From contig JBEHWX010000018.1 in assembly GCA_048498995.1 (NCBI GenBank), positions 2,620 to 66,619 on the forward strand: 64,000 nucleotides of DNA. Reading direction: 5' to 3'. This DNA is from Bacteroidota bacterium (GTDB taxonomy: Bacteria > Bacteroidota > Ignavibacteria > OLB7). Made by a program: the position numbers and the translations under genes. The notes under the pieces were generated by a model that had not been told where the DNA came from, ran no database searches, and saw nothing but the letters and a program-made list of their open reading frames with translations. Below are positions 1 through 64,000 of the stretch, piece after piece (position 1 is the stretch's first letter; the number at the start of each line of letters is the position of its first letter).

Positions 1-868
1 AGCGAAGGTAGAGTATCGCCAACCCGGCGACGGTCAGCACGAGCAGGTGGGGCGAGAGCGCGAAGGCCTTCAGCGCCTGCAGGCCGACGAGCTTGGCGAT
101 GCCGGTAAGGGTGGCGTGCGGCACGTTCCCCTTGAGCAGGAGGGAGTTCGGCAGGAACTCCCAGCCATGCGAGGTGGAGAAGAGCCCGTAGGCGATCACC
201 GGCAGCAGGCCGGCCACGACGAGCAGCACCGCGTAGAGCCGCTTCCGACGGAAGAAGAGAAGCAGCGCGGCCGAGGCGATCAGGAACATCCCCTCGTAGC
301 GCGCCGCCGTCAGAATCGGCGCCATCGCCAGCAGGGCGATCTCCGGGAGCGAGATCCTGGAGCCGCCGTCGGCGCCGGCGATGATATCGGACGCCAGATA
401 GAGAAAGGCGAGCGCGACCGTGGCGTGCAGCAGATGCTCGAGCCCGGTCATTGCCACCGGCACCAGCGGCGTCAGCACGATGATCGCCAGGAGCACCAGC
501 GCCACCGTGACGGAGCGGCCGAGGAAGCGACGGAGCACGCCGTGACAGAGCAGCAGCAGGAGCGCGCCGAAGAGAAGGTTGAGCACCAGCGGCGCCATCT
601 CGCTCACCCCGCCGATGATGTACCACGCGGTGATCATCATCAGCCAGAGAGGCGAGGAGGAGGAGTTCGAGAACTCGAACGGCGTAACGCCCCACGCCCC
701 GTGGCGGGCGATGTTCCTGGCCATCGCCATGTGGATGTAGGGATCGTCCAGCACGTAGACGAAGTGCCCGCCGGTGGCCCCGAGCGCGGAGCGGATCTCC
801 AGCAAGGAGATCGCCGCCATCACGGCCAGCCCTGCCGCAAGCGGCCAGTGTCTGCGAAGAAAGTTCAC
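1..868 (-). CDS. Multi-TM GT-C-fold glycosyltransferase-like membrane protein (3' end runs off window)
   Basis: Absent from the ORF track because it has no stop in the window. Manual translation from GTG at 868 gives MNFLRRHWPL...GHFVYVLDDPYIHMAMARNIARHGAWGVTPFEFSNSSSSPLW, a DD motif after the first TM helix, followed by hydrophobic segments. Confidence 0.7.
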   Translation of the reverse strand, partial: MNFLRRHWPLAAGLAVMAAISLLEIRSALGATGGHFVYVLDDPYIHMAMARNIARHGAWGVTPFEFSNSSSSPLWLMMITAWYIIGGVSEMAPLVLNLLFGALLLLLCHGVLRRFLGRSVTVALVLLAIIVLTPLVPVAMTGLEHLLHATVALAFLYLASDIIAGADGGSRISLPEIALLAMAPILTAARYEGMFLIASAALLLFFRRKRLYAVLLVVAGLLPVIAYGLFSTSHGWEFLPNSLLLKGNVPHATLTGIAKLVGLQALKAFALSPHLLVLTVAGLAILYLR

Positions 869-963
869 GGGTCGTTCTCGATATCGGATTGTAGAACAGG
901 CCTTCAGCTCCCGCGGCCGGGGTCGCGACGGACGATCGGCGACGGCCAGGCCGCGACGGCCGG

Positions 964-2985
964 TCAGCGGGAGATCCGGACCAGGCGGAGGCCACGGAGA
1001 TGGGCCGACTCCGCCGCAAGCGGCCAGAGCCGGATATCGTACCGGTCGGTTGTCGGAAGCCGGAGAGCGCTTCCCGTCGCGTCGGAGGTCACCACGGTGG
1101 CGACCGTCGCATCGCTCCGCGATCCATCGATCCGGGAGAGCCGGAGCGTGACGCGCAGCGGAGCCGACGCATCGCTTTCCAGGCGCCACTCTCCGGCCGG
1201 AAGCGTGATGCCGGTGAGCAGGCCGGGAGCCGCGCGGGCAATCGCGCAGCCGAACACGCCATGCTGGTCCAGACAGGCGGCCGTTCCCGGCTCGCCGGCG
1301 AAGAGATAGCCGGGGATCGCGATGCCGGCCGCGTCACTCCTCACGCCGATGCGCGGGCTGACCAGCCGTGCCCATATCCGCGCCTGGAACGGGTGCGGAT
1401 CCCTCCCCTCGAACGTCAGCAGCCGGTACTCCCGGTGAAACGCCGGCTCGGCAAGCAGCTCCCGCTCGCCGACGAAGCAGGCGGTATCGCCGCCGACGTG
1501 ATCGCACAGCAGCACCAGATCGGGACGGCGCGCTAGCACGTAGCGCCCGTCGCCGAGCTCGTGCCCGATCTTCCCCCGTCCGAACTCCGCCGTCCGATGT
1601 CGCGCGATATGCGCGTCGTTGAGGCCGAGCATGTCGATGGCAGGAAGCTCCGACCAGTACGGGATGCACCCGGCCGCGGCCACCGCGATCACCGGCTGCT
1701 GATTCGCGAAGGCATGCTTCAGCAGAAGGCCCACCACCTGCCCGTCCCACTCCCACCGCTCGGCCCGCGCCGGCCGATTGGCCGGATCGAGCCACTGAAG
1801 CGGAGCGTAGAGCGTGAGCGCCGCGAGCACGACCGCCAGCGCCATCGGCCGCGAGCGCGCCGCGAGCATGCGCGCCCCCTCGACCGTGCCGAGCGCCACC
1901 ATCACCGTGGCGACCAGCATGTGCCGGCGTCCGGGAAAGATGTCGCCGCCGACAAAGAGAACGTACAGACACCAGAGCGCGAGCGGCGCGGCCAACAGAA
2001 GCAGCCGGCGGCGGCTCCGGGGAATCGGCTCGCCAAAGAGCAGTCCGGCACCGATCACGACGAGGAGCGGGAGCACCGAGCCGCACCACTTCAGCACGTA
2101 GTTGGCGCCGCCGGCGAGGCGCTCCGGCGTGAGCGCGAGCTTGGCGTGCGCGGTGTTCGGCAGCAGCTCGCCGTAGTAGGCGATCCTGAAGACGACCTGG
2201 CCGAGCGCGAACAGCGCGGCGATCGCGGCCACGCCGAGCGCGTTACGCCACGCGACTCCCGACATCCTTCGATCGGCGCGACACGCGGCGATGAGCCCGA
2301 CAAGGCTTCCCACCAGGAGCACCGGCGCATCCGGACGCGTGAGCGCGAGCAGGCCGAAGAGTGTGCCGATGCCCAGCACTCGGCCGCGCGTGAACCGCGT
2401 TCCATCCATCCCGGAATAGAGCAGAACGAGTCCCCAGGCGAGCAGACCAGCCAGCAACGGCTGTTCCAGGCCGCCGACCGCCCAGATGGCGGCCGGACCG
2501 GAGAGCGCCAGCGCGAGCATGCCGGTCATGGCCGGGATCCACGATGCCGTGCGGCCTCCATCGGCGCGTGCGCCGGGGCGTGCGCCGGGGCGTGCGCCGG
2601 CGGCATATGCGATGGCGACGATGGCCGCGCCGAGGCCGGCCATGCCGAGGATCCGCGCGGCTACCACGAGATCGACGCCGAGGGCTCCGAGGGCCGCGGC
2701 CAGAAGAACCCAGAGAAGATTCGAATATCCCTCCACCGGCGATCCCGGACTCCAGGTGAGGCCATGGCCGGCAACCAGGCGCGCCGCGTAGCGAAGCGAG
2801 ATCAATGCGTCATCGGCGATGAACGGGAGATAGAGCTCGGCGTGCAGCCAGAGCAGCGGAAGCGCGACGAGCGCGAAGGCGGACGCGACGGGATCGATCC
2901 CCAGCCCACGGCGCGGCGCATCGGCCGAGCCGTCGACGGAGATGCGAGGCTGATCGGTTGTCGACGGAGGGATCGTCCGGAGCAT
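964..2985 (-). CDS. GT-C-fold (arabinofuranosyl/mannosyltransferase-like) membrane protein
   Basis: DDALISLRYA...VEGYSNLLW, GLEQPL, TRPD, YYGELLPNT and IDMLGLND motifs; many TM helices. Confidence 0.75.
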   Translation of the reverse strand: MLRTIPPSTTDQPRISVDGSADAPRRGLGIDPVASAFALVALPLLWLHAELYLPFIADDALISLRYAARLVAGHGLTWSPGSPVEGYSNLLWVLLAAALGALGVDLVVAARILGMAGLGAAIVAIAYAAGARPGARPGARADGGRTASWIPAMTGMLALALSGPAAIWAVGGLEQPLLAGLLAWGLVLLYSGMDGTRFTRGRVLGIGTLFGLLALTRPDAPVLLVGSLVGLIAACRADRRMSGVAWRNALGVAAIAALFALGQVVFRIAYYGELLPNTAHAKLALTPERLAGGANYVLKWCGSVLPLLVVIGAGLLFGEPIPRSRRRLLLLAAPLALWCLYVLFVGGDIFPGRRHMLVATVMVALGTVEGARMLAARSRPMALAVVLAALTLYAPLQWLDPANRPARAERWEWDGQVVGLLLKHAFANQQPVIAVAAAGCIPYWSELPAIDMLGLNDAHIARHRTAEFGRGKIGHELGDGRYVLARRPDLVLLCDHVGGDTACFVGERELLAEPAFHREYRLLTFEGRDPHPFQARIWARLVSPRIGVRSDAAGIAIPGYLFAGEPGTAACLDQHGVFGCAIARAAPGLLTGITLPAGEWRLESDASAPLRVTLRLSRIDGSRSDATVATVVTSDATGSALRLPTTDRYDIRLWPLAAESAHLRGLRLVRISR

Positions 2986-3279
2986 GGTTACTGCGAAGCG
3001 TCGTCGGGAAGGAGCGCCGGGCCGCGCCGGAAGCGTCCGGTGAAGCCGCCAAGTTAGTCAATCCACCGTAGTTCCGGGTCGCGCGCCGCAGCCGGCCGCC
3101 GCGCCCGATCACGGCCGCATGATCGGGCATCGACAATTGGACATCGACGCGAGCACGATCCTTCCTATGTTGCGTCCCCTTCGGAACAACGACGCCCGCG
3201 GGGCGTGAGCCTGGTCCGCGGGCATTACTGTTCCGATCATCGATCCTGTATTCTTCCACGAATCCGCCATGACGCCGCG

Positions 3280-3573
3280 ATGAGATGTCACCCGAACGCG
3301 ACCCGATGCCTCTACTGCGGGCGGATCACGACGCTGGTCTGGGTGCACGGCCATGGCCAGTGCTCATTCTGCGGCGTGAACGTGGATGAGTGCTGTCGCG
3401 GCGAGCAGGCGCCGAGCGCGCGCGGAGATATCGGGACGGATATCGGAACCGATACTCCCGGCGAGGGAGCCGCCCGGCTTCGTCCGGCGCCGAAGGGGAT
3501 CGCCGGAGCGCGCATCAGGCCGGTGGATGCTCCGGAGCTCCCGGACCAGGCGCCGGGCCGCCGGCGACGTTGA
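3280..3573 (+). CDS. Small Cys/His-rich putative zinc-finger protein
   Basis: CLYC...VHGHGQCSFC...ECC cluster; ATG at 3280; low-complexity tail overlaps the pdxB 3' end. Confidence 0.5.
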   Translation: MRCHPNATRCLYCGRITTLVWVHGHGQCSFCGVNVDECCRGEQAPSARGDIGTDIGTDTPGEGAARLRPAPKGIAGARIRPVDAPELPDQAPGRRRR

Positions 3574-4693
3574 ATCCGAGGAGCCGCAGGCGCGCGGCGA
3601 GCGCGGCATCCTCCGTCATCGCCACATGCGCCGGAAACTCCCGCCGCATCGGATATTCCTTCCGCATCCGGTCGAACGCGACGCGACGCGCGTCGGCATC
3701 GAGCGGCAGCGCCGCGCGGAGGCGCCGGTCGTCGGCCGCGATATCGTACGCGGCGCGGACCGCCGCGGCCACCGCGAGCCGCGGATCAGCCATGGCGCGG
3801 AGGTCGATCGGGGTCTCCACCGGCGGCAGCGCCTCACGCGCGGACCATCCTTCATCGCTCCCGAGCGCCCGCGCGAGCGCGGTGGCCATCATCTCCGTTC
3901 CCCTCACCTTTCCATCGTACGAGTACCCGGCGATGTGCGGCGTTGCCAGCGCGCATCGCTCCAGCAGCTCCCGCGGCATGGCCGGCTCCTCCCGCCAGAC
4001 GTCGAGCACCGCCGTTGCCGGACGCTTCCGGTCGAGCGCGGCCATGAGTGCCGCGGAGTCCGCCACGCCCCCCCGCGCCGTGTTCAGCAGCACCCCGTCC
4101 GGACGCATCCGGGAGAGGAAGCGCGCGTCGACGAGGCCGCGCGTCGGATACGGGCCCGCGCTTTCGAGCGGGACGTGGAGCGTCACGATCCGGCAGGCGA
4201 GCGCTTCCTCCAGCGACGCGCTCCGGAAGCCCGGCTCCCTGGCCGCGCGCGGCGGATCGTGGAGCACGGGTCGCAGCCCGAGCGCCGGCGCCATCGCCGC
4301 CACCAGCGAGCCCACGTTCCCCACGCCGATGATGCCGATCTCCTCACCGTCGAGGGAGGCCAGGCCCCGCGCCTCGAGCTCCAGGAGCGCCGCGGTCACG
4401 TACTCGGCCACCGAGCGCGCGTTGGAGCCGGCCGCGTCCGCGAAGGCGATCCCACGCGCGGCCAGATAGTCGAGGTCGATGTGATCGGTGCCGATGGTGG
4501 CGGTGCCGACGAAGCGGACGGCCGTCCCCTCCAGCAGCGCGCGGTCGACGCGCGTCACCGAGCGGACCACCAGCGCCTCGGCGTCGCGGAGATCCTCCGG
4601 GGTGATGCTCCGCCCCGGCAGCGCGCGCAGCCGGCCGAAGCGAGCGAGCGCCCGCGCCGCCAGCGGAATGTTCTCGTCGACGACGATCGTCAT
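3515..4693 (-). CDS. pdxB: 4-phosphoerythronate dehydrogenase
   Basis: IVVDENIP, VRSVTRV, TATIGTDHID, GVGNVG, LHVPL, NTARG, DVW.EP and TPHIAGYS motifs. Confidence 0.93.
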   Translation of the reverse strand: MTIVVDENIPLAARALARFGRLRALPGRSITPEDLRDAEALVVRSVTRVDRALLEGTAVRFVGTATIGTDHIDLDYLAARGIAFADAAGSNARSVAEYVTAALLELEARGLASLDGEEIGIIGVGNVGSLVAAMAPALGLRPVLHDPPRAAREPGFRSASLEEALACRIVTLHVPLESAGPYPTRGLVDARFLSRMRPDGVLLNTARGGVADSAALMAALDRKRPATAVLDVWREEPAMPRELLERCALATPHIAGYSYDGKVRGTEMMATALARALGSDEGWSAREALPPVETPIDLRAMADPRLAVAAAVRAAYDIAADDRRLRAALPLDADARRVAFDRMRKEYPMRREFPAHVAMTEDAALAARLRLLGFNVAGGPAPGPGAPEHPPA

Positions 4694-5265
4694 CCCCCCT
4701 TCTCCTCCTGGTGCTTCCGGTCGCGCAGGTATGCGCCGAGCAGCCCATGGCGGCGGATGCCGTCGAGCGAATCGAGGTAATGGTTCTTCAGAAACCGGTT
4801 CTGCTGCGCCATCGACCGGTAGGCGGCGATCATGCTTCGGAGGCCGGCCTCGGCCGTCCGGAGGCAGAGGGAATCCCGCGCGGCCCCCCCGACGGAGCCC
4901 CCGACGGAATCATCGTCCCGCATCGTGGCGGCCGCGCCGGCGGCGCCGAGCATGTACTGCGCGGAGAGCTCATCGCGATACGGATGCTCCCGGCGCTCGA
5001 GCTGCCGCTCCACCTCCTCGATGTAGGTGGCGTCGACGCCGCAGGAGCCGAGCCGGGCCGTGGCCATCCAGGTCAGCAGACGGCGACGCAGCCCCTGCGC
5101 CGAGCGGTCGAGCGGGTCGCGCTCCAGACGATGGATCAGTTCCGGGATGGAATCGTTCGGGATCGATATCGGCGGCCCCTCCCGTCCGCTTCCGGCGCGG
5201 GGAGCGGGCAGCACCGCGAGGATCAGCAGCAGCGGAAGGATGCGGAGATAGTCAGGAGAGGGCAT
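4690..5265 (-). CDS. Secreted hypothetical protein
   Basis: Probable start MPSPDYLRILPLLLILAV (signal peptide); stop overlaps the pdxB start (ATGA). Confidence 0.65.
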   Translation of the reverse strand: MPSPDYLRILPLLLILAVLPAPRAGSGREGPPISIPNDSIPELIHRLERDPLDRSAQGLRRRLLTWMATARLGSCGVDATYIEEVERQLERREHPYRDELSAQYMLGAAGAAATMRDDDSVGGSVGGAARDSLCLRTAEAGLRSMIAAYRSMAQQNRFLKNHYLDSLDGIRRHGLLGAYLRDRKHQEEKGG

Positions 5266-5309
5266 GAGGATCGACGTGCCCCACGGCGGCGAAGGCCGGG
5301 GCGGACCGG

Positions 5310-6005
5310 TCACGGAAGGAAAGAGTACCCATCCTCCGGGACGTGATTCGTGATGTAGAGGGACCAGCCGGGGAATACTTCGTAGCGGTCGCCGAAGGCG
5401 AAGGCCACGCCGGGAAAGCGGATCGTGTCGCCGGAGACGACGTAGGGGTGGGTCTCCTCCGGAAGAGCGTTGTTCCCCTGCACCGACCAGGTGGCGTGGC
5501 CATCGGCGAAGCTGAGGAAATATCGGCTGCCGCTGATCTCCATGTCGGCCGCGTCGGTGCTCCAGGAGCCGGCAAGCGCGGCGTTGGCGCCGAGGAAGCG
5601 CATCCCGCGATAATAGAAGAGCCGCCCGCCCCGCCTGAAGAAGTACCAGTAGCGGAGGAGGGTATCCCCCTTCTCGCGGTCGATCTCGAGGGTCCGGAGA
5701 TAGCCGTCGCCGACGCTCTCGAACTGGAGCGTCACGTCGCTGACGGTGACCAGGGACCAGCCGCCGGCGTCCTCGACGAAGACGCTGTCGCGCATCCGGC
5801 CGGTCGTCTGCGACGTCAGGTCGAGCCGGCTCCGGATCTGGGAAGGGCCCGATCCTCCGGATGCCTGATAGGTCCTGACCAGCGACCAGCGTCCGAGCGG
5901 GACGAGCGGGTTGGAGGAAACGGAGGTCGGCGTCTCGGAGCAACCGGCAATGGCCAGCAGCAGGAGCAGCGGAAGAAGGCGATATGTCGGATGGGAGAAC
6001 AACAT
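5310..6005 (-). CDS. Hypothetical lipoprotein (two lipocalin-like beta repeats)
   Basis: Lipobox LAIAGC; GRWSL and GSWST motifs. Confidence 0.7.
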   Translation of the reverse strand: MLFSHPTYRLLPLLLLLAIAGCSETPTSVSSNPLVPLGRWSLVRTYQASGGSGPSQIRSRLDLTSQTTGRMRDSVFVEDAGGWSLVTVSDVTLQFESVGDGYLRTLEIDREKGDTLLRYWYFFRRGGRLFYYRGMRFLGANAALAGSWSTDAADMEISGSRYFLSFADGHATWSVQGNNALPEETHPYVVSGDTIRFPGVAFAFGDRYEVFPGWSLYITNHVPEDGYSFLP

Positions 6006-6040
6006 AGCGACGTGAGGTCCGAAGGGGTGCGGGTCGCGGA

Positions 6041-6778
6041 TTATCGCGCGGAGTCCGATTCCAGGGCGAGGCTGCGTGCCCGCTCCAGTTGCTCCGGCTT
6101 GCCGATATCCACCCAGACCGAGCCATCGACGCGATGGGCGGCCACGCGATGGCCGGCGGCGATCAGTCTCACGTAAAGATCGATGATCGAGAACGGACCT
6201 GACTCGGTAATCAGCTCGAAGATACGGGGGGAGATCACATGAATACCACAGAAGCCGAGCTCCACCGTCGGCCCGATCGGCTCGCGTCCCTTGCGAAGAA
6301 GACCCGTAGCGCGATTTCCGTAACCGCACAGGCTCCCCTCCCCGTCGAACAGAAGATAGCGGGAGGTGTCCCGCTCCATCACCGCGAGGGTCGCCAGGCT
6401 CCGGCTCTCGTCGTGTGCCCGGTAGAGCGCGGCCAGATCGATCTCCGAATAGATGTCCCCGTTGTGGAGCAGGAACGGCTCGCTCCCCCGGAACAGGGGC
6501 GCCGCCTTCTTCAGGCCGCCGCCGGTCTCCAGCAGGTGATCCGATTCATCGGAGATCGCGATCTCCGCCCCCAGGTCGAGCCCCTCGAGAAACGCGTTCA
6601 TCTGCCCGGCATGGTGATGAACGTTGACGATGATCCGGTCGGCGCCGACGGCCACGAGGCGACGCGCCACCAGCTCGAGCATCGGACGGCCGCCGACCTC
6701 GATCAGCGCTTTCGGCGTCGTGTCGGTATAGGGACGGAGCCGGGTGCCGAGTCCGGCGGCAAAGATCATCGCATCCAT
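6041..6778 (-). CDS. murU: Nucleotidyltransferase, MurNAc-alpha-1-phosphate uridylyltransferase-like
   Basis: AMIFAAGLGTRLRPYT..PKAL, LLETGGGL and WVDIGKPE; adjacent to an AmgK-like kinase. Confidence 0.85.
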   Translation of the reverse strand: MDAMIFAAGLGTRLRPYTDTTPKALIEVGGRPMLELVARRLVAVGADRIIVNVHHHAGQMNAFLEGLDLGAEIAISDESDHLLETGGGLKKAAPLFRGSEPFLLHNGDIYSEIDLAALYRAHDESRSLATLAVMERDTSRYLLFDGEGSLCGYGNRATGLLRKGREPIGPTVELGFCGIHVISPRIFELITESGPFSIIDLYVRLIAAGHRVAAHRVDGSVWVDIGKPEQLERARSLALESDSAR

Positions 6779-6880
6779 CGGGGGAGGGAAATATGAATCG
6801 GAACGGATCGGGAAGATTTCATGAGGGTGAGCGGACGAGCACCATCCGGCCGGATCGAGCGTCCGGCGAGGCGCATCGGA

Positions 6881-8407
6881 TCAGGGAAGGGTCCGGACCC
6901 AGCGATCCCGCTCGCGATGCTCGAGCTCCACGCTCACACCGGGAAAGCGATCCCGGAGATGACGGGAAAGGCGCTCGGCGAAATAGACCGAGCGATGCTG
7001 GCCACCGGTGCAGCCGAAGGAGACGCTCAGGTGGGCGAATCCCCGTTCCAGATAGGCCTCGACCGCGTTGTCGATCAGAAGGCTCACGCCGGTCCAGAAG
7101 ATCTCCACCCCCTTCTCCTTCTCGAGGAACTCGATCACGGGACGATCGCAGCCGCAGAGGATTTTGTACTGATCGTAGCGCCCGGGATTATGGATGGCGC
7201 GGCAGTCGAAGACGAAGCCCCCTCCATGCTCGGAGCCCTCGGCCGGATAGCCGCGCCGGTAGCTGAAGCTCCGGACCAGCACCCGGAGCGGGCTCGCTTC
7301 GGTCGCATCCTCCCCGGCGGGCGAGGCCGGCTCGGGAGCGGCCGCCGCGGACGCGGATTCGGCGGCGGCATCGGGCTGGGTCTTCATCCGATCACCGGAG
7401 GCGAAGCGCTCGTCGGCGATGATCCGCTCGAAGACGGCGCGCAGCTCCGGCAGCTCGACCGGCATCGGCCCGCGGCTCAGGATGCCGGCGATATTCGCCA
7501 CCGCGTAGGGAACGCTCGCCAGGAAATGCTCCTTCCGCTCGAAGAAGCCCCGATAGCCGTAGGCCCCCATCGCCTGCATGATCCGGATCAGCACGAATCC
7601 CCGGTAGAGCTCGACGAAGCGCTCCCGGTCCACCGGCATCAGCCGCTCCAGCTCATCGAGGTAGAGCTCCAGGAAGCGTTCGCGGAGGTGATCCGGGATC
7701 GCCGCCTTCGCGTCGTAGAGGAGCGATGCGATATCGTAGTGGAGCGCGCCGAGGCGTCCCCCCTGGTAATCGATCAGCCAGGGGTTGCCGTCGCGCGCCA
7801 TGATGTTCCGCGACTGGAAATCCCGATAGAGGAACGTGGTCCGATCGGCCTCCAGGAGCAGATCGCAGAGCCGGCGGAAATCCTCCTCGAGCCGCTCCTC
7901 ATGGAACGGGATATGGGCGAGCTTGAGGAAGTGATACTTGAAGTAGTTGAGATCCCACATCATCGACCGGCGGTCGAACTCGCGGCAGGGATAGGCCACC
8001 GAGAAGTCGATGGCGCGCCCCCCCTCGATCTGCAGACGGGGAAGGAGCGATATCACCTTCCGGTAGAGCTCGATCACCTCCTCGGGGAACTCCCCCTCTC
8101 CCCTCCCCTTCATCAGAAGGTCGAAGAGCGTGGTATCGCCGAGATCCTCCTCCAGGTAGATCCCCGCCTCCTCATCGGCGGCATGGATCTCCGGGACCGG
8201 GAAGTCGAGGGAGCGAAAGGTGCGGGAGAAGGAGAGGAAGGCGGTGTTCTCCTCCCGATCGGGGCCATGAACGCCGATCACGGAGGAGCCGTCCGGGCCG
8301 GTGAGGCGATAGATCCGTCGGTTCGATCCATCGGGACGCAGGGGCGTCACCGAGGCGGGCTCGGCGCCGAAGCGCCGGATATACAGGGAGCGGAGTGCGT
8401 CGATCAC
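6881..8407 (-). CDS. AmgK-like anomeric sugar kinase (APH family) fused to a RapZ C-terminal domain
   Basis: GSNRRIYR, LYRDFQSRNIM and IDYQGG; C-terminal SFSY, FVFDCRAIHNPG and FGCTGGQHRSV. Confidence 0.88.
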   Translation of the reverse strand: MIDALRSLYIRRFGAEPASVTPLRPDGSNRRIYRLTGPDGSSVIGVHGPDREENTAFLSFSRTFRSLDFPVPEIHAADEEAGIYLEEDLGDTTLFDLLMKGRGEGEFPEEVIELYRKVISLLPRLQIEGGRAIDFSVAYPCREFDRRSMMWDLNYFKYHFLKLAHIPFHEERLEEDFRRLCDLLLEADRTTFLYRDFQSRNIMARDGNPWLIDYQGGRLGALHYDIASLLYDAKAAIPDHLRERFLELYLDELERLMPVDRERFVELYRGFVLIRIMQAMGAYGYRGFFERKEHFLASVPYAVANIAGILSRGPMPVELPELRAVFERIIADERFASGDRMKTQPDAAAESASAAAAPEPASPAGEDATEASPLRVLVRSFSYRRGYPAEGSEHGGGFVFDCRAIHNPGRYDQYKILCGCDRPVIEFLEKEKGVEIFWTGVSLLIDNAVEAYLERGFAHLSVSFGCTGGQHRSVYFAERLSRHLRDRFPGVSVELEHRERDRWVRTLP

Positions 8408-8566
8408 GCGGAAAGTTTACGCAAATCCGCCGGACCGTCGGTAACGAATCGTCCCGGCGCCCCGGGCCGCGGCAACGGTGATCGGGCGAAGCCCTCTTAC
8501 GTACCACCGCGGCGGCGTGGCAATGGGCTCGCCAATATGAGATGAGAAGGTGGTCGGCGTACTCAG

Positions 8567-8699
8567 GTAGCCGCACGTCGTCAGCGTGCGTGCATTGGCA
8601 ACCGGCGGGGCGGCCACGGGGGGCCGCCCGTACGGAGAGCAAAACGGATCGACACTCTCGAGTAGGCACTCTTTGGTAGGCGCACGTCTTCAGCGTGCG
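8567..8699. repeat. REP cluster: two GTAG(C/G)CGCACGTC(G/T)TCAGCGTGCG copies (8567-8590, 8676-8699) flanking a second REP type (8608-8633)
   Basis: GTAG foot plus CGCACG/CGTGCG hairpin; the same unit recurs at 22556-22888. Confidence 0.8.
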
Positions 8700-8813
8700 C
8701 ACAGCGGGCCATCGCTCACCCACCCATCGAGGAGCTACGTAAGGCCGCCGCGAAGACCCGGAACAGCGGTAACCGCGCCAAAGGGAAATCGGGATAGCCC
8801 CGCGAAGCCCGCC

Positions 8814-10928
8814 TCAATCCTCGCCGTCGGGGCCGGGGATGCTCTGCTCCACCGTCACGCTGACGCCGCGGGAAAGGCCGCGTCCCTCCGGCAGGGAGTT
8901 GTCGAAGCGCTCCCGCTCGATGCCGGCGCCCGACCAGCGCACCCGCACATCCTCCAGCCCGAGCGCGTCGATCATCGTCTTCAGCAGCGAGGCCACCTTC
9001 TCGGCCCGCTGATGGGAGAGCCCCACGTTGTAGCGCTCGTCGCCGATGCGGTCGGTGAAGCCGGTGATCGTCACCTCGGCGCCGTCGCGGAGCACGCGGG
9101 CTATCTCGCGGACCTCCAGCTCATGGGGGCGTTTCAGGTTGGCCACGTTGTAATCGAAGTTCACCAGCCCGAAGGAGATCCGCTCCCGGTCTCCATGCAC
9201 CTCGATCCGCTTGTCGATCACCCGCGTCTTCCGGTCGAGCACCAGCGGCACCTCGGCGTGCGCCACGGCCACCGCGCCGGTGGAGTCGACCACCGTCAGG
9301 GTCGCCAGCAGCGGGCTGAGGCCGGAATCGATCCGATCCTTGACGATGTTCCAGACCAGCTCGCGACGCGTCAGATCCCCCGTGTCGCGGCTGCTGTAGC
9401 GCGCCACCTCCGATCCTCCCTGCGTTACCGCGAGCGTCCACTCCCGCACCCCCGCCTCCGCCTCGAACATCGGGCTCATGCTGATCATCGGCGGGTTGAA
9501 ATCGCGCACCACCTCATCGGTCACCACCTGCTCGAGGAGCGCCGGCGGCGTGCCTATCAGCTCCACGCGGCGGTTGTCCTGCCGGCCATCCTCGGTCGCC
9601 TCGTTCGAGCGCTGCATCGCCCCCTCCCCGTCGCGGATCACCACACGGCTCCGATCGATCCCCCAGACGCCGGTCAGATAGGAGCGGACCGCCTCGGCGC
9701 GGGCGCCGGCCAGATCCGGAGCCTCGTCGCTGGAGGTGGAGGCAAGGAGCGTCAGGCGCGCCGAGCGGTTCCTGCGCATCCGCTCGCCGACCACGTTCAG
9801 CAGATGATGCTGGATGCCGAGCAGATCGAGTCCGACCAGATCCTCCATCAGGAACGTGTCGGCCGCCGAGCGGGCCAGCGCCGGATAGCGCGGCGCGATG
9901 ACCGCGGAATCGCGATCGAAGTAGACCACCGGAAGCAGCGGCGCGTGCTGACGATAGAGGATCTCGTGCGCGCGCACCATCACGGCCGGCAGACGATGAT
10001 GCGCCTCGTCCACGCCGTAGAGCTCCACCGACGCCGACAGGCGCGGCGCCTTCGGCAGCGGGATCAGCGCCGTCGGAGGGGCAACCTCCGGCTCCGGCAC
10101 CACGCCGCGCGGCGGAGCGGAGAGCTCCCCTCCCTGTCCGGCCAGCGGCTCGCGTGCCGGCGTCGCGTCGAACAGGAGCGAGAGATGGCCGCCGAGCGAA
10201 ACGGAGCGCGCGTTGAAGCCGGCGTAATGAGGGGTGATGTCGCCGGAAAGCTCGATCTCCGGCAGAAGCCAGGTCGAGCGGCCCACCGGCAGCGAATAGC
10301 CGAGCCGGATGGCGCCGCCGAGCTGGAGCAGATGCGTCTTCATCCGCTCTCCCCCCTCGGTGGTCTGCTCGGTCTGCCCTCCCAGGAACGCGAAGTCGTC
10401 GGGCCCCAGGATCTTGTCCGACTGGATCGCCTCGCCGAGCGACTGCACGCCGAAGATCGGGCCGGCGCTCAGCACCAGGCGGGAATCGACCTCCCACCGG
10501 AGGAGCATGCCGAGGCAGCCGCGCAGGAAGCTCGAGTGCAGCCGCGCCTCGTGATCGAGATAGTAGAGATGCTCCGCCTCGGCGTCGGTGATGGTGCGGG
10601 GCTCGCTCCAGGCGCCGTGAAGATCGGTGGTCATCATCGTGACCGTGGCGTCGATCGTCAGCCCGACGCCGCGCGAGAAGAAGGAGGGGATCGCCACGCT
10701 CCCGCCGAGCGGGATCATCCGCCCGCTGCCGTCGGTGATCACGCCGCACTCCGGATCGTTCCACTTGATCGGAATGGAGCTGACCACGCGCGAGACGCTC
10801 ATGCCGACGGTGGGACCGAACAGCAGCTCGCGACCGCTCCCCTGCTGCGCGCGGGCAACGGCGACCGTCCCCACGGCAAGCAGGAGCCGGAGGCTCCACT
10901 CGATGACGCGATGTCTGCTGGGTCTCAT
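8814..10928 (-). CDS. OmpA family protein (N-terminal beta-barrel plus two OmpA_C-like domains)
   Basis: Signal peptide; VYFDRDS...NRRVE and FDYN...ITGFTDRIG...LSHQRAEKV motifs. Confidence 0.85.
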   Translation of the reverse strand: MRPSRHRVIEWSLRLLLAVGTVAVARAQQGSGRELLFGPTVGMSVSRVVSSIPIKWNDPECGVITDGSGRMIPLGGSVAIPSFFSRGVGLTIDATVTMMTTDLHGAWSEPRTITDAEAEHLYYLDHEARLHSSFLRGCLGMLLRWEVDSRLVLSAGPIFGVQSLGEAIQSDKILGPDDFAFLGGQTEQTTEGGERMKTHLLQLGGAIRLGYSLPVGRSTWLLPEIELSGDITPHYAGFNARSVSLGGHLSLLFDATPAREPLAGQGGELSAPPRGVVPEPEVAPPTALIPLPKAPRLSASVELYGVDEAHHRLPAVMVRAHEILYRQHAPLLPVVYFDRDSAVIAPRYPALARSAADTFLMEDLVGLDLLGIQHHLLNVVGERMRRNRSARLTLLASTSSDEAPDLAGARAEAVRSYLTGVWGIDRSRVVIRDGEGAMQRSNEATEDGRQDNRRVELIGTPPALLEQVVTDEVVRDFNPPMISMSPMFEAEAGVREWTLAVTQGGSEVARYSSRDTGDLTRRELVWNIVKDRIDSGLSPLLATLTVVDSTGAVAVAHAEVPLVLDRKTRVIDKRIEVHGDRERISFGLVNFDYNVANLKRPHELEVREIARVLRDGAEVTITGFTDRIGDERYNVGLSHQRAEKVASLLKTMIDALGLEDVRVRWSGAGIERERFDNSLPEGRGLSRGVSVTVEQSIPGPDGED

Positions 10929-10984
10929 CTCTGATCGGCATTCACGGTCCGGCAACGCGCCGGACCCGAGGAAAATCACATCGA

Positions 10985-13900
10985 CTATTTCTGGATCACG
11001 ATCGGCATGGCGCTCATCTCGGCGCGGTCCCTGAGCTCCAGCCGGTAGACGCCGCTCGGCACCGTCGCGACGTGAAGCTCCGCGCTCTGCTCCTGGTCGG
11101 TGCCGGGAGCAAGGCGCTGCGAGAGCACCTCGCGTCCCACGATGTCGAGCAGCCGCAGCTCCGGCTCCACCCCGACCGGGGCGCGATAGATGATCGTGGC
11201 CTCACCGGCGATCGGGTTCGGACGGACCGAGCTGATCCGAACGCGGCGGCCGTACTGGAAGCCGCTGCCGATGTCGCAGCCGTTGAGGAGCACCATGCCG
11301 TCGGCGGTCATCTTCGGCATCCCGCGCCCGAGGAGCGTCACGCTCTCCACCTGTACATCATTGACCGGAACGCCGGTGGAAAGCCCCTCCATCTCCAGTT
11401 CGAAGAGCATGCTTCCGGTGATGAACGCGCCGGTCCCGACGCGCTCCACGGTCACCATCCCATCCCTCCCGCGCGACATCGCCGCGCCGGTCTCCCCGAC
11501 GCGCGCCGTGTGGTCGATCACGCCATGGAGGAAGAGGGAATGGGGATCGATCCGCAGCCGGACCGAATATCCGGTGACGCTGTCCTCCGGCGTCAGCGCC
11601 GGACGCGCCTTGAAGGCCAGGCGGAAGCGCTTGCCGACATCGGCCGTCACCGTGTCGAGCCACATCGCCGGCTGCGCCAGCAGGTGGAAGGGAGCCGACG
11701 TCGCGGTGCACTCCTCCCCGACCGTGAGCGTGTAGCCTCCGGGCTCGCCGAGCCTGATGGCGCGCCCGGTCCCGCCGGAGATCGGCACGCCGTTGCGGCT
11801 CCACTGGTAGCGGGAGGCCGGCTCCGCGGCGCTGAGCGTATCGCCGGTCACCACGATCACCGGCGTGGCCGGCCTCGGCAGCACGATCACCTCCACCGGC
11901 GTCGACGTTGCCGTGCAGCCATCCGAGCTCGCGGCCGTCACCGTGTAGCTTCCGGCCGATCGGACCACGATCACGGGGGTACCCGCGCCGGTGGACCACC
12001 GGTAGAAGGGGGCTCCGGCCGCCGCGCTCAACGTCACCGAATCTCCCTCGCAGATGATGATCGGGCCGGCCGGCGAGATCTCCGCGACCGGCAGCGGCAG
12101 CACCTCCACCGTCACCGGCTGCGAGACGCCGCCGCAGCCGTTGGCGTCGACCACCGTCACCGTGAACGTGCCCGGCTTCTCCACCAGGATCGTCCGCGAC
12201 GAGTCTCCGTTCGACCAGCGGTAGGAGTCGTAGCCGGCGCCGGCATCGAGCAGGGCGCGCTCGCCGGCGCAGATCTTCGTGCCGCCGACCGCCCTGATGC
12301 TCGGCTCCAGCCGGTCCCCGATCGTCACCTCGAGCGACGTGGTGGCCACGCAGCCGTCGAGCGAGCGGACCGTCAGGAGCACGCGGCCGATGCCGTCCCC
12401 CTGCCAGGTCACGGTGGCGTCGGTTCCTCCCTGGCCGGCAACGAGATCGCCGCCGGTCACCCGCCAGTCGTAGGCCACGCCGGGGCTGGCCGCGGCGCTG
12501 TAGACGATGGTGGAGCGGCGGCAGACGATCCGCGGCCCGTAGATCGTGGCGTCCGGAGCGGGGCGCACCACCACGCGCACCGGCTGCGAGACGCCGACGC
12601 ATCCCTCGCGGCTGGTGACGGTCACCTGGTAGACGCCGGAATCGCGCACCTCGATGGTACGGCCGGTTCTCCCGTCGGACCAGAGGTAGCTGGCGTAGCC
12701 GGGCCCGGCGTCGAGCACGGTCCTGTCGCCGGCGCAGATCGCGGTGCCGTTGGAGGCGGTCACCACCGGCGGCTTCTCGAGTCCCTCCAGCACGTTGACC
12801 ACGCCGGAGCGGCCGCTGCAGCCGAAGTTGTCGGACACGTCGACCCAGTACGCCCCCGGCGTCCGCGCGAGAATGGTCCGCGTGGTCTCTCCGGTCGACC
12901 AGCGATAGCTGGCGTAGCCGGGCCCCGCGTCCAGCGTGAGCGAGTCGACGCCGCAGAGGCGGAGCGGACGATCGCCGATCACCACCGGCACCAGGCCGTT
13001 GCCGATCGAGACCTTCAGCGCCGCCGACGACGCGCAGCCGCTGGGGTCGACATGCGCGCTGACGCGCACGGTCCCCTCGCCGACGGCGCCCCATCTGATC
13101 GTCACGGTCGAGGCGTTGGCCGGGCCGATGATCTGCCCCCCTCCTCCCTCCACCGACCACTCGACGACATATCCCGGCGGGACATCGTAGCGCTGCTCGG
13201 CGCCGGCGCAGACCGCGCTCGGCCCCTGTATCGCGATCACCGGCAACGGGTCGACCACGACGGCGATCGAGTCCGACGTGGCAAGGCAGCCGATGTCGTT
13301 GGCGACCGTCACCGCGAAGCGGCCGGTGCGGCGCGCCACGATCTGACGGGTCCGCTCGCCGCTGGACCAGAGGTAGCTCCGATAGGTCCCCCCGGCATCG
13401 AGGATGATGCTGTCCCCCTCGCAGAACCGGAGCGGACGATCCGGAACGATCACCGGATGCGGGCGCGGCTCGGCGCGGACGGTAACCGCCGGGGAGAGTG
13501 CGCCGCAGCCGTTGGAGTCGGTGACGGTGACGCTGTAGCTGCCGGAGCTCGTCACCTCGATCGTGCGCGTGGTCTCTCCGGTCGACCAGAGGTAGCTCCT
13601 GGCGCCGGCCGGTGCCTGCAGCGGCAGACGATCCCCCTCGCAGAACAGCGTCGGCCCGAGCGGCGTGACGCGCGCGGCCGGGCGCGGATGCACCGTTATC
13701 GTAATCGGATCGGAGGTGGCCGGGCAGCCGAAGGAGTTCATCACGGTGACCGTATAGGTGCCGGGAGCGCGCACCACGATGCGCTGCGACGTGCCGCCGG
13801 ATGACCAGACATAGTTCATGAAGCCGGGATCGGCCTCGAGCACGGCGGAGTCGCCGTCGCAGATCACCAGCGGACCGCCGGTGATCCTCGGCTTGGTGCG

Positions 13901-16489
13901 GGGCTTGACGATCACCTCGGAGGTGACGCTGGCGATGCAGTCGTTCTCGTTCGTGACGGTCACCGTGTAGCGGCCGGAGCGGCCCACGGTGATCCGGCGC
14001 GTGCTCTGCCCGCTCGACCAGCGGTAGGAGGCGTAGCCGGCGGTGGCCTCGAGCGTCACGCTGTCCCCCTCGCAGATCGTGGCGATCGCCCCCGGCAGAA
14101 TCGTGACGGTCGGCCGCGGAAACAGCGTGGTCGTGACCGTATCGGAATATCCGGTGCAGAGCCCATCATCCACCCAGACCCAGAAGCGATCGCCGGTCTT
14201 GGCCACGATGCTCGGGCTGGTGGCGCCGGTGGACCAGCGGTAGGCGCGGTAGCCGTTCGGCACGCTCAGCGTGATGCTGTCGCCGTCGCAGAACCGGAGC
14301 GATGCCGAGGCGACGACCATCGGGTGGAGATCGCAGAGGGTGGCCAGGAAAAGATCGGTCCCGCCGCCGAGGCGCCCCTGCGTGGCTCCCTGCGTGATCG
14401 GGAAATCGCTGCTGGCGGTGACGCCGTAGACCACGATGGCGCTGCCGGAGATGCCGCCGCCGATCGCGCTCTCCGCGCCGGTGCCGCCGAGATAAGTGCT
14501 CCAGATGGGCCGGCCGAGCGTGTCGAGCTTGGCGATCACCGCGTCGCGCACGCCGCTCCTGGTCCGGACCAGCGCGTCGGCGGTGACCGGAAAGTTCGTG
14601 CTCTCGGAATAGCCGAGCACCACCGAGCGTCCGGAGGTGTCGACCACCACGCCGAGGAGATTGTCGGCCGAGGAGCCGCCGAGATAGGTGGACCACTTGA
14701 GGGCGCCGGCCGTGCTGAAGCGGGCCACGAAGCCGTCATCCCCCCCCGGCGCGCTCCGGAGATACGCCCCGGCCGTGGTCGGGAATGTGTTCGAGGCGGT
14801 GACGCCGCAGAGGACCGCGTCGCCGTTCGGCGCCGTGGCGATCGACTGCACCCGATCCCCCCCGCCTCCACCGAAATAGGTGGACCATGTGGCGGCGCCC
14901 GAGGCCGACAGCTGCATCAGGAACCCGCAGCCGCCGTTCGGCGCGGTCCGCCGGTAGGCGCCGGGGCTCACCGGAAAATCGCTGCTGGCGGTCTCGCCGG
15001 CCAGGAGGACGCTTCCAGCGGCGTCGAGCGCCACAGCGCGCGCCACGTCGTCGGAGGTGCCGCCGGCGTAGGTGGCCCAGAGGCGCGACCCGCCGGAGGT
15101 GAAGAGGGCCACGAACGCATCGGCCGAGCCGCCGCCGCGCAGGGTCTGAAACACGCCGGGCGTGGCGATGCCGTTGCTCCGGGTGCTCCCGGCCAGCACC
15201 ACGCTCCCGGCCGAATCGACCGCCACCGCGCCGACCTGCTCCTCGGCCGTTCCGCCGAAATAGGTGGCCCAGCGCCGCGCGCCGGCCGCGTCCAGGGAGA
15301 CGAGGAAGCAGTCGCCGCTCCCCTGGTATCTCGACTGGAAGCTCGGCGAGGTGACCGGGAAGTCGCTGCTCCGGGTGGTTCCGCCGACAACGACGTTCCC
15401 GGCGCCATCGACCCCGACGCCCCCGGGGATATCCTCGGCGGTCCCGCCGTAGTAGGTTGCCCAGAGGAGGCGTCCGTTCCGGTCGAGCTTGGAGATCGCC
15501 ACGTCGCTGGCGCCGGCGGCGGCGATGCTCCCCTGAAACGCGCCGACCGTCGCCGGAAAGTTGAGGCTGAAGGTGGAGGTCGCCACCAGGATGTTGCCGC
15601 CGCGATCGACCGCCATCGTGGCCCCCGCCCCGGTCGGCCCCGATTCGTCGAGGCTTCCGCCGAGGTAGGTGCTCCAGGTCAGGAGCGGATCGATCACCAG
15701 CGGACGCGTGCGGTCGAAGTCGTCGACATCGAAGCCGATCATCTCGTCGGTGACGATGTAGTCGCTGCGGACGGTCACGTCATCCCAACCGCGCTGCTCG
15801 CCGTGCGGCCCCACCCGCTGTGCCTGCGGGCCTTGATAGCTGTACGGCTTCCCCTCCTCGACCCAGCCGAGGGGAGTGGCGATCCGGACCCCGCGATCCG
15901 ACGTCGGCGCGAGCGACGTGGCGCCGCGGTAACGGAGCAGGATGCGGGAGGGATCGCCGCCGGGATTGACCACGAACTCGTACTTCAGCCGGGAGCCGTC
16001 GCCACGGACCACGAAGTCGATGTGAGGATAGATGTCGTGGTAGACGAGCTCGCCGAAGCTCCTGACGCCGGTGACGGCGCCGGTGACGGTGCCGGCGGGC
16101 GCCGGGCGGTAGAAGGTGACCGCCGGACCGGTCTGCCCCGAGGGGACGATGGATGTGAGGGGCGTGGGATCGACGAACTCCATGTCCATCCGGTAGAGGA
16201 GGACGGAGTCGCCGCCGGCGGCGGGGCGCCGGAAGACGTAGCTGAAGCCGGAGGCACGGAGGAAGATGGTGGCGCCGTTGGCGCTGGCCGTATAGAGGAT
16301 ATCGGGGCGGAGCGCGCCGCGGGTATCCCTGATCTGACCGCGGTTCTCGAGGAAGGCGACCTGGGAGCTGGCCTGGGGAGCATCGAGCCCATCCGGGAGC
16401 ACGCCCGACGCGCGTTGCGCCTGAATGCGCAGCGGAAGCATCAGGAGCGTGAGCACCACCACGATGAGACAGCCCCCCCGAACCATCAT
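10985..16489 (-). CDS. Large SBBP beta-propeller / Cys-bridged Ig-like repeat surface protein with T9SS-type C-terminal domain
   Basis: FLENRGQ N-terminus, WSTYLGG repeats, about 11 CxGDS..Y.WS.G..GC repeats, C-terminal PNP...DIVGR...SGVYRL; start set at the signal peptide. Confidence 0.88.
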   Translation of the reverse strand: MMVRGGCLIVVVLTLLMLPLRIQAQRASGVLPDGLDAPQASSQVAFLENRGQIRDTRGALRPDILYTASANGATIFLRASGFSYVFRRPAAGGDSVLLYRMDMEFVDPTPLTSIVPSGQTGPAVTFYRPAPAGTVTGAVTGVRSFGELVYHDIYPHIDFVVRGDGSRLKYEFVVNPGGDPSRILLRYRGATSLAPTSDRGVRIATPLGWVEEGKPYSYQGPQAQRVGPHGEQRGWDDVTVRSDYIVTDEMIGFDVDDFDRTRPLVIDPLLTWSTYLGGSLDESGPTGAGATMAVDRGGNILVATSTFSLNFPATVGAFQGSIAAAGASDVAISKLDRNGRLLWATYYGGTAEDIPGGVGVDGAGNVVVGGTTRSSDFPVTSPSFQSRYQGSGDCFLVSLDAAGARRWATYFGGTAEEQVGAVAVDSAGSVVLAGSTRSNGIATPGVFQTLRGGGSADAFVALFTSGGSRLWATYAGGTSDDVARAVALDAAGSVLLAGETASSDFPVSPGAYRRTAPNGGCGFLMQLSASGAATWSTYFGGGGGDRVQSIATAPNGDAVLCGVTASNTFPTTAGAYLRSAPGGDDGFVARFSTAGALKWSTYLGGSSADNLLGVVVDTSGRSVVLGYSESTNFPVTADALVRTRSGVRDAVIAKLDTLGRPIWSTYLGGTGAESAIGGGISGSAIVVYGVTASSDFPITQGATQGRLGGGTDLFLATLCDLHPMVVASASLRFCDGDSITLSVPNGYRAYRWSTGATSPSIVAKTGDRFWVWVDDGLCTGYSDTVTTTLFPRPTVTILPGAIATICEGDSVTLEATAGYASYRWSSGQSTRRITVGRSGRYTVTVTNENDCIASVTSEVIVKPRTKPRITGGPLVICDGDSAVLEADPGFMNYVWSSGGTSQRIVVRAPGTYTVTVMNSFGCPATSDPITITVHPRPAARVTPLGPTLFCEGDRLPLQAPAGARSYLWSTGETTRTIEVTSSGSYSVTVTDSNGCGALSPAVTVRAEPRPHPVIVPDRPLRFCEGDSIILDAGGTYRSYLWSSGERTRQIVARRTGRFAVTVANDIGCLATSDSIAVVVDPLPVIAIQGPSAVCAGAEQRYDVPPGYVVEWSVEGGGGQIIGPANASTVTIRWGAVGEGTVRVSAHVDPSGCASSAALKVSIGNGLVPVVIGDRPLRLCGVDSLTLDAGPGYASYRWSTGETTRTILARTPGAYWVDVSDNFGCSGRSGVVNVLEGLEKPPVVTASNGTAICAGDRTVLDAGPGYASYLWSDGRTGRTIEVRDSGVYQVTVTSREGCVGVSQPVRVVVRPAPDATIYGPRIVCRRSTIVYSAAASPGVAYDWRVTGGDLVAGQGGTDATVTWQGDGIGRVLLTVRSLDGCVATTSLEVTIGDRLEPSIRAVGGTKICAGERALLDAGAGYDSYRWSNGDSSRTILVEKPGTFTVTVVDANGCGGVSQPVTVEVLPLPVAEISPAGPIIICEGDSVTLSAAAGAPFYRWSTGAGTPVIVVRSAGSYTVTAASSDGCTATSTPVEVIVLPRPATPVIVVTGDTLSAAEPASRYQWSRNGVPISGGTGRAIRLGEPGGYTLTVGEECTATSAPFHLLAQPAMWLDTVTADVGKRFRLAFKARPALTPEDSVTGYSVRLRIDPHSLFLHGVIDHTARVGETGAAMSRGRDGMVTVERVGTGAFITGSMLFELEMEGLSTGVPVNDVQVESVTLLGRGMPKMTADGMVLLNGCDIGSGFQYGRRVRISSVRPNPIAGEATIIYRAPVGVEPELRLLDIVGREVLSQRLAPGTDQEQSAELHVATVPSGVYRLELRDRAEMSAMPIVIQK

Positions 16490-16799
16490 GACACCTCGAC
16501 GTAACCGTTGTCGTTCGCTTTCATCGACTCGAATCGAAGGAGCATCCGACCGAACCGGCCGACTCCTGATGCATGGAACTGGAGGAGGAAGTCCCGACGC
16601 ACAACCGGCCGCGTTCTCCCAAAACAGCCGATCGAAACTATCGAGACTTCCTCTCCATGATCGTGGCCCGGACATCCGGACTCGAGCCGCTCCACTCGGG
16701 GGAAACGGGCTCGGCCAACGCCGGGGGCAAGCAGCAGGAACCGCCGGTAGAAGACGCCCCTCCTCATGGCCGTTGAATGTCGCCGTAGGGGTGTGGCCT

Positions 16800-16824
16800 G
16801 CGACAATCGCGACGCGCGCGTGTC
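16800..16824 (+). promoter_or_regulatory. Candidate ECF sigma promoter GCGACA-N13-CGTGTC facing the sigma gene
   Basis: Same motif and spacing as the copy at 17108-17132 on the opposite strand. Confidence 0.5.
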
Positions 16825-17107
16825 CTTCATCGAGGAGCCGGCCGGGCCGGCGCGCGATACTTCCCGGTGAGGGAAGCGCGTCGAGGGCGAGGATCTCCCG
16901 GATCGAAGCCGGGAGCGAAGGGGTGAATCGAGGCACCAGCCACGGCGGTCCCACTCGTGGTCGACCGCCGTTCAGAGCAACAACGCCAGAGGGATTCGAA
17001 ACATCACACCGGGTTGAAAATTCCCCGGTTTTCCCTCGGCCAGGCCCCGAGCCCGACGGCCTCGGACCGTCCCGGCCGGCTGCCGGCGGAACGACCCTCA
17101 CCCTATA

Positions 17108-17132
17108 GACACGAAAATCGAAATCATGTCGC
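17108..17132 (-). promoter_or_regulatory. Candidate ECF sigma promoter GCGACA-N13-CGTGTC facing the SBBP gene
   Basis: Minus strand reads GCGACAtgatttcgattttCGTGTC. Confidence 0.5.
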
Positions 17133-17199
17133 GCCGGTGGCGATGTGATGTTCGGGCGGACTTCCGCGTTATCTCCGGAAACAACGATCCCAGAGCGCT

Positions 17200-17853
17200 A
17201 TGAGCTGGTACAGACAGATCGTCTCCCCACAGACCGTCACCAGACGGAAGAAGGATCCTCCTCAGGGAGGGCCCGAGGCGGATTCGCGGCTGATGGCCCG
17301 CTTCCTCGACGGAGAGGACGCGGCGCTGGTCGAGCTGTTCGACCGGCACAACCACCGGCTCTTTCTCTACGCGATGCAGTTCGTCCACGCGCAGGAGCGC
17401 GCCGAGGACCTTACCCAGGAGCTCTGGGAGCGGGTGATCCGCCTCCGCTCCGAGGGGCGCACCACGCCGGAGAACCCGCTCGGATTGTTCCTGACCATTC
17501 TGCGCAACCTTTGTCTCGACTCCATTCGCCGTGACCGACACCATTCGACCATCGAGGAGCTGCCGGAGGGGAACCATCCAACCTCCACCCTCCCCGAGCT
17601 TTCGCACATGGAGGAGCTGGTGATACTGGCACTCCCCCATCTGCCGGTGCAGCAGCGCGAGGTGCTGGTGCTCAATGCCTACTCCGGCTACCGGTTCGAC
17701 GAGATCGCCGAAATGACCGGCGAGCCGGTCGGCGCCATCCGGACACGCGCCTGGCGCGCCCGCGCCCACCTCGGACGCATCATCTCGGCGATGATCGGCA
17801 TCGACGAGGATCATCAACTCGACGCTCCCCACGCCACAGGAGGTGAGGAATGA
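17200..17853 (+). CDS. ECF RNA polymerase sigma factor
   Basis: AEDLTQE in region 2; REVLVL...EIAEMTG..VGAIRTR..RAR in region 4. Confidence 0.92.
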   Translation: MSWYRQIVSPQTVTRRKKDPPQGGPEADSRLMARFLDGEDAALVELFDRHNHRLFLYAMQFVHAQERAEDLTQELWERVIRLRSEGRTTPENPLGLFLTILRNLCLDSIRRDRHHSTIEELPEGNHPTSTLPELSHMEELVILALPHLPVQQREVLVLNAYSGYRFDEIAEMTGEPVGAIRTRAWRARAHLGRIISAMIGIDEDHQLDAPHATGGEE

Positions 17854-18686
17854 CCCGCAGCGAGCATGAGCATCTGGTGGAGCGCTACCTGAGCGGCCGG
17901 ATGTCACCGGCCGATGAACAGGAGTTCTTTATCCAGGTCGCCGTCGACTCCAACCTCCGGCAGACCCTGAAAGCATATCGCGTGGTCGAGAGCGCCATGC
18001 AGAAGCATCGCGACTCTCTCCCCGCGCAGCATCTTGCCTCGCGCGCCAAGCTGATCTCCCGGCTGGAGGGAGCCCGTGCCGGCGAATCGGCGATGGAGAC
18101 CGGCGGACGTGCTCTGACCGGCTCCGGCGCGGCGGGCATGGGCGTCCGGTGGTCGATGGCCGCCGTGGCCGCGGCCGCGCTCACGGTCGGCGCGCTGGTG
18201 ATCGGTCCGCTGATCAATCGCGACGCCGCTCCGCGCGTTGCCACGCCGGCATCCTCCGGCGCGAGCGCCCCGGCGATGACACGCCCCTCCACCCCGACCA
18301 TGCCGCGACAGAACGCCCCGGTCGAGCATCACGCCACCGCGTCGGATGCCGCGACTTCGGGCGCCGTCGAGACCATCGCTCCCGACGCGGTACGGGGAGC
18401 GGCACAAAGCTCCGCGGAGCCCCGCGCCGCCGGTGAGCACGCCATGCCCCGCGAGCGCCATCGCTCGCCGGTCGAGGAAGCGGGCACGCGCGCGGCCTCG
18501 CGACGCGCCTCGTCGCCGGCGTCGGTCGAGACATCCAATGGAGCGGCCACGAGCGTCAGCGAGGGGAGCACCGAGCCGCAGGAGTGGGTGAGCACCAGGC
18601 ACACCCGCACCGCGAAGCCCCGGTACACCTCGCAGGACACGATCCGGATTCCGGTCCAGATCAACCTTCCGAATAGTCCGAAATAA
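17850..18686 (+). CDS. Putative anti-sigma factor
   Basis: ATGA overlap with the sigma gene; N-terminal LVERYLSGRM helix, one TM segment, disordered Ala/Pro/Ser tail. Confidence 0.75.
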   Translation: MTRSEHEHLVERYLSGRMSPADEQEFFIQVAVDSNLRQTLKAYRVVESAMQKHRDSLPAQHLASRAKLISRLEGARAGESAMETGGRALTGSGAAGMGVRWSMAAVAAAALTVGALVIGPLINRDAAPRVATPASSGASAPAMTRPSTPTMPRQNAPVEHHATASDAATSGAVETIAPDAVRGAAQSSAEPRAAGEHAMPRERHRSPVEEAGTRAASRRASSPASVETSNGAATSVSEGSTEPQEWVSTRHTRTAKPRYTSQDTIRIPVQINLPNSPK

Positions 18687-18751
18687 CGGAATCACACTTC
18701 CGTTCAGGTTATCATCGGGCTGCGTACCACCTCCGCGGCCCGATACCAAGA

Positions 18752-18779
18752 AGGCCCGACGGCCAACAACGTCGGGCCT
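18752..18779. terminator. Putative terminator between convergent genes
   Basis: AGGCCCGACG/CGTCGGGCCT 10-bp stem. Confidence 0.5.
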
Positions 18780-18835
18780 CGCCTGTTTATGGACCGGCCG
18801 TGATACGATGGTATCTCCCATGGCGACTCACGCGC

Positions 18836-19792
18836 TCATCGCGGAGCCCCATCCGGATCGGTGTGGCGGATCGAGGAGAGCGGACGGATCGATTCCTGAA
18901 GAGATCGAGAGGGAAGTCTAGGATCGGCTTCCGGCGAATGCGTTCGCGTGGTGGTGACCTGATCTCGTCGAAGCTGAATGTCGACAGGCTCGCGGATACA
19001 CTCGACTCGGATGGGATGTCGAATCTCCTCCATGTCCCGTTCCCTCAGCTGCACGAGGCAGGTGGCGCCGGTATCGGCGGCAAGCCTCACCCGCATCCTC
19101 TCCTTGCGAAACCCGGTCGCCGCGACCTCGATCTCGTAATCGCCAGCACGGATGCCGCGCACCTGGAACTCTCCGTTCGGCGTGCTCAGGGCTCCCAGCC
19201 TGGTGTCGACAATCCGAATCGTCGCGCGCGGGATCGGCTCCCCCGCCGCGTCGACGATCCTCCCGCGCAGATGCGATGTCGGGTGCGGGGCAATGGCATC
19301 CGACGGCACGCGCGGAGGGATCGTATCGAGCGGCAGGGTTGCGTTCAAACGTCCGGAGGCGCGCCGCAGGAGAACATATCCCGGCCCGTACCCCGGCAGC
19401 GATGCCGTGATCCGGATCGGGGCGCTGTCGCGCGGAACCGCCAGCAGCACGGCCCCCTCGCGCGATGTCCTGCCGCAGCCGCCGCTATCGACGAGACAGA
19501 CGCAGGCATCGGCCAGCGGCCGTTTCCGGGGATCGACGACCGTGAGAAGCACCGTCGGCTCGGCGAAGGGAACCGGAGGAGGTGACACCACGATGAGGCG
19601 GGGATGGCGCACCACATCGATCTTCGGAAGCGGGCCGCCGCCGCCCGGCAACAGTGGCCGCGGTATGTCGTCGGTCGAGGCACAGCCGGCAACCCAGAGC
19701 AGGAGCAGTGAGAGCAGCAGCGGGATCGGCTCCATGCGTGATGCGTCTGGGCCAGCGTTCCTCACGCGACCTGCATGGCATCGAAAGGTCAT
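18836..19792 (-). CDS. Carboxypeptidase regulatory-like domain lipoprotein, paralog 1
   Basis: Lipobox WVAGC; LRGRIVDAAGEPIPRATI...GEFQVRGIRAGDYEI; GGAGG before the ATG. Confidence 0.75.
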   Translation of the reverse strand: MTFRCHAGRVRNAGPDASRMEPIPLLLSLLLLWVAGCASTDDIPRPLLPGGGGPLPKIDVVRHPRLIVVSPPPVPFAEPTVLLTVVDPRKRPLADACVCLVDSGGCGRTSREGAVLLAVPRDSAPIRITASLPGYGPGYVLLRRASGRLNATLPLDTIPPRVPSDAIAPHPTSHLRGRIVDAAGEPIPRATIRIVDTRLGALSTPNGEFQVRGIRAGDYEIEVAATGFRKERMRVRLAADTGATCLVQLRERDMEEIRHPIRVECIREPVDIQLRRDQVTTTRTHSPEADPRLPSRSLQESIRPLSSIRHTDPDGAPR

Positions 19793-19805
19793 TGGCAACC
19801 TCCCA

Positions 19806-20648
19806 TTATCTGGCTGGTTCGGTTTTCCCAGGGTGCGGGATGCTATTGGGAACGGGGCTCCTGGAGTTCATGGCAACGGCATCGGAAGCAGCCGGCCTCA
19901 AGAGCGGTGACCGATCGCACCCGGCCGATTGATGAATATTCCGCAGGTCACGCATGCCTTTGAAACGGCATATTGGACACGGGACCTCCCAGATCACGAG
20001 CCGAAGCAGTACGAGGCAAGAGACCGGACTTTCCTCGGCAAAATCGATGCTCATCGATTGAGGCTGGTACCCGACCATCGAGAATTTGACGTCGTGTATT
20101 CCCGCTGTCATTCCATGCACAAGGAACTCCCCATCGGGAACGCGCGCGAATGCCCCCAGTTCAGTTCCAACCAGCCTGATTACCGCGTGTGGAAGCGGCT
20201 CCCCGTTCGCGTCGATGAGACGTCCACGAAGTCGTGTGCTTTCATGCGCCTCGGATTCCGATGCTTCAGAACGCCCCGAGAGGGATTTGATAAGCGTGTC
20301 GAGCGGTAGCTCCAACATCGGGTAGCTCGCACCACGATCAAGGAGCAGCAGCCCCCGCTCATGCCCCGACAGTCTCACCTCAATGATGATCGGTCCGGTA
20401 CTGGCGACGGGGGTGAAAAACGCGATTCCGTCAATGCCGGTTTCCGTCGATAAGTCGCCACCGAGCTGGCGCGCACAGGCTCCAGGCAGCGGAGTGCCAC
20501 CCCGGTCCACGACCCGAAGAAGGATGTTTGGAGGAACAGCATTGCGCGTCGACGCGCAGCCAATGACGAGGGGCAGGAGCAGTGAGATCAGCAGCCGAAG
20601 CGCCACGCGATCAGAGGCTCCGGCGCGGGGCATGTGGAATGCATTCAT
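19806..20648 (-). CDS. Carboxypeptidase regulatory-like domain lipoprotein, paralog 2
   Basis: Lipobox LVIGC; LRGRLIDANGEPLPHAVI...GEFLV. Confidence 0.72.
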   Translation of the reverse strand: MNAFHMPRAGASDRVALRLLISLLLPLVIGCASTRNAVPPNILLRVVDRGGTPLPGACARQLGGDLSTETGIDGIAFFTPVASTGPIIIEVRLSGHERGLLLLDRGASYPMLELPLDTLIKSLSGRSEASESEAHESTRLRGRLIDANGEPLPHAVIRLVGTELGAFARVPDGEFLVHGMTAGIHDVKFSMVGYQPQSMSIDFAEESPVSCLVLLRLVIWEVPCPICRFKGMRDLRNIHQSAGCDRSPLLRPAASDAVAMNSRSPVPNSIPHPGKTEPAR

Positions 20649-21502
20649 CGCGGGCCTCCGTCGGGATCGTCGTAGCGGATCGAGCCCATCGAGCGGACCG
20701 TCTCCTGAAGTGAGCGCGTGGGGCGATCGGAGATCTCATCCACGTTCTGGTCGCGAACCGTGGCCGCGCGGTCGCGTATGATGTACGCGATGTGCGGATC
20801 CCATAGGGGTAGGCAGCGGCCGCGCACCGTGTCATCCCGCAGTTGTATGAGCCAGTACACCGCGCTGTCGGCCGCCACGTTGAATGTCACCCGAACGCGC
20901 ATGGATCCGATCACCGAGATCTCGGCTTCGTATGATCCCGGAGCAACGCTCCTCAGGTTGAACTCCCCCGCCGGCGGCTTCGAATATGCCCTTCGCTTCT
21001 CGCCGACGAGTTTTATCGTGCCACCGAGAACCGGCTTTCCATCCTCATCGATCAACTGTCCACGCAATGAGCCCATACCCCGCGGAGCCGTGGTATCATC
21101 AGGGGCCAGCTCGTCGATGCGCGCCAGCGCGAGCGTCAGGTGCAGCCGCGCCGAAGTCTTCGTCAGATAGAGGAAGCCATGTTCATACCCGGGCTTGTAC
21201 ACGGAGATCCGGATCGGCTCGCCATCTGCACAGCCGAGTACATGCACACCGCCATCAACCGCCGTGCAATTGTCGTCGACATCATCGTCCAGCGCGACGA
21301 CGCGGACATCAGGCAATGGAACGCCGGCGCGGTCAGTGACACGAAGAGCGACACCGGGTAAGGGAAGGACCGTTGAAACGGCCTCGCGCATCGCTCCGCA
21401 GCCGGTGAAAGAGAAAGCAGCGAGAAGCACGACGGCGCGGATGCCATTCAACCCGCGAGACCGGACATTGTGCGCAAGCGGCGTAACGCGTGACGATCTC
21501 AT
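20645..21502 (-). CDS. Carboxypeptidase regulatory-like domain lipoprotein, paralog 3
   Basis: Lipobox SFTGC; LRGQLIDEDGKPVLGGTI...GEFNL. Confidence 0.75.
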   Translation of the reverse strand: MRSSRVTPLAHNVRSRGLNGIRAVVLLAAFSFTGCGAMREAVSTVLPLPGVALRVTDRAGVPLPDVRVVALDDDVDDNCTAVDGGVHVLGCADGEPIRISVYKPGYEHGFLYLTKTSARLHLTLALARIDELAPDDTTAPRGMGSLRGQLIDEDGKPVLGGTIKLVGEKRRAYSKPPAGEFNLRSVAPGSYEAEISVIGSMRVRVTFNVAADSAVYWLIQLRDDTVRGRCLPLWDPHIAYIIRDRAATVRDQNVDEISDRPTRSLQETVRSMGSIRYDDPDGGPR

Positions 21503-21548
21503 CGCGGGCCTCCGTCGGGATCGTCGTAGCGGATCGAGCCCATCGAGC
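20645..21548. repeat. 50-bp perfect direct repeat (20645-20694 = 21499-21548) at the 3' ends of paralogs 3 and 4
   Basis: tcatcgcgggcctccgtcgggatcgtcgtagcggatcgagcccatcgagc occurs twice, with further near-identity beyond it. Confidence 0.9.
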
Positions 21549-22383
21549 AGACCGTTTCCAGGAGTGCGCGCGTGGGGCGATCGGCGATCTCATCCGGACT
21601 CTGCTCGCGAACCGTGCCCGCGCGGTCGCGTGTGAGGCAGTTGGGGCAAGAAAGTCCACAGGATACACTCAGACCATGTGCCGGACCATCCCGCAGTTGT
21701 ATGAGGCAAGACATCGCGCTGTCGGCCGCGGCATTGAATGGCACCCGAATGCGCAGGAATCCGACCGCCGAAAACTCGACATCGTACCGCCCGGGCCGGA
21801 TGTTCCACATTCGGAACTCCCCCCCGGGCGCTTTCGAGTAGCTTCCCTGCCTGGTGCCAACGAGATGAATCGTACAACCGACCACCGGGTTTCCATCCTT
21901 ATCGATCAGTCGTCCATGCAACGATCCCATCGTCGTCGGCACGTCTGGGCGCTCCCGGGACAACTCATCCAGGCATGACAGAGGGAGCGTGAGCTGAAAG
22001 CCGGCCGGGATGTTCGTCAGCTTAACGAAGCCTCGCTCATACCCGGGTTTGTTCACATAGATCCGGAGCGGCTCTTCGGCGGAGCTGATGATCCGCACAC
22101 TGCCATCAGCCGCTGTTCTCATGGTGACGATGCCATTCACGTACACCTCGGCATCCGAAATCGGCGCGCCCGCACGGTCGGTGACATGAAGGGCCAAGTC
22201 GTGGCGCGCGTCGGGGCAGGCGCTACGGACAATTCCCGGCATGCCGGTATCGGATAGTAGAGGCGCTGGAGCAGCGCCGAGTCGTGGCGGCAATCGAGCA
22301 ATCGTCTCCCGTGCGGCAACCCCGAGCTCCGCGGAGATCATCCGGCAGAGCATCATCACCATCATCCATCGTATCGCGAGCAT
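21499..22383 (-). CDS. Carboxypeptidase regulatory-like domain protein, paralog 4
   Basis: LHGRLIDKDGNPVVGCTI...GEFRMWNIRPGRYDV; GGAGG before ATG 22383. Confidence 0.7.
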   Translation of the reverse strand: MLAIRWMMVMMLCRMISAELGVAARETIARLPPRLGAAPAPLLSDTGMPGIVRSACPDARHDLALHVTDRAGAPISDAEVYVNGIVTMRTAADGSVRIISSAEEPLRIYVNKPGYERGFVKLTNIPAGFQLTLPLSCLDELSRERPDVPTTMGSLHGRLIDKDGNPVVGCTIHLVGTRQGSYSKAPGGEFRMWNIRPGRYDVEFSAVGFLRIRVPFNAAADSAMSCLIQLRDGPAHGLSVSCGLSCPNCLTRDRAGTVREQSPDEIADRPTRALLETVCSMGSIRYDDPDGGPR

Positions 22384-22555
22384 CTCATCACCTCCATCAC
22401 CTGGAGAAACAGAGCCTGTCCGCTTCAACCTACACGGCAACGCGCGCGAAGGTTACTGAGGAGAATTGAGAATGATGAATGCAGAATGATGAAATCGTTG
22501 CCAGCCTGGGATGAAGCGCCATGATGCCCCACCGCAAGACCTGCTCGGCGCATTG

Positions 22556-22888
22556 GTAGCAGCACGTCTTCAGCGTGCGCTGTTCGCGGTATCACGGCGC
22601 AGCCTGAAGAGCTGCGCCTACGCCTGAGACGGGGAGCCTTGTTCGTCCGGTAGCCGCACGTCTTCAGCGTGCGCCATGTTGTGGATACACTGGCAAGGTG
22701 GCCCCGGCACGGAGCGTTCATCGCTCACACCATGCGTTGCCGGGAGCGCATATGTACGCCGCCGATGGCGGGCGGGGAATGTTCAACGATCGGTATACGA
22801 TACGAGACCACAATGTCACTGACGATGGGTCGAGAGAGCTATGATGCATGCGTGGGGCAAACCGCGCACGCTGAAGACGTGCGCCTAC
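22556..22888. repeat. Four GTAG-type REP copies as two inverted pairs (22556-22579+, 22598-22621-, 22650-22673+, 22865-22888-)
   Basis: Consensus GTAG(G/C)CGCACGTCTTCAGCGTGCG; one variant has a compensatory stem CGCAGC/GCTGCG. Confidence 0.85.
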
Positions 22889-22967
22889 CTTGGGGTGCCG
22901 TGGGCGTTGGGAGCGTTCGGTGACGGGCATCACAACTGAATAGTTCAAACGACACCTCCGCGCCCGC

Positions 22968-24422
22968 TCACGATCGCAATTCCCGGCGCGCTATCCGGCC
23001 GAGCGTCGTCACGGCCTGTTCGATCCGGTCGGACCAGGGGAAGCCGCAGTTCAGGCGGATGAAATTCCGGTAGCGTCCCTTGGCCGAGAAGATCGTCCCG
23101 GGCGCAATCCCGATCTTCTTCTCCAGGCCGCGCCGGTGCAGCTCCAGCGCGTCCAGCTCCGGCGGCAGCTCCACCCAGAGCACGAACCCGCCCTGCGGCC
23201 GCGTCACCTTCGTCCCCTCCGGAAAGGAGGCGGCCACCGCCTGCGCCATCAGCTTCGTCTGCACGCTGAAGGCCTGCCGCAGTCCGCGCAGGTGGCGGTC
23301 GTAGCCGCCGTCGGCCAGGAGCCGGGCCACCACCATCTGCTGCAGGGTCGGCGTGGCGACGCTCGTCATCAGCTTCAAACGCTCAACCTGCTCACGGTAG
23401 CGTCCCGGCGCCGTCCACCCGACGCGGTAGCCGGGGGCGAGCGTCTTCGAGAAGGAGGAGCAGAGAAGCACCAGTCCATCCTTATCGTACGACTTCACCG
23501 TCCGCGGGCGGGCGGTGCCGAAGTGGAGATCGCCGTAGAGATCATCCTCGATCAGCGGTATCTCCCGCTCGGCGAGCATCGCGGCCAGACGCTCCTTCTT
23601 GTCGTCCGGCATCAGGCTGCCGAGCGGCTGATTGAAGTTCGGGATCACCAGACACGCGGCCACCTTCCGCCGCGAGAGCGCTTCCTCCAGCGCGTCCAGG
23701 CAGAGGCCGGTGCGCGGATCGGTGGCGACCTCGAGCGCCTTCAGGCCGAGGCTCTGCATCGCCTGCAGGACGCCGAAGTAGGTGGGAGATTCGATCGCGA
23801 TCGTATCGCCGGGACGCGCCACCGCGCGCAGGCAGAGATTGAGCGCCTCCATGCAGCCGACGGTGGTGACGATATCCTCGGCCCCCAGCGAGCATCCCCA
23901 GTCGATCGAGCGGCGCGCGATCTGGCGACGGAGCGGCGCGTGGCCGGGCGGAAGATCGTACGTCACCGCCTCGTCGGGATGCTCGCGGAGCACCTCGATC
24001 ATCAGCTTCCTCAGCTTCGTCACCGGCAGAAGCTCCGGGCTCGGCGAGGCGGCGCCGAGCGGGGCGAACGTGGGATCGGCCGCGGCGGTGAACACGCGCG
24101 CCACCTGCTCGTCGACACCGACATCGGTCGCCGCCAGCGACGGTCGCGAGGTGGTCGGCTCCGGTGGTAGCTCGCGGGTACGATACGCCACGTAGAACCC
24201 GGAGCGGGGACGCGACTCGATCAGCCCACGGCTCTCCAGCAGGAAGTACGCCTGGAACGCCGTCGACATGCTCACCCGCTGCCGCTGGCTCACCTGCCGC
24301 ACCGAGGGTATCCGCTCCCCCGGCTTGAGCACTCCCTGCTCGATCATCTTCTCCACCCTCGCGGCCACCTGCTCGTAGAGGAGGCCATCTCTTCCGTTGT
24401 TCTCCCGACGTGTCGCCATCAC
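22968..24422 (-). CDS. MocR/GntR-family PLP-dependent transcriptional regulator
   Basis: GERIPSVR wHTH; IAIESPTY, IEDDLYGDL and SSFSKTLAPGYRVGW. Confidence 0.93.
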   Translation of the reverse strand: MMATRRENNGRDGLLYEQVAARVEKMIEQGVLKPGERIPSVRQVSQRQRVSMSTAFQAYFLLESRGLIESRPRSGFYVAYRTRELPPEPTTSRPSLAATDVGVDEQVARVFTAAADPTFAPLGAASPSPELLPVTKLRKLMIEVLREHPDEAVTYDLPPGHAPLRRQIARRSIDWGCSLGAEDIVTTVGCMEALNLCLRAVARPGDTIAIESPTYFGVLQAMQSLGLKALEVATDPRTGLCLDALEEALSRRKVAACLVIPNFNQPLGSLMPDDKKERLAAMLAEREIPLIEDDLYGDLHFGTARPRTVKSYDKDGLVLLCSSFSKTLAPGYRVGWTAPGRYREQVERLKLMTSVATPTLQQMVVARLLADGGYDRHLRGLRQAFSVQTKLMAQAVAASFPEGTKVTRPQGGFVLWVELPPELDALELHRRGLEKKIGIAPGTIFSAKGRYRNFIRLNCGFPWSDRIEQAVTTLGRIARRELRS

Positions 24423-24473
24423 CCGTTTCTCTTTGTATCGATGCCTGAAATCCGCGCTGGATCGACGAATCTA

Positions 24474-24509
24474 AACTGATCTGGTCGTGAAAGCAATCAA
24501 CTGAATCTG
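24474..24509. promoter_or_regulatory. Direct repeats AACTGA(A)TCTG, candidate MocR operator
   Basis: aactgatctg at 24474-24483 and aactgaatctg at 24499-24509 in the divergent intergenic region. Confidence 0.55.
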
Positions 24510-24548
24510 TTCCGGTCGTCTCCGATCGGATAGCTTGCGTTCGTACTC

Positions 24549-24974
24549 ATGATTGCGAGGGAAATGACGATGAACACGAAAGCAATGCGGCACGATGGGG
24601 AAGTCGCCTCGGGAAGAGCGGTGTATCCCGACCTGATCGATCTGGCATCCGGAAGTGTGCGGGCCTGGTCGCCGGACGGGAAGCAGATCGTGATCGTGGC
24701 GGTGGAGGGAGCTGTATGGATAACGCAGACCGCGGGGACGCGTGATCTGATTCTCAGACGCGGAGAAACGTTCCGATCGCGCGGCGAGGGACGGGTGGTC
24801 GTGGAGACGCTGACGCCGAGGGCACGGGTGGCGATCAGGTGGAGCGCGCCGGCGGCGACGACGGCGCGCGGATCGATGATGAGCAGAATCAGGGGGTATC
24901 TCGGCGTGCTCTTCGCCGGGCGTCGCGCGGCGACCGGACGCGTCCCGGGCGGACGCGCTCCGATGGGATGCTGA
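24549..24974 (+). CDS. DUF2917 domain protein
   Basis: EGAVWITQ...DLILRRGETF motif; divergent from MocR; start may be 24570. Confidence 0.8.
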   Translation: MIAREMTMNTKAMRHDGEVASGRAVYPDLIDLASGSVRAWSPDGKQIVIVAVEGAVWITQTAGTRDLILRRGETFRSRGEGRVVVETLTPRARVAIRWSAPAATTARGSMMSRIRGYLGVLFAGRRAATGRVPGGRAPMGC

Positions 24975-25167
24975 AGCATGGAGGGCGCATCGCGAGCGCC
25001 ATATCGCGGAGCGCCGAACGGCTCGAAGCCGGGCCGGTCTGAAGGCGACTAAGTCACACGGGACTACGAGGGGCCGCCTTCTTCCGGTACCGGCTTCGGC
25101 CGGGGCAATCATCCCGCCGTATCGCCGGCCACGCGCCGGCGATACGATCGTAGAGCGCCTCCGCGCG

Positions 25168-26580
25168 TCAGCCTGCCGACGTGGTCCGGTGCTCGCGCGC
25201 ACGCGCGCGGACCTGCTCCAGCGTGTGCTCGACCAGCAGATCTCCGTTTTCGAAGACGGTCACGAGCTCCGAGGCAAGTCCCCGCTCCCGCGCCTCGCTC
25301 TCGTGCAGCGTGATCAGCTTCCCTTCCCCATCCCGCACCAGATCGAGGCGGCCCCGCTTGGAGCGCTTGCCGTGATCGGTCACCGGATCCTTGAAGATCT
25401 CCACGCTCTTCCCCTCGATCACCGCGTGGCTCGCCTTCATCGCGAACTTCTGCGTGTCGCGATTCACCTGCTGCAACAGCCCGCCCCCCATGCCGAAGTT
25501 GATGTTCGAGATGCTGTAGCCGTTCTCCAGCAGGATCGAGAGGATGGCCGCGATCGAGCTCTCGTCGATGCCGTCTCCCTGAATCACCCGAACGTGGTTG
25601 AGCACCTTGTAGCCCTTGGTGTTGACCACGCTGCCGAAGGCCTCCTCCAGCAGCTGCACGCAGGCGAGCACGATCGAGGAGGGATCTCCCGAATCGGGGC
25701 GGACCACCAGCGTGGCGCCGGAGGCAATCACCTCGTCGCGCAGCTCCTTCCCCCAGATGTTCGAGATGGCGTTGAAGATGTCGTAGCTGTCGGAGACACA
25801 GGCGACGATCGAGCCCGGCCGCGCGAACTGCCGGAGCATGTTCCGGTAGGCATCGGCCTCGTGCTCGCGTCCCCACGCGGTGATCGTGGAATGCTCGGCG
25901 GCGGGGATCGAGAAGCCGGCCATTCCGGCGCCGTAATACTCGTTGGCGAGCATCACCCCCATCACCGTATCCGAGCCGAGGAAGTTCACCAGGTGCGAGG
26001 CGCCGCCGATCGCCGCGGTCTCGCGCGAGGAAACGCCGCGCGCGCCGAAGTCATGCAGCTTGAAGGAGATCTCCCCCTCCGGATCGTCGGCGCTCCGCTC
26101 GAGCGCGTCGAGGATCATGCCGCGGATGGTGAAGCTCCGCGTGGCCACCCCGATCGGATACCAGACGCGCATCAGCATCGTCTCCAACCAGCTGGTGAGC
26201 CACGGCAGCTCCGGATCGGTGTTCTCCACGGTGACCAGCACGTTGTGCGTATCGACCACCATCCCCTCCGGCACCGCCTTGATCCTGACCGGGATACGTC
26301 CACCATGTTCGGTCACGATCCGCATCCATCCGGCCTCGTTGAACGGCTCGCCGTGCGCCGCGAAGAACTCGCGCGCCTCGGCCACCATCTCCTCGGTGAC
26401 GACCGCGCCGGCCAGATACCGCTTCAGGATGTACTGGAGTCCGAAGAAGAGCGTGTGGGGGTAGCGGCCGCCGCGCGACTCGATGTAGGAATAGACCTGC
26501 GTGGTGCCGGCCGGATACTGCAGGTAATGCGACGCCTTGTAGGAGTCGACGTCGAGGATCAGATTTTCAATACCCTTCAT
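25168..26580 (-). CDS. nadV: Nicotinamide phosphoribosyltransferase (NAMPT)
   Basis: DSYKASH, KLHDFGARG, SIPAAEHSTIT, VSDSYD, VVRPDSGDP, IQGDG and FGMGGGLLQ..NRDT. Confidence 0.95.
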   Translation of the reverse strand: MKGIENLILDVDSYKASHYLQYPAGTTQVYSYIESRGGRYPHTLFFGLQYILKRYLAGAVVTEEMVAEAREFFAAHGEPFNEAGWMRIVTEHGGRIPVRIKAVPEGMVVDTHNVLVTVENTDPELPWLTSWLETMLMRVWYPIGVATRSFTIRGMILDALERSADDPEGEISFKLHDFGARGVSSRETAAIGGASHLVNFLGSDTVMGVMLANEYYGAGMAGFSIPAAEHSTITAWGREHEADAYRNMLRQFARPGSIVACVSDSYDIFNAISNIWGKELRDEVIASGATLVVRPDSGDPSSIVLACVQLLEEAFGSVVNTKGYKVLNHVRVIQGDGIDESSIAAILSILLENGYSISNINFGMGGGLLQQVNRDTQKFAMKASHAVIEGKSVEIFKDPVTDHGKRSKRGRLDLVRDGEGKLITLHESEARERGLASELVTVFENGDLLVEHTLEQVRARAREHRTTSAG

Positions 26581-26587
26581 GATGACA

Positions 26588-26623
26588 TCTCCTGTCGATT
26601 CGGGTCTTCCCCACTCTCCGTGG
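26588..26623 (-). promoter_or_regulatory. Hairpin CCCAC-GGAGA-GTGGG plus SD (motif copy C) upstream of nadV
   Basis: 5-bp stem and 5-nt loop, 16 nt before GGAGA. Confidence 0.5.
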
Positions 26624-26637
26624 GGGTGAATGTGGAA

Positions 26638-27672
26638 TTACGATGCGCGATGGCCTGACTGAAGAAAGTGCATGACGATGTGGAGATGGTCCTCGAACCA
26701 CTCCTCCTCGCGCGCGATCGCCTCGAAGAAGGGGAGCCAGAGCGCTCGCTCGGCATCGTCGGAGCCCTTCACGCGGGGAAGCTCTCCCTCGCCGAGATCG
26801 ATGTAGTAGGCGTGCGTGATAGTGCGCCCGCGCAGCGAGCGGTTGGGATAGTCGAAGACCTTCACCGAGGCCACCCGCTCGCGGAGCTCGGCGACCTTCA
26901 CCTGAATCTTCGTCTCCTCCCGGAGCTCGCGGAGCGCTCCCTTCAGCAGCGTCTCGTTCGGCCGGACGAACCCGCCGGGGAGGGCCAGCAGCCCCTTGCC
27001 CGGATAGGAGCGGCGGCGCACCGCCAGCACATGTCCGGAGCGGACCACCACCGAGTCGGTGGTCACGAAGGTCGGCTCGTAGGGAGCTCCTTCCCAGAGC
27101 TTCCGATAGTCGCGCAGGTAGCGATACTCCTCGACGAGCGCGGCGAAGTGCCGGCTCGATCGGAACGTCTCCATGTGCGACGCGATCGGCGGCGGGACCA
27201 GCTTGGTCCAGTCGGATCCTCCCTCGAAATAATCGCGGCGGATCTCGGTGGCGCTCACCCGCTGCAGCGATCCCGGCTGCTGATCCTGCCATTGCGGAAA
27301 CGAGCGGAGATAGCTCGTGGACTCATCCTTCGCGTTGCCGAACAGGCAGATCTCCTCCTCCGGATCCTCGACGATCTCCTTCACCTTCCCCTGGACCTCG
27401 GAGAGCCAGAGGTTGTCGTTGTTGAAGTAGTCGCGGACATGGACCACGTCGAGCCGCTCCTGATGCTCGGGACGAAGCGCCGCGCGGATCATCTCCTCCC
27501 GCTCCTCGGCGCGCCACGGGTTCTTGACGGTCCTGGCGCCACGGGCGCTGCCGATCACGATGATCACCCGGTCCGACTGCGCGAAGGCGGCGTTGACCAG
27601 GGAAAGGTGTCCGTCGTGGAACGGCTGGAAGCGGCCGATGACCACGCCATAGGCATAACGTGCATCGTTCAT
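26638..27672 (-). CDS. nadM: Bifunctional NMN adenylyltransferase / ADP-ribose pyrophosphatase (NadM-Nudix)
   Basis: IGRFQPFHDGH, SATEIR, Nudix box GGF...ALRELREET and RSLRGRTIT. Confidence 0.93.
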   Translation of the reverse strand: MNDARYAYGVVIGRFQPFHDGHLSLVNAAFAQSDRVIIVIGSARGARTVKNPWRAEEREEMIRAALRPEHQERLDVVHVRDYFNNDNLWLSEVQGKVKEIVEDPEEEICLFGNAKDESTSYLRSFPQWQDQQPGSLQRVSATEIRRDYFEGGSDWTKLVPPPIASHMETFRSSRHFAALVEEYRYLRDYRKLWEGAPYEPTFVTTDSVVVRSGHVLAVRRRSYPGKGLLALPGGFVRPNETLLKGALRELREETKIQVKVAELRERVASVKVFDYPNRSLRGRTITHAYYIDLGEGELPRVKGSDDAERALWLPFFEAIAREEEWFEDHLHIVMHFLQSGHRAS

Positions 27673-27785
27673 CGTGCCGTCTCCTGAAATGTCGCGAGGA
27701 AGAGGGAAGGAAGTGCGTGTGGGATGTGCCGCTCCGGGCACCGATGGAACGGCGAGGCCGCCGTCCGGCAGAGGTCGTACCGCAT
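27669..27785 (-). CDS. Candidate 38-aa leader uORF coupled to nadM
   Basis: GGAGAcatcATG; MRYDLC...FQETAR*; its TGA overlaps the nadM ATG. Confidence 0.35.
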   Translation of the reverse strand: MRYDLCRTAASPFHRCPERHIPHALPSLFLATFQETAR

Positions 27786-27789
27786 GATG

Positions 27790-27868
27790 TCTCCCGCTGG
27801 TTGATGGCCGTTCTCCACGGCCGTTTCAGTATCTCCAGCGATCGGGCGGAACCGACTCCCTGTCGGTT
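27790..27868 (-). promoter_or_regulatory. Tandem hairpin+GGAGA motifs (copies A and B) in the nadM leader, candidate cis-regulatory RNA
   Basis: AACCGAC-AGGGA-GTCGGTT-13nt-GGAGA, then GGCCGT-GGAGA-ACGGCC-11nt-GGAGA. Confidence 0.55.
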
Positions 27869-27894
27869 GTTCCCCGTCCGATCCGGATGTGATG

Positions 27895-27902
27895 CAAACA
27901 TA
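27895..27902 (-). promoter_or_regulatory. Bacteroidota-type -7 promoter element TATGTTTG for the NAD operon
   Basis: Exact match to TAnnTTTG. Confidence 0.55.
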
Positions 27903-28029
27903 GCCAGGCGGATCCGGACGATGCAACCGGGAAGCGTCAGAATTTCTCACGCGCCCCCGTCACGCGCCCCCTCACGCTCCGACGTCAGCCGCGAGCCGGC
28001 TCGGGCAAGCACCGCTCCCGAGAGCTCCG

Positions 28030-29559
28030 TCACAGATGCAGGGCAACGCCGATCAGCAGACCGCTCGTGGAGGGATCGATCTCGTGCGCGGCGAGCGTGA
28101 GCGATCCATTCGGAACGCCCGCCCCGGCGATATGCCTGGCGCCGATCTCCACCGGCAGCACCTGCATCGCCTGAAGCTGCACGAAGAGGGAGAGCATCCG
28201 GGTGACGCGCGAGCCCACCTCGAGCTGGACCCGCCCGGCCGGCGCGCCGACCACCTGACGGAACATCCTGGTGTCGCCGGCGAGGGAGAGCGCGGCGTGC
28301 TCGTCGACGATCGTATATCCGAGGCCGAGCCCTCCGGAGAAGTACAACCGGGCCCCACGCGCGGGATCCGGAGCGGTGATCAGATAGCTCGCCGTCACCG
28401 CGACGTCATGCCCGTTGAACCACTCCCACTTCCGACGCGCGTCCACGCTCGCCGGCGCCATCGTGTAGGTGAGCTCGAGATTCCATCGGTCGGCCGCGGC
28501 ATATCCGACCGCGATATGTCGGAGCACTCCAGCGAATCCGAGGCGTATCTCGTCATCGCCGATCCAGCCCGTGGCCGAAGGGGCACGATTGATCGGCGCC
28601 AGCAGTGGCACGCCGGAAGCGTATCCGATCGAGAATCTGGGGAGCGTGTATCGGGAGGCAACTTCCTCGACGGTCGCGGCCGGCATGTTCTCCGTCGCGC
28701 CGATGCGCTCCCACCTTCCGGCCAGGAAGCGCGCGGCCTCGGGGGGCATGCCGCTCCGGAACAGCGCGTCGTCACGCATCGTCGGCGCGACCTCGCCGAA
28801 GAGGAGCGGGTTGCCGCCGATCGCGCGGTCGAGGCCGGTCCGCTCGAGGGTGCCGATCCCGGCCGTGATGCCGAAGGCGGCTCCCGTGGCCAACCGCTCC
28901 TGGCGCGACACGTTCTCCGCTATCGGATTGTAGAACGCAAGATTCGATCCGGCCGCGCAGAGCGCGCCGACCACCAGCGCCATCACATTGTTCCCCTCGT
29001 GCTCGATCCGGTCGATCATCGCAACGGGGATCATCCGAGCCGCCGTTGCGATCGTTCGCCAGTCATAGGGGACATCCTCCGGCCAGAGAAGCACCGCGTC
29101 GTCCGTGGCCGCCAGCAGCGTGCCCTGAAGCGTGGCGCCGCTCCGCGTGGTGATGGTGTAGATCGCGAGCGAGGATGAACGGGCGCCCCCCGGTCCGACC
29201 AGGTCGCCAAGCGCGTCGAGGTGCGACGCAAGCCGTCCCGGGGATAGGCGCTCGTAACCATCGACGTAGGCGCGCAGCGCCGCGAGCCGCTTGGGAGCCA
29301 CGCTCACGCTCGTGTCGATCTCGCCTCCGGCGACCCGCCGCGTCACCATCAGGGCCGGCGGCGTGCCGACCAGTCGGACGCGCACGACCGATGGGATGCG
29401 GGGGAACAGGCCGAAGTAGGCGACCGCCGAGGAATCGAGCTCATCGGCCCGATCGCTGATGCCGGCCGCGCGTGACGCCTCCTGCGCCGAGGCCAGGCAG
29501 GTGGCCGCGCAGAGGATCGAAAGAAGTTGGAGGAATCGCGTGAGTGTCCGATGGAGCAT
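28030..29559 (-). CDS. Secreted / outer-membrane hypothetical protein (paralog of 29751-31316)
   Basis: Signal peptide, YFGLFP motif, C-terminal beta-strands ending GVALHL. Confidence 0.7.
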   Translation of the reverse strand: MLHRTLTRFLQLLSILCAATCLASAQEASRAAGISDRADELDSSAVAYFGLFPRIPSVVRVRLVGTPPALMVTRRVAGGEIDTSVSVAPKRLAALRAYVDGYERLSPGRLASHLDALGDLVGPGGARSSSLAIYTITTRSGATLQGTLLAATDDAVLLWPEDVPYDWRTIATAARMIPVAMIDRIEHEGNNVMALVVGALCAAGSNLAFYNPIAENVSRQERLATGAAFGITAGIGTLERTGLDRAIGGNPLLFGEVAPTMRDDALFRSGMPPEAARFLAGRWERIGATENMPAATVEEVASRYTLPRFSIGYASGVPLLAPINRAPSATGWIGDDEIRLGFAGVLRHIAVGYAAADRWNLELTYTMAPASVDARRKWEWFNGHDVAVTASYLITAPDPARGARLYFSGGLGLGYTIVDEHAALSLAGDTRMFRQVVGAPAGRVQLEVGSRVTRMLSLFVQLQAMQVLPVEIGARHIAGAGVPNGSLTLAAHEIDPSTSGLLIGVALHL

Positions 29560-29750
29560 GGGTCTCTCTCGTTTCGCCGTGACTGGTGTACGAGCATCCC
29601 GCGCGAAGAGGTGGCGCGCATGCAACCGCGCGGCCCGGCACCGGGATCGATGAGAGTGGCCGTCGATGAACGGCGACGAACATCGTCAACCGGCGAACGT
29701 GGGCAAGTGCAAAAAGCGGGTGCCGTGGTGGAACCGAGGGCGACCGGCGC

Positions 29751-31316
29751 CTACAGGTGCGCGCGAACGCCGATCACGAGGCTCGCCGACGAGAAGGTGA
29801 GGGTGTGCTCGGGAGATCCGGCCTGCACCGTGGGGCTGTTCGGCTCGCTCGCATCGTATACCTGCTGGAACGACCACCCCGGCAGGGTAACGCCGAACGA
29901 GTGCGTGGCGTCGACCGCGGCGAAGATCGACAGGTTGCGAATGGCCTGATATCCGATCTCCAGCATCGCATGCGCGCTGGCCGCGCCGAGCTCGTTCGAG
30001 ACGGCGCGCGTGACGCGCAGCATCCGGAGATTGTCGTTCGACTCCGTGTGCACGGCCGTCACGACGTTGACGGGGGAATAGCCGGCGCCGACGCCGACGG
30101 TGAGCACGAGATGCTGGCCGTTGAACGGGCTCGGGGCCAGTATCCGGTACAGCGTGGTGGCGCGCAGCGTGCTCAGCTCGAACCATTCGTTCGAATTTCC
30201 ACCATACTCGGAGAGGGCGGCTCCCGTGGGAATCCAGACATACTCGGCGGTCCAGCCGAGATGAGCGTTCAGATCATAGCCGAGGCCGACTCGGCGGAAG
30301 GAAACGATGGTGTTGACTCCGACATAGCCGGACCGCTTCCGAAGGTAATCGGTGACCGGCATCCGATTCTCGGAGATATACAATGGCATCCCTGAAGCGT
30401 AGTGCGCCGAGAAGTGCGTGATACGCTCCCGCCCCGCCACGGCCTCGATGGATTCCGGAGGTGGAGGAATCGTGGGAGCCGGCTGGTGCATCATGGCGGT
30501 GACCTCCGGCGGCAGATCGTCGCCGAAGAGCGCGGCACGCCGCATCTCCGGAAGAACCCGGGCATAGAGCATCGGATTTCCCCCGATGGCCTGGTCGGTC
30601 GCGCTGCGATCGTAGGCTCCGATGGAAGCGATCCCCCCCCAGGTGATGCCGGCCACCATCTCCTCGGTGGAGTTCCGCCCCACCAGTCCGTCGTAGAACA
30701 GTCCCGCCGCCGCCGTCGACGCCAGCAGCCCGGCGCTGAATCCGATGATCAGGCTTCCGCTGGACTCGATCCTGTCGATACCGGCACTACGCAGCACCGT
30801 CACCGAGGAGGAAGCTCCACGCCAGTCGTACTGCTCACGGTCGGTGGAGATCACCAGCGTCGAATCGTCCGCATGGAGCACGCTCCCCTCGTGCACGGCC
30901 CCATCCCGGCCGGTGACGCGAACGTGGCCGCCAGGTCCGGTGAACGGACGAGCCGGCCTGATCAACGCGCGGATGGAATCGACCTGGATGCGCCCCGGAT
31001 CGCGAAAGAGAGATTCGAACTCCGAGATATAGAGGCGAAGGCGCTCGGCCTGATGCGCGCTCAGCATCAGCGTCGTGTCGGCATGGGTGCCGCCGACGCG
31101 ACGTGTCACGACAAGCCGCGCTCCCCCGGGCCCCCTGTCATCGATGCGTGCCTCGGACACCCCCTCGAACGCGGGAAAGAGTCCGAAGTACCGGCACTGC
31201 GTCGAGTCCAGACGCGCTCCGATGCGCGCTCCGAACGCGGAGCCGTTGTCCGTCTGGGCCGATGCGGCGGCGGCCACGAGCAGGGCCGTCGCGATGCTGG
31301 ATATGACCGCGCGCAT
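29751..31316 (-). CDS. Secreted / outer-membrane hypothetical protein (paralog of 28030-29559)
   Basis: Signal peptide, YFGLFP, AIGGNP, ends GVRAHL. Confidence 0.72.
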   Translation of the reverse strand: MRAVISSIATALLVAAAASAQTDNGSAFGARIGARLDSTQCRYFGLFPAFEGVSEARIDDRGPGGARLVVTRRVGGTHADTTLMLSAHQAERLRLYISEFESLFRDPGRIQVDSIRALIRPARPFTGPGGHVRVTGRDGAVHEGSVLHADDSTLVISTDREQYDWRGASSSVTVLRSAGIDRIESSGSLIIGFSAGLLASTAAAGLFYDGLVGRNSTEEMVAGITWGGIASIGAYDRSATDQAIGGNPMLYARVLPEMRRAALFGDDLPPEVTAMMHQPAPTIPPPPESIEAVAGRERITHFSAHYASGMPLYISENRMPVTDYLRKRSGYVGVNTIVSFRRVGLGYDLNAHLGWTAEYVWIPTGAALSEYGGNSNEWFELSTLRATTLYRILAPSPFNGQHLVLTVGVGAGYSPVNVVTAVHTESNDNLRMLRVTRAVSNELGAASAHAMLEIGYQAIRNLSIFAAVDATHSFGVTLPGWSFQQVYDASEPNSPTVQAGSPEHTLTFSSASLVIGVRAHL

Positions 31317-31404
31317 AGTATTCACGAGCAATAATGAATGGTTGGTGTCGTCGTCTCGAATCGGCACGTTACCGTCGGCTGTCGGCGCGCGCCATTCCGC
31401 GCCC

Positions 31405-32013
31405 TCAGTCGCGCGGCACCGACCGCATCAGCATGCTGGCCGCGCCGGTATCCTGCCAGATCACCTCGATCCCCTTCTGGCCGAGACGGCAGTCGAGCAT
31501 CAGCGCGGAGGATCCGGAGCGGCGCGCCCAGATGTCGTAGAGCCACTTCCCCGACGTCGCCATCGCGCTCACGAGCTCGGCGTCGCTCATCCCGACGCGA
31601 TAGCCGGGAACGGCGGAGGGGAGGCGCGATGCCTGCGACCGTCCGTGGCGCGACTCCAGCACCTGCTTCACCACCGAGTATCCCTTCACCACCTCTTCGG
31701 CCGTCATCGGCCCCACGCCGAGCTGGAGCGTCGCCATCGCGAGCTTCCCCTGATCGAAGAGAAACATCCATTCCCGCACGGCGCAGAGCGAGTTGGGAAC
31801 TTCGACGAGCATGCCCCCACGGTACCTGAGGATGGTGATCGCGCCACTGGTCGAGTCGGTCACGGGAAGAGCGTCCGGTATATCCCTCATCACCAGGCGC
31901 ACCTCGGCCGGCGACGCGCCGATCGGGATGCCGAGGAGCGAGTCGAGCCCCTCCGCGCGCAGACCGGAGGCGACGGCGAGGAACAGGATGACGAGCAGCG
32001 AGACGGAGCGCAT
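31405..32013 (-). CDS. Secreted hypothetical protein
   Basis: Signal peptide followed by LGIPIGAS; protein-like composition. Confidence 0.65.
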   Translation of the reverse strand: MRSVSLLVILFLAVASGLRAEGLDSLLGIPIGASPAEVRLVMRDIPDALPVTDSTSGAITILRYRGGMLVEVPNSLCAVREWMFLFDQGKLAMATLQLGVGPMTAEEVVKGYSVVKQVLESRHGRSQASRLPSAVPGYRVGMSDAELVSAMATSGKWLYDIWARRSGSSALMLDCRLGQKGIEVIWQDTGAASMLMRSVPRD

Positions 32014-33153
32014 GGCGATGGGAATCGGCGTGGAATGATCTGTCGGATCGGGTCAAGATACGGCGTCCGGGGAACCTGGCATGGCGCGAGGCGTTCTTCG
32101 GCGAGGTGGAGGCTGGCGGAAATGGCAGAGCGGGCACGGGCCGGAGATCCGTTCCGGTCACGGACATGTTCGAATACCGGAGTAGTCGATCGGGAGTCCG
32201 ATAGCGTCGCTGGCTCGACGATATCGGGGGACACACCCGCCGATGGATCCTCCGACCCGGCCCGATCTGCAACAGTTGCTCGCGTTGCCAGTGACCTGCT
32301 TCACGGATGTTCCACGTCATCGACGCCGAACATCACCAACGCCCATCATCGACGGCACGCATGCGCGAATCGCTCCGGGGGGGACGCTTCAACAGCAGGT
32401 GGGGAGGACACGGAGGCCGTCGGAGGCGGGGATCGCTACGGAGGTTGCTGGTAGCGGCCCTCGCCGGGACCGAGGCATGTCGGCGGAAGATGGAGCTCTC
32501 CGGGGGGAGACGTGTACGAATCTCCCGGTGGTGGTCCCGGAGGTTTACGAGCGCTCCATGTGCGAAAGTAGATCCATTGGGTGTACGATAGTAGTACATC
32601 ATCATGTATTTCGATCGGATTCCGACGCCCGCGATTGGTGATGGGAACAGAGTCGGGATGGGAAATTGTACCGTGGGATACGCATCGAATTCAATCGACG
32701 TATCCACCGCATCCAATCCGTGTTGACACGCACAACCGGGACGCCTCTCTCCCTTCCGAACCGATCGGTCGCGATGATGCCTACCAACGATGATGCCTAC
32801 CAACGGAGAGTCCTACCGTCATTCTCCGCCATCGCCTCCATCCATCGACCGGGGTCACCCCATACCGACCGGCCGGTCGCGGGGGGCGGTCATCGCCGGT
32901 TTCTCCGACGGGGCCTTCCCTGTGCTCGCTCCGGACCGGCGGCCGGGACGATGTGGGAGATCCCCGCGCTCTCACGACCGGAGCGCTTCACGTATCGAGG
33001 CGGCGGTGATCAGAAATTTCCATCGCCTCTCTCGGACGGATCATCCCCGGCGCAACCAACGCTCACAGAAGTTCGCGGGAAGGGGAAGCGGAAGTTCACG
33101 TCGCGACGTGCTATATTCGAGCCCTCGTCTTCTCACGCGACGCTCTCCATGCA

Positions 33154-33525
33154 ATGATCGACCGGGCACGACAGATCGTTCTCTGGCTCATGATCCTCCT
33201 CTTCACGATGCACGTGGAGGGGGGCGTCGTCGCATGGGGTCTCTACGGCATCTTCGCCGATCAGATCGCCGCCGTCTACTGCGTCAACCCGACCAATCCC
33301 TGCTGCCACGGCAAGTGCCACATGGTGAGCTCCACCGAAAAGGAGCGGAAGCAGGGGGGCGCCACGCTCGAAGCGGCATTCCCGAAGGTGGAGGCATTCG
33401 TGGCCGACCGGCACGTTCCTCCCCCGCTGGTCACGAGCGCGGAGCCGTTCCCGCAGATCGAGCGTCAGTTCACCTCCACGGGCTTTCCCCGCTCGCTCGA
33501 CCATCCTCCCTCGATCCTTCTCTGA
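33154..33525 (+). CDS. DUF2946-like small protein (Cys/His motif, C-terminal HPP)
   Basis: N-terminal hydrophobic segment; YCVNPTNPCCHGKCH; LDHPP near the C-terminus; TATATTCG at 33112-33119. Confidence 0.75.
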   Translation: MIDRARQIVLWLMILLFTMHVEGGVVAWGLYGIFADQIAAVYCVNPTNPCCHGKCHMVSSTEKERKQGGATLEAAFPKVEAFVADRHVPPPLVTSAEPFPQIERQFTSTGFPRSLDHPPSILL

Positions 33526-33786
33526 TTCCGGAACCAGCCCGGCCATGTCGGCACATCCGGCGCCATCGGCGTCGTCGATGAGCCAGCGCGCGCGCACGGC
33601 TTCACGTCCGAGAGCATGCTCCGGCCGATAGCCGCGCGTCGACGGCGGCGCCGATGGCCATTCGCCGGCCTACTACTCGTCCGGCGAGCGCTTTCCGTTC
33701 CCGGCGCGAGCGCCAGGGACCTCCCGTGCGGGAGATCCGGCGTTCCCCGCGCTCCGTATCAGTCATTCATTCCGGATCGATATTCC

Positions 33787-34746
33787 ATGGTCACGCGATC
33801 GTCGATCGCTCTCCTCGTGCTGCTCCTGATCGGAGCCGGGGAGGCGAAGGCCTGCGATTTCTGCAACTGCCTCTACGGCATCAATCCCTACTATACCGGC
33901 TCGAACTCCTTCGCGCTCCACTTCCTGCTGCAGCGCTCCGGCAGCCCCGGTGCCGGCGTCGGCTGGTTCGGCTCCAAGCTCGCCGCCGGCCCGCTCCGCC
34001 AGCCGTACCATTCGATACCCGGCGCCGACGGCGCCACGAACGTGCCGACGCGCGAGAGCCGGGCAACGCTCGAGCTCTCCTATCAGCACCACGTCTCCGA
34101 GCGGGTGATGCTCACGCTGCTCGTGCCGATGACCCGCATGGAGCATCGCTCGGCGACCGATCTCACGATCTCCGGCCTGGGGGATCCCTCCCTGCTGGCG
34201 CACTGGGTGATGACCGATCCGATCGGCGTCCGCTCCACCCTTCTCCTCGGAGGGGGCGTGAAGCTGCCGCTGGCCGATCATCGCCTGCGCGACGCCTCCG
34301 GCGCCATGCTCGATCCCAGGCTTCAGCCGGGCTCCGGCGTCCCCTCCCTGCTGCTGACCGGCACGATGACCGTCGGCCTGGGACGCTGGACCGTGGCGCT
34401 CGATGCCTTCGGCGCGATGCCGACCGGGAGCATCGATGGGAACCGGCTCGGAAGCTCGCTCTCGGCCACCGCGACGGTGAACCACGACCTGATCCGGAAC
34501 GACGCCACGGCGCTGGCGCTGGTCGGCCTGGCGGGAATCCGCGGAGAGGTGGCCGGCGTCGATCGCGTCGCCGGCGAGATCGATCATCACTCCGGCTTCT
34601 CGACCGCCTACGCCAATCTCGGCGCCGAGCTCGTCTGGCATTCGCTCCGGTTCGACCTCACCGTGCTGGCCCCGATCGCCCAGATGCGTCGGGACGAGGT
34701 GAGCGAGGGACCGCGCATCCTCTCCGGCATCCGCGTCGAGATCTGA
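33787..34746 (+). CDS. Outer-membrane beta-barrel transporter-like protein with N-terminal CxxCxC
   Basis: Signal peptide then ACDFCNC; SGLGD, GGGVKLP and LQPGSG motifs. Confidence 0.75.
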   Translation: MVTRSSIALLVLLLIGAGEAKACDFCNCLYGINPYYTGSNSFALHFLLQRSGSPGAGVGWFGSKLAAGPLRQPYHSIPGADGATNVPTRESRATLELSYQHHVSERVMLTLLVPMTRMEHRSATDLTISGLGDPSLLAHWVMTDPIGVRSTLLLGGGVKLPLADHRLRDASGAMLDPRLQPGSGVPSLLLTGTMTVGLGRWTVALDAFGAMPTGSIDGNRLGSSLSATATVNHDLIRNDATALALVGLAGIRGEVAGVDRVAGEIDHHSGFSTAYANLGAELVWHSLRFDLTVLAPIAQMRRDEVSEGPRILSGIRVEI

Positions 34747-34897
34747 GCGATGCCACCGCCGACGGCATCGGCCTCCCGATGGCGGCCTGCCCGGCAACGA
34801 TCACCCGGCGCGACATTGCCGGGGATCGCCGATTCGATCTTTTGTTCAATCAGGAACCATGATCTTCCCATTCATACATACATCGGAGATACCGTAT

Positions 34898-35896
34898 ATG
34901 CTGAGATCCTCTCGACATGCTCTCCTGGCGATCCCGCTGCTGCTCGCGGTGGCCGGATGCTCCAAGGTCGAGGACTCCCCCGTGGCTCCCACCTCCACCG
35001 TGACGGTGAGCGCGGTCTCGCTTCCCCGCATCGACGGCGATGCGCATTACGCTGTCTGGTTCAGCCACGCCGAGGGGAAACCGAGCCTCGGCGGCAAGCC
35101 GGCCCACGGCGATCATCACTACGTCAAGATCGGCGCGTTCAAGCTGGGTCCGAACGGCGAGGTGGTGGGCGTCAACGGCGGGGCCGCGAGCTTCGCGGTC
35201 CCCTCGGATATCAACGCGCAGCTGCTGATCGACGCGATCGTGACGGTCGAGAAGGATGGCGGCCTCGAGCTGGAGCCCACGGCCCGGCTGGCCTCCGGAG
35301 TCTTCACCGGCACCTCCTCGAAGGGGGTGGCGCGGCTGACCTTCTCCGACGATGAGTCCTTCGGCGATGTCTTCGCGGATGCCGAGGGGAGCGTGGTGCT
35401 CGACGCGCCGACCAGCGCCGACACGCTGGACTTCGCGCGGGGGATCTGGCTTGCCAAGCCGAACGGCACCTCGGTCGACGCGGCCAGCAACCTGCCGGTG
35501 ATGCCGATCTCCGACGAGACCGACGAGTGGCGCTACGAGATGTGGCTGACGCACAAGACCGGGGCCGGCGGCACCGAGTACATCTCCCTCGGCCGCTTCC
35601 TCAACCCGGCCGCCAAGGATCTCAACGGCGCCGGCGCCACCGCCGGCCCCGATGCCGCGGCCGCCTACCCGTTCCCCGGACAGGACTTCCTCGCGACGGG
35701 GAGCGAGCGGACGCTCAACGACGGCAGCTACGGCGTGGCGATCTCGATCGAGCCGTACGGCGCGCAGCTCCGGAGCCCCTATCTGACGCTCCTGAAGCTG
35801 GAGACGATCCCCACGTCGCTGACGCGCCTCGTGCCGCAGGCGCTCACCCGGGTGACCCCGGCTCCCTATGGGATGACGGTGACCGTGGACCGCTGA
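34898..35896 (+). CDS. Lipoprotein with duplicated RskA-C-like beta domain and His patch
   Basis: Lipobox AVAGC; YAVWF...IGAF and YEMWL...ISLGRF; PFPGQDFL; HGDHH. Confidence 0.75.
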   Translation: MLRSSRHALLAIPLLLAVAGCSKVEDSPVAPTSTVTVSAVSLPRIDGDAHYAVWFSHAEGKPSLGGKPAHGDHHYVKIGAFKLGPNGEVVGVNGGAASFAVPSDINAQLLIDAIVTVEKDGGLELEPTARLASGVFTGTSSKGVARLTFSDDESFGDVFADAEGSVVLDAPTSADTLDFARGIWLAKPNGTSVDAASNLPVMPISDETDEWRYEMWLTHKTGAGGTEYISLGRFLNPAAKDLNGAGATAGPDAAAAYPFPGQDFLATGSERTLNDGSYGVAISIEPYGAQLRSPYLTLLKLETIPTSLTRLVPQALTRVTPAPYGMTVTVDR

Positions 35897-35924
35897 GCCG
35901 CGTCGACGCACGCATCGATACGAC

Positions 35925-35957
35925 GAAGGGGAGCCTCCCGCCGGGAAGCTCCCCTTC
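35925..35957. terminator. Bidirectional terminator-like hairpin
   Basis: GAAGGGGAGC...GCTCCCCTTC between convergent genes. Confidence 0.65.
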
Positions 35958-36024
35958 TCATTGTTGCGCGCCGGTATCGGCGATGCCGTCACGATCGATG
36001 CGGGCCGGCATCCGGATCCGCCGA

Positions 36025-36696
36025 TCATTCCTCCTCGACCTCGACGCGCACGCCGAGCAGGTGCACCAGATCCACCGCCTGCATCGGGTCGATGATCGTG
36101 CCGCGGATCTCCGAGGCGCCGATCCTGAGGCCGACGATCGAGGAGCCGCGAAAATCCGTTCCCTCGAGCTTCGTGTTCCGGAAGTCGGCGCCGGTAAGGT
36201 CGCAGCCGCGGAAGATGGCGCCGGCAAGATCCGCCCCCTCGAACGACGCCCCCCGCAGCAGACAACGCTCGAAGCGGACGCCACGGAAGCGCGCGTTCCA
36301 GAAGATCCCCATCTCCAGGTTGCTCTCGGTCGCCACCAGATCATCCACCGTCGCATCGATCATCCGCGCGCCGGTGAGGCGGCAGCCGACAAGCTCCACC
36401 CTGGTCAGGCGCGCCTTCTCCCATTCGGCGCCGGCCAGATCGCACGCCTCCAGGCGGGCATCGATCACCTCCGGCGCGGAGAGATGGCCGCGGGAAAGAA
36501 GCACGCGGGTAAACCGGATCTGGTCGAGCAGAAGCCCGGTGACCTCGATATCGCTCAGGTCTCCATCGAGCAGCGCGGTCCGCTCGATGGCCGCGTGATC
36601 CTCGACCGGCGCGCCGAGCGCCCCCTCGAACGTCTCGTCGATCTTCAGCTTCGGCGGCGCGATCGTCCGCCTGGTTGGCTCGTTCTTCCGTTTCAT
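36025..36696 (-). CDS. Pentapeptide repeat protein
   Basis: A(D/S)(L/F)xx repeats: ASFEGADLAGAIFRGCDLTGADFRNTKLEGTDFRG. Confidence 0.9.
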   Translation of the reverse strand: MKRKNEPTRRTIAPPKLKIDETFEGALGAPVEDHAAIERTALLDGDLSDIEVTGLLLDQIRFTRVLLSRGHLSAPEVIDARLEACDLAGAEWEKARLTRVELVGCRLTGARMIDATVDDLVATESNLEMGIFWNARFRGVRFERCLLRGASFEGADLAGAIFRGCDLTGADFRNTKLEGTDFRGSSIVGLRIGASEIRGTIIDPMQAVDLVHLLGVRVEVEEE

Positions 36697-36871
36697 CGAT
36701 GGCTGGGAGGAATGCTGAATCGGTCGGCTTCCGCGTCTACATTCGGATGCGCGGAGCGCGACGGGATCGGGAGCATAGACAGGAATCGGGACGCGATGGG
36801 AGCCCGCGCCGGCCCTGACGACCGGGCGGGCATCCGTCGCGATGCGATATATCGGGCGCGATGCGGCGCCG

Positions 36872-37378
36872 TCAGTTCTTCTCGTCGGCGGTCGGGCCGT
36901 AGATCGAGGGGAGCGGCACGTCGTTCATCCGGAGATAGACATCGAGCTGGCCGCGATGATGGATGATGTGGCTCAGCACGAACGTGCGGAGCACGGCCGC
37001 GCGCGGGAGGGTGAAGATGGCATGGCCACCGCTCTTGAGGGTCCACGGCTTCATCATCTCCTCGTCGGAGGTCGCGGCGATGATCTCGCGCGCCTCGGCG
37101 ACGAAGCGGTCGAACGTCTCCAGCGTCTTCTCGCGCGACTCGTAGGCCGGCGGGATCCAGACCGGACCGCTGGGGGGATTCAGATCGAGCTCATCCTCGG
37201 TGAGCGTCATCTTCGCCCAGCTCGGAAGATTCGCCAGATGAAGCGCGAGTCCGGAGATGGTGCTCGACTTCGGGTGCGGCTTCCAGGTCGGATTGTCGGT
37301 CGGAACGATCTCCAGGAGCTTTCTGGTCGAGGCCATCTCGTGCTCGAACTCCGGGAGGAATACCTCTGCGATTGCCAT
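36872..37378 (-). CDS. DinB family protein
   Basis: WKPHPKS, LALHLA and HIIHHRGQL.VYLR...PSIYGP. Confidence 0.9.
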   Translation of the reverse strand: MAIAEVFLPEFEHEMASTRKLLEIVPTDNPTWKPHPKSSTISGLALHLANLPSWAKMTLTEDELDLNPPSGPVWIPPAYESREKTLETFDRFVAEAREIIAATSDEEMMKPWTLKSGGHAIFTLPRAAVLRTFVLSHIIHHRGQLDVYLRMNDVPLPSIYGPTADEKN

Positions 37379-37680
37379 GGTCGTGTCGTCTGAAGTGAAG
37401 TGTTGAGATGAGGATACCGGGCGTCCGGCAATCGCGATCGCGCGCGTGAACGTAAGCGCGGCCGCGTCCGGGCATCGGCGCCAAGCTACGGCAATTCGCC
37501 GACCCGTCGCAGCGCGCTCATCGCGTGATACCGGATCGTGACCGGCCACCTCCCGGAGACTCGCGCGCTCGAATCGCTCGCTCGAACCGCTCGCGCGCTC
37601 GAACCGGGGAGGGCGCTATCTTACAGGATGCCGAAAGCGGCGGAGCATCGAGACGGACAATCAACGACCGGAGCCGGGCA

Positions 37681-38121
37681 ATGAGCGGATCGACCGAATG
37701 GATTCAACGACAGTTCCAGTTGAAGGAGCGCCGGCGCGGGTTCCATCTGGTGACGCGCGACGTGCTGGATCGGATGCCGGAGATCGCGGAGATCGAGACC
37801 GGCATGCTTCATCTGTTCATCCAGCATACATCCGCCTCCCTCACCATCAACGAGAACGCCAGCCCTGACGTGCGCGGCGACATGGAGCGGCACTTCAACG
37901 AGATGGTGCCGGAGAAAGCTCCCTACTACGAGCACACGCTGGAAGGTCCGGACGACATGCCGGCGCATATCAAGGCGTCGCTGCTCGGAAGCTCCGTCAC
38001 CATCCCGATCGGCCACGGACGGCTGCTGCTCGGCACCTGGCAGGGGATCTACCTCTGCGAGCACCGGAACGACGGCGGCCCGCGCGGCCTGGTGGGAACC
38101 ATCTGGGGATGCCGACGTTAA
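37681..38121 (+). CDS. yjbQ: YjbQ / UPF0047 secondary thiamine-phosphate synthase
   Basis: HTSASLTINENA, EGPDDMPAHIK and LGTWQGIYLCEHR. Confidence 0.92.
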   Translation: MSGSTEWIQRQFQLKERRRGFHLVTRDVLDRMPEIAEIETGMLHLFIQHTSASLTINENASPDVRGDMERHFNEMVPEKAPYYEHTLEGPDDMPAHIKASLLGSSVTIPIGHGRLLLGTWQGIYLCEHRNDGGPRGLVGTIWGCRR

Positions 38122-38187
38122 GAACGCCGGCCACGAGGCTGGACCCCGAGGCTGGACCCCGAGGCACGGGCTCGAGCGCCGCGCCGA

Positions 38188-38556
38188 TCAGCCTCCGGAG
38201 CGTTTGACGCTCCACCCCTTCTTCTTCAGCTCCTCGACCACCAGGTCGCGGTGATCTCCCTGAATCTCTATCACGCCATCCTTGACCGTGCCGCCGGAGC
38301 CGCAGCGGCGCTTGAGCTGCGTGGCCAGTTCGGCCAGCTCCGTCGGCGGCAGCGGAACGCCGGTGATCACCGTCACGCCGCTCCCCTTGCGTCCCTTCGT
38401 CTCCCGTCCAACGCGCACCACGCCGTCGCGCACGGCGCCGGAGCGTCCCTTCGGACACGCGCATTCGCTCTTCGGCCTGCCGCAGTCGGAGCACATCTCC
38501 CCATGCTCCGACGAATAGACGAGCCCTCCCCCGTCAACGATCCTCCGCGATTTCAT
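38188..38556 (-). CDS. yciH: SUI1/YciH translation initiation factor homolog
   Basis: LVYS, Cxx[11 protein letters not shown] and [21 protein letters not shown]. Confidence 0.92.
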
Positions 38557-38773
38557 CTGTACTTCTCCATGATCCGGCCGCGGCCGGTGAATGACGACAC
38601 TCGGAAATCCGGACCGCGATCCCAGGGAGGATAGCGCGCCGGTGGGCCAAAGATAGTACCGGCGGGGCAGCGGCGCTCCGCCGTCGGCGTGGCCGAACGC
38701 TCTGTTGCGCTTGGCGCCGAATCGGGCTAATATTGGCCCGCGTCTCCCGCCCTCACCCAGGGATCGAGGTTCG

Positions 38774-40396
38774 ATGGACGATCCGAACGACCTGCGCGCG
38801 CGGCTCGACTCCACCCGGAGCCCTTCCGAGCGCATCGAGCTCCACTACCGTCTCTGCCGCATTCTCGCCGAAAGCGATCCTTCCGGCGCGCTTCTCCATG
38901 GCCGCCACGCGCTACGACTGATGAACCAGCACCACGACCAGCATCTCCGCCTCGATATCCTGATCGCCACTTCACGCTGCCGGCTGGAGATGGGAGATAT
39001 CCCCGGCGCCGAGCGGGAGGTCGCCGAGGCGCTGGCGCTCCTTCATGGCCTTCCGGAGGAATCGCGCCACGGGATCGCATTCTCCCTGGCCGGCGTGATC
39101 CATCTGCGCAAGGGGGAGCTCGAGAGCGCCCGCTCCCGGTTCGAGAAGGCACTGCTTCACTTCTCGAAGAAGGATGATGCGCGCGAGATGGCGCTGGCGC
39201 ACAACCGGCTCGGCCTGATCGCCCACGCCGAGGGGGATTTCCCCGGCGCGCTGGTGGAGCTTCGGATGGCGCTCGACCGGCTCGGCGGCAGCGAGGATGC
39301 GCGCCTGAGGGCGACCATCCTGACGAGCATGGCCGCGATTCATCAACGCGCCGGACGCGTTTCCGACGCTCTCCGGGAATACCGTGGCGCGCTCGACCTG
39401 CGACGCCGCATGAACGATCCGGACGGCACGGCGACGACACTCTCCTGCATCGCCGAGCTGCTCGCGGCCACCGGCAACACCGCCGAGGCGGCCGCCGCCG
39501 TCGAGGAAGCGCTCGGGCTGCGGCGCGAGCTCGGCGATGATGCGCGCGTCCGGCTTCTGACCGGACGCCTCGGCCTGCTGCTGGCCGAGCTTGGCGATGA
39601 CGCGAACGGCGCGCGACACCTGCGCGCGGCGCTTCCGGACGCGGAAGACACGGTGAACGCGACGGAGCGGCTTCGGCTGCTGACGGCGCTGGCGCGCCTG
39701 GAGCTTCGTGCATCCCGGCCGGGAGACGCGCGCGAGATCTGCCTGGACGCGCTGCGCGTGTCCGAGAAGCTCGACCTGCGCCGCGAGCGGATGGCGATGC
39801 TCGAGCTGCTGATGGCGTGTGATGAGATGGGATCGGACGCGGAGACCGATCTCCATCGGAACATGGTGGCGACCGCGCACGCGGAAATGGCGGAGTCCGA
39901 CGCGCGCCGCGAACGGACGCGCGCCGGACTCGACGCGGAGATCGACGAGATCGAGCGGAACTGGGATGCGCTCCAGACGGCGCTGCTCCGGCTGGAGGAA
40001 CGGACGGAGGCGGCCCGCGATCGGCTTGCCGCCATCATCGCCGAGGCTGGCGATCCCGACGTGATGCTCCTCCGGCTGCGGCGGGAGCTCGGCGAGCTTC
40101 TACCACATGACCCCGATGCGGACGCCGGTCTCGGAGAGCGGCTGAACGAGGTCTACGATCGTGCACGACGACACGACGAGGACCGCATGCTCCGGACGCT
40201 CGGAGCCTCGATTCCCAACGGCGTGCTGGAGCGTCCGCTCGAGGGCGCTCCACGGCTCACACGGCCGGAGCTCAGGGTCGCGACGCTGTTGAGAGCGGGC
40301 TTCAGAGCCCATCAGATCGCCGCGCTTCTCGGGATGAAGCCGCGGACGGTCGAGACCCACAGGTGGCACATCAATGTGCGCCTCGGTCGCCGATAG
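38774..40396 (+). CDS. TPR-repeat protein with C-terminal LuxR HTH
   Basis: Multiple TPR helices; LTRPELRVA...[14 protein letters not shown]. Confidence 0.85.
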
Positions 40397-40427
40397 CCGG
40401 ACCTTCATCTCCTCGTGCCGCCAGCCG

Positions 40428-41192
40428 CTACGCCTTCACCCCCGCGATCACGCGATCCCAGTCGAACGCCGGACCGATATCCCATTTGCCGCTCGGGCGA
40501 TAGTTGACGTGGCTGGTGATGCCATGGAAGCCGGCGATCTGCTGCACCACATCGTAACGGGCCGGAGCGTCCAGGAAGGCGCGTGGGATACCGTACTTGG
40601 CCGTGAGGAAGCGGAGCAGGGCGATGATACTTTCGTACTGCTGGCCGGTGAACGTGGCGAAATACTGCTTGCCGCGGAAGGGCTTCACCTTCTGGTAGTA
40701 GGCGGCCTCCGCCTCCGTGCAGTAGACGTCCGAGGAGCTGTACTGCGTCACCAGTCCCGAGGCTCCCTTCTCGAGGATGCCGATGTTCGAGATCTCGATG
40801 GCCAGGCTGCTACGGCTCATCTCGGAGTTCCCTCCCTGCGCTCCCGGGCCGAGATGGTACGACCAGTACTTCGATGTCCAGAGGTTGTAGATCGTTCCGT
40901 CGCGCGCTATCACGAACGGCACCGAGACCTGATTCCCCGGCGTGGTGAGCGTGGCGATATCTCCCTTCAGATAGCCGGCGGTGAAGTGCAGCACGATCCG
41001 CTTCTTCTCGAACACCTCCTTCATGTAGAAGCTCGCGTCGCCGTTCTCCCTGGTGCATTCGATCATGGCGACCTTTTCGGCGGCGCCGGGGATCTTCACC
41101 TCGAACGGTTTCAGGATATGCTTCTTCCCCGCCGAATCGATCCCCGAATCCCTGAAGCTCTTCTCGTGTCCCGGAATGCTGGTGGCCTTCAT
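40428..41192 (-). CDS. N-acetylmuramoyl-L-alanine amidase (Amidase_2)
   Basis: IVLHFTAG, WSYHLG, IEISN and ITSH...KWDIGP.FDW. Confidence 0.88.
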   Translation of the reverse strand: MKATSIPGHEKSFRDSGIDSAGKKHILKPFEVKIPGAAEKVAMIECTRENGDASFYMKEVFEKKRIVLHFTAGYLKGDIATLTTPGNQVSVPFVIARDGTIYNLWTSKYWSYHLGPGAQGGNSEMSRSSLAIEISNIGILEKGASGLVTQYSSSDVYCTEAEAAYYQKVKPFRGKQYFATFTGQQYESIIALLRFLTAKYGIPRAFLDAPARYDVVQQIAGFHGITSHVNYRPSGKWDIGPAFDWDRVIAGVKA

Positions 41193-41443
41193 GGCTGCGT
41201 CTCCTCGAACTGGATGGATGTGGCGCGCCGGCTGGATATGCCGTACCCGATGGATCGGATGCGATGTAGCGGATACGATGCGCCGGGCGCGAGGCGGAAG
41301 AGCCGGCCCGTGGAGTCTGGTGGAAGGGAGGCCAGCCGTCGGATATTCGTGATGGATCGGCGACGGAGGCTCGACCGGCTCGGGCGGAGCCTCCATCGCG
41401 ATGCGATACATACTCGCGCGGGCGGGCGTGGCCGCCGCGGAGC

Positions 41444-41863
41444 TCAGAAGGGGTCGAAGCAGTCGTAGTTCCGCTGCGCGCGGATCCGGCCGTCGCGCAG
41501 CTCGAAGAAGACGCCGAAGCGCGCCCGCATGGCTTCTCCCGCCTTCAGCGCGCCGAGATCCACGGTGAGCACGCCAGTCCAGATCACCTCGAGGGCCACC
41601 TTGTCGCCGGCGGCGATCGCGCTCGTGATCTCGTAGGATTCCGAGGCGATCACGACCCGGCCACGACGGGAAGCCTCGGCCAGCCCGGCAAGATCCCGCC
41701 GGGCGCCGTTCGGCACCAGACGGTTCGGAAACTCCACCTGGAGGACGTCCTCGGCATAGAACGCCAGGATCTCCTCGACCGGAGCACGGACGCTGATCGC
41801 CTCCAGGTAGCGGCGCACCGTCGCCAGATTGAGCTCTTCGGTCGTCATGATATCGGCTTCCAT
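41444..41863 (-). CDS. SnoaL-like NTF2 family protein
   Basis: EFPNRL; DGRIRAQRNYDCF. Confidence 0.88.
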   Translation of the reverse strand: MEADIMTTEELNLATVRRYLEAISVRAPVEEILAFYAEDVLQVEFPNRLVPNGARRDLAGLAEASRRGRVVIASESYEITSAIAAGDKVALEVIWTGVLTVDLGALKAGEAMRARFGVFFELRDGRIRAQRNYDCFDPF

Positions 41864-41912
41864 GTCGTGCTTGTCTCCGGCGTTGCGTGATGACGGTCGG
41901 CGAGCGCCCGGC

Positions 41913-42602
41913 TCATTTCACCTTGATGTCGGCCGCGTAGATGTGCCAGTTCTTCATTTCGCCGGCGCCATCGACCACCGCGCGGTGCAGCACGTAGCTC
42001 CCGACGAAATGCTGTGGGGTGCCGTTCTTCTTGGTGGCGTTGATCGTCACCGGAATCATCACGTAGCGCGATCCGGCCGCGGGCTCGATCCGTCCCGGCG
42101 TTCCCGGCACCACCGACACCGCGCGGGTCTCGGCGAAGCCCGCCTTGAACTGCGCGAACGTCTGACCGCTGGCCAGTCCGTTCCGCTCCCAGTAGTGATA
42201 GGCGCGCTCGTAATCCTTCTTGGCGATCGCGTCGTAATAGTCGCGCACCACGCCGAGCGCCCCTTCCACTCCCTCGGCTCCGGTCTCGTTCATGTTCACA
42301 TCCGAGGGGACCTTGCCGCCGGCCGTATCGGCCGAGCCATGCGACTCGGACGAGCTTCCGTTGGCATGCTCCGAGCCGGAGGCGCCGGCCGCGCCGGAGC
42401 CGTTCGAGGGAGAGGCCGGCTTCGTATCCCGCGTTCCGGATGTTCCGGTCGTGGTCTCCGTTCCGGCCGCGCCGGACGCGCCGGAGGTCATGGCCGAGTC
42501 GCCGCGGGGATGATCCCCACCGGCATCGGACGAGCAGCCGGTCAGAAGAAGGATCGGCAGAAGAAGCGTGGAGAGCGCGAGAAAGGTTCGATGTGCTGAC
42601 AT
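41913..42602 (-). CDS. Hypothetical lipoprotein
   Basis: Lipobox LLTGC; Ser/Gly linker; VVRDYYDAI...AAGSRY domain. Confidence 0.78.
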   Translation of the reverse strand: MSAHRTFLALSTLLLPILLLTGCSSDAGGDHPRGDSAMTSGASGAAGTETTTGTSGTRDTKPASPSNGSGAAGASGSEHANGSSSESHGSADTAGGKVPSDVNMNETGAEGVEGALGVVRDYYDAIAKKDYERAYHYWERNGLASGQTFAQFKAGFAETRAVSVVPGTPGRIEPAAGSRYVMIPVTINATKKNGTPQHFVGSYVLHRAVVDGAGEMKNWHIYAADIKVK

Positions 42603-42721
42603 CTCGTTGACACGTTCGTGAATATCATTCCGGCCGATGCGGATCACCGCGAAACGGACCACCGCAAAGATGCCATATCCGCGCGTGATGACGATGGATC
42701 GGAGATCCCGCGGCTTCACGC

Positions 42722-42770
42722 GCGACGCAGTACATGCGACGCATCGTGCGCGACGCATGTACTGCGTCGC
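42722..42770. repeat. 17-bp perfect inverted repeat (terminator or REP-like)
   Basis: GCGACGCAGTACATGCG / CGCATGTACTGCGTCGC with a 15-nt loop. Confidence 0.6.
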
Positions 42771-42794
42771 TCGGCGACATCAGGGCCGCGCCAC

Positions 42795-43829
42795 TCAGAC
42801 AGGCTGCTCGAAGCGCGCCAGGAATGCGCCACCGGCATCGTACAGCTCCAGCGCGCCATCGACAACCTTCCAGCTCGCCGCGTCGCGCAGCACCGCGAGG
42901 AACGCCGTCTCCTGCTCCATCACCCCCATGCACGCCATCTTCGTCGAGATGAGCTCGCCGAAGGAGACCTTCCCCCGTTCGGCCACGTACGTTCCGGAGA
43001 TCCGGTTGCAGCCGGTCGAGCCCTGCACGCGCCTGGTGCGGGAATCGAGACGGAAGAACGCCTCGCGCTCACCGGAGGTCGTCACCGGCGTGTTGCCGAG
43101 GCGGGTCAGCTTCCAGTAGGCATCCTCAAGTCCCGGCGGTGCCTGCTTGTCGTTGCAGGACATCCCGGGCAACGCGCTCACGAAACGATCGACGATCAGC
43201 GTCGGCGCGGCGCCGGAGGTGATCCGCCCCTCGAGATCGACCAGCACCGGAGCCTCCGCGCCGGCGCGTGCCTTGGCGTACGCGGCCCGGAGCGCGGCGG
43301 TATCTCCCCCGCCGACAACCCGCATCGTCATGCCGGTCGTGCACTCGGTCACCATCCCTCCCTCGGCCGTCTCGCGGTAGCTGCCGCGGAGCTGCAGCTT
43401 CGGATCGATCCGGCTGTAGCTCGCTGCGCGGCGCAACTCGCGCGCGGCGCCGGCGGAGTCCGGCCGGCCGACCTGACGGAGCGTCCCATCCGGCAGCGGG
43501 ATGAACCCGACTGTCACATCCCGATGCCGCAGCGTGATCGCGCCGGTATCGGAGGTTCGGGACCATCGCCCAATCTCGTCGAATCCCGGACCTCCCGCCG
43601 ACGTCCGGCCGAGAAAGCTCGTGCGAAGGATGAAGATGCTGTCCGGACGGAGATCGAGCTGGTGGACCATGCCGTCGCAGTCGGGACAGGGAACGGTATC
43701 GGTATAGAGCGCCGGAAGCCGCAAGGCCGAGGAATCGCGCGCCGACTGGCATCCGGCGGCCATGAAGCTCGCGCTCATCAGGCACGCGGCCATCGCCGCG
43801 GCCACGCTCGAAGCGAATGATCGTTCCAT
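42795..43829 (-). CDS. NlpE-N / META (HslJ) domain lipoprotein
   Basis: Lipobox MAAGC; PCPDCDG; GSTGCNR and STKMAC. Confidence 0.85.
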   Translation of the reverse strand: MERSFASSVAAAMAACLMSASFMAAGCQSARDSSALRLPALYTDTVPCPDCDGMVHQLDLRPDSIFILRTSFLGRTSAGGPGFDEIGRWSRTSDTGAITLRHRDVTVGFIPLPDGTLRQVGRPDSAGAARELRRAASYSRIDPKLQLRGSYRETAEGGMVTECTTGMTMRVVGGGDTAALRAAYAKARAGAEAPVLVDLEGRITSGAAPTLIVDRFVSALPGMSCNDKQAPPGLEDAYWKLTRLGNTPVTTSGEREAFFRLDSRTRRVQGSTGCNRISGTYVAERGKVSFGELISTKMACMGVMEQETAFLAVLRDAASWKVVDGALELYDAGGAFLARFEQPV

Positions 43830-43968
43830 CTCACGGTTCTCCCTGATATCTCCATGGGCTTCCGTCGTCCCGACTTCCCACTGAAGGGAATCCACCGTTC
43901 CATGGAATCAACAAGCATACCGACTCCATCCGACGGGAGATCCGGAAGACCCGCGCCCGCCTCGAAGG

Positions 43969-44499
43969 TCACTCCCTGAGCAAGCGGACCATGCGGGGGA
44001 AGGGCTCCACGCCGAGCTCCTCCGCCTTCTTCTCGTCGTGCGTCAATCCCATCCATTGCAGCAGCGGCACGCCGACGTAATGCCCCGCGGAGAAATTCTC
44101 GATGAAGGCCTGGGATGATCCGCGATATCCGTTGGAATGAAACACCACGTCAGGAGGAATGCCGAGATGCGAGAGCGCGGCCCACGACCAGGCGATCGCG
44201 CCGATCTCCAGTCCGAGATCCTGGCCGACATCGGAGCCCATGCTCCGGCGCTCCTCGGCGGTGAGGACCGCGATGTGCCCCGCCTCGTGAAGGAGATCTC
44301 CGGGATAGAGAAGCTTCTCCTGATCGATGTAGATCCGCCCGTCCTCGATCAGGATGCCGGGAAGGAACGTCGTGGCGTCGATCCGGCGAGGCTCGACCGG
44401 GATGCCGATCTCCTCGAGAAAGCCGGTGATGCGCCGCGTGAGCGGATCGGCGAACGGGGCCTCGGTGAACTGAACGTCGTGCATGTCCATGCTCTGCAT
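43969..44499 (-). CDS. Hypothetical HExxH metallopeptidase-like protein
   Basis: PGDLLHEAGH with a downstream E; TFLPG. Confidence 0.75.
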   Translation of the reverse strand: MQSMDMHDVQFTEAPFADPLTRRITGFLEEIGIPVEPRRIDATTFLPGILIEDGRIYIDQEKLLYPGDLLHEAGHIAVLTAEERRSMGSDVGQDLGLEIGAIAWSWAALSHLGIPPDVVFHSNGYRGSSQAFIENFSAGHYVGVPLLQWMGLTHDEKKAEELGVEPFPRMVRLLRE

Positions 44500-44573
44500 C
44501 AGGTATCTGCTGGGGGATGTGACGGCCGCTCCGGGAGGATGACGCCGCGTGGGGCATCAGGCCGCGTGGGGCA

Positions 44574-45686
44574 TCAGGCCTCGATAGGCGAGGCGTGAAA
44601 GACTCTCTCTTCGTACATCGTGATGATCTCCTCGGCCGAGAAGCTCCGTCGCTCCTCGACCGCCATCCGCTTCACCGTCTCCCGCATGTGGGCGTAGGTC
44701 TCCTCCGTCTGAGGAAGCCCGACGACGCGCTCGAAGAGCCAGCGGAAATTGCTTCGGCCGCTGTACTTGCCGAACCAGATCTCCGGGGCGATGCCGTGGA
44801 AGATCGAGTAGGCCATCGGATCGCGCAGCATCGCGTGGACGTGCAGTCCGGTCTCGCTTCTGAAGGCATCCGGCGACAGCGGCGGCGCCGGGGTGGCGCC
44901 GGAGTAGGAGCGCACCTTCTCGGCGATCGTCTCCAGCTCCTCGTAATCGGTCCCCGGGCGCACCAGGCCATGCTCGTCCCGGAGCCGGAGCAGCACCTGC
45001 TCGGTGGCCGCGTTGCCGGCCCGCTCGCCGATGCCGGTCATCGTGGTCGAGATGAGCGTGGCGCCGGCCAGCACCGCGACGATGGTGTTGTCCACGGCCA
45101 GCCCGAGATCATTGTGACAATGGATGCCGACCTTCACCCCGGTCCGCCGGATCACCTCCCTGACCCAGATGCCGGTCATCGCCGGCTGAAGGCATCCGAC
45201 GGTATCGCAGAGGATCAGGTGATCGATCCGCGGAGCAAGCGCGCCGGCCAGTTCGATCACGAAGTCCACGTCGGCGCGCGAGGCATCCTCCAGCGCGACA
45301 TCGACGGCCATCCCCACGTCGTGGGCATGGCCGACCAGCTCGACGAGCCGCCCCAGAATCTCCAGGCGCGAGGTTCCCCTGGCGGCCAGAAGGATATCGG
45401 AGACGGAAGCGAAGAGGGTGATTCTGCCGGCGCCGATCCGATGCGCCATGTCGACGTACGCGGCGCGGGCCGGCACGTCCGGAGCCACCGGGACGCCGGC
45501 GGCCAGGAGATCGCGCGCCAGCTCCTCCTCGTCCCTCCCGACCGAGGGCATCAGTGCCACGAAGTCGACGCCGACGGCGGCCAGATCGCGCGCCAGCTCC
45601 TCCTTTTCCTCACGGGAAAAGACGACGCCGACCTGCTGCTCGCCATCGCGCAGCGTTTCATCCGACAGTATCAACGGAATCGTCAT
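44574..45686 (-). CDS. LeuA/homocitrate synthase-like DRE-TIM enzyme without regulatory domain
   Basis: DETLRDGEQ, CDTVG, HCHNDLGLA, GIGERAGNA and GKYSG. Confidence 0.85.
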   Translation of the reverse strand: MTIPLILSDETLRDGEQQVGVVFSREEKEELARDLAAVGVDFVALMPSVGRDEEELARDLLAAGVPVAPDVPARAAYVDMAHRIGAGRITLFASVSDILLAARGTSRLEILGRLVELVGHAHDVGMAVDVALEDASRADVDFVIELAGALAPRIDHLILCDTVGCLQPAMTGIWVREVIRRTGVKVGIHCHNDLGLAVDNTIVAVLAGATLISTTMTGIGERAGNAATEQVLLRLRDEHGLVRPGTDYEELETIAEKVRSYSGATPAPPLSPDAFRSETGLHVHAMLRDPMAYSIFHGIAPEIWFGKYSGRSNFRWLFERVVGLPQTEETYAHMRETVKRMAVEERRSFSAEEIITMYEERVFHASPIEA

Positions 45687-46167
45687 GGCCTGCCTCCGAC
45701 CGGACCGGATCGAGTTCTGGGAGATCGCGCAACGGACGCGTGGCGAATATAGGAGACGGCCGCTCATTCTGGAATCGGCGGGGAACGGAGTGGAGGATAA
45801 GCCGTCCGGCTACGTGGATCTCGCGTGACGAGGGGGAGGCGCGCGCGAAGAGCGCGCGCCCGTCGGATACGCTCTCTCCGATGCGTCATCATCCGGCGGC
45901 ATCACGTTCCGGGATCGACGCGTTACGCCGCGGGAAGCCCGTGGCCGGCCATCGCGCGGCGATGCTTCCCGCGAGGAGGAGCCGGCGGGGGAGGACCGGG
46001 GTTATCGATCGCATCGAAGGCAGTACGGCTCCGCCGACGGAAGCGCCTGGACACCGCTCCGGAGGGGGTACACAAAGTAGGACTTGCAGGACCCTCACCC
46101 GGCAAGTATACTTGTGTACCAAAGGCACCGATAGTTGTCACATCAGAACAACAACATCCTCCCGACG

Positions 46168-47238
46168 ATGAGGCCGCCGAAGCATATCATCCTGGCCGCG
46201 GCCGGGATTCTTCTCATGTGCTCCCCACCACCACGCGCGCGGGCACAGGAACATGACCTGATTCTCCACCCCGAGAACTGGACGGAAGTTCAGGATCAGG
46301 TCTATATCCGCACGCGGCGTCCCGATGGGACCACGCGGAACGACTCGTCGATCATATCTGCCGCATACCGTTTCGAATATGTCTACGATTCGACATGCCG
46401 TGGTCAGTATCTCTTCAGCGAGTGCATGCACAACGGCAGCCGCCCGCGTCTGCTGGCCTGGATGGATGGCCACATCCACTCCTCTGATGAGGCGATGATG
46501 ACCGACAGCAGCCGGACGGCGAGCTTTCCGATCGCCCCCGGAGACATGGTGAGATTCTATCGGGAGTTCAAGTGGTATGATCCGAAACTGGGCCGGCAGG
46601 ACACCAACAATTTCCGCTCGCTCGACACTGTCGACTATGCCGTGGAGCTTGCTCGCGCGACAACGGGCGAGCGGATCGCGCTGCTCGACAGTTTCGGTGT
46701 TCTCCCCTCCCCCATCGCCGGGTCTCCGATCTTCTATGGCACGCGACCGATCATGTCCCGGATATCCTATCGCGTTCCCGTCGAGGTCGGACACGACTCC
46801 GCCTTCGTGAGGGTACGGTTGTATTCACGTGGCGAGGGCCCCTATCTGCCGATTCGAAAGGATGACATCACCTTTGGCTTGTCTCATGCGCTGGACCGGG
46901 GCCTGTTCGATTACTATCTGAGTCTGTTCGGCGGTGCCCTGAACAAACGGAGCGTGGAGGATCTCACCACTCGAATATCACGGGGCGGATCACTTCTCGC
47001 GGTATCGCCGATGGCTTCCGGCCGGATCGAGATTCACGTGGCCGCTCTCCTGGAGCATGAGCCGGTGGAGATCGCCATCTACGATGCCGGCGGAGCCTGC
47101 GTCTCGGTCCCCTATGCCGGCATGCCGGCCGCGGGCGGAACCGTCACGGCCGACCTCGGAGCGGCGGGAGTCTACTTCGTCGCCCTTCTACGCGGCGGAC
47201 GGATCCTCGATGTCGCGACAATCACCACGGCCCGATAG
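46168..47238 (+). CDS. Secreted protein with degenerate T9SS-type C-terminal domain
   Basis: Signal peptide ending ARAQ; IAIYDAGG...GVYFV at the C-terminus. Confidence 0.72.
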   Translation: MRPPKHIILAAAGILLMCSPPPRARAQEHDLILHPENWTEVQDQVYIRTRRPDGTTRNDSSIISAAYRFEYVYDSTCRGQYLFSECMHNGSRPRLLAWMDGHIHSSDEAMMTDSSRTASFPIAPGDMVRFYREFKWYDPKLGRQDTNNFRSLDTVDYAVELARATTGERIALLDSFGVLPSPIAGSPIFYGTRPIMSRISYRVPVEVGHDSAFVRVRLYSRGEGPYLPIRKDDITFGLSHALDRGLFDYYLSLFGGALNKRSVEDLTTRISRGGSLLAVSPMASGRIEIHVAALLEHEPVEIAIYDAGGACVSVPYAGMPAAGGTVTADLGAAGVYFVALLRGGRILDVATITTAR

Positions 47239-47246
47239 GAGGTACG

Positions 47247-47894
47247 ATGCGACGAACGAACTGCATGCGCTGGTCGATGGCACTGATACTCGTGCTGTCG
47301 CACGCCGTTGCCACCGCCCGCAATGAGCGCAAACCTCCTCCTCCCGTTCTGATCTCCGGTGGAGGGCTGCCGGGGGATGGTGTCGACGTCTGGACGCCGG
47401 ACGATCCGGGTGGTGGCGGAGGCTCCGGTGGCGGGGGATGCGGCGACGGCGGGGGAGGATCCAACCACAACCTCTGCAACTACGGCTTCCCTCCGGAGGG
47501 GCCTCCGATCGGAGGCGGCGGACACACGACCTCGGGTGACGGTGGATGGGACTGGTGGAACAGCGGCGGCTTCTGGGGATGGGGCTCCGGCTGGTGGCGC
47601 TATCCCGATCCGCAGTAGCCCGGCGACGGAAGCGGAAGTAGCGGAGGCGAAGGAGGCTCGGGGGGGAGCATCGGTTGCGGTCTAGATCCCGATAGAGCGG
47701 CCAATAGCGGTTGCCGGATCATCGTCACCGGCGGCAACGACAACGTCTGCGGCTGCATCATGAAGGTGAAGAGGAATTCGAAGGGTGACCTCGTCTGGCT
47801 CGACGACTGCGCGATCTGTGTATACGATCCCGACTATGCCAGCCCGGACTGCGCCGGGAAGCACCAGGGAGATGAATGCCCCGGCTACCACTAG
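47247..47894 (+). pseudogene. Secreted Gly/Trp/Cys-rich ORF interrupted by one in-frame TAG at 47616-47618
   Basis: The frame stays open and protein-like for 91 codons after the TAG, up to TAG 47892-47894. Confidence 0.6.
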
Positions 47895-47995
47895 CCGAGG
47901 GCATCCCGGACGATCTCCGTCCATCAATCGAGAACGGCCTCTTCCGCGCGGGAAGAGGCCGTTCTCATGCTGTCTCCAGCATCTCCACAACGCCC

Positions 47996-49024
47996 TCAGA
48001 TCCAGACCGAGGACTCCTCGCGCCAGGTGGGGAACATCGCGATATACTGAACGATCCTCGGAACGGTGGTCCGGTTCGGACGGCTGCCGTGCGGAAGCGC
48101 GTGATGCCAGATGATCAGATCTCCCGCCCGCCCCGCGACCGGCATCGAGCCGAGCGCGTGCAGATCCTCGCGCCGCGGATCGCTCCCCGGCGCGAGCGCG
48201 TCGAGCCACGCGTCGATCCGATGGTGAAAGCCGGGAACCAACGTGAATGCTCCCTGCTCCGGCGCCGTGTCGGTCAGGTAGAGTATCCCCTGCAGCCCGA
48301 ACGGGATCGGCCTGTGCAGGCTCACGTCCCAGTGAAGATCGGGACCACGGAACATGTTGTCGGGACGCTCCGGCGCGTTGAAGCCGACCCTGTCGGTCGT
48401 GACCCAGAGATCGGAGGTTCCCCAGAGCTGCGCGAAGGCCTTGTGGATGCGCGCGGAGCGGCGGTTGGCATCGAACGCCGGATGCTGGAAATACTGCACC
48501 ATGATCCCGTGATCGTTCGGCGCATACCATGTGTCCGGATCTTCCGGACGCGCGCCGAGATGCTCCCAGATCGCCCGCTCGGCCGCGACGCGATCCGCCT
48601 CCGGCACCGCGTCGCGCAGAATCACGTAGCCATGCTCCTCCCAGAACGCAAGATCCTCCTCCGAGAGCACCGGCTCCATCGCGTCGATCGCGGCAAGAGC
48701 GTGACGCGTGGCTTCCGGCATCGGCTCGCCGAGCAGCGTGGCGTTGAGCCGGGCCACCAGCTCCGGCGCGGGAGCCCCGGCGGTCTCGACGATCCACGCC
48801 TCCAGCTCCTCGAACGAGGGACGACGCTGAAGGATGTGAATGAACGTCTGCTCGAGCCCGAGGCCGAGCGCGTGGATCACCAGCTTGTCGGTCAGGTTCT
48901 CGTCTTCGTAGAGGCCGGCGACGTCGCGTCGTCGCGTGGTCATCCGCGTCCACATGCGCTTCAGATGGCGGACGCCGAGCGAGCCGGTCTCGCTCGACGG
49001 AGGATAGGGATCGATGTCGATCAT
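47996..49024 (-). CDS. Phytanoyl-CoA dioxygenase (PhyH) family protein
   Basis: WEEHGYVIL, LHWD, QGILYLTD and IWHHALPHGS. Confidence 0.88.
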   Translation of the reverse strand: MIDIDPYPPSSETGSLGVRHLKRMWTRMTTRRRDVAGLYEDENLTDKLVIHALGLGLEQTFIHILQRRPSFEELEAWIVETAGAPAPELVARLNATLLGEPMPEATRHALAAIDAMEPVLSEEDLAFWEEHGYVILRDAVPEADRVAAERAIWEHLGARPEDPDTWYAPNDHGIMVQYFQHPAFDANRRSARIHKAFAQLWGTSDLWVTTDRVGFNAPERPDNMFRGPDLHWDVSLHRPIPFGLQGILYLTDTAPEQGAFTLVPGFHHRIDAWLDALAPGSDPRREDLHALGSMPVAGRAGDLIIWHHALPHGSRPNRTTVPRIVQYIAMFPTWREESSVWI

Positions 49025-49143
49025 GGCGGGATCGGTGTATTCGCGAGCGCCGCGGCGCCGCCGTCCATCATCGAAGCGCTGGACGACGGCGCGACGCGCT
49101 CATCGTGGTTCAGGAATCATGACGCGAAGGTGAGCGCGGCGAC

Positions 49144-49581
49144 TCAGGCGGAGGCGCTTGCCGAGTCGGCGCTCGAAGTAGCGGCTTCCGCCGGCTGCGC
49201 GATCCGGGTGGCGATCCACCAGTAGTTGCCGCAGAGGTCGCGCACGCCGGCGCCGCGATCGCCGTAGGGATGATCGGCCGGCTCGTAGATCTTCTCGGCT
49301 CCCCCCTCGATCGCGCGCGCGTAGACGGCGTCGACATCCTCCACGTAATGATAGAGGCATCCCGGCATCGCCGGCCATTCCTCATTGGCGCCGCTGAGCA
49401 TGATCGGGGCGCCGTCGATGGCGATCTCGGCGTGCTGGATGGATCCGTCGGGACGGAGCGAGCGGAGACGCTCGACCGCGCCGAAGGCGAAGATGGCGAA
49501 GTCGATCAGCCCGGCCGGGTTGTCGACGATCAGATACGGGGTGATGGCGGAATATCCTTCGGGAAGCTGTCCGGTTGCCAT
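49144..49581 (-). CDS. VOC/PhnB-like glyoxalase family protein
   Basis: ITPYLIV, HAEIAI and YGDRGAGVRD..GNYWWIA. Confidence 0.88.
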   Translation of the reverse strand: MATGQLPEGYSAITPYLIVDNPAGLIDFAIFAFGAVERLRSLRPDGSIQHAEIAIDGAPIMLSGANEEWPAMPGCLYHYVEDVDAVYARAIEGGAEKIYEPADHPYGDRGAGVRDLCGNYWWIATRIAQPAEAATSSADSASASA

Positions 49582-49816
49582 TGCTGTTCTCCTGATTCGG
49601 CTGGGTGTCATCGGAAGAGGGACGCGTCACGTGGCGCAATGCCGGGCGATGCCGGGGCGATGCCGGGCGATGCCCCGCGTTGGCGCGTCCGATGGAGGGG
49701 GAAGATACGATGCCGAGACACCTTCCGGCACGCGACGGAGCGTGATCATCACGGAACGGGCCGATCGCGATTCAGGGGAGGCCGGGTCGCGCCGCCGGTT
49801 GATTCCGGCAACCAAC

Positions 49817-49835
49817 TACTTGCCTCAGTCAACGA
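49817..49835. promoter_or_regulatory. Imperfect palindrome TTGcCTCAGTCAA, candidate MarR operator
   Basis: Lies just upstream of the TACCTTCG promoter-like element and the MarR-GNAT gene. Confidence 0.45.
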
Positions 49836-49875
49836 GATTCCATTACCTTCGCGGCGAGGCAGGAGAAATCATCCC

Positions 49876-50805
49876 ATGGCAAAGAACGACATCCCGCGGA
49901 CCGTCGAGGCGGTGCGGCGCTTCAACCGATTCTACACGCGGCAGATCGGCGTGCTCGACGAGGAGCTGCTGAAAAGCCCCTTCTCGCTGACCGAGGCGCG
50001 CGTCCTCTACGAGCTGGCGCATCGCGAGCAGTGCACGGCCACCGACCTGGTGATAGAACTGGGGCTGAACCCGGGGTACCTGAGCAGGATCATCCGGAGC
50101 TTCGAGTCGCGGGGGCTCATCGCCCGGCAGCAGTCGGAGACGGACGGGCGGCAGAGCATTCTGTCGCTCACCGACAAGGGAGCCGAGGCATTCTCCGTGG
50201 TCAACAGCCGCACCCGCGCGCAGATCGAGCGGATGCTCGTCCGGCTCAGCGACCGGCAGCAGAAGCAGCTCGTGGAGGCCGCCGGCACCATCGAGCGGCT
50301 CCTCGGAGCGCCGCGGGAGTCCGCCGTCCACTACGTTCTCCGGCTGCACGAGCCGGGGGATCTCGGCTGGATCGTCCATCGCCACGGCGTGGTCTACGCC
50401 GCCGAGTACGGGTGGAACGAGGAGTTCGAGGGGCTGGTGGCGGAGGTGGCCGCGCGCTTCCTGAAGCATCACGACCCGAAGCGGGAGCGCTGCTGGATCG
50501 CCGAGATGGATGGCAAGATCGTCGGCTCGATCATGCTCGTGCGGCAGTCGGCAAAGGTGGCCAAGCTCCGGCTTCTGCTGGTGGAGCCGGAGGCACGCGG
50601 CCTCGGCCTGGGAAAGCGCCTGGTGAACGAGTGCATCCGTTTCGCGCGCCAGGCCGGCTACAGGAAGATCACGCTCTGGACCAACAACGTGCTGGTGGCC
50701 GCTCGCCATATCTACGAGCAGAGCGGCTTTCAGCTCACCGGCGAGGAGCGGCATCACAGCTTCGGCCACGATCTGGTCTCGGAGACCTGGGATCTGGATC
50801 TGTAG
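49876..50805 (+). CDS. Bifunctional MarR HTH regulator / GNAT acetyltransferase
   Basis: VRRFNRFYT, SLTEARVLYEL and LRLLLVEPEARGLGLG. Confidence 0.93.
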   Translation: MAKNDIPRTVEAVRRFNRFYTRQIGVLDEELLKSPFSLTEARVLYELAHREQCTATDLVIELGLNPGYLSRIIRSFESRGLIARQQSETDGRQSILSLTDKGAEAFSVVNSRTRAQIERMLVRLSDRQQKQLVEAAGTIERLLGAPRESAVHYVLRLHEPGDLGWIVHRHGVVYAAEYGWNEEFEGLVAEVAARFLKHHDPKRERCWIAEMDGKIVGSIMLVRQSAKVAKLRLLLVEPEARGLGLGKRLVNECIRFARQAGYRKITLWTNNVLVAARHIYEQSGFQLTGEERHHSFGHDLVSETWDLDL

Positions 50806-50844
50806 ACCTCCCGAGCGCATTCCCCTCTCCCCCCTGAAACCACG

Positions 50845-50870
50845 AACGGCGGCCGTCACCGGCCGCCGTT
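50845..50870. terminator. Terminator hairpin between convergent genes
   Basis: AACGGCGGCC/GGCCGCCGTT. Confidence 0.6.
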
Positions 50871-50937
50871 TCGCGTTGAGACCGTCGCCGCGCCGCATGG
50901 GATGAGCGCGGACGCCGGCTCCATCAATGGTTCCCGA

Positions 50938-52659
50938 TCACTTCACCCGCTCGAATCGGATGTTCCTGCTGCGGCCGAGCGTGGCCAGCATCGCCGCCAC
51001 GACGCCATCTTTCCCTTTCTCGAAGGAGACCCTGGCAAGATAGGCGTGATCCCCCTGAAACATCATGACCGACTTCGTCACCGGAGGGGTGAACGTCACC
51101 GTATCGACCCGCGCGTTGGCGGCCACCAGCTTTCCCTCCTTCACCGAGAGTGTATACTCGGTCTCCAGCTCCGGACTGTAGTAGCGTCCGGCGTAGGAGG
51201 CCAGCTCCTCGGCCGGTATCGTCCATGGCTCGATCCGTTTGCCCGGATGCGGTCCGTCCTGATCGAAGGTGATCGCGGAGACTCCGCCGCCGGCATCCCG
51301 GTGAAACGTTACCAACGCGTCGACATCGGTCGTGAAGAACGTGGAGTCCGAGGAGGGGAACATCTCGCTCCGCGACTGCCCCGTCGCCTGAACATAGTAA
51401 TGGCCGCTCTCACGACTGAACGTCATCACGAATCCCGGTATCTCGGTCATCTCGTATTGTCCGGCATACGCCGCGAAGCGCGTGGAGTCGAACTTCACGG
51501 CCGCGCGCGTCGGAACGGAGCCACTCCCCGAAGCATCCCCGGCGGCCCGCGCCACCGCTCCCTTCGGCAGCTTGTCGGCCATGAGCACCTCCATCACCTT
51601 CTCGGCGAGGCCGTCGGCGTCGATCTCCGACGAGTTGGCGAGCACGGCGACCGACAGATGCTCCGACGGAATGCGCAACAGCTGCGCGCGGTAACCCGCC
51701 CAGGCCCCGCCATGCTCCACCTTCGGAATCCCGTGGAAGTCGCTGAACATCAGCCCCTCGCCGTAGTCCAGCGTATCGCCGCCGTTGAGAATGCCGCGAC
51801 GTCCGAGTTCGGCCAGCAGCGCCCTGCCGCCGACCTTCGGCGTGTAGAAATTCTCATCCCACTTGAGAAGATCCTCCACCGTCGTGTTCACCCCGCCGTC
51901 GCCGTTCTGTTCCCAGTTCGACATGTTCCTGATGAAGGTCCCGGGGCCGGAGCTCTCGTAGCCCATCGCGCGGTTCGGAACGATCATCGTGTGATCGTTC
52001 ACGTAGACGGTATGCGTCATGCCGAGCGGCGTGAAGATCCGCTCCGCGGCGAACTCCCGAAGGCTCTTGCCGCTGACCCGCTCGACGATGACGGAGGCGA
52101 GGAAATATCCGGTGTTGCAGTAGGCGAACTTCACCCCCGGGTCCGAGACGAGCCCCTTCTGGCGCACCACCAGACGGAGCGCGTCGGCCGTGGTGGTGAC
52201 GTCGTCCATGTCGTGGCCGGCCATCGCCATCAGTCCGAGATAATCGCGCAATCCGCTGGTGTGATTCAGCAGATGTCGGATCGTGATCGTGTGTCCGTAG
52301 TCCGGCATTTCCGGCAGGTACTTCCTGATGTCGTCATCCAGCGAGAGCTTTCCATCCTCCTGCAGAAGCACGAGCGAGGCGGCGGTGAACTGCTTTGAGG
52401 TGGAGCCGATGTCGAAGACCGTTCCAGGCCCGATCGGCACGCCATGCTCGAGGTCGGCCGAGCCGTATCCTTTCGCGTAGATCAGGCGGCCGCCGCGATA
52501 GACGCCGAGAGCGCATCCCGGCATCGCGCGCGAGGAGTAGTCGGAGAAGACGGCGTCGACCTTTTTCGCGAGCGCCGAGGAGAGCATCTGCGCGGATGCG
52601 GCGCCGGAGGAAAGCTGGAAGAGCACGAGGAGGAGCGGAAGACCGAATACAGGTTTCAT
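50938..52659 (-). CDS. Serine hydrolase, beta-lactamase/AmpC family with C-terminal DUF3471-like domains
   Basis: STSK (SxxK), YCN, LLNHTSG and HGG; signal peptide. Confidence 0.9.
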   Translation of the reverse strand: MKPVFGLPLLLVLFQLSSGAASAQMLSSALAKKVDAVFSDYSSRAMPGCALGVYRGGRLIYAKGYGSADLEHGVPIGPGTVFDIGSTSKQFTAASLVLLQEDGKLSLDDDIRKYLPEMPDYGHTITIRHLLNHTSGLRDYLGLMAMAGHDMDDVTTTADALRLVVRQKGLVSDPGVKFAYCNTGYFLASVIVERVSGKSLREFAAERIFTPLGMTHTVYVNDHTMIVPNRAMGYESSGPGTFIRNMSNWEQNGDGGVNTTVEDLLKWDENFYTPKVGGRALLAELGRRGILNGGDTLDYGEGLMFSDFHGIPKVEHGGAWAGYRAQLLRIPSEHLSVAVLANSSEIDADGLAEKVMEVLMADKLPKGAVARAAGDASGSGSVPTRAAVKFDSTRFAAYAGQYEMTEIPGFVMTFSRESGHYYVQATGQSRSEMFPSSDSTFFTTDVDALVTFHRDAGGGVSAITFDQDGPHPGKRIEPWTIPAEELASYAGRYYSPELETEYTLSVKEGKLVAANARVDTVTFTPPVTKSVMMFQGDHAYLARVSFEKGKDGVVAAMLATLGRSRNIRFERVK

Positions 52660-53188
52660 ACGCGATCCGCGGATTGGATGAATCGATACGCCGTGAAGGA
52701 GCGCGACGGGAGGCACGCGGGCTCGCGCGAGAGAGAGTATGCGAGCCGAAGCGAAAACGTCGCACGACGACTAGACGGAACAATCTCCCGGGAGTTCCAC
52801 TCCGCCGACATCGATCGCCATCCGGTCGTGATCCCATCCCGCAAACGGTATCCGTACGCTCGCCCAGATCGACGCGACCACGCACCGTGCCCCATGGATT
52901 CGCGGGTCATGGCGAGGGAGGCTCACCACGCCACGACTCCTTCAGCCGGGCCATCCGCTCGATGACGACCGCCGAGGCGGTATCGGGCGCATCGCCCCCG
53001 CTCCTTCCCGACGCCAGCCAGATGCTGACGCGATATCCGACGCGGAGCTGGCCGGCACTCGCGCGATGCCCGACACGCTGCATCACCAGCGCGCTGGAGG
53101 GGACCACGATACGCCCGCTCCCTTCCCGCCGCGCCCCGCCCGCCCCGAGACGCCGCCTCGCAACGGTTGCCCGGAGTTCACATGTTTT

Positions 53189-53209
53189 TATTTGGATCTA
53201 ATCCAAATA
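53189..53209. promoter_or_regulatory. Perfect 9-3-9 AT-rich palindrome, candidate Fur/iron-repressor box
   Basis: TATTTGGAT-CTA-ATCCAAATA upstream of the siderophore receptor. Confidence 0.7.
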
Positions 53210-53254
53210 GCTCCAATATTCGCGCCCGCCATTCGAAACTGACTGGGTTTGACG

Positions 53255-53473
53255 GCGGCAAACAAGGCACGCACTGCCGGCGAGCGGGCGCGGTTCTACG
53301 ATTCGCGCCCGCTGAATGAATCGGCCGGTCATAACAGCGGCAAACAAGGCACGCACTGCCGGCTGGCGGGCGCGGTTCTGCGATTCGCGCCCGCTGAATG
53401 AATCGGCCGGTCACAACAGCGGCAAACACGGCGCTCACCGCCAGCGAGCGGGCGCGGTTCCGCGATGCGCGCC
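53255..53473. repeat. 82-bp tandem repeat (about 2.6 copies) with internal hairpin
   Basis: Units start at 53255, 53337 and 53419; stem GCGGGCGCG/CGCGCCCGC. Confidence 0.9.
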
Positions 53474-53589
53474 GATGCGAGCATCGACCTCGATCACATC
53501 CTTCATCTCATCTCACGCGGGCATCGCCGAGACGGCATGCACGCTCCCTGACGACGGATCTTCAACATTCTCTTACTCGATACCCCGAT

Positions 53590-55965
53590 ATGCGAGCGAA
53601 TCTCTCTCTCCTTCTTCTCGGCCTCCTGCTGACCGCGGGCGCCGGACAGCTTGCCGCCCAATCGACCGGCAGCGTGCAGGGCACCGTCACCACGTCCGAC
53701 GGCGTCCCGGTGGAGGCCGCCACGGTCACCGCTGCCGGCACCGGCCGCGGCGCCGTGACCCGGCGTGACGGATCCTTCCTGGTCAAGGATCTTCCGGCCG
53801 GACGCTACACGATCGCCGTCACGCGGATCGGCCTGGCGCGCCAGGAGCGGGAGGTCACGATCACGGCCGGAGAGCGGGCACGCCTCGACTTCGCGATGGC
53901 CGAGACCGGGCTGGAGCTTCAGGGAATCACCGTCAACTCGAGCCGCAGCGTCAACTCGGTGCCGGTGGCGATCGGGAAGGTGGCGATACCGCCGATGGAT
54001 CTGCCGCAGAGCGTGGCGGTGGTCGATCACGACGTGCTCGAGCGCCAGCAGGTGCTCCACCTCGGCGACGCGCTGAAGAACGTCAACGGCGTCTACGTGA
54101 TGGGAACCTCCGGAGGAACGCAGGAGGAGCTGGCCGGACGCGGGTTCGCCCTCGGCAGCACCAGCACCTTCAAGAACGGCGTCCGCTTCAACAACGCCGT
54201 GATGCCGGAGATGAGCTCGCTCGAGCGCCTGGAGGTGCTGAAGGGGAGCAGCGCGATCCTGTTCGGGAACGTGTCGGCCGGTGGCGTGATCAACATGGTC
54301 ACCAAGAAGCCGCGGTTCGAGCAGGGGGGCGAGATCTCGATGCGCGTCGGGAGCTATGATCTCTACAAGCCGACGATCGACGTCTACGGTCCGCTCCTCG
54401 GCAGCACGGAAGTGGCCTATCGTCTCGGCGCCACCTATGAGCGGGGCAACAGCTTCCGCCAGAGCGTCGGTTCCGAGCGGGTCTACATCAATCCCTCTTT
54501 CCTGGCCGAGATCGACGGGGAGACCTCGATCCTCGTCGAAGCCGATTACCTGAAGGACGACCGGACGCTCGACTACGGCACCGGCGCCATCAACTACGCG
54601 ATCGCCGACGTGCCGCGCGACCGTTTCCTCGGCGCCGGCTGGTCCTATTCCCACATCGCGCAGAGCAGCGCCATGCTCACCGCCACGCGCGGGCTCGGCC
54701 AGGAGTGGGAGCTCCGCGGCGTGGCCGGCTATCAGAGCTACGGCAGCGATCTGTTCGGCACCACCCGCCCCAACGCGGGCACGCTCGTGCAGTCCGACGG
54801 GAAGTGGATCCGCGGCGTGCAGCGCTCCCAGGTCAACGAACAGTACGCGCTCGGCCAGATCGATCTCAGCGGCCACATCACCACCGGCTTCCTCGATCAT
54901 CGCGTGCTCGTCGGCTTCGACGCCGATCGCTACCGGACCGAGACGATCGCCTACGAGAACATCGCCAAGTACGATTCGATCAACATCCTCAATCCGGACA
55001 TGTACCAGCGGCGGGGTGACATCCCGGATCTGAAGCCGCGCACCACGACCACCAGCCCGGTCTACCGCGCCGGTCTCTACGTGCAGGATCTGATCGGCAT
55101 CGCCGACCAGGTGAAGCTGCTGGCCGGCGTCCGCTGGAGCTACCAGGAGACCGGCAGCAACGTCGTCACCAACGCGACCGGCGCCACGACCTACCAGACG
55201 TCGTTCGACGACGCGATCACGCCCCGCCTCGGCCTGGTCTATCAGCCGCTCCGGAGCGTCTCCCTCTTCGCCAGCTACGCCAACTCCTTCACGCTCAACA
55301 CCGGCGTCGACATCAACGGCGACGCGCTTCCCCCCTCGTTCATCGATCAGTACGAAGTGGGAGTCAAGAGCGACTGGCTCGACGGGCTCTTCTCCACGAA
55401 CGTCACCCTCTACCAGATCGTCAACAGCAACCTGGCGCAGACCAGCCTGGCCAACGGCAACACGAGCTCGAACATCAAGGAGCTGGCCGGCGAAGTGACC
55501 AGCAAGGGAGTCGAGGTGGATCTTTCCACGCGCCGGTGGAGCGGCGTGGCGCTCCTGGCCGGCTACAGCTACAATCGTACTACCTACACCGCGAGCAATA
55601 CCTACGAGGTCGGCAGCGAGCTCCGCTACAACCCGGTGCACACGGCCAACGCGAGCATCTCCTACGAGATCGGCAGCGACGGCATCCTCCGCGGCCTGGA
55701 GCTCGGCGCCGGCGCGCTCTACATCGGCGACCGCGTGGCCGGCCGCTCCACCCGCCTGACGGTGAAGAACGACGCCTACAAGCTGATGCCGATCCCGAGC
55801 TTCACCCAGTTCGACCTCTCGGCCAGCTACCAGTGGAGCGATCTGGCCGTGAGCCTCAAGGTCTCCAATCTCTTCGACGTCCTCAGCTACTACGTCCACG
55901 ACGACAACAGCGTCAACCCGATCGCGCCGCGCACCTACTCGGTCACGACGAAGATCCGCCTGTGA
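53590..55965 (+). CDS. TonB-dependent siderophore receptor
   Basis: Signal peptide, N-terminal carboxypeptidase-reg domain, plug DLPQS...LERLEVLKGSSAILFG, barrel ending NLFD...PRTY. Confidence 0.95.
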   Translation: MRANLSLLLLGLLLTAGAGQLAAQSTGSVQGTVTTSDGVPVEAATVTAAGTGRGAVTRRDGSFLVKDLPAGRYTIAVTRIGLARQEREVTITAGERARLDFAMAETGLELQGITVNSSRSVNSVPVAIGKVAIPPMDLPQSVAVVDHDVLERQQVLHLGDALKNVNGVYVMGTSGGTQEELAGRGFALGSTSTFKNGVRFNNAVMPEMSSLERLEVLKGSSAILFGNVSAGGVINMVTKKPRFEQGGEISMRVGSYDLYKPTIDVYGPLLGSTEVAYRLGATYERGNSFRQSVGSERVYINPSFLAEIDGETSILVEADYLKDDRTLDYGTGAINYAIADVPRDRFLGAGWSYSHIAQSSAMLTATRGLGQEWELRGVAGYQSYGSDLFGTTRPNAGTLVQSDGKWIRGVQRSQVNEQYALGQIDLSGHITTGFLDHRVLVGFDADRYRTETIAYENIAKYDSINILNPDMYQRRGDIPDLKPRTTTTSPVYRAGLYVQDLIGIADQVKLLAGVRWSYQETGSNVVTNATGATTYQTSFDDAITPRLGLVYQPLRSVSLFASYANSFTLNTGVDINGDALPPSFIDQYEVGVKSDWLDGLFSTNVTLYQIVNSNLAQTSLANGNTSSNIKELAGEVTSKGVEVDLSTRRWSGVALLAGYSYNRTTYTASNTYEVGSELRYNPVHTANASISYEIGSDGILRGLELGAGALYIGDRVAGRSTRLTVKNDAYKLMPIPSFTQFDLSASYQWSDLAVSLKVSNLFDVLSYYVHDDNSVNPIAPRTYSVTTKIRL

Positions 55966-55979
55966 GGGAGCGGCCACGC

Positions 55980-57164
55980 ATGAAAAAGCTCTACAGAACG
56001 ATCCATCTCTATCTGGGCCTGGCCTGCGGTCTGGTGATCGCGGTGGTCTGCTTCACCGGCGCCACGCTCGTCTTCGAGAAGGAGCTGGAGGGGATGATCT
56101 ATCCGGAGCGGCGCCACGTGCCGGTCGGCGCCGAGCGGGTCGCCGTCGAGACGATGATGGCCGCGGTGAAGGCCCGCGCCCCACGCGGCAAGGTGACGAT
56201 GGTGAAGGTCTATGGAGACCGGGAGCGTCCGGTCGAGATCGGCTACCGGCTCGGCGGGGAGAAGGGGGAGAACAGCAGGGCGTTCGTCGATCCGTATACC
56301 GGGCGGGTGATCGCCCTGTCGGGAGCGCGCGGCCCCTTCTTCGCCACGATGTTCTCGCTCCATCGCTGGCTGCTGGCCGGCGACGTGGGGAAGCGGATCG
56401 TCGGGGTGAGCACGCTGGTCTTTCTGGTCATCCTCATCACCGGCATCATCCTCTGGTGGCCGCGGACGATGCGGTTCCTCCGCCAGCGGCTGGTGCCGAA
56501 GCTGACGACCGGATGGAAGCGGACCAATCACGACCTGCACGTGGTGATCGGCTTCTGGACGGCGCTGCCCCTCTTCATCTGCGCGTTCACCGGGCTTGCC
56601 TGGTCGTTCACCTGGTTCAACGACGGCATCTACACGGTCACCGGCTCGCCGCTGAAGCCGCCCCCTCCTCCCCGCTCCGTGGCGGTCGAAGGGGCGAAGC
56701 CGATCGAGCTGGACCGCGCGCTGGCGCTGGCCGCCGCGCGGATGCCGGGGGCCGAGAGCTACACGATCGCGCCGGCCTCCAAGCCGACCGACGCGATCCG
56801 CGTAACCGTGATGCCGGCCGACGCCCCGCACGAGCGGGCCTCGCATCAGATCTTCGTGGACCGGTACTCCGGAGCGGAGCTGGCGCTGCGCCGCTATGAG
56901 CAGCAGAGCCTGGGACAGCGGGCGCGGAGCATCTTCTACCCGATCCACGTCGGGTCGATCGCCGGATTGCCGGGACGGATCATCGCGCTGGTGGCCTGCG
57001 TCGCCGGGTTCACCTTTCCGTTCACGGGGGTGATCCTCTGGATCAACCGTCTCCGGAGAAAGCGCGCCAAGGGAGCCGGCACGCAACCCGCCGAGGCTCG
57101 GCCGAGCCGGATACGCCGGGTGCCGCGGCGTCCGGAGCGTCCACGCGCCGAGGCGCACGGCTGA
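55980..57164 (+). CDS. PepSY-associated TM helix protein
   Basis: IHLYLGL, FVDPYTG, LHRWL, DLHVVIG and PIHVG. Confidence 0.92.
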   Translation: MKKLYRTIHLYLGLACGLVIAVVCFTGATLVFEKELEGMIYPERRHVPVGAERVAVETMMAAVKARAPRGKVTMVKVYGDRERPVEIGYRLGGEKGENSRAFVDPYTGRVIALSGARGPFFATMFSLHRWLLAGDVGKRIVGVSTLVFLVILITGIILWWPRTMRFLRQRLVPKLTTGWKRTNHDLHVVIGFWTALPLFICAFTGLAWSFTWFNDGIYTVTGSPLKPPPPPRSVAVEGAKPIELDRALALAAARMPGAESYTIAPASKPTDAIRVTVMPADAPHERASHQIFVDRYSGAELALRRYEQQSLGQRARSIFYPIHVGSIAGLPGRIIALVACVAGFTFPFTGVILWINRLRRKRAKGAGTQPAEARPSRIRRVPRRPERPRAEAHG

Positions 57165-57202
57165 GCGGAACGACAATGCAGCCCGCGACAACCCGATGGA
57201 TG

Positions 57203-57245
57203 AACCAACACGGGCCGCGTCATCGAGACGCGGCCCGTGTTGGTT
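57203..57245. terminator. 19-bp-stem hairpin after the TBDR-PepSY operon
   Basis: AACCAACACGGGCCGCGTC-ATCGA-GACGCGGCCCGTGTTGGTT. Confidence 0.7.
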
Positions 57246-57322
57246 TGAGCATCGATATCCGCGTGTATATCCACGCCTCGGCAGGCAACGGCTTCAACGT
57301 GCGAGCATTCGCGGACGGCGAT

Positions 57323-57348
57323 GCGGCCACGGGGGGGGCCGGCCGTAC
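57323..57348 (-). repeat. Degenerate copy of the GTAC-GGGCGGCCCCCCGTGGCCGCCC REP seen at 8608-8633
   Basis: gcggccacggggggggccggccgtac. Confidence 0.5.
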
Positions 57349-57480
57349 GAGGTGGCTTCAGCGGCGCTGGGACGGCGACGGGAGGCCATCCGCGCGAAAT
57401 ACTCGGATCTCACACCAGGCATCATCGGCGTGCGCTGATGCTCCACCGCGCGGAGCGCTCCTCCGGCACACCGGGCGTGA

Positions 57481-58347
57481 TCAGCCCAGCTTCGCGTGGA
57501 GAAACGCGAGCGTCCGCTCCCAGGCGCCCTTGGCGGCGGCCGCGTCGTAGCGCTCGCCGGTATCGTTGAAGAACGCGTGGCCGGCGGCCCGATAGATCTT
57601 GTACTCGTACTGCTTGCCGAGGCGCGTCATCTCCGCGGCCACCTCCGGCACCTTGGACGTGATCCGCTCGTCGGTCTCGCCGTAGAGGCCGAGGACGGGA
57701 GCCTTGATCCGGGCCAGCTTCTCCTCCTCGGGAGCGCTGCCGTAGAATACCACCGCGGCGCGGAGCCGGTCGCTCTCGGTCGCCAGCAGAAACGACCGCG
57801 CGCCACCCCAGCAGAATCCCACCGAGCCGAGCTTGTCCGGATCGACCTTCGCGTGCCGCGCCAGCGCGGTGAGCGCCGCCTTCAGATCGCCGCTCGCGGT
57901 CTCGGCCGGGAGCGCCATGATCGCGTCGCGCGCCGCGTCCGGGGAGCTCATCGAGGCGGTGCCTCCCTTGCGCGCCAGCAGATCGGGCGCGAGTGCCACG
58001 AACCCGGCCGCGGCGAAGCGGCGGGCCACGTCGCGGATGTGATCGTTCAGGCCGCGGTTCTCATGGATCACGATCACGCCGGGAAATGGCCCCTTTGCGT
58101 CCGGCTCGCTCAGGTAGCCGGTCAGCGTCTGCCCGTCGTCGGCCGGATAGAAGATCGGCCGCGAGGCCACCTTCATGTTCCCCGACTCCCGATCCGAGAC
58201 GAGCGTCGCGGCAAGCCCGGTCGACTCCAGGAGCAGGTGCGCGGCGGCCATGCTTCCGGTGATCCCGACGAGCTTCGCGATAAATCCCCTCCGATCGATC
58301 GTTCCCTCCTCGTACGCGCCGAGGATCGATGCCATCTGTTCCTTCAT
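57481..58347 (-). CDS. Dienelactone hydrolase family protein (YghX-like)
   Basis: DRRGF leader; IHENRGLN, GFCWGG and HAFFNDT. Confidence 0.92.
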   Translation of the reverse strand: MKEQMASILGAYEEGTIDRRGFIAKLVGITGSMAAAHLLLESTGLAATLVSDRESGNMKVASRPIFYPADDGQTLTGYLSEPDAKGPFPGVIVIHENRGLNDHIRDVARRFAAAGFVALAPDLLARKGGTASMSSPDAARDAIMALPAETASGDLKAALTALARHAKVDPDKLGSVGFCWGGARSFLLATESDRLRAAVVFYGSAPEEEKLARIKAPVLGLYGETDERITSKVPEVAAEMTRLGKQYEYKIYRAAGHAFFNDTGERYDAAAAKGAWERTLAFLHAKLG

Positions 58348-58641
58348 CGAACAACCTGCTGAGAAGTGAGATTGCCGCATGCGCGACGTCACGTTGATCG
58401 CGCGTCGAAACGGTGCGCGGCGCCGGATTCCCGGCGATGCGCCTGACGGTTCCCGCGTCGATCGCGGCTTGCGCGCGTGTCGCGTCCGTTGCTTCGGCGC
58501 GAAATATAGCGTGCGCGTGCTTCAGGGCTCCTCCATGGCACAAGCGACATCGGCGAGCCCGACGAGCGCCGAGGCGCATGAAGCATCCATATCGTGCGTG
58601 CGTATTCCGGGTGAAGCTGGCGCCACGGATGCCCGCACAGC

Positions 58642-58678
58642 GAAGAAGCCGCTGCCGTTCGTCGGCAGCGGCTTCTTC
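58642..58678. terminator. Terminator hairpin ending the minus-strand gene run
   Basis: GAAGAAGCCGCTGCCG/CGGCAGCGGCTTCTTC 16-bp stem. Confidence 0.7.
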
Positions 58679-58728
58679 CACATTTTCACGATCGAAGCTC
58701 ATCGAATATTCACGCGACGATCGCGCGC

Positions 58729-59127
58729 TCACTCCGGCATGGTGCCGACGAGCGCCCGTAGCTTCTTCGGCGCCACCATGCAGTAGGCCTGCGCCGCCAA
58801 CGCTTCCAATTCCTCATCGTCGCAGCGATCGAGGCAGACGCCGATCCAGCCGCTCGGCCCCATGTAGGGAGGAATGAAGAAGAGCTCGGGATCGTGCTCC
58901 ACCAGCATCTCCTGCGTCCCCTCCGGCGCGTGCAGCCAGACCGCGATGCGGCCATCGCCGTGATGGTTGTCGGCGAACATGGCGAACAGGCGATCCCTGA
59001 TGCGGAACGTGGGACGTCCCCAGGCCTGCTTTTCGGTCGCCTCCGGAAGCGCGAGGCAGATGCGGCGGAGCCGTTCGAACTGGCTCATCGCGGCATGACT
59101 GATTGGAATGTTTGCATGAATGGCCAT
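58729..59127 (-). CDS. MmcQ/YjbR family protein
   Basis: LRRICLALPEA, PTFRI and FIPPYMGPSGWIG. Confidence 0.88.
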   Translation of the reverse strand: MAIHANIPISHAAMSQFERLRRICLALPEATEKQAWGRPTFRIRDRLFAMFADNHHGDGRIAVWLHAPEGTQEMLVEHDPELFFIPPYMGPSGWIGVCLDRCDDEELEALAAQAYCMVAPKKLRALVGTMPE

Positions 59128-59128
59128 A

Positions 59129-59482
59129 TCAGAGCGCTCGATCATCGGCGTGGGGAATCTCCTCTATACCGTTGTAGACCGGACGTCCACGCGCGACGAG
59201 GAGATCGCGCTCCCTGTTGGCGCCGGGAGATTCGGCCACCATCACGATCGCGTCGCAACGCTCGACCAGCGCCAGCGATATCGCCATGATCGCCTCGTAG
59301 CGATCTCCACCATCGAGCGCATCGACGACCGGAAGCGCGGCATTGACGCCGATCATCGGAATGTGTCCGCGGCGGAGCACTTCGGCGGCCGCGCGGTTGA
59401 GCGTGTCCAGGTTGGCCTGGCGTCCCTCCAGCGTCGGCGCCGAATAGGGTCCGGCCACGGCAATGAGCATGCGTTCGGTCAT
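59129..59482 (-). CDS. DUF4406 / nucleoside 2-deoxyribosyltransferase-like protein
   Basis: IAVAGPYS; CDAI...ESPGANRE. Confidence 0.75.
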   Translation of the reverse strand: MTERMLIAVAGPYSAPTLEGRQANLDTLNRAAAEVLRRGHIPMIGVNAALPVVDALDGGDRYEAIMAISLALVERCDAIVMVAESPGANRERDLLVARGRPVYNGIEEIPHADDRAL

Positions 59483-59541
59483 CAAGAGCTCTCCATCATG
59501 GATGTATCGGTTCGATCGAATGCAGCTCCGCCCAACGGATG

Positions 59542-60147
59542 TCATTCGTCCCCCCATTCGACCAATCGGGACCAGAAGCGGATCCTCCGGATCGGATGAT
59601 TCAGGCGTCGCGCCGTCACGTTCGGGAGGAGATCCTTCGCGAGATATTCGACCAGATTGGCGCCGTAGTAGATAATGTCCGTCTGATACACGGACAACAC
59701 CGGATTGCCGGCGGCATGCGGCTCCGCGGGTATGTAGCGATGGCCACAGATCGGAATGAGCCGCGGCGCGTCATCGACCGCCCGGCGCGCAATGGCGATG
59801 GCATCGTCCAGGGCAGCCGGACGCGGCCCCCATTCCGGCAACCAGAAGGAATCGTGCTTGATATCGAAGCGGATCCCCTCGAATGGCCATGCGAGGCGCT
59901 CGCGAATCATCTCATCACTTCCGCGCCTCCAGTCGATACACTTGTGCGAGACCGGGAGCCACCGATGGAGCAAGTCCCGGTAATCGGGAGGGAAGCGAAA
60001 TCCGAAGCGCTCCTCGATGCGAGCGATCTCGAGATCGGAAAGTCCCGGCTCGAGCACAACGCCGGCGCGCTCGAAGATCTCCTCGATGCGCGCCAGGTCA
60101 GCCGTTGTGAACGGCGCCGACATCGCGTCATGATGTTCCATGTGCAC
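59542..60147 (-). CDS. SMI1/KNR4 family protein
   Basis: GLSDLEIARIEERFGFRFPPDYR; LIPICGHRY; QTDIIYYG. Confidence 0.85.
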   Translation of the reverse strand: MHMEHHDAMSAPFTTADLARIEEIFERAGVVLEPGLSDLEIARIEERFGFRFPPDYRDLLHRWLPVSHKCIDWRRGSDEMIRERLAWPFEGIRFDIKHDSFWLPEWGPRPAALDDAIAIARRAVDDAPRLIPICGHRYIPAEPHAAGNPVLSVYQTDIIYYGANLVEYLAKDLLPNVTARRLNHPIRRIRFWSRLVEWGDE

Positions 60148-60156
60148 GCAACGCTC

Positions 60157-60669
60157 CTACCGCAACAGTCCGGCGATCTTCATCATCGCCTCCGCCTTCT
60201 TGTATTCCTCGCCTCCCCCCTCGACCAGGCCGGGGAGGATGATCAGCCGTTTCCTCGTTTTCCCTCCCTCGTCGAAGAGCAGCGTGAAGTAGCCGCGCGT
60301 CGCCGGCGGCCTGGGCGGGTGCGCGGTTACCGAGCGGATCGCCGGGCGCTCGATCACCGGCGCGGCGGAATTGTTCCGGCTGGCGATCACGTTCACCAGG
60401 AAGTAGAGCCCCATCAGCAGAAAGAGCACTCCCGCGAGCGTCTCCCCCGCCATGAACGAGCGGAAGCCGAACCCGACGGCGCCGAGTCCGATCAGCGAGT
60501 AGAGGATCAGTGTCCGGTTGATCGATCCGCCGCGACCATGGAGCGCCTGCGCCGCCGCGCCGCGTGGTCCCTCGCGGGTGAGGATGATGCTCTCGGACGT
60601 GATCGTGCAGGTGCCGGTCTTCGTCCGGAACTGGTGTCCGATGGTTTCGTCGGTCGATGGCTCGCTCAT
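60157..60669 (-). CDS. Hypothetical membrane protein
   Basis: Two TM helices; TKTGTC and RKRLIILPG. Confidence 0.7.
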   Translation of the reverse strand: MSEPSTDETIGHQFRTKTGTCTITSESIILTREGPRGAAAQALHGRGGSINRTLILYSLIGLGAVGFGFRSFMAGETLAGVLFLLMGLYFLVNVIASRNNSAAPVIERPAIRSVTAHPPRPPATRGYFTLLFDEGGKTRKRLIILPGLVEGGGEEYKKAEAMMKIAGLLR

Positions 60670-60774
60670 AAGTGATGCTCCGTTGTCGCTGGGGATGCCC
60701 ACGTCCGGAAAGATAGAGAACAGCGCCGATCATGCCGCGAGGTCGGTATCCACGCGGCGCGCCCAGCGGAGAAA

Positions 60775-61407
60775 TCACTCGGCGTCGCGGAGCGCGTCGA
60801 GATCGGCGGCGACGATCGTTTCCAGGTTGCGGGTGATCTTCCCGATATCCCAGTTCCACCACGCCAACTCCAGCAGCGCGGCGATCGTCTCCTCATCGAA
60901 GCGGCGCTTCAGCACCTTCGCGGGGTTGCCGCCGACCACGGCATATGGCGGCACGTCGGCCACGACCACGGAACGGGATGCGATGATGGCGCCGTCGCCG
61001 ATGGTCACCCCCGGCATCACCAGCACATCGTACCCGATCCAGACGTCGTTGCCGATCACCGTGTCCCCCTTGTAGGGAAGCTCGGCGAGGCTCGGCATCA
61101 CCCGCTCCCAGCCGTTGCCGAAGATCTGAAACGGATAGGTCGAGAAGCCGCTCGTCTTGTGATTGGCGCCGTTCATGATGAATTTCACCCCGCGCGCGAT
61201 CGCGCAGAACCGGCCGATGATCAGCTTGTCGCCGATGAACGGAAAATGGTAGAGAACGTTCCGCTCGAAATTCTCCGAATCCTCGGGGTCGTCGTAGTAG
61301 GTGTACTCTCCGATAACGATGTTCGGATTGGTGACGGTGTTCCTGATATAGCAGACCTGCGGGAATCCCCGCATCGGATGCGGATCGGTGGGTGCGGGTC
61401 CTGTCAT
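60775..61407 (-). CDS. vat: Vat/CatB-family hexapeptide O-acetyltransferase (streptogramin A acetyltransferase-like)
   Basis: NIVIGEYTYYDD, MNGANH, IGNDVWIG, GGNPAK and WWNW. Confidence 0.85.
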   Translation of the reverse strand: MTGPAPTDPHPMRGFPQVCYIRNTVTNPNIVIGEYTYYDDPEDSENFERNVLYHFPFIGDKLIIGRFCAIARGVKFIMNGANHKTSGFSTYPFQIFGNGWERVMPSLAELPYKGDTVIGNDVWIGYDVLVMPGVTIGDGAIIASRSVVVADVPPYAVVGGNPAKVLKRRFDEETIAALLELAWWNWDIGKITRNLETIVAADLDALRDAE

Positions 61408-61481
61408 GAGCGTCTTCTCCTGCTTGTGATACGTGGCCGGGATACACGCGCGGCCGATGCGGCGTTACGCGCCGGAGGGAA

Positions 61482-62312
61482 TCACGACGACGCGATCTCG
61501 ACCGGCCCATCCGTGGCCACGCGGAAGATCGCCAGCGCGCCGACGCGCTCCTCGACGCTCCCGAGGCAGCAGACCGAGGTACGCCGCCCCGAGGGATGAA
61601 GGATCGTGCTCCGATACGCCATGTGCATGTGGCCGCAGAGCACCAGCGACGGCTCCAGCAGATCGATCGCCATCCTGACATGCTCGTTGCCGATGCCATC
61701 GAAGCGCATGCTCCGCCGCCGCTCCTCGAACGTCGATGCATCCCCCTCCGCGATGATCCCCGACGGCCATTCGTGCAGCAGCAGCACGTCGACGCGGCCG
61801 AGATCGAGCAGCCGCGCTATCTCCGCTTCCGTGAACCCGATATACTCCTTGTTGGAGCGGACGCCGATCTCCCCGATCGACGGGCGCGACGCGAAGCTCT
61901 CCTCCCGGTAAATGCCGGAGAGTCCGGCGACGCGGAGTCCGCCGAGCTCGACCATGCCGACGCGTCCCAGGTAATGGCAGTCGCGGGCAACGGCGGCGCC
62001 CTCCGGAATCAGATCGAGATAGCCGTACGGCTCGTGGTTGCCGCCGATGAAGTGGACTGGCCAGGGGAAGAGACGGGCGCCGGAGTGGAACGCCGCGAAG
62101 TCCCCGAGCTTCCGATATTTCGCTGGCGCGGCCATCGTCGCAAGATCCCGTTCGTCGCGGTGCGGCTCGAAATCGCCGACCTGCAGCACGAAGGATAGCT
62201 CCACTCCCGATCGCCTCTCCCAGCCGGCGACCAGATCGACCATCGCGTCCATGTGGCCGTGAACGTCGCCGACGGCGGCGAAATGGATCGGAGATGCCGT
62301 CGGGATGCTCAT
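61482..62312 (-). CDS. Metallophosphoesterase resembling RNA lariat debranching enzyme Dbr1
   Basis: GDVHG, GDF..HRDE.DL..MAAPAKY, FIGGNHE, YLG..G, LSGIY, LHEWP, GN and GHMH. Confidence 0.85.
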   Translation of the reverse strand: MSIPTASPIHFAAVGDVHGHMDAMVDLVAGWERRSGVELSFVLQVGDFEPHRDERDLATMAAPAKYRKLGDFAAFHSGARLFPWPVHFIGGNHEPYGYLDLIPEGAAVARDCHYLGRVGMVELGGLRVAGLSGIYREESFASRPSIGEIGVRSNKEYIGFTEAEIARLLDLGRVDVLLLHEWPSGIIAEGDASTFEERRRSMRFDGIGNEHVRMAIDLLEPSLVLCGHMHMAYRSTILHPSGRRTSVCCLGSVEERVGALAIFRVATDGPVEIASS

Positions 62313-62346
62313 GATGCGGAGCGGGGTTGTGGAATGCGCGCGGCAC

Positions 62347-62706
62347 TCAGTCCTTGAGCATTCTGCGCACGCGATCGTGGGAGATGATGTAGTGTACCAG
62401 CGTGACGACGGCGAAGATCGCCGCGAGCGTCATGTGCCCCATGTCGACCAGCGCCAGAATGCCGGCGGCGAAAAGGACGGTCTCGATCAACAGACGAAGC
62501 GGACCGGAGACGGTAACGATGGGGGGGCCGCCATCGTTCGGAATGCGGAAGATTCCCCAGAGGGAGGCGGCCAGCAACGGCGCGCCGACGGCCAGCCCCC
62601 AGCGTCCGAGCCCCTCGCCGCGCCACCATCCCCACCATCCGACCGATGCGAGAATCGCGAGCTCCAGCAGAAACCGGAGAAGAAGATTGAAGGGATTGTT
62701 GGACAT
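62347..62706 (-). CDS. YrdB (DUF2568) family membrane protein
   Basis: NLLLRFLLE, WGIF and RLLIE. Confidence 0.82.
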   Translation of the reverse strand: MSNNPFNLLLRFLLELAILASVGWWGWWRGEGLGRWGLAVGAPLLAASLWGIFRIPNDGGPPIVTVSGPLRLLIETVLFAAGILALVDMGHMTLAAIFAVVTLVHYIISHDRVRRMLKD

Positions 62707-62709
62707 CGC

Positions 62710-63135
62710 TCACATGCTCGGTTGCGTCGTTCCCCCGCCGCCGGCCGGAAGCCTTCGCCCGGCAAGCAGGAGCATCACCACCCCCTGAAGGGCATAGATC
62801 GCCTGCAGCGGATGATACATTCGGATCAGAAGAAGCTGGCCGCAGATCCACCCGATCGTGATCGCGCCGCAGAGCGCCGCGAGCGGATACGCGGCCGGCC
62901 GGCGAAGCAGGAGCATGACGGCGGAGGCCACGCCGCTTCCACCGACGACGATCGCGAGGATCATCCCCGGGATCAGAAAGCTCCCGAACGGCGTCCCGTC
63001 GAGCATCGCCGGGGTCATCGAGAGCGCCGAGCCGTCCGGCCGGAGGATGAGCGCCATGCCGCTCGGTACGGCGGTGACGGCCAGGAAGAGGGAAAGTACG
63101 ATGAGAAGGCGTTCGACGCCTCGACGTGATGCCAT
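62710..63135 (-). CDS. Hypothetical membrane protein
   Basis: Four TM helices; TPF.SFLIPG..L. Confidence 0.78.
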   Translation of the reverse strand: MASRRGVERLLIVLSLFLAVTAVPSGMALILRPDGSALSMTPAMLDGTPFGSFLIPGMILAIVVGGSGVASAVMLLLRRPAAYPLAALCGAITIGWICGQLLLIRMYHPLQAIYALQGVVMLLLAGRRLPAGGGGTTQPSM

Positions 63136-63334
63136 GATGACGCTCCGGGAAATGCTCCGTCGATCTCGCGTCCCGACGCTGCGCCGAGCCGCGAGGTTCG
63201 CGTGGAGCGGAATCTATCCCCGGATGGGATCACCGCGCCATGACGCTGGTCATGGTCGGGAAGCATGGAACGGCATCGCGGGCCGCGCGGGACGTCCACG
63301 CCATGCCCGGGGCATCCACGCGGGGCATCCACGA

Positions 63335-64000
63335 TCAGACCAGCATCGCCTCGATCTCCCTCGCTTCATCGTCGGTCAGGCGAAGATCCATGGCGCCGAT
63401 CATTCCCTCGATCTGGCCGGCGCTGCGCGCGCCGACGATGGCGCCGGTCACCGCCGGATGCCGGAGCGTCCAGGCCACCGCGGTCTCACCGGGCGAGCGT
63501 CCATGGCGCGCGCCGATCTCCCGCAGCTTCTCGACCAGCTCGAGATTGCGCGAGAGCCGCGGCTCCTGAAACTCCGGGTTGCGACGTCGCCAGTCGTTCT
63601 CCGGCAGCGACCGGGCGCGCTCGCGGGTCATCGCGCCGCTGAGCAGACCGGAGGCCATCGGCGAATAGACGATCACGCCGATTCCCTCCCGCTGGCAGTA
63701 GGGGAGAATCTCCTCCTCCACGCCACGATCGATCAGAGAGTATGGCGGCTGCAGCGACGTGATCGGCGCGATCTCCATCGCCATGCGCATCTGTTCGACG
63801 CTCCAGTTGGAGAGGCCGATCCACCGGACCTTTCCCTCCCGTTGCAGCTCGGCCATCGTCTCCCATCCCTCGCGATCCTCATCGGCATCATCGGTCGGCC
63901 AGTGGATCTGATAGAGATCGATCGCATCGACCTTCAGGCGTCGAAGGCTGGCCTCGCACTCGGTTCTGATCGAGTCGCGGGTAAGCACCTCGCGGACGCT
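63335..64000 (-). CDS. Aldo/keto reductase (5' end outside window)
   Basis: SLRRL..D.IDLYQIHWP, GKVRWIGLSN, LQPPYS and YSPMASGLL. Confidence 0.92.
   Translation of the reverse strand, partial: SVREVLTRDSIRTECEASLRRLKVDAIDLYQIHWPTDDADEDREGWETMAELQREGKVRWIGLSNWSVEQMRMAMEIAPITSLQPPYSLIDRGVEEEILPYCQREGIGVIVYSPMASGLLSGAMTRERARSLPENDWRRRNPEFQEPRLSRNLELVEKLREIGARHGRSPGETAVAWTLRHPAVTGAIVGARSAGQIEGMIGAMDLRLTDDEAREIEAMLV

Follow-up and report, generated by a model that had tools for sequence, protein, structure and literature searches.

Pentaloop Hairpins before nadM-Nudix and nadV in a Soil Bacteroidota Bacterium Are Probably Copies of a Conserved, Uncatalogued Leader

INTRODUCTION

The NAD+-I and NAD+-II (pnuC motif) riboswitches are small cis-regulatory RNAs at the ribosome-binding sites of NAD metabolism genes, and NAD+-I consists of two tandem hairpin domains. 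In the classic two-site layout of CsrA targets, one GGA lies in a hairpin loop and another in the Shine-Dalgarno (SD) sequence, 10 to 20 nt apart. In the MS2 coat-protein operator and the IRE/IRP system, a hairpin loop read by a protein controls translation. NrtR acts on DNA: it recognizes 21-bp palindromes that contain a GT-N7-AC core, its targets include nadM-nadV operons in Synechocystis, and it has operators in prs-nadV operons as well (PMC2330246).

The pair of genes nadM-Nudix and nadV makes up NARP2, by which phages rebuild NAD+ against NAD-depleting defenses. NARP2 is reported to be present in about 1.1% of sequenced phages and to over-produce NAD+, with toxicity in Escherichia coli described for the operon of KVP40 (10.1101/2024.02.11.579819). 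Given this over-production and toxicity, tight control of NAD salvage genes would be rational.

Here, we analyze hairpins in the NAD salvage operon of a soil bacterium, contained in a window of 64,000 nt (the whole stretch of DNA under study). These hairpins are probably this bacterium's copies of a conserved cis-acting leader of the nadM-Nudix/nadV cassette, likely a translational operator, and the two-hairpin leader is absent from Rfam and from the literature searched. Like the NAD+-I and NAD+-II riboswitches, the hairpins are small and placed at the ribosome-binding sites of NAD metabolism genes, but neither an internal bulge nor a pseudoknot is conserved in them, and the regulated genes differ. 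The MS2 operator and IRE/IRP are the analogy that we favor, for function only: they also combine a stem of free sequence with a kept loop beside or around the ribosome-binding site, whereas our locus has two hairpins and a putative reader protein.

RESULTS

Hairpins and genes of the operon

The features of the locus, all on the minus strand, are collected in Table 1. The 344-aa NadM that starts at 27672 agrees with 346-aa homologues, which the sources name as the same enzyme, and NadV is 62% identical to the NadV of one phage record. A sequence-only reading of this DNA had described three hairpins with RGRGA loops, each followed by GGAGA, with differing stems and kept loops. We found all three; their arms have no common sequence, and only the asymmetric 5-nt center is kept. 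The loops equal the SD word, in agreement with the proposal that they are not complementary to it and thus differ from the loop-SD pseudoknot type. For copy C, the hairpin itself was correctly located and its start was not: the 5-bp version begins at 26624 instead of 26623, and the full stem has 6 bp.

Table 1. Features of the nadM-nadV locus (positions in the window)
Feature	Position	Strand	Description
Hairpin A	27850..27868	minus	AACCGAC[AGGGA]GTCGGTT; 7-bp stem, AGGGA pentaloop, C-G closing pair; H1-like
GGAGA 13 nt 3' of hairpin A	27832..27836	minus	No start codon in SD range
Hairpin B	27806..27822	minus	GGCCGT[GGAGA]ACGGCC; 6-bp stem, GGAGA pentaloop, U-A closing pair
GGAGA and upstream ORF	27669..27794	minus	11 nt after hairpin B; GGAGA 27794-27790, catc, ATG 27785-27783; 38 codons; TGA 27671-27669
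nadM-Nudix	26638..27672	minus	Bifunctional NMN adenylyltransferase/ADP-ribose pyrophosphatase, 344 aa; Pfam CTP_transf_like 5.6e-12, NUDIX 7.1e-18
Hairpin C	26609..26625	minus	CCCCAC[GGAGA]GTGGGG; 6-bp stem, GGAGA pentaloop, C-G closing pair; then 16 nt, GGAGA 26592-26588, tgtcatc, nadV ATG 26580-26578
H2 of nadV leader	26584..26596	minus	GACA[GGAGA]UGUC; 4 bp; SD in pentaloop; in MFE and centroid folds
nadV	25168..26580	minus	Nicotinamide phosphoribosyltransferase, 470 aa; Pfam NAPRTase 6.2e-63, NAMPT_N 6.9e-36

Hairpin A, present in both MFE and centroid folds, caps a longer imperfect hairpin (27883-27840), and hairpin B is predicted to be the tip of another (27839-27796). Folded in this way, A and B would form two abutting imperfect hairpins of ~45 nt, directly 5' of an SD and an ATG. 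That ATG is not the start of nadM; instead, it opens a 38-codon upstream open reading frame (ORF) in a different frame, whose TGA overlaps the nadM ATG as ATGA. The SD of nadM itself, AGGAGA at 27685-27680, lies inside the upstream ORF, as does a CU-rich tract at 27713-27696. A Pfam search with the upstream-ORF peptide matched no family.

Hairpin C, whose stem starts 12 nt past the nadM stop, lies between the two cistrons, and both C and H2 are contained in the 57-nt nadM-nadV spacer. The GGAGA before nadV had been described as a plain SD-like element; it is indeed the SD, but its position in the loop of a second hairpin was overlooked. Before the upstream ORF and nadM, GGAGA is present without an H2 stem.

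We also considered whether the upstream ORF and the A-B region derive from a former 5' end of nadM. This origin is unsupported by DNA alignment, which was equalled or beaten by 116 of 2000 shuffles, and by a six-frame, genome-wide hmmsearch with the NadM profile, which gave no leader fragment among the 278 domain hits listed. Searches by tblastn with NadM N termini returned short suggestive matches, RYDL..PFH..H...HAL and, in another frame, VGSAR....K.PW.

Occurrence relative to chance

Hairpins A, B, and C are not chance structures; shuffling and genome-wide counts both back the earlier claim of a non-random RNA motif common to the two NAD salvage genes. We shuffled the 228-nt leader and the 57-nt spacer 20000 times with dinucleotide composition preserved. 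Three or more pentaloop hairpins with stems of 5 bp or longer appeared in 98 of these shuffles, a single RGRGA-loop hairpin in 78, and two or more such hairpins in none. Across the genome (2 x 6.09 Mb, 12.2 Mnt), RGRGA loops are found in 145 of 28840 pentaloop hairpins. Only 14 of the 145 are intergenic by crude calling (572 kb), and A and B are two of these. Hairpin C is missed by the intergenic count, being masked by a spurious ORF on the opposite strand. A BLAST search found no paralogous leader elsewhere in the genome, the best other match being 19 nt long. The folding energy is not below that of shuffled sequences: the 241-nt leader has z = -0.93 and the 91-nt spacer region z = +0.31.

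A two-hairpin leader of nadM and nadV

Comparison of 192 unique nadM/nadV leaders revealed a conserved design with two hairpins. The first, H1, has a covarying stem of 6-10 bp with free sequence and a pentaloop ending in GA, which starts 31-42 nt before the start codon (a range taken from 48 leaders); AUAGA, AGAGA, and AGUGA, all without GGA, are commoner loops than GGAGA and AGGGA, and others occur as well. In the second, H2, which is short, the pentaloop contains the SD and begins 9-14 nt ahead of the start codon, and the 3' arm stops a few bases short of that codon. The linker between H1 and H2 varies in sequence and length. Under strict definitions, H1 is present in 61, H2 in 122, and both in 51 of the 192 leaders. 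What the family keeps is therefore a hairpin with an xxxGA pentaloop and a second, SD-holding hairpin, not an RGRGA loop followed by GGAGA, as had been supposed from this locus.

At our locus, hairpins stand before both cistrons, directly so for nadV and only loosely so for nadM. The nadV copy has the family design, with an xxxGA-loop H1 at C and the SD in the pentaloop of H2, and, as in the family, the leader is private to the operon within the genome. The C loop starts 39 nt and the H2 loop 12 nt before the nadV ATG, both inside the family ranges. Relative to the upstream-ORF ATG, the B loop starts 31 nt upstream, at the edge of the H1 range, and hairpin A lies 76 nt upstream, outside it. 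The locus differs from other members in that its loops, GGAGA and AGGGA, are the SD word, in that its H2 is only 4 bp long, in that the cassette is chromosomal and of high GC content rather than phage borne, and in its nadM copy, which has two H1-like hairpins, no H2, and the 38-codon upstream ORF.

Related hairpins precede orthologous genes in cyanobacteria, Chromatiaceae, a Jannaschia genome, and many phage contigs, and their loops differ by lineage (AUAGA, AGAGA, NNUGA, GGAGA, or GAGGU). The sequence-only reading had named absence from orthologous leaders as grounds for its own refutation, and it withstands this check. At 17 cyanobacterial nadM-nadV loci, nadM is preceded by H1 of the form GYCYGCC[NNUGA]GGCGGRC, in which compensatory and G.U changes are seen, and by H2 of the form AUCUCAG[GGAUU]CUGAGGU. 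In front of nadV, these cyanobacteria have an SD hairpin and a long hairpin that covaries and has GGAGA, GGUGA, or GCUGA as its loop; at L276, alone among the 17 loci, the intercistronic hairpin has been lost and the operon retained. Chromatiaceae and phage-like contigs (32-68% GC) have G[AUAGA]C hairpins, whose stems are unrelated, 37-40 nt before nadM. A Jannaschia locus has three GAGGU-loop hairpins, two upstream of nadM and one upstream of nadV. Among the metagenome contigs retrieved, NadM identity is highest (45%) at locus L042, which carries an AGAGA-loop hairpin before nadM and an AGGGA-loop hairpin before nadV.

The leader is specific to these two genes. Across 78 loci, we counted 47 H1-like hairpins in the intervals 25-55 nt before nadM/nadV versus 102 in the rest (700,552 nt). 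In whole phage records of 195, 101, and 79 kb, H1+H2 was flagged three, three, and two times, and six of these eight flags fall at nadM or nadV. A third gene has the same leader in four phage loci, with a Pfam family in none. Among 17 gammaproteobacterial nadV loci, the four with an adjacent nadM have an AUAGA H1 (three loci) or only a GGAUU hairpin (one locus), and the 13 others have no clear H1 and a single weak, 5-bp AAUGA hairpin; shared ancestry of the cassette could account for this association of H1 with nadM, and the association does not reveal what reads the element. In the present genome, a loose H1+H2+start pattern matched 17 times versus 4 times in the reversed-sequence control, and we therefore judged it too unspecific in GC-rich DNA.

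All eight stem pairs vary on both sides among 80 aligned H1 hairpins. Our own loop patterns served to collect H1 and H2, so that the invariance of the loop and the pairing of the inner five pairs are partly built in; the two outer pairs were not required by selection, and they are paired in 75 and 65 of the 80 rows. The U-A closing pair of hairpin B is the only one of its kind among these rows. We searched the window with an H1 covariance model (R1) of 77 sequences, none from this genome. Hairpins C and A took ranks 2 and 4, with 17.1 and 16.5 bits, and B, with 9.9 bits, came 28th of 37 matches (E up to 10), which is background level. An unrelated site in a coding region reached 19 bits, so R1 is too small to decide membership alone. 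Full-leader MAFFT alignments (A2 and A4) placed H1 in several registers and were left out of the model.

The closest NadM proteins (P0002 and P0003) are 77% and 76% identical to that of our bacterium. The present genome is the only one of 401 in the phylum in which NadM-Nudix was detected, and none was found in any relative; scans of metagenome and genome contigs gave nothing above 49% identity. The only family relative with a NadV (G004, 60% identity) has a different leader, and no NadM was found in it with this query. The leader described here is tied to the two-hairpin family by design, position, and loop type rather than by aligned descent.

DISCUSSION

How the leader may act

We consider translational control, as already suggested for these hairpins, to be the most plausible role. 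The nadV leader would be a full copy of the family element, with C serving as H1 and GACA[GGAGA]UGUC as H2, and the nadM leader a rearranged one, in which the H1-like hairpins A and B are followed by an unstructured GGAGA and then by the upstream ORF. H2 would constrain the SD, and H1 would be the specificity element, bound by a putative trans-acting reader. The candidate readers are the cassette's own enzyme or the 30S subunit, since these would travel across all hosts. Initiation at nadV would be set by the leader directly and that at nadM indirectly, through the upstream ORF and translational coupling. What the data show directly is the structures, their non-randomness, their conservation and covariation, and their specificity for nadM/nadV; an action on translation, a coupling via the upstream ORF, and a reader of the element are inferred from these.

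A more specific version, in which NadM-Nudix or NadV reads the leader and NAD+, NMN, or ADP-ribose displaces the enzyme from the RNA, is conceivable, although we hold it to be rather unlikely. If it were true, the mobile cassette would carry a self-contained enzyme-RNA feedback, akin to that of aconitase/IRP, into any host or phage, and the feedback loop would have been rewired via the upstream ORF in this bacterium.

Other explanations

The hairpins could instead punctuate the operon without any specific reader, one protecting the 5' end and another acting as an intercistronic exonuclease block or RNase cleavage site. The place of C just past the nadM stop fits such a role, as does the cyanobacterial counterpart, a long, stable intercistronic hairpin that was lost in one locus while the operon was kept. 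Punctuation, however, needs no kept loop, no fixed distance of 31-42 nt to the start, and no SD-presenting partner hairpin, and in phage genomes of 80-195 kb H1+H2 precedes nadM, nadV, and almost no other gene. We regard this explanation as quite unlikely.

A riboswitch, in which an aptamer for NAD+, NMN, ADP-ribose, nicotinamide, or phosphoribosyl pyrophosphate (PRPP) would open or close the SD, had been among the first ideas about the locus. An element restricted to two genes of one pathway in many hosts would suit a universal metabolite as its reader, and the abutting imperfect hairpins A and B before an SD and ATG have a layout known from tandem-domain riboswitches. Nevertheless, cmscan of positions 26300-28300 against all 4227 Rfam families, at E values up to 10, returned nothing on the sense strand, NAD+ classes included, and four chance matches on the other strand; the same comparison of four orthologous loci gave nothing relevant. 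The NAD+-I model (nadA, RF03013) reached at best 22.1 bits in the genome, on another contig, compared with a gathering score of 37.5. The family keeps only two pentaloops and pairing, with no conserved junction or bulge; the loops themselves change between lineages, and the variable linker argues against a ligand pocket. A metabolite-sensing aptamer is thus distinctly improbable.

CsrA/RsmA-type proteins, also proposed as readers, would bind a GGA in the hairpin loop and a second GGA in the downstream SD. A (as GGGA), B, and C have this layout, each with a GGA-containing SD 11-16 nt downstream. But the CsrA family PF02599 had no match in this genome, which is 96.65% complete, whereas E. coli, Bacillus subtilis, and Thermotoga maritima controls were positive. 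Unlike CsrA/RsmA sites, which serve a regulon, the motif is private to a single operon, and most members of the leader family have loops (AUAGA, AGAGA, AGUGA) that do not contain GGA. Binding by CsrA is, therefore, very improbable.

It is just as hard to see A, B, and C as DNA operators, inverted repeats bound by a dimeric repressor such as NrtR, although NrtR controls the same genes (nadM-nadV in Synechocystis; PMC2330246) and A and B are promoter proximal. The hairpins have no GT-N7-AC core; their arms differ wholly between copies around an asymmetric center, C is intercistronic, and the stems obey the rules of RNA pairing, since in cyanobacteria and in strain variants they tolerate T opposite G on the sense strand alone. 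Finally, coincidence, that is, ordinary GC-rich hairpins with purine loops in a purine-rich leader, is scarcely credible: the folding z scores are unremarkable, the motif was defined after the data had been seen, and small hairpin models score equally well or better in coding DNA, but the shuffles and genome-wide counts speak against it, and the same design, distance, and two genes recur in unrelated genomes.

Significance of the leader

Returning to the translational operator, a dedicated RNA control element common to both genes would constitute a new cis-regulatory RNA family. Kept with covariation from AT-rich phages to high-GC bacteria, the leader would also offer a handle on the dosing of a costly pathway. 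This window adds a chromosomal form from a high-GC bacterium, a form in which the loops have turned into the SD word, and a form in which one copy is proposed to act via an upstream ORF. Natural variants of this kind could help to identify the reader of the element.

Promoter, genomic context, and strain variants

The element TATGTTTG upstream of copy A had been put forward as a promoter. We could not confirm this: TANNTTTG is found at only 454 sites genome-wide and is weakly enriched upstream of genes, and TATGTTTG as a Bacteroidota-type promoter is unsupported. A sigma-70 scan of the locus accepted no promoter. A weak sigma-70-like pair, TTGCAT-18-TATGTT, is readable by eye and was not accepted by the scan. 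As to prophage context, none of eight neighboring ORFs had a PHROG match, and no deviation in GC content was seen.

Relatives in three DNA sequencing runs carry two changes in the 5' arm of hairpin A, C27865>U and A27867>G on the minus strand, both of which preserve pairing, as G.U; the two form one shared haplotype, and half of stem transitions would keep pairing by chance. A contig from an RNA library spans 27698-27864 and has no differences from the sequence studied here.

The hairpin pair before nadM and nadV

Leaders of nadM and nadV share a pair of hairpins that is conserved, covarying, and specific to these two genes. The first, H1, has a stem of free sequence and a pentaloop ending in GA; the second, H2, holds the Shine-Dalgarno (SD) sequence in its pentaloop. 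Among 192 unique leaders, strict H1 was found in 61, strict H2 in 122, and both in 51, counts that leave out imperfect stems. The H1 loop begins 31 to 42 nt and the H2 loop 9 to 14 nt upstream of the start codon (48 leaders). Across 78 loci (700,552 nt, both strands), 47 H1-like hairpins fell in the windows 25 to 55 nt before nadM or nadV and 102 in the remainder, a few of which precede a third, unnamed gene with an H1+H2 leader. Three whole phage records gave three, three, and two H1+H2 flags, with nadM or nadV accounting for six, and only three, three, and four SD-pentaloop hairpins beside an ATG. When 80 H1 hairpins were aligned without gaps, the loop GA and inner five pairs being present by construction, all eight pairs varied on both sides; the sixth pair was formed in 75 of the 80 rows and the seventh in 65, neither being required by the selection. 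Four orthologous loci had no Rfam match, and no description of the two-hairpin nadM/nadV motif was found in the open-access literature.

Seventeen cyanobacterial nadM-nadV loci have a common leader. Their nadM H1 is GYCYGCC[NNUGA]GGCGGRC, 39 nt before the ATG, with stem changes from C-G to U-A and from U.G to U-A, and H2 is AUCUCAG[GGAUU]CUGAGGU; upstream of nadV stand an SD hairpin and a long hairpin, GGCCYGG[GGAGA/GGUGA/GCUGA]CCGGGCC, whose outer stem covaries. One of the 17 (L276), with a spacer of only 25 nt, has lost half of the SD hairpin along with the nadV hairpin and can thus do without the element. In Chromatiaceae and phage-like contigs (32 to 68% GC), nadM is preceded at 37 to 40 nt by G[AUAGA]C hairpins whose stems are unrelated, with a GGAUU or GGAGU hairpin at the start codon; in viral contigs (n = 80) the pair stands before both genes. 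In a Jannaschia locus, nadM is preceded by two GAGGU-loop hairpins and nadV by a third. Of the metagenome loci retrieved, the one closest in NadM (45% identity) carries ATCCC[AGAGA]GGGAT before nadM and TTCCC[AGGGA]GGGAA before nadV.

An H1+H2 leader also precedes a third gene (108 to 215 aa) adjoining nadM/nadV in four phage contigs. These genes belong to no Pfam family and are possible extra regulon members.

Features of the nadM-nadV locus and of the third genes in phage contigs
Feature	Positions	Strand	Description or basis
nadM-Nudix, 344 aa	27672-26638	minus	Pfam CTP_transf_like + NUDIX
nadV, 470 aa	26580-25168	minus	Pfam NAPRTase + NAMPT_N
Hairpin A	27868-27850	minus	AACCGAC[AGGGA]GTCGGTT, read from sequence
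Hairpin B	27822-27806	minus	GGCCGT[GGAGA]ACGGCC, read from sequence
Hairpin C, 6 bp	26625-26609	minus	CCCCAC[GGAGA]GTGGGG, read from sequence
Second nadV-leader hairpin	26596-26584	minus	GACA[GGAGA]UGUC, both MFE and centroid fold
Upstream ORF, 38 codons	27785-27669	minus	begins MRYDLCRTAASPFHRCPERH, other frame than nadM
CU-only tract, 18 nt	27696-27713	minus	CUUCCUUCCCUCUUCCUC
nadM SD	27685-27680	minus	AGGAGA, read from sequence
531-aa flanking ORF	28030-29625	minus	
538-aa flanking ORF	29751-31367	minus	
243-aa flanking ORF	24471-25202	minus	
Direct repeat	27945-27985	minus	GGGGGCGCGTGA, two copies 1 nt apart
Third gene, L337	1286-1740		
Third gene, L343	1434-1799		
Third gene, L370	1084-1770		
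Third gene, L362	1028-1709		

The nadV and nadM leaders of the window

The sequence-only reading had claimed three RGRGA-loop hairpins, A and B before nadM and C before nadV, each followed by GGAGA. All three exist with the sequences given, and GGAGA follows each at the claimed spacing; C starts one base away from where it had been placed, and its stem has 6 bp. The GGAGA before nadV is indeed present, but that it forms the loop of a second hairpin had been overlooked. Within the 57-nt nadM-nadV spacer, C serves as H1, 39 nt before the nadV ATG and with a C-G closing pair, and the second hairpin as H2, 12 nt before the ATG and with 4 bp; the nadV leader is canonical for the two-hairpin family.

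The nadM leader is a variant in which A and B are H1-like, H2 is missing, and the regulated start codon is that of an upstream ORF. The ATG after hairpin B opens this ORF, which had gone unnoticed, as had the SD of nadM itself. The ORF ends in a TGA that shares bases with the true nadM ATG (ATGA); the resulting 344 aa fit homologues of 346 aa. In the predicted fold, two imperfect hairpins (27883-27840 and 27839-27796) abut, with A and B at their tips. When the 64-kb window was searched with an H1 model to which this genome contributed no sequences, C scored 17.1 bits (rank 2), A 16.5 bits (rank 4), and B 9.9 bits (rank 28), with a coding-region site at 19 bits; such scores support A and C without being decisive by themselves.

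In small tblastn searches, the initial residues of the upstream ORF and its PFH..H...HAL stretch resembled NadM N termini; this NadM-like fragment was not among the matches of a genome-wide profile search. The CU-only tract lies inside the ORF, 11 nt before the nadM SD. Within it, UCCCU is perfectly complementary to loop A, and UCUUC could pair with GGAGA via G.U. The tract may be an anti-SD or loop-pairing partner.

In 20,000 dinucleotide-preserving shuffles of leader plus spacer, at least three pentaloop hairpins arose in 98, one RGRGA-loop hairpin in 78, and two or more in 0. Counted over both strands, the genome (6.09 Mb, 65.5% GC) has 28,840 pentaloop hairpins with stems of 5 bp or more; 145 have RGRGA loops, mostly within coding DNA, and A and B are among only 14 in intergenic DNA, as crudely called. 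No paralogue of the leader occurs elsewhere in the genome. Folding energies of the leader regions overall are not below those of shuffles, which counts against non-randomness, and in a loose pattern search of this genome the composite motif was not discriminating in GC-rich DNA.

Contigs of three DNA runs (soil or rhizosphere metagenomes) differ at 27865 and 27867 within a 150-nt leader piece. The sense-strand variants, C>U and A>G, lie in the 5' arm of A, where each replaces a Watson-Crick pair with G.U; as they form one shared haplotype, they lend weak support. B and C are unchanged where covered. A metatranscriptome-library contig spans 27698-27864 with zero differences; DNA carry-over is possible, and contigs carry no transcript-end information.

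Proposed mechanism and known systems

H2, by confining the SD to a stem-closed loop of five bases, should restrict pairing with 16S rRNA. H1 would be a recognition element by appearance, given its free stem, kept loop, and fixed distance. The element works in several bacterial phyla and in phages with many different hosts, so a universal or cassette-carried reader would be expected, the candidates being the ribosome, a metabolite, NadM-Nudix, and NadV. The variable linker argues against a ligand pocket. Among gammaproteobacterial nadV loci, an AUAGA H1 was found in three of four with adjacent nadM (the fourth has a GGAUU hairpin only), and among 13 without adjacent nadM a clear H1 was found in none and a weak H1 in one; this pattern fits a cassette-borne reader and equally common descent. 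Control of nadM in this genome would run via the upstream ORF through translational coupling. A preprint on NARP2, the phage NAD+-rebuilding pathway using nadM-Nudix and nadV, describes over-production of NAD+ and toxicity of one NARP2 operon in E. coli (10.1101/2024.02.11.579819), which makes tight dosing plausible.

An NrtR operator is described as a palindrome of 21 bp around a GT-N7-AC core (PMC2330246), whereas the arms of A, B, and C have nothing in common and only their asymmetric center is kept. The suggested NAD+ riboswitch found no backing: the nadA (NAD+-I) model had no above-cutoff match in the genome and no match at all at the locus, where Rfam gave no sense-strand match at E up to 10. 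Against binding by CsrA, PF02599 was not found in this genome (96.65% complete), control genomes being positive. The putative promoter element TANNTTTG, claimed about 25 nt upstream of A, occurs 454 times genome-wide (rare), its enrichment before genes is barely above none, and a sigma-70 scan found no promoter. SD use across the genome is modest.

Origin of the cassette

The nadM/nadV cassette is an old, ameliorated acquisition. A sample of 401 genomes of the phylum yielded NadM-Nudix once, in this genome itself, and 60 relatives yielded none. The nearest proteins to NadM are 77% and 76% identical and the next at most 52%. For NadV, identity is 62% with the NadV of a phage record; one family relative has a NadV of 60% identity and a leader that does not resemble that of the window. 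Neither GC content nor PHROG scans of the locus gave any sign of a prophage.

The three flanking ORFs matched no Pfam, NCBIfam, or PHROG family, and the 243-aa ORF, which overlaps the nadV end, may be no real gene. The direct repeat lies just past the stop of the 531-aa ORF and ahead of the nadM leader. Elsewhere in the genome (contig C14:20243-20540), a repeat of ∼60 nt occurs in three copies, 114 to 164 nt apart, with GAACCC[RGGGA]GGGTTC and then TCATCA, adjoining a tRNA gene on the opposite strand. Read on the tRNA strand, these repeats look like T-arm/3'-end fragments, as left by successive tRNA-gene integrations.
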